DNA of 33,934 bases from Octopus sinensis (taxonomy: Eukaryota), in contig NW_021831915.1 of the NCBI RefSeq assembly GCF_006345805.1, forward strand, positions 1 to 33,934, read 5' to 3'. Below are positions 1-33,934 of this stretch, in pieces (position 1 is the stretch's first letter; the number at the start of each line of letters is the position of its first letter). The notes beneath the pieces were generated by a model, which saw nothing but the letters and a program-made list of their open reading frames with translations, had not been told where the DNA came from and did not search any database. Both the position numbers and the translations under genes were made by a program.

Positions 1-298
1 TAGAAAGACTCACGGGGCGATAGTTGACAGGCGATGTGCGGTCGCCTTTTTTTAACAGAGGGATGACACTGGCAGTTTTCCACTGTTCTGGAGTAACACC
101 ATTGTCAAGACAGAATTGGAAGAATAGAAAAAGTTGGCTTAGAAGAAAGTACCCACCGCGTTTGAGAAGTAGGTATGTAACACCATCGAGACCAGGAGAG
201 GCATAATTGCGTTTATTCTTAAGGTGGCGTTGCAGCATTGCTGGTGTAAATTGCATAGTAGATATAGAGTCCGATGTCAGTGGTGATGAAGATGGAAT

Positions 299-300
<2 letters not shown>
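1..300 (-). mobile_element. CR1/L2-group LINE ORF2 fragment (start of RT domain), runs off the left edge
   Basis: Minus strand reads ...EQWKTASVIPLLKKGDRTSPVNYRPVSL, the W..A.V.P..KKG....NYRP.SL motif at the start of non-LTR RT domains; ends abruptly at a (TA)n array. Confidence 0.88.

Positions 301-301
<1 letters not shown>

Positions 302-351
<50 letters not shown>
302..351. repeat. (TA)n microsatellite
   Basis: Pure TA run. Confidence 0.97.
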
Positions 352-356
<5 letters not shown>

Positions 357-462
357 TTAGGGATAAAAGAACTATTAGGCAAATCAAACAGTGTAAAACA
401 TAAACCAAGACATAATTAAAATTATTAATATGATATACAAAAATATAAAATATAAAATTTAT

Positions 463-476
463 ATATATGTATACAC

Positions 477-510
<34 letters not shown>

Positions 511-569
511 ATATATATATATATTATATATATATATATACATATATAATATATATACATATACGTATA

Positions 570-601
<32 letters not shown>

Positions 602-653
602 CATATATGTATATATATATATAATATATATATACATATATATATATATATAT
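463..653. repeat. Interrupted (TA)n microsatellite
   Basis: Read directly. Confidence 0.95.
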
Positions 654-789
654 TGAAGTAGATAAGTGAATTATCTTATTACGGATAATTCAAATGATAA
701 CCGATACCTGGGTAGCCTTTGAAACATATGTAGAAAATAATAAAAAGGAATTTTGTTAAATCTTCGTTCAGCTCCATTTATTCCTACAC

Positions 790-937
<148 letters not shown>

Positions 938-1360
938 AATAATAATAATGAAATTAATTGTATACAGTGCTCAAGTGCACCACAACTTGTGAGAAAGTGC
1001 ATATAAAGTATATGCAGTAATGTAGAAATGTCTGGAAAGCGAACAATGTATGAGTCAGATACATGCTTGTGTGTGTATGGAGGGGAGAAAATCAAGTGTA
1101 GTGTTGGCGAATCTCAGGAAGCATGGAAGTTTTGAAGGATGCAGTGCTCCGACAACTAACAACTGATGCCGGCAGTTTGTTCCACGCTTCAGCAACTCTC
1201 AGCGTGAAAAAATGTTTCCTGAAGTCATGGGAGCTGTGCTGTTTTCTTACTTTGTAAATATGTCCACGGGTGTTAGATGGGTGGAGTTTGAAAAGGTGCT
1301 CAGAGTTATTGTTTGTACGATGGTTGATATTTTTATGGGTGTCTGCCAAGTCAGCTGCCA
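938..1360 (-). mobile_element. CR1-type LINE 3' end (ORF2 C-terminus, 3' UTR, (ATT)n tail)
   Basis: ORF 1092-1361 contains NTRGHIYKVRKQ..RKHFFTLRVAEAWNKLPASVV..SFK, the CR1 C-terminal TRGH...FF..RV...WN.LP motif. The UTR ends in ATT repeats. A homologous copy lies at 24048-24445. Confidence 0.9.
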
Positions 1361-1722
<362 letters not shown>

Positions 1723-2680
1723 AAAGGCGTTTCACCTTTACCAGTATTATATTACTCTTCAAAAAACAGGTGGATGAATGAACACTTGTTCACAGAATGG
1801 TTCATACAAGAATTTGTGCCAGCTGAACAAAAGCACTCTCACAAATGTGGTAAATCTGATTCAAAGTGCCTGCAGCTATTAGACAATTGCAGAGCACATC
1901 CTCAAGACACAAAACTAGTGTCATCGTGTGGGAATGTTTTTACGTGCTACTTACCACCGAATGTGACATCTCTCATTCAACCTCTGGAGCAAGGGATTAT
2001 TTGGAGCTTAAAACGTTTCTACAGAAATGATTTCATGATGAATATGATAAATAGCAATGTTAGTATAGGCAGTTTCCAGTGCAATTTTACCATCAAAGAG
2101 GCCATTTTTTCCCTTGCAAGTGCATGGAATCAGGTTTGAGCAGGCACATTAACAGAAGCGTGGGGGAAATTATACCCAGCGTCTTGTGCTCCTAAAGTGA
2201 AAGAAGCAGAAAATGTATCTGGAGTACAAAATATTCTTGAAAGTAGAGGATTTCCAACCAAACACACCGTTCTTCAATCACTTGATGCAAATGGAATTGA
2301 AATGTGGGTTTGACAAGATGAAGAAAACACTAAACAATGTCCTGAAGAAAATATTGGTCATGAAATTAGTGACAGCAACAGCTCCCATTTGAGTGAATCT
2401 TATGTAAATGGCCAAGAACACTCTAATGAGGAAATATCATGGAATAAGATGACAGAAAAGTCTATGGAGATAATGATAAAATTTCTAGAAAGAAATCCTT
2501 ACTTTAGTGACAACTATTTTTGGCAAGCAATGTCACTTTGAAAGGATATGATCATAAAGAGACTACAGCACGAGGAAATAGTGGAGTTTGGTGATCGCTT
2601 GAGGAATGCAATGGCAGACCCCGTCAGTTTGATAAATGAAGACAGAAACAAAAGTGAAGAAGCTCATTCAATGAACGCAT
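1723..2680 (+). pseudogene. Tigger/pogo-type DDE_1 transposase remnant
   Basis: WM...FTEWF..EFVP...LLDNCRAHP...[25 protein letters not shown]. In-frame TGA at 2137-2139, then TLTEAWGKLYP. The consensus QP(L/M)DQG aspartate is E here, and the 5' half is lost at the TA array. Confidence 0.88.
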
Positions 2681-3030
2681 AAAAGTATTCTACATTGGTG
2701 ATTGATTGTTAAATGCAGATAATTTATGTAATAAATACCTAACAATTAACATTTATTTAATTAGAAAAAAAATTTGAAAGTAAATTAACATTATTTAATA
2801 TTAATTTATTTTCAAATTTTTTCCCCCCAAGCAATGATATTTAACAATTCTTTAAAATATATAATGTGCTCATCTTAATATATACATTAAATACTAGAGG
2901 GGGTACCCGGAAATGTAAGAGGAAATATTTTCACACCCTTATGCATTTTCTTCCCATAATTTGAACAGCATCCTCTAACTTGAACATAGCACACGTTCGA
3001 ATTAGAGTAGTTCTACTGTATATACATACA

Positions 3031-3144
3031 GGTGGAGGTGCATGGCTTAGTGGTTAGGGTGTTGGACTCATGATCGTAAGACTGCTGTTTCAATTCTTGT
3101 ACCAGGTGATGCTTTGTGTTCTTGACCAAAACACTTCATTTCAC
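3031..3144 (+). mobile_element. tRNA-derived SINE head (family B)
   Basis: A-box-like TGGCTTAGTGG and a degenerate B box; reverse complement matches 6484-6660 and 11646-11845. Confidence 0.75.
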
Positions 3145-3280
3145 TCAAAAATGAATTACCATAAAAACCCATGTAATTTGCGCACCTGTGTAATTTACGC
3201 AGGTGATTTTTAGGATAAAATTTGTTAGAAAAAGCTTCTGCTCATGTAAAATTCTCACCCAAAAGTTTTCAGAATTTCTG

Positions 3281-3371
3281 GCGAGACAGCTGCAGGAGAA
3301 ATGCCCAGCCAAAGATAAGCCCCTGTAAATTGGCTTTCGTTGACATGGAGAAAGCCTTTGACAGGGTCCCC
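3281..3371 (+). mobile_element. Isolated RTE-type LINE RT fragment
   Basis: Reads RQLQEKCPAKDKPL then LAFVDMEKAFDRVP, the F.D.EKAFDRVP RT motif of RTE-clade LINEs. Confidence 0.8.
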
Positions 3372-3622
3372 TTGTGTATAATACACACCCCTTTTCTAAA
3401 TTGAGTCGTGCATAATTAAGCCAGCAGCACCTAGTCAAACAAACACTTCCGCGCATGCGTAATACAATAATGGTGATGTTCTTAACTGTTATATGGGAAT
3501 GTAAATATGTTTGCAAATTGTTTTTGTTATGGATTATTCTGTGTTCTGAATACTTTTATTTTAATAAATGTTGCTTATTGCAAGTTATAGATGATTCTTC
3601 ATTGCTTTCAGGCTTAGCTTAA

Positions 3623-4695
3623 CCCTTTCGTTACTATATTTCTGACCAAAATACACCCCTTATGTGTTTCAATTAATTTCTAACGTAATCATAAATTTAG
3701 TCTGGTTTCATTAAACAACTATAACTTTTTTATTTATCAATATATTAACATGAATTTTGGAAGATAATTTAATGAAATGTTCTCAACCAATTCTATACTA
3801 TAATTTTTGTCACAAAGTGACTCTAATTGCAGGCAGATACAGGTAAATTCAACAATATATAAAATTATTAAAATTTTGTTCAAACATCGCTATAGAAAAT
3901 GGGTTATTAGCTAATATTCAATTGGGTATACAACAAAATTTTACGATAGAATTTGTTATTCTTGGTAACTTTCTGATACCCATAATAATATTTATGGCAA
4001 AATAGGCCTTAATTTCATTTTAGGTTGTGGGAAATAACAAACTATCCTTTCTTTCACTTTGTTTACGTTTAGCGTAACGGTTCGTTTCCGCCGTAATGAT
4101 TTCAAATAGGCTCATTCGAAAAAGTAAAAAGAAATAGTTTAAGGCTTTACTCTTCTGGGAAAGTCTGTGGCTTGGTCCAGTTTCTTCAGAAAAATCACCG
4201 AAAGAAACAGTTTTTAAATTTTCACTCCATTCAGGTGCCAATTCATTTTCTTTATCGCTGTCGGAGCTCTCAAATTCACTGTTTTCACTTTCGGAAAATG
4301 AAACAGATTCATTATCAAATACCACATGCTTTTTTTTTCAGTCATAGAATTAGATTTATGAAGGTCTTCAGTAGAAAATCCTTCGAATTCTGACTCGCTG
4401 CTTGATATAATGAAATTCGTATCCATTTTTTGTCAGAATTACAAATTTTGAAAACACAATAGGAACAAATTTCGGAAAAAAATCTCCCAAAATTCACGGA
4501 ATTAAAATTACACTTCGATTATTGTTCAAAACTGTAGTTGAACTCTTTACGAAGTATAATACGTGTTTTCACGAATGTACTAAAGAGATTTGCTCTGATA
4601 TTCTCATTTAAATATGAATAGGTAAATTCGGGCGGTTTGGGGCGGCTTGGTCACATTAACCAAAATTTTTTTCGGGCGGTTTGGTAACGAAAGGG
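3623..4695 (-). mobile_element. piggyBac deletion derivative with intact termini
   Basis: TTAA (3619-3622) + CCCTTTCGTTAC ... GTAACGAAAGGG + TTAA (4696-4699): perfect 12-bp TIR and TTAA TSD. Subterminal CGGGCGGTTTGG direct repeats near 4629 and 4673. Confidence 0.92.
4020..4426 (-). pseudogene. piggyBac (PGBD-like) transposase N-terminal remnant, frameshifted and truncated
   Basis: Acidic N-terminus MDTNFIISSSESEFEGFS.. in one frame, continuing in another as ..GPS...YFFLLF...LFEIITAETNRYA (PGBD F..F....I..ETN.YA motif); catalytic core absent. Confidence 0.85.
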
Positions 4696-4897
4696 TTAAG
4701 GCATTTTCATGCCCGACATCACAAAATGCGTCTGAATAAACATTGCCAGACAGCAAATAGAGACTCGGACATTGCTTGGAAAATAGTTTTCAATTTTAAC
4801 CTTGTATATAGCACGCACTAGGGATTTTGACCTTTAAATTTTGGTGGGAAAAAATGCGGATTATACTCGAGGATTTACGGTTTATATATATATATAT

Positions 4898-5285
4898 GCA
4901 GAAGTGGCTCTGTAGTAAGAAACTTGAATGTGGTTGCTTCTCAACCACATTATTGTAGGTTCAGTCCCATTGCTTGGTACCTCGGGCAAGTGTTTTCTAC
5001 CAAAGCATTGGGCTAATTAAATATGTGTGAGTGGATTTGGTAGACTGAACTGAAAGAAGACCAACCCTAAACCTAATTTTTGTATTTGTGCCTTGCCACT
5101 GCTTGACAATCCATGGCAGTGTGTTCATATCCCCGTAACTTAGTGGTTTGTCAAAAGGGACCAATAGAATAAGTACTGCACTGACAAAGAAAATAAGTGT
5201 AGGGTGAATCGATTTGACAAGCAAAGAATACCCCAAGGCAGTGCCCCAGCATGGCCACAATCTAATGACTGAATCAAGTAAAATA
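4898..5285 (+). mobile_element. tRNA-derived SINE family A (full length, diverged)
   Basis: Head GTGGCTCTGTAGTAAG..GGTTCAGTCCCA, body GGATTTGGTAGAC..CCCCGTAACTTAG, tail GTGCCCCAGCATGGCCAC; matches four other copies in the window. Confidence 0.85.
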
Positions 5286-5329
5286 TTGAAATATACACAC
5301 ATATACATAAATACATACATAAGTACATG

Positions 5330-5760
5330 CTAATATGATCTGGCAGAGTTTCTAAAGCTGGATGCCCTTCCTAACACCAACCATTCCGAGAGTATAGCGG
5401 GTGCTTTTACGTGTCACTGGAACGAGGGCCAGTCAGGCAGTACTGGCATTGACCACGCTCAAATGGTGCTTTTTACATGCCACCTGCACAGGAGCTAGTC
5501 AAGCAATGCTGGCAACGGCCATGCTTGAATGGTGCTTTTTACATTCCACCGGCACCAGAGTCGGTTAGGTGGCACTGGCATCAATCATGCTCAAATGGTG
5601 CTTTTAACGTTCTACTGGCACGGGTTCCAGTCAGGCAGTACTGTCATTGGCCATGATAACAATATCACATGCCTCAACAGGTCTTCGCAAGTGGAGACCA
5701 TTGCCCAATAATTGAAGGGTACTCTTAAATAGGCTGGTTATGCAGCATTGGCATAGGCCA
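5330..5760 (-). mobile_element. Interspersed repeat family C (SINE-like) with internal 65-66-bp tandem units
   Basis: Contains CTGGATGCCCTTCCTAACACCAACC and four units starting GTGCTTTT at 5401, 5466, 5532, 5598; reverse-complement match to 11060-11325. Confidence 0.7.
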
Positions 5761-5911
5761 TGGTTATGTATGTATGTATATATATATAAATATATATATA
5801 ATTGCATGGCAATTTTTAACATTTATGTATTAGTCTTGTTGGGTACCTCTCTAGCAGTATATTGGATATATGTTATCCCATGGTGGGTTGAATTTTCAAC
5901 CCCTATCTCAT

Positions 5912-6103
<192 letters not shown>

Positions 6104-6413
6104 CTACATGTATATAAGTTAGAGAAGAAGTACCATGTAACATTTACCTAGAACTAAATTATGTACTATTTATTTATTATTTTGTACTTTATTTAGTTCT
6201 ACATAAATGTTTTATCGTATCTTTAATTTTTTCCTACATGGTATGATTTAAGTATATCATTGCTGAATTGCTACATGGTGGTTCTTCTCTGATTTACATA
6301 CATGCATCATATATTGTGAAATTTGATTTAGTATTACTAAATTGAATTTCTCCCTGTAAGTTAGGAATCATATTCCCTAATGTTATTATATATATATATA
6401 TATATACATATAT

Positions 6414-6446
<33 letters not shown>

Positions 6447-6483
6447 GATATGAGATTAAAGCTTTCTCAAGGCATTAACTTAA

Positions 6484-6660
6484 AAAGATGGTTTCCCGGA
6501 TTCTGTAGCGTATATATTTCCCCGCAGAATAGGAAGGTGGGCCATCGCTGGATTGCTCATTTTTATCAGCTAATTAGTTTGGGGTAAGTGGAGTGAAGGG
6601 TTTTGCTCAAGAAAGTAATCTCTCACCCAATCCAGGAAGAGAAACTTCGATCTTAAGAAA
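6484..6660 (-). mobile_element. SINE family B fragment
   Basis: TTGCTCAAGAAA...CAATCCAGGAA..GAAAC..ATCTTA; antisense to 3031-3144. Confidence 0.7.
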
Positions 6661-6918
6661 GACTCACATGCAGGCACACCTACACATGTATACATATATA
6701 TATATATAAATATATATATAAATATATATATATATATAAATATATATATTTATATATATATACACACACACACTCACACACAAATATACACCTTTATATA
6801 TTCATACACATAAATACATACATGTTCACACCCACAGTTATATATATATATGCATAATTGTACTGAGAAAATGTTTTTCAATTGAAATTTTCCCAGGCCA
6901 CTTGTTGACTCTGTTTAA

Positions 6919-7138
6919 CCCATTAGTGTTTAAACCGGCTGTATCCGGCCCAAATATTCTACACATTTATTGCTCAAACTGGCCAGAACATGCATCTCAC
7001 ACCTACCCTGCAATGTCACTCCAAAAATAAGCAATTACATCTTTCCTATCTTGAAGGTACAAAATAATATCAGATAATTTTTTTTAAATGTGAATAAATA
7101 AGGATTACTTTTGACAAATTAATCTGAACGCTAAAGGG
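6919..7138. mobile_element. 220-bp TTAA-flanked MITE (piggyBac-type ends)
   Basis: TTAA (6915-6918) CCCATTAGTGTTTA ... TGAACGCTAAAGGG TTAA (7139-7142); imperfect 14-bp TIR, no ORF. Confidence 0.85.
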
Positions 7139-7363
7139 TTAAGCCAAACAAAAGCTTTCTAAGAAAGTGTTTCATGTGAATGCTTATCCAAGTGTAAATA
7201 ACACCAATTAGCAATTTTGACTTTGCATTCAGACACAAAATCGATTCATTGAATGTATCTCTTTGCAATTTGGGATTTCCAAACATATACACTCATCCAC
7301 CCATTTATACACACCCACATACATACATTCATTCTTATAACAACAAACAACTTCAATTGTCTA

Positions 7364-7817
7364 TATCTTTTATTCTTTACTTGTTTAAGACTGTGGCCAT
7401 GCTGGGGCACTGCTTTCAAGAAGATTTTGCTAAATTTATCAACCTGAGAACTTAATATTTTAAAACTTGGGGCTTATTCTAAGGGTCTCTTTTGCCAAAC
7501 CGTTAACTGATGGGGACATAAACACACACTCACCGGTTGCCAAGCAGTGAGAGGGGGAACAGACATAGACACAGATACACACTCACAGGCAGATGCACAC
7601 AGATACACGCTCAGATGCACACACGTACACATATGGTTTTGTATATATGTACACATATATGAGGTGGGCTTCTTTTAGTTTCCCTTTACCAAATCCAAAC
7701 AAGTGTTTAATCACTCTGTCACTATCGTGGAAGACACTTGCTGAAGGTGCCACACAATGGGACTGAACCCAGAACCATGTGGTTGCGAAGCACATTTCTT
7801 ACTACACAGACATGCCT
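7364..7817 (-). mobile_element. SINE family A
   Basis: Antisense copy, from GTGGCCATGCTGGGGCAC to GGGACTGAACCCAGAACCATGTGG. Confidence 0.88.
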
Positions 7818-7854
7818 GTACACACACACACACATAGCTTTTATTTCCATAATA

Positions 7855-7986
7855 AGTTTACTTCCCAAGCACATGGTTCAGGGTTCAGTCCCACTACATG
7901 GCACCTTGGGCAAGTGACTGCTACTCTAACCTCAGGCCAACCAAGGCTTTGTGATTAGATTTGGTAGACGGAAACTGATAGAAGAC

Positions 7987-8034
<48 letters not shown>

Positions 8035-8262
8035 ATGTATGTATGTGTGTGTGTGTGTGTGTGTGTGTCTTCACGTCTGTGTGTGTTTTGGTGTGTCTCT
8101 GTCCTTGTACCTAAGCAGTTCAGCAAAAGGTACCAATAGAATAAGTTCCAGACAAAGAAATGAAATATGTGCAGAGTCAGTCCATTTGAATGGCAAAGAA
8201 TACCCCAAGGTGGTGCCTCAGCTTGGCCGTAGTTTAATGACTGCAGGATCCAGTAAAAGATC
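7855..8262 (+). mobile_element. SINE family A with internal (TA)/(TG) microsatellite
   Basis: CACATGGTTCAGGGTTCAGTCCCACTACATGGCACCTTGGGCAAG ... tail GGTGGTGCCTCAGCTTGGCC. Confidence 0.88.
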
Positions 8263-8336
8263 AACATACACATACAAGTAAATATATTTACATGGTTATG
8301 TTCACACATATGTTAATATACGTGTGTATATATATA

Positions 8337-8722
8337 TCTTTTCTCTCGTTTACTTGTTTCAGTCTTTTGACTGCGGCCATGCTGGAGCACCACCTTCAAG
8401 TAGAGTAAATCGACCCCAGGACTTATTCTTTGTAAGCCTAGTACTTATTCTATCAGTCTCTTTTGCTGAACCGCTAAGTTACGGGGACATAAACACACCA
8501 GCATTGGTTGTCAAGCAATGGTGGGGGGACAAACATATACACACATACATATATATACATATATACGACGGGCTTCTTCCAGTTTCCGTCTACCAAATTC
8601 ACTCACAAGGCTTTGGTCATCCCGAGGCTATAGTAGAAGACACTTGCCCAAGGTGCCATGCAGTGGGACTGAACACAGAACCATGTGGTTGGTAAGCAAT
8701 CTACTGACCAAACAGCCACTTC
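8337..8722 (-). mobile_element. SINE family A (least diverged copy)
   Basis: TACTTGTTTCAGTCTTTTGACTGCGGCCATGCTGGAGCACC ... GGGACTGAACACAGAACCATGTGGTTGGTAAGC. Confidence 0.92.
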
Positions 8723-8893
8723 TACATATATATATATGTGTGTGTGTATATATGCATATGTATGTGTGATAGACACTCCAATTGAAAACAACATACGAGC
8801 ATCCATCTTTTGCCCAAAGGTCTGCAGAAACAATTCCTTTACAGTGATGAAATGTTCATGCTATACTTTCACTCACTCTACTCATCAAATACA

Positions 8894-8933
<40 letters not shown>

Positions 8934-9093
8934 CATATATATACATATACATACATATACATATACATACATATACGTATACATATATATACATATACAT
9001 ACATATACATACATATATATACATATACATATATATATATACATATACATATATATATATACGTATACATATATATATATACATATATATATA
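8894..9093. repeat. Compound (TG)n/(TA)n/(TATACA)n microsatellite
   Basis: Read directly. Confidence 0.95.
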
Positions 9094-9336
9094 CTGTTGT
9101 GTCTGGGGAAAGTCATTCACTTTTAGTGCCTTATTATTTAACACACTCACTGGTAAAATTTCCACTTATTTCTTATTTTTATTTTCTAAAATTTTCGTTG
9201 CGTCTTGCAACCTTTTCAATAGTCTTGACGCAACGAAAATTTTGGAAAATAAAAATAAGAATAAGTGGAAATTTTACCTGTGAGTGTGTTAAATAATAAG
9301 GCACTAAAAGTGAATGACTCTCCCCAGACACAACAG
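9094..9336. repeat. 243-bp foldback (MITE-like): arms 9094-9204 and 9227-9336, 22-nt loop
   Basis: Arms are reverse complements with 3 substitutions and 1 indel. Confidence 0.92.
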
Positions 9337-9596
9337 AATATGCTTCAACACAAGAACTCACATAAAGAATCTTGCAAACCAAATCCAAAAACGAAATATA
9401 TATATACACACATATATATACATACATACATATGTGTGTGTGTATATATATATAAATAAATAATACATATAAATATATATGTATAAATATACATAATACG
9501 TGTGTGTGTGTGTGTATTTATATATATATATATATATAATATATATATATATACACACACATATATATATACATATATATATATACATATATATAA

Positions 9597-9960
9597 ATTT
9601 TGGCATTGAAAGCTACACCAATGCCAGAACGGGACGACACTGCATAGTGCCAAAGATCCCAGCAATGCTATCGCACTTCGGGATTCAGGGGCCCACAGCT
9701 TTTTAATATTCTCCTAAAGAACCTGAAGAACTTGCACAAAGTAAATGTAGGAGATTTTAAATCAAAGCTGGACCTCTTCCTGTCGAGAGTCTCAGATGAA
9801 CCTCCCTCACGTCAAGAGGTGTAAATAAGGGTGGCTACATCAAACTCCATTCTTTACCAAGTGCCACATATTGAAGGAGGCACTCAGTAATAACAGTGTA
9901 GCAGAACGGCAGTCGCTCCAGCATGGCCACAGCTCTGAGCTGAAACTACAGAAATAAAAT
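9597..9960 (+). mobile_element. L2/CR1-group LINE 3' end (ORF2 C-terminus and 3' UTR)
   Basis: [22 protein letters not shown]....FKSKLDLFLSRVSDEP...R.ATSNSIL.Q, followed by the tail CGCTCCAGCATGGCCACAG..CTGAAAC and an A-rich end. Confidence 0.82.
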
Positions 9961-10040
9961 ATATATAATACATATGTGTGTGTTTTGATATTTACATATA
10001 TATATATATATATATAATATATATATATATAAATATTACA

Positions 10041-10077
<37 letters not shown>

Positions 10078-10085
<8 letters not shown>

Positions 10086-10726
10086 ATGAGGGTGTCTAAG
10101 AGACACCAACATGCCGAAATAGCAGTCGAAACTCTGACTATAAAAACCACGTTAAGTGTTCATATCGCACCATGAGATAAGACAGAGGGACAAAATATAC
10201 AAGCAAAAATTATTGAATAATTCAAGATCCAGGATTTCTGGTTTTGCTTTAAATAAGCTTTACCGTCATCGGTTGAATATATCAAGAGTACATAAATACA
10301 GATATATATATGCAGAACAAACGATATACTTACATACACGAACGCCCATACATAAATACATATGCACGTATGCACGCGGCCAGTTAAATTACCCGCCGAA
10401 TCATCCCATAAGTACGATACTGGCCGCGTGCATACGTGCATATGTATTTATGTATGGGCGTTCGTGTATGTAAGTATATCGTTTGTTCTGCATATATATA
10501 TCTGTATTTATGTACTCTTGATATATTCAACCGATGACGGTAAAGCTTATTTAAAGCAAAACCAGAAATCCTGGATCTTGAATTATTCAATAATTTTTGC
10601 TTGTATATTTTGTCCCTCTGTCTTATCTCATGGTGCGATACGAACACTTTAACGTGGTTTTTATAGTCAGAGTTTCGACTGCTATTTCAGCATGTTGGTG
10701 TCTCTTAGACACCCTCATTTTTAATT
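10078..10726. repeat. 649-bp near-perfect palindrome: arms 10078-10384 and 10419-10726, 34-nt spacer
   Basis: Arms differ by 2 substitutions and 1 indel; the ORF track shows mirror-image ORFs on both strands. Confidence 0.97.
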
Positions 10727-10826
10727 GTTAGAAATTATTACCTTTGTAAGGTATTTTTCCCATGCTGGCCACTTGATAATATGGATACTTAAATATCGAT
10801 ATTATCCTCATATATAATATATATAT

Positions 10827-10863
<37 letters not shown>

Positions 10864-11059
10864 CAATATCATCATCGTTTAACGTCCGTTTTCCGTGCTA
10901 CCACGGGTTATATATGTATAGTACATACATACATATATATATTGAATATATACCAAATAATTGTCGTCACATATTACGTTTACAGATATATATATACACA
11001 CACACATATATATATATATATATACACATACAAAAAACATACATTAATGCATACTACAT

Positions 11060-11325
11060 ACGTATGTGACGGTGGCACGTAAAATGCATCATTCAAGCAT
11101 GCTTGATGCCAGCACTGCCTCAGTGGCCCTGATGCCTGTGGCACATAAAAAGCACCGACTTCACTCTCAGAGTGGTTGGCATTAGGAATGGTATCCAACT
11201 GCAGAAACTTTGCCAGATGAGATTGGGGCCTGGTGCACCCTTCTGGTATGCCAGCCCTCAGTCAAACTGTCCAATTCATGCCAGCATGGAAGCAGACGTA
11301 AAAGACGACGACGATGATGATGATA
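11060..11325 (+). mobile_element. Repeat family C copy with (GAC/GAT)n tail
   Basis: GGCACATAAAAAGCACC..GGTTGGCATTAGGAATGGTATCC..CATGCCAGCATGGAAGCAGACGTAAAAGACGACGATGATG. Short antisense tails of the same family lie at ~10868-10910 and ~12345-12400. Confidence 0.75.
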
Positions 11326-11364
11326 CATATATGTCTATATGTATGTATGTATTTGTAGCCCTCT

Positions 11365-11545
11365 TAGACATGCCAGTGGCCCCTCAGACAGCCATAGTTA
11401 CCAGCCATGCTAACGATACAAAATTATCAGAGGCAATAAAATAATCAAAGATGACATCGCAAGATTACAGCTGGGGCAAACGACTGAGAAAAGCGGCAAG
11501 ACCATGGTGGTGCTCCAGCATGACCACAGCTACATGTGTAAAGAA
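11365..11545 (+). mobile_element. Internally deleted LINE (RT YADD-like motif joined to 3' tail)
   Basis: LDMPVAPQTAIVTSHANDTKLSEAIK resembles D.P......YADDTKL; ~100 bp later comes the GGTGGTGCTCCAGCATGACCACAG tail. Confidence 0.65.
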
Positions 11546-11645
11546 ATGTGTAAAAGAATTATATGTCTGTGCGTGTGTGTATTATGAAACCGTATTAAAA
11601 CTTTCCTGAGTCATTGACTCACACAGCACAAATTATCGACTCATA

Positions 11646-11845
11646 AGGCCGGTTTCCCTTATTCTGTCATGTATATATTTCCCCCAATGAAGAGGAAGGT
11701 GGGCCATCGTTGGATTCCTTGTTTTTACTAGCCGAATAAATTGGGGGAAGTGGAATGAAGAGTGTTGCTCAAGAAAACAATCTATCACCCAATCCAGGAA
11801 TTGAAACCTTAATCTTAGTATCATGAGTGCAACACACTAAAAATG
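11646..11845 (-). mobile_element. SINE family B fragment
   Basis: GAAGAGTGTTGCTCAAGAAAAC..CAATCCAGGAATTGAAACC..TCATGAGTGCAACACACTAA. Confidence 0.75.
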
Positions 11846-12033
11846 TGCATCCACACACTCACACAGACACACATACACAAACACACATGTACAGGGGTAT
11901 AAATATACACTAGTATACACCCTTATATATACATATATAATTATACATATATATATACAAATAAATACATACACACACAGTTACAGTAAATATATATATG
12001 CATATACATACATATATATATACACACACACAC

Positions 12034-12079
<46 letters not shown>

Positions 12080-12536
12080 GCACAGTAATACTTTTCAAGT
12101 TAAAATTTTCCCACGTTATTTGTTGATACTCCAACAAAAGCTTTCTAAGAAAGTGTTTTATGAGAATGCTTATCCAAGTGTAATTAACAACAATTAATAA
12201 TTTTGACTTCGCATTCGTCATACCTATTTGAGTTTTGGCATTTCTAAACATAGACACTCATACACCCATTTATATACACTCACACAGATGCCTGCACATG
12301 CACACACATATCAATAAATATATATATATATATATATATATATCATCATCATAATCATCATCATTTAGCTTCCGCTTTCCATGCTGGCATGGGTTGGACG
12401 GTTACGCATACATATACACACATACACATACACATATGCATACATGCACACACACTCACATACATTCATTGATTCTATGCCTTTGGCTGATCAGAAAATT
12501 GTGATCCTTTTGTTCGAAGAAAATTGAAGAAAACCC

Positions 12537-12592
<56 letters not shown>

Positions 12593-12622
12593 CATATATA
12601 TATACACACATATATATATATT

Positions 12623-12656
<34 letters not shown>

Positions 12657-12662
12657 CATATA

Positions 12663-12697
<35 letters not shown>

Positions 12698-12761
12698 GTA
12701 TATGGATATATATATACATACATGTATATATATACATACATATATATATATATATATATAA

Positions 12762-12800
<39 letters not shown>

Positions 12801-12810
12801 CATATATATA

Positions 12811-13000
12811 TCTTTTATTATTAACTTGTTTTAATCATTTGTCTGTGGCCATGCTGGAGCACCGCGTTTAGTAAGACTAGTGCTTATTCTATCGGTCTCT
12901 TTTGCCAAACCGCTAGGTTACGGCGATGTAAACACACCAGATTCGGTTGTCAAACGATGTTGGTGGTGACACAGACACACAAATATACACACACACACAT

Positions 13001-13088
<88 letters not shown>

Positions 13089-13253
13089 TATGACGGGTTT
13101 CTTTCAGTTTCCTTCTACAAAATTGACTCACAAGCTTTTTGTCGGCCCGGGGCTATAGTAGAGGACACTTGCCCAAGGTGCCACGCAGTGGGACTGAACC
13201 CGGAACCATGTGGTTGGTAAGTACGCTACTTACCACACAGCCACTCTTGTGCC
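12811..13253 (-). mobile_element. SINE family A with expanded internal (TA)n
   Basis: GGCCATGCTGGAGCACCGC ... GTGGGACTGAACCCGGAACCATGTGGTTGGTAAG..CACACAGCCAC. Confidence 0.9.
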
Positions 13254-13302
13254 TATAAAGTGAAAAGACACACGAAATACCATTAAACATTTTGGCCGGC
13301 AT

Positions 13303-13465
13303 GCAAACGATTCTGCCAGCTCCGAGGTCGACTTTGTTCATTCATGCATTCGGGGTCGATAAATTAAGTACCAGTATCGCACTGGGGTCGATGTAATCGA
13401 CTTAATCCCTTTGTCTGTCCTTGTTTGTCCCCTCTATGTTTAGCCCCTAGTGGGCAATAAAGAAA
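13303..13465 (+). mobile_element. SINE family D (3' part)
   Basis: GAGGTCGACTTTG..GGGGTCGATAAATTAAGTACCAGT..ACTGGGGTCGATGTAATCGAC..AATAAAGAAAT; antisense relatives at 14665-14790 and 15122-15330. Confidence 0.75.
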
Positions 13466-13480
13466 TGTATATATATATAC

Positions 13481-13528
<48 letters not shown>

Positions 13529-13580
13529 CAAGATAAGAAAACGGAGAAATACGTGTGTGTGTGTGTGTATGTATGTATAT

Positions 13581-13778
13581 CAGTAGTTCCCAATGCTTCT
13601 GCACTTGCGACCCCTTACCCAAAAGTTTGAAGCCCATGTGACCCACGACTATCAACAGCTTGATTTACATTTTAATTAATTAACACTATCCCAAGCCACT
13701 TCCAGCAAGGCTACGTGACCCTGATTCCAAGGTTTGACGACCCCTCTGCGGTCGGCAAAGACGGGTTGGGAACCCCTG
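13581..13778. mobile_element. 198-bp hAT-type MITE
   Basis: Ends CAGTAGTTCCCAA / TTGGGAACCCCTG (hAT-like CAGGGGTTCCCAA). Flanks ATGTATAT / ATATATAT fit an 8-bp TSD with one mismatch. Confidence 0.75.
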
Positions 13779-13817
13779 ATATATATATATAATATATATA
13801 TATATTATTATATATAT

Positions 13818-13881
<64 letters not shown>

Positions 13882-13896
13882 ATTATTGTATATATG

Positions 13897-13931
<35 letters not shown>

Positions 13932-14013
13932 GTATGTATATATATATATACAGAGAGAGAGAGAGAGAGACAGAAGAGAGACAGAGAGAGAGATGAGAGA
14001 GAGAGAGATGATG

Positions 14014-14068
<55 letters not shown>
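13779..14068. repeat. Compound (TA)n-(GA)n-(GATA)n microsatellite
   Basis: Read directly. Confidence 0.95.
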
Positions 14069-14069
<1 letters not shown>

Positions 14070-14390
14070 TATTACCTTTGAAACACGCATTGAGTCGAAC
14101 CAGGGGCAGCTGATGAAGTGGAATTTTCCTTGTATTGTTTGTCCTGTACTCTGTTTTTTCGTTGTTAAAAAAAGTCTGTTTCCTTATTTGATTTTATGTT
14201 TTCGTTTCTCGTTGTGTTCTATGTTTATTTGTGGTGTCCTGTACTCATATATATCTATATATGCTTGTATATATACATGTAGATGTAAGTACGTACATAT
14301 ATGTACGTATATATGCATATATTTTAATTATTTATTCTATTGTTATTATATGACCGAACGCACGCGTCGTTTCTCTTCTCCAAGTAAGTT

Positions 14391-14455
<65 letters not shown>

Positions 14456-14664
14456 GCATGCACACATACATATACATGCATGCAGATATGTATACAAAAA
14501 ACCCCCAAAATACTGATAAAGTGTTTGTGAAACCGTTGTGCAATTATGCAAGAGAAACCAGTTGCTCCTTCCATCCTCTTCGTTAATTGGAATATAAACT
14601 CTTCCGATATTTACGTTTGTTCAAAGATATCATCATCGAAGCAATCCCTTTTCGCTGTGTAACA

Positions 14665-14790
14665 ACCCTTTCCACTGTTTGCCCAAAGCTTGAAATTTTG
14701 GTGGAGGGAATTGATTGATTACACTGATCCCCAGTGTTTCACTGGTACTTTATTTATCGATCCCCAAAGGATGAAAGCAAAATTGACCTT
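14665..14790 (-). mobile_element. SINE family D fragment
   Basis: GATCCCCAGTG..ACTGGTACTTTATTTATCGATCCCCAAAGGATGAAAGCAAAATTGACCT. Confidence 0.65.
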
Positions 14791-14960
14791 TTTTTTCACT
14801 TTTTAAACTTTATGGGTTTCTACTTGGATAGAATTACTGTAGCGTTAATAAGTTCACATAAAGAAATCTATGATTTAAACGGATTATTAAGATATATCCG
14901 AGCGAATCTCTGTCAACTTCTCACTTGGAATCTTTCAGTGTCCGAGTTGCAATTAGTGCC

Positions 14961-14995
<35 letters not shown>

Positions 14996-15121
14996 TCTCT
15001 CACTCACTCACTCTCTCTCTCACTTTCTCTCCCTCTCTCTCATTTTCGCTCAGTTTAGAGATGTTCCCCTTTACCTCATATATTTATTCAGTTATCCGAT
15101 TGAGCAAAACAGAACAATAAT

Positions 15122-15330
15122 AATGATTTCTAGGATAGGTACAAGGCCTGAAATTTTGGTTTAGGGGTCTAGTTGGTATCATCGATCCCAATACTTGACT
15201 GGTTATTATTTTGTCGAACCAGAAAGGAGGAAAGGCAAAGTTGACCTCGGCGGGATTTGAACTCAGAACGTAGAGATTCACTACATGTTGCTATGCAGTT
15301 TACATGGCGTGCTAATGATTCTGCTAACTC
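15122..15330 (-). mobile_element. SINE family D including tRNA-like head
   Basis: AAAGGCAAAGTTGACCTCGGCGGGATTTGAACTCAGAACG (antisense B box GAGTTCAAATCC). Confidence 0.72.
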
Positions 15331-15344
15331 CCTGACGATGTCCT

Positions 15345-15790
15345 CCTTTTCCTAGAGAATCAAATCCCATTTGCTCGCCACAAATCCTCTGTCAAAATCC
15401 AATATAGAACTTCCAACAGCTACATTATCCCACCGGTAGAGGATCGCCAGGGCTCGACGATATTCCAGCTGTTTCGGCCTCCGATTGAGAGAAACTGGGT
15501 GGAAACAGCGACCACACATGTTGACCGTCAAGGAATCGATGGAGAGAAGTTGCAGCCTCAGTGCATACCTGCGTGTAATCAGCTACAGCATGTCCAGTCG
15601 TTCGTTGAGCAGGTGTTGACAGCAAATGCAGCGCTTGGCCAGTGGAATGCATCCGTCGCACAGAGAGCGGAATGGCAAGCGTTCCAGGTCGGTTAGACTT
15701 GAAATGAGGCGAGGCACAACGGTCAGGCAGTAATATATGATGGAGCTAATGTAAGTGTTCGCCAAATCCGCCTGACCACTGAAGGATTAT
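15345..15790 (-). mobile_element. Tx1/L1-clade LINE ORF2 fragment (downstream of RT)
   Basis: IYYCLTVVPRLISSLTDLERLPFRSLCDGCIPLAKRCICCQHLLNERLDML*LITRRYALRLQ resembles the Y...V.P......L.R..F.FLW.G....V.R..C......GGLG...L.....ALRL pattern; contains stops. Confidence 0.7.
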
Positions 15791-16009
15791 TTTTTTTTCT
15801 CAGCCTTTTTACTAGACTTCAACGCACTTGGCTACTGTTTCTAGCGCGGGCAGGTAGGAACCGATGGAGGGTACACGCGTCCTTGTTTCCCGGCCCTCAA
15901 CATTTAGGATAGGAATAAACAAAAGAAGCTCCGGAATAACATATTTGTTAAGAAATGGAAAGACAGTTTGTTTCATATGAGAAACAATGCAATTCTGTGG
16001 GTATTTAGT

Positions 16010-16450
16010 TGTTGTTTCTAGCATGATGTGAGTCTACTTATAGGATAATATTTTATAATTATTCTAAAAGTGTCCTTCATATTATACACATAACACTACA
16101 CGGAAATTGAAAGGTTCTTGTTTGTTATGTCTACCATGATGTGAGACCCCACCTGTAGTACAATATTCTTACAGATGCTTCGTCCTCAAGTGTCCTTCAA
16201 TTTTTATACACATCACATCACAGATTTAAGGCCATGTGGTTGCTATTTCTCGCAATATGTGGGACCATATATTTTAGAAATGGTTAAGTGTCCTATTTTC
16301 ATACGAGAAATCGAAACCAATTTGAAGGCTCTTGCTTAATGTAGTCTAGCATGAAGAATGACCATATATGGCACAAATTCTTAAGGTGTCCTTCCAATTT
16401 GTATAAAAATAAACGCAAATTTTAGGGTAGTTGACTGTTATTCCTAACGT
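16010..16450 (+). repeat. Degenerate ~100-120-bp tandem repeat (4-5 units)
   Basis: Each unit has a (G)YTRTTTCTAGCATG-like core, GACC and AAGTGTCCTT; cores near 16012, 16123, 16241, 16340, 16435. Confidence 0.7.
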
Positions 16451-17035
16451 GACGCAAAATCACATGTCGTGAATTTCTTTCCGTAAATCTTTCTTAAATT
16501 CTTGTTCAATACCCACAGTATTTAATTATATGAATTATGAACTACAAAATTAATTAATTTTCTTTCGAATCCAAATTTATAACTGTTTGAAGGGAGGTAA
16601 TTCTATACCTTTCGAAGATAGTTGTAGCCTCCCTTGGAACTACGAGATTTTTGACTGGGCGGTAGGGGCTGCTTTGTGTGTGTGTGTGTGTGTAACATTC
16701 GTGGTGGGAGGGAAGAAGAGAGGGAAAAGAAAAATATGTCAGAGAGGGATAGCGAGAGGGGGAGGGACATAAAATGAAAGAAAAATGTTTAGTAAAAGAG
16801 AGAGAAAAGCTGAGAGAGAGAGAGAGAGAGAGAGAGCTAATGATAAAGAGAGTGAGAAAAAGCAAGAGAGGTGGAGTAAAGTCGGGAGGAGAGAGAGAGA
16901 GAGAGAGATTATGTGTGTTGCCATCTAAATATTGCATAAGGGGAAGAACAACACAAATTTGTGACGACTTAGCTGTTATTTCCAGCATTATATGAAACCA
17001 TATATGAAAAAAGTATTTTTATGGAATGCCTTTTA

Positions 17036-17665
17036 CGGGGGTCGGCTGAAAGGTCCATAGGCTGACCAAGATTCTCTCACGGAAGGTGACCAAATGGGGT
17101 TTATTTTCCGATATAGTCCCCCCTTGAGGTCCCCACATTTCTTCTAAACAAAACTAGAACAAAGATCACTTTTCTCTCTGACTCCCTTCTTCCTTTCTTT
17201 ATCCTTTTTTTTTCTCTTTTCTTTCTCTCTCTTACCTTCTCTCATCCCTTTGGTGTTGCAGTGCTTGGCTCCGTTTGCTGAAGAAGCGCTCATCCTGTTG
17301 AGCAACAACAACAAAAAAAGGCATCGACAGAAGATATGACATCATCATCACTGCGATACTGGTTCCCAGCCAAATGTTACTATGGGGCCAAATCCGGAGA
17401 ATAGGGAGGGCGATTAACCTGTTCAAAGCCACAGTCACGCTCGGCAACCACTGAAACGAAGGACTTGTGTGCTGGAGCATTGTCTTGATGAAACAATTCC
17501 CCATTCTTCAGTTTTCCTTGGCGTTTGGTCTTGAGAGCATTCCACAACTGCCTCAGGAAGTTGGCAAAGCACTCTCCATTGGTGGTTTTTGGCCCTTATT
17601 CCTCCGCCACCTTCTTTTAAAATCATAAAATGGCATCTGGAAATTGGTCCCTTGGAAAAACTACA
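17036..17665 (-). mobile_element. Mariner transposon 3' half with terminal repeat
   Basis: Minus strand TTNGECFANFLRQLWNALKTKRQGKLKNGELFHQDNAPAHKS..CGFEQVNRPPYSPDLAP*, then ..SDDDVISSVDAFF..ALQH and KKCGDLKGDYIGK*; terminus TA|CGGGGGTCGGCTGAAAGG at 17034. Confidence 0.9.
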
Positions 17666-17828
17666 AACAGCAAACCATCCCGAAATATTAAAATGAAATC
17701 CATCTTACAGAAAAAAACTAAACAAAACAAGAAAAAAGATCGCTTGTCTCTCTATCTCCCTTCTTCCTTTCTTTATCCCTTTTTTCTCTTTTCTCTTCTT
17801 TCTCTCATCGCATCTTTTCTCTTTTTCT

Positions 17829-17832
<4 letters not shown>

Positions 17833-17906
<74 letters not shown>
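17833..17906. repeat. (CA)n microsatellite
   Basis: Pure CA run. Confidence 0.97.
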
Positions 17907-17909
<3 letters not shown>

Positions 17910-18292
17910 TAACAAAGCAAAACAGATTTCAACAAAAGACAAAGTTTCCTGTAAAACTCAAATCTGACAACTTCCAATGAATGAGATGAAAACACTTATA
18001 ACGAATTATCCAAAATTCTCACAAACTCCTTTCTTTAAAGCATAAAATCTGTACATCACTACAAATAGTCTATCTATTTATCTATCGATGTATCTATCTG
18101 TCTATCTACCTATCGATATATCTATCTGTCTCTCTCTCTATCCATCTATCTGTGTGTGTGTGTGTGTGTGTATATATGCTGTCTTGACCGAGCTAATTTT
18201 CTGTTAATGGTATATGAATGGTTATCTCCCTTTAGTTGAATGTCTCTGCGTTAATCCATCCGTGTGTGTAGTTAGGTGGGTAGGTATGTGTA

Positions 18293-18450
18293 TACAGGGG
18301 TTGATGAAAAGTACCCGGCATGACCACTGCTGCAGAGGACTGGCTAGAGACCGAACCAGCTGTGTTCTTTTTCCCAGGGCTTAGAAAAACTGAAGGGCCA
18401 CTGCAACAAGTGTGTGAATGTGAGAGGGGAGAATATGTTGAATAGAATGC
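18293..18450 (+). mobile_element. Mariner deletion derivative (terminus joined to transposase C-terminus)
   Basis: TACAGGGGTTGATGAAAAGTACCCGG, then WLETEPAVFFSQGLEKLKGHCNKCVNVRG..EYVE* (mariner G..KL..RW.KCV...G.YVE). Confidence 0.72.
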
Positions 18451-18574
18451 TAATGAAGTGATTCGTCTCTATTTTGTTTTACCTGAAGCCAGAAACATTT
18501 CAATACTCCCTCGTCTGTAGACACACATACACACGCATGCACACATACACAAACGCATACATATACACGCACAT

Positions 18575-20085
18575 GACAGGTGGACCCTTTCAGGCTGACC
18601 CGAACAGTGTTGGGACATGGGAGGACCAAATCAGGGAAATGGACCAGCTCCAGAGAAGAGGCAGAACCTTTTCTGGGTGGAGGGGGAGAGATCTACAACC
18701 ATAACCTCAGAAATCAAGCTCCTAATGTTAACCCAAAAGTCTGTAGAGCTGAAATACCAGGAAATGAGTTCAACGTCAGTTGTCCATTCTGGAAAGAAGT
18801 GGGACGAGTGGTTGTGAAAGGGGCCAGATCAGGATCAGCTCCTGTCCAAGTGGTGTACCTTATAAAGTATACAAGAAATGCCCATGGCTCCTTCAGAGGC
18901 TGTGGACACTATTCTGAAAGATCTGGACAAATGGTATCATTCCACCGAAAGGAAGTTTTGTGCTGCCAAAGGAAGAAAACTCATCAGCCATTAACAAATT
19001 CAGGACCATTCTCCTTCCTGAGTGTTGAGGGAAAAACCTTCTGTACTGACCAAAAAAGGGTGACCTCATACAATGAGTATATAAACACCTCTATCCAGAA
19101 AGGTAGGGGTCTCAGGTTTCTCGGGCTGTCTGGAACACAACCAGCTGATTCGGGAGGCCAAAAGAAGTAAAGGTGACATGACAGTGGTTTGGCTGGATCT
19201 GGAAAATGCATGTGGATCAATTCCTCACAGCCTCATCTATGCAGCCCTTGACTGTTACCATATTCCTCACCTGTTGAGGGAATAATCAGCAATCACTTTG
19301 GAGACATCAAGTTATGTTTCAGAACAGCCCACTTCACAAGTCAGTGGCAAGACCTTGAGAAAGGAATCATAACTGGTTGCACAATCTCCCTCATTCTTTT
19401 CATCATGGCTGTGAATCTCCTGGTGTCAGCTGCTGAAAATGAAGGCCAAGGACCAACAATGGAATCAGGCAGCTGTCAGCAGCCAATAAGGGGTTTCATG
19501 GATGATATCACGGTAACAACTACAACCCATGTGGAGGCAGAAATGGTGCTGACCTCATTTGAACACATGGTAATATTCGTTGGAAAGAAGTTTAAGCCTC
19601 CCAAATATAGGGGTATGGTAACCAGAGGAGGTAAAGTAACAAACAAAATTAAGCTACAAGTGCAAGGAGAAGCCATACCATCAACAGAGGAAAATCTGAT
19701 TAAATGTCTTGGAAAGATGTTTTAGAAGTCGCTCTGCCAGAAGCAATGTCACCATTTCTGTGAAGCAAGCAGAAGAGTGGCTGAGGAGGACTGAAAGATC
19801 AGGGTTTCCAGAAAAATACAGGGCATGGCTCTACCGACATGGACTAGGGTGGAAAGGAAGGTAAATAAATACCTCCAAAGATGGCAAGACGTTCCCTCAA
19901 GCTTCACTTCAATAGGTCTGTACATAAGATCTGAACAATCACAACTTCCCCTGTCATCTGTTGCGGAGGAATTCAAAGTAGTAAAATGTCATGTTGTAAT
20001 GATGTTCAGGGAGTTGAAGAATGAGCTTGTCAGACATGCAAATATTACGACAAGATCTGGGTGAAAGTGGGTAGCTAGCACTATG
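18575..20085 (+). mobile_element. Decayed Hero/NeSL/R2-group non-LTR retrotransposon RT region
   Basis: Across frames: EFNVSCPFWKEV..VVKGARSGSAP, LLSVEGK, YINTSIQKG..GFSGCLEH, VWLDLENA.GSIPH, EKGIITGCTISLILF, IRGFMDDITVTT, KFKP.K, IKCLGK, LPLSSVAEEFKV, TTRSG*KW; several stops and frameshifts. Confidence 0.85.
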
Positions 20086-20372
20086 AAATCTGGCAGTATG
20101 TATAATACTACTGCTGGGTGGCACTGGGTAAAATCTGAAAGTGGATGAGCTTCATACTGTTCTCTACTACGTCCCTAACAGAATATACCATAACTAAAGA
20201 TATATATATATATATATATACACACATTATTTACAATGCCCGATAGAGCTCCTACAGAAAATTTGTCTCTTAGGGAGAGCAAGGATTATCAGGAGGGTCC
20301 CAAACTCTTGAAAGACTGCTGAAAACTTGAGGATACCTAAGGTCACAGGTAGTAACCATAGTAACCATAGCA

Positions 20373-21428
20373 TATCATAAAAACCCATGTAATTTATGCA
20401 CTTTTTTTCTCGCAAAAATGAAAATAAATTTTAGGGGCTGCATGAATTACATGAGTAGATTGTTTCCAGGATTTATTTTGAAATTTCTTTTATTGGAAAA
20501 AGATGTACGAAACGTAAACATTTGTTCCGGAAGTTGACTCATTTAATGTCAGAATAGTTTTTTACAGAGAAAATAATGGCTTAAATACGCATAATGAAGT
20601 TGACTTCTGTTTATGCTGGACGGTGGTAGTATAATGCTACTTTTTCTGTATAAATTTACTAAAACCATTAAATGGTTAACTAGTTTTTGAAGTCTGACGT
20701 TCATGCTGGTAAACACGGTCCGGGCCATATTTTACATTGCTTGGAGCTTCTATCTATCGCAATGGAGCACATATTTATTTTCTCCTTCACAGCAAACGAT
20801 TCATAAGTTCTGCCCATACTGACAATAAAAGTAATGACAAATGTTTAAGTTTGCTTGACATTTTATAAGTGTGAAAGGGATTAAAATTTCGATCCTCCAT
20901 ATCAAAGGTTCTGACCAGACTCTGCAGAAAAGAATTCTGTTTCCATCATCAGTTTGATTGGTCACCTTCCTTTGTCGGTTGAGTAAAGTGTCATCCAAGC
21001 TGATGTTTATTGCTAATTAAACTTAATTTGCAACACTTTATCCGCTTTGTTTTTGTTGATAATTCTTATCAAAAACTTTTCCTGTGATCCTGATTTGAGA
21101 AGACATACAAAAGTATGCTAAAGATCGGACATAATCTCTCGTGGCCAAGAAATGTAAAATAAAGTTTATTATAAACAACAGAAATACTTTGTAATTTAAC
21201 AGATTTCAATGTGATACCTGTTAATTAGAAATTATTTTTATTTAAAGAAAATTTAATAAAATCTAATCATAAGTGAAATTATGCTAAATACAACTAAATT
21301 GAAAACCTTTTACCCCTGGCCATATTGGTAATTCTGAAAACTTTTGGGTGCTTTTTTTAACAATTTTTATCCTGGAAATCACCTGCATAAATTACACAGG
21401 TGCGCAAATTACATGGGTTTTTACGGTA
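20373..21428. mobile_element. ~1.06-kb non-autonomous TA-flanked TIR element
   Basis: Left TATCATAAAAACCCATGTAATTTATGCAC and right (revcomp) TACCGTAAAAAACCCATGTAATTTGCGCAC; no recognisable ORF. Confidence 0.8.
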
Positions 21429-21503
21429 ATAATTTTACCTTGTCCTTACCCTTAGTGCTGAAGAGTGCAGTTCATTTTTAACAGCTATTTTTTCAAAGTT
21501 ATA

Positions 21504-21987
21504 ATGGAAGTGACAAAGGAGCATATTCGGCATATTTTGTTTTATGAGTTCAATCAAGGCAACAACACAACGGAAAATGCGAGGGATATTAATGCAGTGT
21601 ATGGGGATTGGACAATAAGTGTAAGCCAGTGTCAACGGTGGTTCCAAAAATTCCAAGTCAGAAACTATAGCCTAGAAGACGAGTTTTGTCCTGGAAGATC
21701 TGTAGAGCTTGATGAGGACATCCTGCAAACCCTAGTGGAACAAAATCCCATTGTAACTGTTGAGGAGCTAGCAGAAACTTGGATTTGGTTACTCAACCAT
21801 TCATCAACACCTGCGTGCCATTGAAAAAGTCAACAAATAGAGTCAATGGGTTCCTCACAAATTTTCCAAGTCTAATTGCACGCAGTGAGTGAATGTGTGC
21901 TCTTCTTTGCTGTCACATCTCACGAATAAACCATTTTTGGACTGAATAGTGACTGGAGATGAGAAATGGGTTCTCTATAAAAATGTC
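21504..21987 (+). pseudogene. Mariner transposase 5' half (HTH and first catalytic Asp)
   Basis: MEVTKEHIRHILFYEFNQG..ARDINAVYG..SQCQRWFQKF..SLEDE..PGR..; after a frameshift WVPH..L..IVTGDEKWVLYKN, as in Mos1/Hsmar-type transposases. Confidence 0.92.
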
Positions 21988-22149
21988 TATAAAATAATGC
22001 CAAATCTGCGAAATCCATAGTTTACTGATTGGATCAACATATGATTTGATTCGATGTTCTACATGTAAAAATGACACAAAAATAATTTAAGAATAAACCA
22101 GCTTTATTTAGATTTCATAACGTCTTCAGAGAGAAATGATGTAAAAAGT

Positions 22150-22950
22150 AAAGATTATAGGCCACACAGTGAAGAAGATAAGTGATTGAGAAGACAGAGG
22201 GACAGATTCGGAGATAGAAAGACAGACAGGCTCTGACATACAGACAGATGGCTACAGTAGACAGGAGAGGGACAACACAAGCGACATGATGTTGGAAAAT
22301 TGCAGGAACAGGTGGGGAAGAGTGGGGCAGGCATGATGGAATACATACAAGCGTAGTGAATAAAGGATTTTTATTAGAAACTAGAATGACCTGACATTTA
22401 TTGATGTAAATTATAGGCCACGCAGTCAAGACGATATATAATTGAGAAGGCAGAAAGACAGACAGACAGACACTGACAAATAGATTCTCAGATCGGACTG
22501 AGACAAACAGACTGAGGGAGAGATAGAGAAACTGAGAGGAGAGTAGTAAAGCTGTGACAGCTGAATTGAGAAGAGGAGGGAAGGATCATGAGGAATCTCA
22601 TGGAAAGAGATAAACATAGGGGTGATGAGGTGTTAGAGTTTGACCTTCAAAGTACAAGAATGAGTGGGGCAGAGGGAAGAAAAGTGTGGGACAGTTGGTG
22701 GAGGGGTGGGCGATTGTGGAAGGGTGAAGAGATGGCAAGTAGGCAACCTGCAATGATGCAAGACACATAGGGGAGTAGGAAGTGACTGAGAATTCAAAGC
22801 AGCAGAAGAGTAATGATGACACAGTAGACAGGAGAGGGACAACAGAAGCGACATGATGTTGGATAATTTACAGGAACAGGTGGGGAAGAAGAGGGGGAGG
22901 CATGATGGAATACATACAAGCGTAGTGAATAAAGGATTTTTATTAGAAAT
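22150..22950 (+). repeat. Purine-rich imperfect direct repeat (127-129-bp cores at 22254-22380 and 22821-22949)
   Basis: ACAGTAGACAGGAGAGGGACAAC..GAATACATACAAGCGTAGTGAATAAAGGATTTTTATTAGAAA occurs twice; ATTATAGGCCAC occurs near 22154 and 22411. Confidence 0.9.
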
Positions 22951-23377
22951 ACTACAGCAGTAAGTTACCACAATTATGTCGACACAGTAGTAGTTATATG
23001 TAAAATAATAGCATTATATTTTCTTTCCTTTGAGAATGCATTGATGATTATATAAGTTATCATAGAATGAACTGTGACAAACACTGCATCTTGGTTTTAC
23101 AGCACATGTATGGCATGCCCTGCCTATGGAATGTAAAAGGTGATTAAACAGCTGGCATCAGGAAAAGCATTTAGCTTTTAAAGATTATTTCAAAATGGGG
23201 AAACAAAATGAGATGAGTGATTAGGAAAGGTCGAGGGTAGATATTGCTTCAGCGAATAAAAAAATTGTCTTGAGAGGTTTATCATTGTGTGAGTTAACGA
23301 ATTTGGACCAATAATACAGTTGTACTTCCTAAGTGAATAGCTAAATGGGGAGATACATATCCAACACACTGATATAG

Positions 23378-24157
23378 TTAATCCCCTGTATGGGTCCGTT
23401 TGTGTTTAGTTAAGTTACCAGCCTGTGAGAATGATTTACCACAGACATCACAGTGATATGGCTTCAGACCCATATGAATACGTTTATGATTAGTGAGACC
23501 ATCATTCCTAGAGAATGATTTACTGCAGATGTCACAGTGATATGGTTTCTCTCCTGTATGAGTACGTTTATGTTTAGTCAATTGACCAGATTCAGAAAAA
23601 TATTTACCACAGATATCACAGTGATATGGTCTTTCTCCTGTATGAGTACGTTTGTGGTAAGTCAAGTGAACAGATTCAGAGAATGATTTACCACAGATAT
23701 CACAATGATGTGGTTTCTCTCCTGTGTGAACACGTTTATGACTAGTGACACCATCATTCCTAGAGAATGATTCACCACAGATGTCACACTGATTTGGTTT
23801 CTCACCTGTATGAATACGGATGTGCCTTGTTAAGTTGTGAGAGTCAGTGAATGATTTACCACAGATATCACAGTGATAAGGATTCTCACGTGCATGAATA
23901 CATTTATGCATAGTCAAGAGACTACTTCTAGAGAATGATTTACCACAAATATCACAGTGATATGGTTTCTCTCCTGTATGAGTACGTTTATGGTTACTTA
24001 AGTGACCAAATTCTGAGAATGCTTTACAGATGTCTGATGTCAGGTATCTACCATATCCTGAACGTCTTGCTTCCCTGAGCATGGACATATTAAAGTTTAG
24101 ACGTCTGGCAACTGGGTTGGCAGATATCCACAAGATTATCCACCATCTCTCCAACAA
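23378..24157 (-). CDS. C2H2 zinc-finger array: 7 intact fingers plus 1 broken finger; N-terminus is LINE-derived; possibly a pseudogene
   Basis: Repeated C-x2-C-x12-H-x3-H with TGEKPY-type linkers from ~24034 to 23378. The track start is TTG; the first in-frame ATG is at 24088 (236 aa). Confidence 0.85.
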
Positions 24158-24445
24158 CCTTGGGCACTTTTTTGAAATTCAAGTCTAGCTCTCATGAGTA
24201 AGCTTACAAAATCACTCAGCAACACAATACCCATGACTTTTGGAAACATATTTTCACACTCAGAATTGCTGAAGCATGGAATAAACTATCCAAATCAGTT
24301 GTCAGCTGTCGACACACTACAATCCTTCCAAATGTCCATGCTTCCTAAAATTCACCAACTGCAGACCTAATGCCACCACTTCTTTTTTTTTTTGTAGTGC
24401 ACACGAGCACTGTATATAACAATTTCATTATTATTATTATTTTTT
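24048..24445 (+). mobile_element. CR1-type LINE 3' end, antisense to and abutting the ZNF array
   Basis: [33 protein letters not shown].. and ..HDFWKHIFTLRIAEAWNKLSKSVVSCRH; 3' UTR GTGCACACGAGCACTGTATA + (ATT)n, same family as 938-1360. Confidence 0.9.
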
Positions 24446-24560
24446 AAATTCTGGCTGTCAAACTTGTCAGACTGAAACCCAATGGACAACTATATTTGGA
24501 GCATTGAAAGCAAAACTAATAAGTAACCTCACAATACTATAGTTTCACTGAAGGTTGCGC

Positions 24561-24750
24561 TACTACTAGCGAACAGTGGTCCCGGTGCACACCAGTTAGT
24601 CATGACTAGTCGATCCTTACTTTGTGTAAAAAAATTATTTATTTTGTGTTTTATTTACTTTGCTAGGTAGTCGTTGTAGGATCAACTACTCACGACTAGC
24701 TGGCACGGATGCGCAACTGCGCGCACCGGGACCACTATTCGCTAGTAGTA
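24561..24750. mobile_element. 190-bp MITE with long TIRs
   Basis: TACTACTAGCGAACAGTGGTCCCGGTGC..TAGTCGATCCT versus AGGATCAACTA..GCACCGGGACCACTATTCGCTAGTAGTA; TA at both ends. Confidence 0.85.
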
Positions 24751-25876
24751 CCCAGAACAACATATACAATAAAGCTTTCCAATGAAAAATTTAAAACTGT
24801 AATTTGAGAGAAAATTGCCTACTACCTCTAGCAGGTTGAGAAACCAGGTAAAGGCTACGGCTATATCTCTTTGTTGTTCTTTAAAGCCCAGAGCAGACCT
24901 ATGATAAAAGTTGTTTGCAAGAATATTAGGAATCCTATGACCGGTTAATGGAAAAGAAATACTATATATTATATGTTGATAAACGAAGGAAAGATTTTGT
25001 GTTTCGCGTGTGTATGTTTTAGTTTATCAAATTTTAGTATCAATTTGTTTGGTGGTTGTGCAAGCTTTCTTTATTTGATGTTGTGCTACTGCCGTCTTCT
25101 TTGTCATACGAGTTATTTTCGGTGTGGTTATGAATTGCTCCTAGTTTTGTTTGTTTTAATTATTCTCGTATTTGAAGTCATGAAATGTAATTTCTTTTAT
25201 TTTACCAACAAATGAAATACCTTCATGGAATCGTTTGACCTGTTTGAAATAACATTCTCTGCTCCTGCAGAACAACAACAACAATACAAAAACGATAAAC
25301 AACAACAATAACGACATTTTAAATAAAACAACTTTTGAAAATATATGATGAATATAGTGGGATACCTATTTCTTCACTACCCACAAGGGGCTAAACACAG
25401 AGGGGCAAACAAGGACACCTTGAAAAGGTAAAATAAAGGGAAGAGAAAATCGGCGGGAGAAAGCGACACGTCCGATTGTCACACACACACACACACTCTC
25501 TCTCTCTCTCTCTTTCTTTCTCTTTTCTCTCTCTCTCTCTCTTTCTTTCTTTCTCTCTCTCTCTCTCTCTTATACTCTTTCTGTCTCGAAAACCCATTTC
25601 ATTAAGAAGTAATAATGCAAAAGAAAAAAAATAACTTAAAATTATATAAATATATATATGTTCATATATGTGAATGTAGGAGTATTTCTTTTACGAATTT
25701 ATGTCTAAAGATAAGAATCGAGTCAAACGTTGGCATCAAAAGCTCCAATTTAAGAACCGATTATTTCTGAAAACACACTGATTCATTTTTTTGTATGGGA
25801 ATACGGTGAGGAAACAAAGATTTGCTTTAAGGCGGTAATAATATGTTTAAATAAGTGAAATATTTCAAGGTTACCC

Positions 25877-25907
<31 letters not shown>

Positions 25908-27124
25908 CTGTGGCATAACTACAGATGAACACCCCATCGACTTTGTTTCCTAATAACTTCCAGGAAAATGGATATTTTTAATGAAACTTCCACTTTCATT
26001 TTCTAAGAGAAAAGGATGCTCTCAAAAGAAATCCTCTTTTACAAAGCTCTTATTTAAATCCCTGTGGATAAATCCCAGCAAGAATCTTCTCAGGCTCTCC
26101 AATATTTTACGATTATATAAAGAGAAAGAATCGGGGGCCAGGAAGTGGGGCTAAAAATAATCAGAGATTTTTAAAATATTCTTTTTATTTTTTTGTAACG
26201 TAAATGTGTTTCTGAGGGAAAAAATGAGAAAAAAAAAGAAGACAAGGAGGGTGGTGTGCTAGAAACAACAGCCAAATCTCCCTTAAATCACACACTTTTT
26301 CCCTTGACCCCTTACAAAACATTTTGCCAACAAATTTCTTTTAATCGTAATCTACATCATTTGAAAGTTATTTCTATAAAATTTCATTCAAAAATACCCA
26401 TTTTCCTGAAATTTATGAGGAGGGAAAATGTCTCGTTGTGTGAATTTCGCGAAACTCCTTTCCGCAACCCTTCAGAAAATGTTTTTCCAACAAATCCTTA
26501 CAAAAACTCAATCTACAGGATCTAAACGATTATTTGTTGAAAGTTTCCTTCAAAAAATATCCATTTTTCTGCAAGTTATGAGGAAACAAAGTCGGTGGGG
26601 GTATATATCTGTAGTTATGCCGAATTTGCTTCCTCACAACTTTCGCAAAATTAAATGTTTTTTAATGAAATTTTCTACAAATATTCTTCAGATGGTTTAG
26701 ATTCCGATTAAATCGGAATTCATTGTGAAAACCGTTTGTCCCTGGGTGGGAAAAGCAGTTTTAGAAAATTCACAAGATTTGCCTTTGTTATGAAAGAAAA
26801 AAAGTTTTTCCTATAAATCCCCATAGAATCGGAATCTACACCATCTGAAGCATATTTGTAAGAAATTCCATGAAAAATATCCATTTCCCTGCAAGTTATT
26901 ACGGAAGAAGCATATACATCATAAAGGAACCTTTATACACATGTATATTTATATATACCTACATATACACACATGTCTTTGCTATGTTTTTTAAACACAT
27001 CAAACTCATAGATGCATACTTTTATAATATTTTACACTTAAACCGCCACAGGACAATATTTTCAGAGTTGCTTCTTAAAGAGTCCTTCACTTTTTTGATG
27101 ACAAACGATACAAATTTCAGAGTA

Positions 27125-27410
27125 TTTGGCTGTTATTTCTAGCATGATGTTAGGCCATCTATAGGACAACATTTGACATGGATGCTTTGGAAATTGTCCT
27201 TCGATTTTTATTTGTGATGAAACAAAAATGTGAAGGTTTAGGTGGCTCTTTCTAGCATGAAATGAGACCATATACAGGTCAATTTTATTTATGAATGCTT
27301 CTTATCTGTCCTTCAAATTTTATATGAAAAGTAAAGTGGTTTCTATTTCTAGCATGAAAAATGACCAGCTATGGGAAAGCTTTTACTGAATGCTTCTTAA
27401 AGTGTCCTTC
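27125..27410 (+). repeat. Three ~105-110-bp degenerate tandem units, same family as 16010-16450
   Basis: TTTCTAGCATGA near 27137, 27249 and 27346, each followed by GACCA/GGCCA, GAATGCTT and TGTCCTTC. Confidence 0.75.
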
Positions 27411-27424
27411 TCTTTTTTTATGAA

Positions 27425-27680
27425 CCCCCAACAGCAACAACAACAACCCTACGAGGACGAAAGGCAATGTTTGTGTGTGTGTGCAGTTGGAATGTCACTG
27501 CAACAACAACAACAACAACAACAATCTATTCTTATTAAACGTTAAAAACTGTCAGATGCAGACTGCACACACGCACACACAACGCTGATGACGACGACGA
27601 CGATGACGATGATGACGATGATGATGATGGTGGTGGTGATGATGATGACGACGATGATGATGATGGTGGTGGTGGCGGTG
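27425..27680. repeat. Trinucleotide tracts (CAA)n and (GAC/GAT/GGT)n
   Basis: Read directly. Confidence 0.9.
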
Positions 27681-27758
27681 GTCGTCTGCCTTTTAATGGA
27701 GAATCAATGATTATGAAAGTCTCTGGTTTCGGACCAGACATTCCTATACATACATGCA

Positions 27759-27821
<63 letters not shown>

Positions 27822-28077
27822 AACATACATACTTATAGCCTTATTTCTATACATACATTCCTAAATATGTGTGTATATATATATAAACACATGTACATAT
27901 ATTGTATATTAATATACATACACACACAAAGAGAGAGTGTTAAGGAATGTTACAACAATAAGTGTTAGTGTGTAGAATGCAATGTATGCGATGCAGGTTC
28001 GATTCCCGGGTGAAGCCATTTACAAGAAGAAGAAGAAGAAGAAGGAGAAGATTGAAGTTTAATATTTCTGGAAATAT

Positions 28078-31000
28078 TTATTTGTCAAAATAAAAGAAAG
28101 CAAAAGATTGACGTCCAAGAATAATTCCAAAAACCATCAAAGAATTGTCTGAAACATCCAAACCAAGAACTTCAAAGACTTCATTATCATCCCATCTGAG
28201 GAGTAAATATTTTGGATTATCTTTTAATCTCAGGATTTCATCATCTTCAGATGTTTCCTCTTCAATATGTCGAGGTATTTCGTAAATATTGTTATTTAAA
28301 TCTGTTATATAAACACATTCACCAATTATGGTCAGACGAGGTCTTGGAATATAATCTTCCGGACCTAAAATTATTCCTCTTTCTATTCTTATCTTCCTCA
28401 CCAAAGACTTTTCCCTGAACCATTCCACAAAACACAAATATTCCCAAAATTCTAACTCCTCCTCCTCCTCCATCTCCCTCCTCACAACAACAACATCACC
28501 AAAAGATGTGACTCCCACACCATCCACCCCTTCATCTCCCTCCAACCTTCCCCATCTCCCCATCTTCCCACGACATACTTCATCTTTACATTTCCCATCT
28601 TTGATATCAACCACATCCACATAATAAGGGTCAAAGATGTAGGGGTCATTGCAAACATAGTAATCCTTGTTGTTCTCCCACATTCTTTCGTATTTCTTGT
28701 GTCTCTCTTCTTGAGTTATGTCTCTAATATAATGACCACCACACACGAGTTGATTGTCGTTGTATTTATAAATCCTGTTGTAGTATTTCTCAGTTCTGAT
28801 GGTTTTTAAACGACGGAGATCCCTGTCAAAGACCCTCATTTCTCTCCCAAAGGCGACAATGAAACATTCCTCTGTCCACCGACAAATGTCCAGTGGTGGT
28901 CGTTGTTGTTGTTCATGTTGAAGTATGTCCACTGTTGTTGTTGTTGTTCTGATTAATGTGACACTTTCTCGAAACATCAACACACTCACATTCTCATCTA
29001 ACTTAATTAGTTTACTGTTCCGGTCCCTAATGTCCCTCAAATCATAATCAACAGGTTCCTCGAATGCAGGAATGGAAAAAGGGACCATTGCTGTCCTATA
29101 TGGAAGTCTCCTCACTGATATTTCATCAATTCCTGAATTATTAATCTCCGCTATGTAATTACCACATCTCACCTTTAATCTACCTTTACCAATTATTTCA
29201 CCTGATTTACCTCTTCTCCCTCCATCTCCATCTCCTCCTCTGTGTTCCAATTTATTAATTAATTCATTACTGAATATTTCCTTGTTTGTTTCAGATGTAA
29301 TGGAAGGGAAACGAAGACCAGAATCAAGATTTAATGACGACACAGATTCCAGAATGTTCACTTGGTCCCCATCAATCTTTATGCAATGACATTCAATCAA
29401 TTCAATATGTACACACCAGTAAATACCCGCCACTTTTCTCCATATTACACCATAAGGGATGAGACTCAACCAAACTTGAGATGTCTGCAAATCTTCTCCA
29501 TTCAGTTGAAATATTTCTTTCCTGTTAGGAACTGTGGCCATTATGTGTGATTCTTGTGTAAAACACACACCACCAACTAAACTTGCAACATTTCTGTGAC
29601 GTAGCAACTGGCCGTCTTCATCGAATATTTTAACATTTCCATTATTGGCTTTTTCACACACAACTGTCTTTCCTTCCTCAGAGACATCAAAATCTTTTAC
29701 TTGAACAGGACATTCGTCTGTTTGTAAACGAGCAACCGGGAAGCTGTCTCGATTCACCGTAAACAACCCTTCAACATACAATTCATTCGTTCCCCTCATG
29801 GGGCTTCCAACAAACCTTGGTCCTTTACAGTCTATACTGGAGAAATCTACTTCTTCTTTATAGATTCTTTTATTTAAAAATATTCTCTTGTATTCCCCAT
29901 TCTGGGTCAAACACAAAATGTTTCGATATTCAGATGAACCAGAACATTTCTCCCACCCACATTGAATGTACAAAAAACTGTCATCAATTGTCATCCTGTC
30001 ATCACCAGAATAATCATCCATGTAGTGTCTGACTGAATGTAAATATTGACCACCACTGTTGAAGAAAATGATGAATCTCCTGTTGAAGACAATGATGACA
30101 TCTTCATCAGTAACTTTAATATCCTGGATTCTATCAGAATAATTTCCATCTTCGTCTCTCCTTATTAATAGTTCAGGTATGTCTATTTTTTTTTTTTCCT
30201 CCACACTCGAATGTATTTCATCAATATCAACAAAATGCAAATGTCTTCCATCTCCCCATTCACTAAAAACCAGTTGATTGTTTGATAAAGAAGCCACACA
30301 ATTATATTTATTTCTCGTTTGGTAAATTACCAATGACAATGGAAATTCCACTTTTAATGTCAACAGTTGGGATTTATTAGAAAGATCAAAAATATCCCTC
30401 ATCGTAATGACCAGTGTGTTTGACTGCCATCGACACATTTTAATATATCTATAAACATTCACTTTGATTGAATCCATAAGGTGACCATCCAATGTGAATA
30501 TCTTAATGTTTCCATTCTCCTTGTCACATCCTGCAATCAGATTATTTTCAGTAAGAACCAAATGATTAATCCTCGCTGGTCCTTTGTCTCCCAAATGTTT
30601 AGGGAGAGGAATATGTCTGGCTTTATCAGAAACTGTCAGGTCCTGTAGATATAAAGTGGAAGACAACATTTCACTGAGAGAAATGTTTCTGGAAAATACA
30701 TCCACCAGGTCGATATAATAATTAAGTTGATTATTAGTAACGAGATCATTAACCAACAAATTCTGATCATTTATGGCAAACATATGGCTTCTGTCTATCA
30801 GATAAACAGACGTTTGGTCAATTGATCCACCTTGGAGACTGAGGGGACGTTTCACTTGGGACATTAAAACACTGGGAACCATCTGACAACCGCCATGACC
30901 ACCACCACCTATTCTAGTGTTGTACTGAAAAGCTTTTCCCCTAGTAACAATTAATAGCTTTTCTGTTTTCTTGTCTATTGATAATGATTTCACAAAAACA

Positions 31001-31839
31001 GGGATATTAATTGTCTTAATTACTTCCACTTGATTATAATAATTGATGGCTAAAATGTCTAAATGTGATGGTTTATCACAATAACAAACAATTTCACCTT
31101 CACCCATCTTACACACCCGTACATAAGGCTGCCTTAACGATACACTTCTCACTGTCTTTGATATGTTTCCAATGACCCTTAATTGTTTCTGTAGGGGTAA
31201 TGTGACCCCTATATGATTAGAATCCCATCGACATATATCTGTGGCTGTAGACGGCAGAGATAATCTGGACACAACGTCTCCTTCCTCAGAAATGTACAAC
31301 AAGCAATCATGCTTGATGTCGGACACCACCAACTGTCCATTGGACAGATTACATATTTCGCCAATTACAAGTTTTTGGTCATTCTCCTTTTCTTTGAGTC
31401 GTAGATTTAGATTTCTGATATAAGGACTTTTCGTGGGTAAACGACAGCCAGACGACCGGTCTTGATACTTGTAAAGAAGAACCCTGTTGAGTTGAGTGTC
31501 CGGGACATAAAGAGTTCCTTGGAAAACAGCAATGTGAGGGTGAACAGGGAAAGGCAGTTCCCACTGCCATTTCATTTGTCCATATAGATCGTAACATCTG
31601 AGAATAGAGTGTCTCCTGAAGAGGACATAGAAATAAACATTATCAGAGTAGATGTGATGAGGGTGGCCATAGAATGGAAGGTATTTTTGAAAAAGTTCTT
31701 CACCATATGTGGAATAAAATACCATTTTATTTTCGTTTCCATCTACGACTACAAAATTAATTGGAGTTGCAGCAATGCTGACATTATGATGTCCCAGAGA
31801 AATTCTTTCTGCAATGTCAACTTTATCTTCGTTGATCAA
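28078..31839 (-). CDS. 3' segment (1253 codons) of a giant multi-beta-propeller (NHL/TRIM-type-like) protein
   Basis: 3.76-kb stop-free frame of complex, beta-strand-rich sequence with repeated DICRW / KMCRW / Y..V...(N)NQLV motifs. The track start is TTG, and the frame is already open ~13 codons upstream (PPSGNKSEVHILL), pointing to continuation of the upstream ORF. Confidence 0.88.
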   Translation of the reverse strand: MINEDKVDIAERISLGHHNVSIAATPINFVVVDGNENKMVFYSTYGEELFQKYLPFYGHPHHIYSDNVYFYVLFRRHSILRCYDLYGQMKWQWELPFPVHPHIAVFQGTLYVPDTQLNRVLLYKYQDRSSGCRLPTKSPYIRNLNLRLKEKENDQKLVIGEICNLSNGQLVVSDIKHDCLLYISEEGDVVSRLSLPSTATDICRWDSNHIGVTLPLQKQLRVIGNISKTVRSVSLRQPYVRVCKMGEGEIVCYCDKPSHLDILAINYYNQVEVIKTINIPVFVKSLSIDKKTEKLLIVTRGKAFQYNTRIGGGGHGGCQMVPSVLMSQVKRPLSLQGGSIDQTSVYLIDRSHMFAINDQNLLVNDLVTNNQLNYYIDLVDVFSRNISLSEMLSSTLYLQDLTVSDKARHIPLPKHLGDKGPARINHLVLTENNLIAGCDKENGNIKIFTLDGHLMDSIKVNVYRYIKMCRWQSNTLVITMRDIFDLSNKSQLLTLKVEFPLSLVIYQTRNKYNCVASLSNNQLVFSEWGDGRHLHFVDIDEIHSSVEEKKKIDIPELLIRRDEDGNYSDRIQDIKVTDEDVIIVFNRRFIIFFNSGGQYLHSVRHYMDDYSGDDRMTIDDSFLYIQCGWEKCSGSSEYRNILCLTQNGEYKRIFLNKRIYKEEVDFSSIDCKGPRFVGSPMRGTNELYVEGLFTVNRDSFPVARLQTDECPVQVKDFDVSEEGKTVVCEKANNGNVKIFDEDGQLLRHRNVASLVGGVCFTQESHIMATVPNRKEIFQLNGEDLQTSQVWLSLIPYGVIWRKVAGIYWCVHIELIECHCIKIDGDQVNILESVSSLNLDSGLRFPSITSETNKEIFSNELINKLEHRGGDGDGGRRGKSGEIIGKGRLKVRCGNYIAEINNSGIDEISVRRLPYRTAMVPFSIPAFEEPVDYDLRDIRDRNSKLIKLDENVSVLMFRESVTLIRTTTTTVDILQHEQQQRPPLDICRWTEECFIVAFGREMRVFDRDLRRLKTIRTEKYYNRIYKYNDNQLVCGGHYIRDITQEERHKKYERMWENNKDYYVCNDPYIFDPYYVDVVDIKDGKCKDEVCRGKMGRWGRLEGDEGVDGVGVTSFGDVVVVRREMEEEEELEFWEYLCFVEWFREKSLVRKIRIERGIILGPEDYIPRPRLTIIGECVYITDLNNNIYEIPRHIEEETSEDDEILRLKDNPKYLLLRWDDNEVFEVLGLDVSDNSLMVFGIILGRQSFAFFYFDK

Positions 31840-33475
31840 TAGGATATGGACCTCGCTTTTGTTTCCACTTGGTGGCTAGAGCTAAACACTTATTTGATAC
31901 AAAATGACATAGTTTAATGTAATCAGTATGGACTTTCATTAAAGGGCCTTTCATTAGCCCAGGGCATGTGATACACTGAAATTCTTTGTTTTCATGGTAA
32001 AACACCAAAAATCCTTTAGAATTCATTCTACAAAAGCAAGAAGGAATCTCAGGGAAAGTTGAATTATTTTGGTTAATTATTTCTCCAGTCTCAGTGAATA
32101 ATATAGCTTTATTATTCCTGTAGAATATTAATATAGAAGATGTAGACATAGGTAGAATATTAGTAATGTTGTAGCAATCCTCAATATAAATATAGTTGTT
32201 CAATGTTGGGGTCCATAGCTGGGGGTTATATGACTGCCTGGGCCAAAAGTCTTCATTTGTTCCAATGATATAAAGGACATCAAAATAATCGGTTACAAAA
32301 ATGTTTTCTTTGCCAACAGAAATATGGCGGCATTTCATGCCAATTTCTCTTGTTGTCACAGCACCTGTACCCGATATCTGATAAATAATATGTCCCTGAA
32401 GGACATAAAAATGGTTTTGGTACACAGAGATGTGGCTTGGAATGTCCAGGGAATTTGTATCCACCTCAAATAACTGCTGGCCATCCACATTGTAACAGGT
32501 AACCCTGTTAATATTGGAAAAGGATACTAAGAGTTTATTTTGTGCTCCTACAGCAATATCTGAAGGGGTTTCTTTCGTTATGAATTCGTATTTTATTCTA
32601 TTCTCTTCCCAGTCAATGACGTATATGGTCTGACCAAACATTTCTACACCTATAAGCGTGGAATGTTCCAAATAAGAAACCAAGATTAATCCTAGCTGAA
32701 TTCTTTTGATTTCAAAACTTAAAGGGTTGATAATAAGAATCATTTTTCGAAATGGGAGGGTGGCCAGGACTGTGTCTTGACTGATTCTGGTAAAATCAGT
32801 GACAGAAGATGAGCAATGAACTTCATTTCTGTTGCCGACTCTTGTTATACAACATATTGTCATACAGTAGTGGGAATATGTTACAATACCCCCTTGTATG
32901 ACAACAATATTGGATATTGGGTTGCTTAAGTCTTCACCAGATTCCTCAATCTCTACTTCTCTGGTCACAACTGGCCGAAGAGGACGAAACTTTGTGATTA
33001 CTTTTGGTGGTTCAATGGTCTTGTGGTTGTATGGGTTACAGGTGACATAAATGTCAAAGAGTCTTTGTTGAAACCAATCAAGGTTTTGGTGAACAAAATC
33101 ATTATTTTGTTCTGCAATTTCCAGAAATCTTGGCATTTTACGTTTGATATTACGTAAAATTCGAGATCCATCTAAACCCAGAGAGTCCATGTGATTACAT
33201 TTAACCTTTACATAATCTATAAACGTATTGATGTGGTCTGTTTTGATTAGTGTTCGGTAACATGTCACAATATGAAGGAAACTTGGTAACATGGACTTTT
33301 CCTGTTCTTTAGATTTCTTTGTGTCTTTTCTTTCCTGTTCTTCTGTTTTCTTTGTGTTTTGTGTATGTAATATTTGGGGAAGAATTGGTGTAGTTTCCTT
33401 ATAAATTGCTGTTGTATCACAGACTGTGGCAGGAATGAGAGCCAACATTTTGTTTTCTTCATTAATCTTCTCCAT
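31823..33475 (-). CDS. 5' segment (550 codons) of the same multi-propeller protein
   Basis: ATG in strong context (AAAATGG). A charged/helical ~165-aa leader precedes propeller-like blades (PSDIAVGAQNKLLVS..NRVTCYNVDGQQLF, PSHISVYQNHFYV). Overlaps the next ORF by 17 nt in another frame. Confidence 0.88.
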   Translation of the reverse strand: MEKINEENKMLALIPATVCDTTAIYKETTPILPQILHTQNTKKTEEQERKDTKKSKEQEKSMLPSFLHIVTCYRTLIKTDHINTFIDYVKVKCNHMDSLGLDGSRILRNIKRKMPRFLEIAEQNNDFVHQNLDWFQQRLFDIYVTCNPYNHKTIEPPKVITKFRPLRPVVTREVEIEESGEDLSNPISNIVVIQGGIVTYSHYCMTICCITRVGNRNEVHCSSSVTDFTRISQDTVLATLPFRKMILIINPLSFEIKRIQLGLILVSYLEHSTLIGVEMFGQTIYVIDWEENRIKYEFITKETPSDIAVGAQNKLLVSFSNINRVTCYNVDGQQLFEVDTNSLDIPSHISVYQNHFYVLQGHIIYQISGTGAVTTREIGMKCRHISVGKENIFVTDYFDVLYIIGTNEDFWPRQSYNPQLWTPTLNNYIYIEDCYNITNILPMSTSSILIFYRNNKAILFTETGEIINQNNSTFPEIPSCFCRMNSKGFLVFYHENKEFQCITCPGLMKGPLMKVHTDYIKLCHFVSNKCLALATKWKQKRGPYPIDQRR

Positions 33476-33592
33476 TTTATGAATATAGAATTATTATCTT
33501 TTTCTGTTAAATATATTCTTTTCTGTGGATTTTGTTTTCTTCCTTTGGAATACAATTTATCTCTTCAAAATTCACTAATTTTTACATGAAAG

Positions 33593-33612
33593 CTGAAATA
33601 AAATGAAAACTT
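33593..33612 (-). promoter_or_regulatory. Candidate 3' splice acceptor of a 5'-UTR intron
   Basis: Minus strand GTTTTCATTTTATTTCAG|CTTTC, 117 nt upstream of the ATG at 33475; all three frames are closed between acceptor and ATG. Confidence 0.5.
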
Positions 33613-33934
33613 TATTAGTTTTGTGAAAAGCTTTTGATAAAATAATATTTACTTGATTCATTCAAAGAATTTCAAGGAAAACACACATTTCATTAAATAT
33701 ATTAAACAAATTGTTTATTTGACAGTGAAGTTAAACATTTAAACTGTTTTCAATGGAATAATCATTAGAAATAAAACTTGAAGATATAAATACACCATTA
33801 TCTTTATTGACTGAATATAAGTGATGGTGAAAAGTTTTGTAGTAAGAAGGAATATAAATATTTTGCTGAGGTTATTTCTACAGATATTATCGGTAGAAAT
33901 TATAGCCAGGACTGATTTCCTGCTACAACATTTC

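What the first reader, a model, noticed from the sequence alone, without database searches (positions are those of the whole stretch)
28078..33475. Hidden ~1798-aa intronless protein built from six tandem beta-propeller-like modules
Seen: the two ORFs span 5398 nt (3n+1) with no intron. A two-part signature recurs six times at ~680-870-nt spacing: TDFTRISQ (~32790), SCFCRMNS (~32030), TDICRWDS (~31230), IKMCRWQS (~30430), GGVCFTQE (~29560) and LDICRWTE (~28880). In modules 2-6 it is followed ~40-55 aa later by YIKLCHFVSN, YVRVCKMGEG, YNCVASLSNN, YGVIWRKVAG and YNRIYKYNDN. Known: mollusc TRIM-like/NHL proteins usually pair one propeller with B-box/coiled-coil domains. Inference: this is a lineage-specific propeller concatemer with no RING or B-box, possibly a multivalent RNA, glycan or pathogen-binding scaffold or a retroposed, amplified TRIM derivative. 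It is the best candidate for an undescribed system here.
Basis: partly seen in the sequence, partly recalled or inferred. Interest (0 to 1): 0.8.

Follow-up and report, generated by a model that had tools for sequence, protein, structure and literature searches.

The report
Octopus six-propeller gene, frameshifted copy
This is one copy, broken by a single extra base, of an uncharacterised octopus-only gene family whose ~1,800-residue proteins string together six beta-propeller domains related to those of TRIM-NHL proteins; two of the six evolve much faster than the others, as binding sites that track a changing target do.

Summary
Two minus-strand ORFs (33475-31823 and 31839-28078) are one 1,799-codon reading frame interrupted by a 1-nt insertion at 31870. 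All eleven quoted motifs are present.

Profile comparisons and AlphaFold2 show an orphan N-terminal region of about 185 aa followed by six propeller modules. Each module matches the NHL-like propeller of cephalopod RING/B-box proteins (hhalign 92-99%; reversed-sequence controls at most 0.3%). Modules 3 and 5 look shortened. No RING, B-box, transmembrane segment or Pfam hit was found.

All matches below E 1e-10 whose source I looked up are octopod, Octopus species or Argonauta. They are annotated only as "uncharacterized". At least 33 protein clusters lie on one 29-Mb O. vulgaris chromosome. An exhaustive HMM search of 1.84 billion proteins found no orthologue elsewhere.

The coding sequence has no intron. 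Copies spread by segmental duplication, not transposition. Modules 1-3 and 5 are conserved among paralogues (dN/dS 0.2-0.6). Modules 4 and 6 are variable, with dN/dS of 1.4-3.5 among recent copies, and the N-terminus is variable too.

My reading is a cytosolic multivalent binder with two specificity modules, possibly for immunity or genetic conflict. That function is inferred, not shown. This copy is probably a very young pseudogene or a truncated gene.

The parts
28078..33475 (-). Whole coding region of the family member: 1,799 codons plus stop, no intron in the CDS, interrupted by one frameshift
   Evidence: 91% aa and 95% nt identity to the intact O. vulgaris paralogue P0002/L001
31870..31870 (-). 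Single-base insertion (extra A) that splits the reading frame. Frame A then stops at 31823-31825 after 550 aa
   Evidence: window 'CCACCAAGTGGAAAC' against 'CCACC-ACTGAAAAC' in L001, L004 and L005. It lies in a 3-difference cluster, not a homopolymer. One search gives the frame ends
32921..33475 (-). N-terminal region (aa 1-185): family-specific, highly variable, with no detectable relative
   Evidence: mean family identity 34%
32201..32920 (-). Module 1 (aa 186-425): propeller-like, 23 predicted strands (about 6 blades); signature TDFTRISQ
   Evidence: pLDDT about 80-88; hhalign 95.9% to the TRIM-type NHL-like domain
31378..32200 (-). Module 2 (aa 426-700): propeller-like, 24 predicted strands (about 6 blades); signatures SCFCRMNS and YIKLCHFVSN; contains the frameshift
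   Evidence: 92.3%
30598..31377 (-). Module 3 (aa 701-960): about 20 strands (about 5 blades) followed by a low-confidence helical linker; signatures TDICRWDS and YVRVCKMGEG; the most conserved module
   Evidence: (98.5%, but only the first ~125 columns align)
29713..30597 (-). Module 4 (aa 961-1255): 23 strands (about 6 blades); signatures IKMCRWQS and YNCVASLSNN; variable module with dN/dS 1.4-2.4 among recent paralogues
   Evidence: (99.0%, 216 aligned columns)
29923..30021 (-). Hypervariable patch in module 4 (aa 1153-1185), mostly in predicted loops
29017..29712 (-). Module 5 (aa 1256-1487): about 3 blades, then a disordered Gly/Arg-rich insert (aa ~1382-1460), then about 1 blade; signatures GGVCFTQE and YGVIWRKVAG; nearly invariant among recent paralogues
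   Evidence: (96.0%, first ~115 columns only)
28081..29016 (-). Module 6 (aa 1488-1799): about 23 strands with long hairpins; signatures LDICRWTE and YNRIYKYNDN; variable module with dN/dS 2.0-3.5 among recent paralogues
   Evidence: (95.5%)
28342..28473 (-). Hypervariable patch in module 6 (aa 1669-1712)
33576..33620 (-). Conserved polypyrimidine tract plus CAG about 120 nt upstream of the ATG: probable splice acceptor of a 5'UTR intron (inference)
   Evidence: a similar motif sits upstream of the ATG in L001, L002 and L003, including members only ~50% identical in protein
25880..28077 (-). 3' flank duplicated together with the gene in paralogous loci (89-97% nt identity, with indels)

Best explanation
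The region is one copy of an octopod-specific multigene family that has never been characterised. In this assembly the copy carries a one-base frameshift. The intact protein (~1,800 aa, CDS in one exon) has a variable orphan N-terminal region of about 185 aa followed by six tandem beta-propeller modules. Each module is homologous to the NHL-like six-bladed propeller that ends cephalopod TRIM-type (RING/B-box) proteins. The family has no RING, B-box, signal peptide or membrane segment, so it is most likely a cytosolic or nuclear scaffold without ligase activity of its own. Shown: the architecture, the homology, the restriction to octopods, amplification by segmental duplication mainly on one small chromosome, a mosaic of conserved modules (M1-3, M5) and variable parts (N-terminus, M4, M6), and dN/dS above 1 in M4 and M6 among recent paralogues. 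Inferred: the protein is a multivalent binder. M4 and M6 would carry ligand specificity for a fast-changing target, such as a pathogen or selfish-element RNA or protein, or another conflict partner. The conserved propellers would hold invariant partners. The window copy itself is probably a very recently disabled gene, or one truncated to 550 aa.
For: Two ORFs form one frame with a 1-nt insertion at 31870. 67 homologous protein clusters are all from Octopus vulgaris, O. sinensis, O. bimaculoides or Argonauta hians, typically ~1,780-1,800 aa, all 'uncharacterized'. An exhaustive hmmsearch of 1.84e9 representatives gave 28 hits below 1e-10; 15 of them were traced to a source and all 15 are octopod. 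The next tier of hits is cephalopod RING/B-box/NHL proteins, aligned over a whole propeller (P0090 E 2e-7). Every module matches that propeller profile at 92-99% hhalign probability, reversed controls give at most 0.3%, and the N-terminus gives 0.1%. AF2 predicts all-beta modules with 20-24 strands (pLDDT 69-72), and Foldseek's best matches are multi-propeller proteins at E 1e-22 to 1e-12. There is no TM segment and no Pfam hit in 26 members. dN/dS for an O. bimaculoides/O. sinensis pair, taken here as orthologues, is 0.40. Among recent paralogues M1-3 and M5 run at 0.18-0.57, M4 at 1.4-2.4 and M6 at 2.0-3.5 in all six pairs; Fisher's test of M4+M6 against M2+M3+M5 gives p 8e-7 to 3e-5. Mosaicism: against L006f, M1-3 and M5 have dS 0.03-0.10 but the N-terminus, M4 and M6 have dS 0.34-0.9. 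Per-module family identity agrees. The window lineage has omega ~0.5, like the intact copies, and no stop codon in either reading frame on its own side of the frameshift.
Against: I found no transcript evidence: no family member comes from an SRA-derived assembly in the databases searched. Pfam's NHL model does not hit any member directly, and matches to solved NHL domains are weak (E 0.02-0.2). M3 and M5 align over only about three blades, and AF2 cannot say whether they close into propellers (pTM 0.38-0.60). The omega>1 tests are pairwise, not independent and only moderately significant one at a time (P 0.004-0.2). Indel-rich acidic segments in M6 could inflate dN. Nothing tested here bears on the ligand or on an immune role. 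This particular copy is frameshifted.
Confidence: 0.75

Rival explanations
1. At this locus there is only a dead pseudogene. The frameshift is real and the copy makes at most a 550-aa fragment (N-terminus, module 1 and most of module 2). This is compatible with the family description above and concerns only this copy.
For: The 1-nt insertion lies in a cluster of three differences, not in a homopolymer, which does not look like a typical sequencing error. A neighbouring cluster contains a copy broken into three ORFs (L006 4141-9340) and gene fragments (L005 20137-22589), so decay of copies is common. No protein identical to the window's 550-aa ORF is on record.
Against: There is no stop codon in either reading frame on its own side of the frameshift, and the lineage-specific omega is ~0.5, no higher than in intact copies. 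The lesion must therefore be very recent or an assembly artefact. No reads were available to check.
Confidence: 0.6
2. The family acts like classical TRIM-NHL proteins (Brat, LIN-41/TRIM71): a sequence-specific RNA-binding regulator of mRNAs, with six RNA-binding propellers, rather than a conflict or immune molecule.
For: The nearest relatives outside the family are TRIM-type NHL propellers. There are weak direct matches to the TRIM71, Brat and TRIM2/3 NHL domains. That the NHL domains of Brat and LIN-41 bind RNA is established knowledge, not tested here.
Against: Housekeeping RNA regulators are usually single-copy and conserved. This family has dozens of fast-evolving copies, with omega>1 in two modules. 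Conservation of an RNA-binding surface could not be examined.
Confidence: 0.2
3. The ORF belongs to a transposable element, a retrogene burst or an integrated virus, and its copy number reflects mobility rather than host function.
For: Many copies at 84-95% identity, a CDS without introns, both orientations on the chromosome, and some gene models fused to DUF4371 or zinc fingers.
Against: No transposase, reverse transcriptase, integrase or capsid domain was found in any member. The duplicated blocks carry kilobases of flank whose 5' ends differ between pairs of copies, which is segmental duplication. No poly(A) tail or terminal repeats were seen at the gene ends. Four modules are under purifying selection. 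The fusions are with neighbouring genes such as the C2H2 exon at 23378-24157.
Confidence: 0.03
4. The resemblance to NHL propellers is convergent or generic. The modules would then belong to another propeller class (WD40, YWTD, Kelch) or be an independent invention.
For: Foldseek's best matches are WD40 and YWTD multi-propeller proteins. One blade of module 5 matches cyanobacterial WD40 repeats and a designed WD40 blade. Pfam NHL is not hit directly.
Against: All six modules give in-register profile alignments to the TRIM-type domain. M1, M2, M4 and M6 align over 177-216 columns, M3 and M5 over only 115-124. KSYESVASPDYCRLVCS'). Reversed controls are negative. The WD40 matches cover only ~60 aa. 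The Foldseek hits reflect the multi-domain shape, with TM 0.15-0.25.
Confidence: 0.05

Closest known systems
Cephalopod TRIM-type RING/B-box/NHL-like proteins (e.g. Acanthosepion pharaonis CAE1315789.1 = P0090; unnamed relatives P0091, P0094-P0097)
   Same: The C-terminal ~250-aa propeller is homologous to each of the six modules (hhalign 92-99%). It shares the signature in the first strand of blade 2 and the Y-motif one blade later.
   Different: [quoted passage not shown] The octopus family has six propellers, a different N-terminus and no ligase domains.
Classical TRIM-NHL proteins (Brat, LIN-41/TRIM71, TRIM2/3, Thin)
   Same: A six-bladed NHL propeller used as a binding platform. There are weak direct sequence matches (E 0.02-0.7).
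   Different: They are single-propeller, conserved and low-copy. Pfam's NHL model does not score the octopus modules.
Multi-propeller receptors and scaffolds (LRP2/LRP4/LRP6 YWTD arrays, DDB1, IFT-A and Utp tandem WD40 proteins)
   Same: Several propellers in one chain. They are the top Foldseek matches and are used for multivalent binding.
   Different: There is no sequence relationship. LRPs are extracellular, with EGF spacers, a signal peptide and a TM segment, none of which is present here. DDB1, IFT-A and Utp proteins use seven-bladed WD40 propellers.
Rapidly evolving, tandemly amplified TRIM restriction factors (e.g. the TRIM5 cluster in mammals): a functional analogy from general knowledge
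   Same: A gene cluster with copy-number turnover, pseudogenes and positive selection concentrated in the target-recognition domain.
   Different: The recognition domain there is SPRY, not NHL, and those proteins keep the RING. No antiviral role has been tested for the octopus family.

Membership tests
NHL-repeat beta-propeller superfamily | Direct match to the Pfam NHL repeat model (PF01436) at or above its cut-off | tested here: not met
   No NHL hit in the window protein or in any of 26 family members
NHL-repeat beta-propeller superfamily | Domain-length homology to proteins that do carry Pfam NHL repeats | tested here: met
   hmmsearch hits to P0090, P0091, P0094 and P0096, which carry Pfam NHL with or without RING/B-box. 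hhalign gives 92-99% for all six modules, and reversed controls give at most 0.3%
NHL-repeat beta-propeller superfamily | Six four-stranded blades of ~40 aa closing into a propeller | tested here: inconclusive
   AF2 gives 23-24 strands in M1, M2, M4 and M6, ~20 in M3 and ~16 in M5 with a disordered insert. Coordinates were not inspectable, so ring closure was not verified
TRIM (tripartite motif) family | N-terminal RING finger | tested here: not met
   No RING in Pfam scans
TRIM (tripartite motif) family | B-box zinc finger(s) | tested here: not met
   No B-box in Pfam scans
TRIM (tripartite motif) family | Coiled coil between the B-box and the C-terminal domain | tested here: not met
   The N-terminal profile does not match the pre-propeller region of P0090, P0091 or P0095 (hhalign 0.7%), and it has no PDB relative. 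No dedicated coiled-coil predictor was run
WD40 repeat proteins | Repeated WD40 units detectable across a propeller | tested here: not met
   No Pfam WD40 hit. Only one ~60-aa blade of M5 matches WD40 proteins
LDL-receptor YWTD multi-propeller receptors | Signal peptide, EGF spacers, TM segment and YWTD blades | tested here: not met
   No Pfam Ldl_recept_b or EGF hit. The maximum 19-residue hydropathy is 1.48, below the usual threshold for a TM segment. The similarity is at fold level only
Transposable element or retrogene | Mobility enzymes, or fixed termini with a poly(A) tail or target-site duplications | tested here: not met
   No such domains. Duplication boundaries vary between copies. 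No poly(A) tail at the 3' end

The most novel reading that the evidence does not exclude
Octopods evolved a private intracellular recognition repertoire. It would consist of dozens of hexa-propeller proteins in which four 'constant' propellers are kept uniform by gene conversion, while two 'variable' propellers (M4, M6) and the N-terminus diversify under positive selection and are reshuffled between copies. By this reading it is a TRIM-derived, ligase-free analogue of diversified innate immune receptors or restriction factors, directed at viruses, transposons or another genetic-conflict partner.
Probability: 0.2. Interest if true: 0.8.

Novelty: new variant of a known kind. Interest (0 to 1): 0.6.

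Why it matters
Cephalopod genomes are known for lineage-specific gene expansions, but most 'uncharacterized' octopus genes have no structural or evolutionary description.

This work gives one such family an origin (the TRIM-type NHL-like propeller) and an unusual architecture. I know of no other protein with six NHL-like propellers in one chain, and the literature searches found none.

It also gives the family a testable internal logic of conserved and hypervariable modules. If the variable modules do determine specificity, the family would be a new kind of invertebrate recognition repertoire and a natural example of propeller-domain concatenation.

For genome annotation, it shows that Pfam-negative 'hypothetical' proteins in Octopus can be assigned by profile-profile methods. 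It also shows that the cluster mixes intact genes, mosaics and fresh pseudogenes.

Tried and rejected
- **Self-BLASTP** of the joined protein found no internal repeat at E<=10. Family profiles were needed to see the repeats.
- **Pfam** on the two ORFs and on 26 members gave only sub-threshold DUF hits.
- **phmmer against PDB sequences** found nothing significant.
- **The N-terminal profile** matched neither PDB sequences nor TRIM coiled-coil regions.
- **An exact look-up of the window's 550-aa ORF** in public assemblies found nothing, so the source assembly was not identified.
- **A word-index search with the cuttlefish TRIM-like protein P0090** returned only four hits and did not help to name the donor family.
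- **Six literature searches** (LOC identifiers; octopus with NHL, TRIM, beta-propeller or intronless) found no description of the family.
- **A tRNA scan and an Rfam scan** of the window were empty.
- **The transposon or retrogene idea** was rejected because duplication boundaries vary and there are no mobility domains.
- **The idea that the window copy has long been neutral** was rejected, because its lineage-specific omega is ~0.5 and it has no stop codon in either reading frame on its own side of the frameshift.
- **Not done:** the third fold search and the third homologue search were left unused, as they were unlikely to add anything.
Full report
**1. What is in the sequence**

The window is AT-rich eukaryotic DNA (GC ~0.26-0.43) with very few long ORFs, apart from two on the minus strand. 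These are 31823..33475 (550 aa, ATG start) and 28078..31839 (1253 aa). At this base composition, the chance of 1253 open codons is about 1e-40.

tblastn of the joined protein shows frame A ending at 31871 and frame B starting at 31869. A nucleotide alignment with three intact paralogues shows a single extra A at 31870. The window reads 'CCACCAAGTGGAAAC' where the paralogues read 'CCACC-ACTGAAAAC'. The insertion lies in a small cluster of three differences, not in a homopolymer.

The first-part signatures are at residues 226, 479, 746, 1012, 1302 and 1529 of the joined 1,799-residue protein. The 'Y' motif follows 37-46 residues later in modules 2-6.

**2. Are the repeats real?**

Plain self-BLASTP sees nothing. 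I aligned 20 family members and compared 200-residue chunks by profile-profile alignment. This recovered internal similarity in register with the signatures: M3~M6 95% (E 1.7e-8), M4~M5 93%, M4~M6 92% and M1~M3 47%.

AlphaFold2 on the two halves gave mean pLDDT 72 and 69. Both halves are all-beta, with runs of four-stranded units separated by low-confidence linkers:
- M1 has 23 strands, M2 has 24, M4 has 23 and M6 about 23, each roughly six blades.
- M3 has about 20 strands.
- M5 has about 12 strands, then a disordered Gly/Arg-rich insert, then 4 more strands.

Foldseek against the PDB returns multi-propeller proteins as best matches for both halves (IFT-A, LRP2/LRP4, DDB1, Utp21, axonemal WD proteins) at E 1e-22 to 1e-12. 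The TM-scores are low, as expected when domain orientations differ.

**3. What kind of propeller?**

Pfam finds nothing above threshold in the window protein or in any of 26 relatives. A family profile of M3-M6 searched against PDB sequences gives only weak NHL matches (TRIM71, Brat and TRIM2/3 at E 0.02-0.2), plus one WD40-like blade.

The decisive result came from an exhaustive hmmsearch of 1.84 billion representative proteins.
- There are 28 hits below E 1e-10. Fifteen were traced to a source and all are Octopus or Argonauta. The other thirteen are short fragments that I did not look up.
- The next tier includes a cuttlefish protein, P0090 from Acanthosepion pharaonis, with RING, B-box and NHL domains. 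It aligns over its whole C-terminal propeller with module 4 (E 2e-7).
- Relatives P0091, P0094 and P0096 carry Pfam NHL repeats (P0091 a B-box as well); P0095 has no Pfam hit and P0097 was not scanned.

I built a small alignment of those propeller domains (P0090, P0091, P0094-P0097) and compared it with each octopus module. The hhalign probabilities were M1 95.9%, M2 92.3%, M3 98.5%, M4 99.0% (216 columns), M5 96.0% and M6 95.5%. Reversed-sequence controls scored at most 0.3% and the N-terminal region 0.1%.

The two-part signature is visible in the TRIM-type proteins too, for example P0090 'PPHGICLWANYEVVVTLP ... KSYESVASPDYCRLVCS'. M3 and M5 align only over about the first three blades.

The N-terminal ~185 residues have no detectable relative. 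No transmembrane segment is predicted. The N-termini of other members are basic or acidic rather than hydrophobic. I therefore infer an intracellular protein.

**4. Distribution and genomic organisation**

The 67 homologous protein clusters are all from Octopus vulgaris, O. sinensis, O. bimaculoides or Argonauta hians, the last at 41% identity. All are annotated 'uncharacterized' or 'hypothetical', and full-length members are ~1,660-1,915 aa.

Thirty-three of the clusters lie on a single 29.19-Mb O. vulgaris record, OX597841.1. Copies sit there at 9.57, 10.30, 21.9 and 22.66 Mb, in both orientations. A distant paralogue, P0069/P0099, is only 32% identical to the window protein. It lies on a large chromosome and is 94% conserved between O. 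vulgaris and O. bimaculoides. That compares with 86% for the P0046/P0047 pair in the fast-evolving group.

Annotated coding sequences are single exons of 5397, 5139 and 5154 nt. A polypyrimidine-CAG motif sits about 120-200 nt upstream of the ATG. It is conserved even between members with ~50% protein identity, which suggests a 5'UTR intron acceptor (inference).

The window matches paralogous loci at 89-97% nt identity from its right edge, at least 459 nt upstream of the ATG, down to about 25,880-26,000. That is 2.1 kb beyond the stop codon, with indels. Between paralogues the 5' ends of the shared blocks differ. This is segmental duplication, not transposition.

The cluster also contains decayed copies. 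L006 4141-9340 is split into three ORFs next to an intact 1784-aa copy. L005 carries gene fragments.

**5. Selection and mosaicism**

- **P0046/P0047 pair.** P0046 (O. bimaculoides) and P0047 (O. sinensis) give dS 0.18, dN 0.07 and omega 0.40. Omega is 0.27-0.38 over most of the protein and 0.73-0.83 in the last ~500 residues. I treat them as orthologues on sequence similarity, but homology ends ~300 nt upstream and ~185 nt downstream of the ORF, so conserved position was not shown.
- **Four recent O. vulgaris-type copies (window, L001, L004, L005), by module.** M1 is 0.27-0.35, M2 0.34-0.57, M3 0.25-0.48 and M5 0.18-0.45. M4 is 1.4-2.4 and M6 is 2.0-3.5 in all six pairs.
- **Significance.** One-sided binomial tests for omega>1 give P 0.004-0.2 per pair. 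The contrast of M4+M6 against M2+M3+M5 gives Fisher p between 8e-7 and 3e-5.
- **Where the changes fall.** Variable residues cluster in patches. In M4 they are at aa 1153-1185, mostly in loops. In M6 they are at aa 1596-1612, 1640-1647 and 1669-1712. M5 is almost invariant.
- **Mosaicism.** Against a more distant intact copy (L006f), M1-3 and M5 remain close (dS 0.03-0.10). The N-terminus, M4 and M6 are far apart (dS 0.34-0.9). L004 carries a foreign M1 (dS ~0.75). Per-module identities across 20 members show the same pattern, with means of N 34%, M4 52% and M6 49% against M2 61%, M3 65% and M5 63%.

The copies are therefore mosaics. I infer that gene conversion homogenises the conserved modules, while the N-terminus, M4 and M6 stay diverse.

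Substitutions specific to the window lineage have omega ~0.5, no higher than in intact copies. Neither reading frame contains a stop codon on its own side of the frameshift. The frameshift is therefore very recent or an artefact.

**6. Interpretation**

Shown:
- an octopod-restricted, amplified family of intracellular proteins with six modules of the TRIM-type NHL-like propeller;
- a division into conserved and hypervariable modules;
- a window copy carrying one frameshift.

Inferred: the protein is a multivalent binding scaffold with no E3 ligase of its own. M4 and M6, and perhaps the N-terminus, would set ligand specificity. The conserved modules would bind invariant partners. The combination of copy-number turnover, pseudogenes and localised omega>1 is typical of genes in an evolutionary conflict, such as pathogens, selfish elements or reproduction. 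An RNA-regulatory role like that of classical TRIM-NHL proteins is the main alternative.

I found no transcript evidence. No member derives from SRA-based assemblies in the databases searched. Six literature searches found no description of the family.

**7. Verdict**

Its structural and evolutionary inference is largely right: a lineage-specific propeller concatemer, TRIM-derived, with no RING or B-box.

Retroposition and the proposed ligands are untested. Two modules look incomplete. This copy is probably a fresh pseudogene or a truncated gene.

The family is a new variant of a known kind, an NHL-like propeller protein with an undescribed hexa-propeller architecture and modular hypervariability. 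It is moderately to highly interesting. No step needed to be referred.

Noticed in passing
window 23378-24157 (-), tandem 84-nt periodicity 23365-24027: An ORF of 259 aa encodes an array of at least 7 C2H2 zinc fingers (Pfam zf-H2C2_2 E 5e-60). A similar zinc-finger gene lies a few kb downstream of the paralogue in L005, and some O. vulgaris gene models fuse the propeller gene with zinc fingers (P0008). The two genes seem to be duplicated together.
   Followed up: partly
L006 4141-9340 (-) and 27573-32927 (+); L005 20137-22589: The O. vulgaris cluster mixes an intact 1784-aa single-exon copy, a copy split into three ORFs, and loose gene fragments. The annotated 1788-aa model P0017, which spans 23 kb with introns, looks like a chimeric gene model.
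   Followed up: partly
L004 module 1 (against window 32201-32920): In paralogue P0004, module 1 alone is highly diverged (dS ~0.75) while the rest of the gene is at dS 0.04-0.16. This indicates exchange of single modules between family members.
   Followed up: partly
window 27586-27674 and 27990-28060 (minus strand, just 3' of the stop codon): The 3'UTR or flank contains (TCT)n and (GAT/GGT)n trinucleotide runs and a short tRNA-like stretch ('GGGAATCGAACCTGC'). ARAGORN and Rfam find no RNA gene there.
   Followed up: yes
window 8280-8740, 12720-13260, 7560-8100, 4900-5340: Interspersed repeats of ~200-450 nt recur many times in the paralogous loci at 66-89% identity (for example more than 10 copies in L006). 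They are probably SINE-like or other octopus repeats and were not classified.
   Followed up: no
window 21000-24000: Strong positive GC skew (0.24-0.27) and AT skew (0.14-0.16), unlike the rest of the window. It partly overlaps the zinc-finger exon on the minus strand.
   Followed up: no
P0069 / P0098 / P0099 (not in the window): A distant six-module paralogue (32% identity to the window protein) lies on a ~200-Mb chromosome in all three Octopus species and is 94% conserved between O. vulgaris and O. bimaculoides. It may be the slowly evolving founder of the family.
   Followed up: partly
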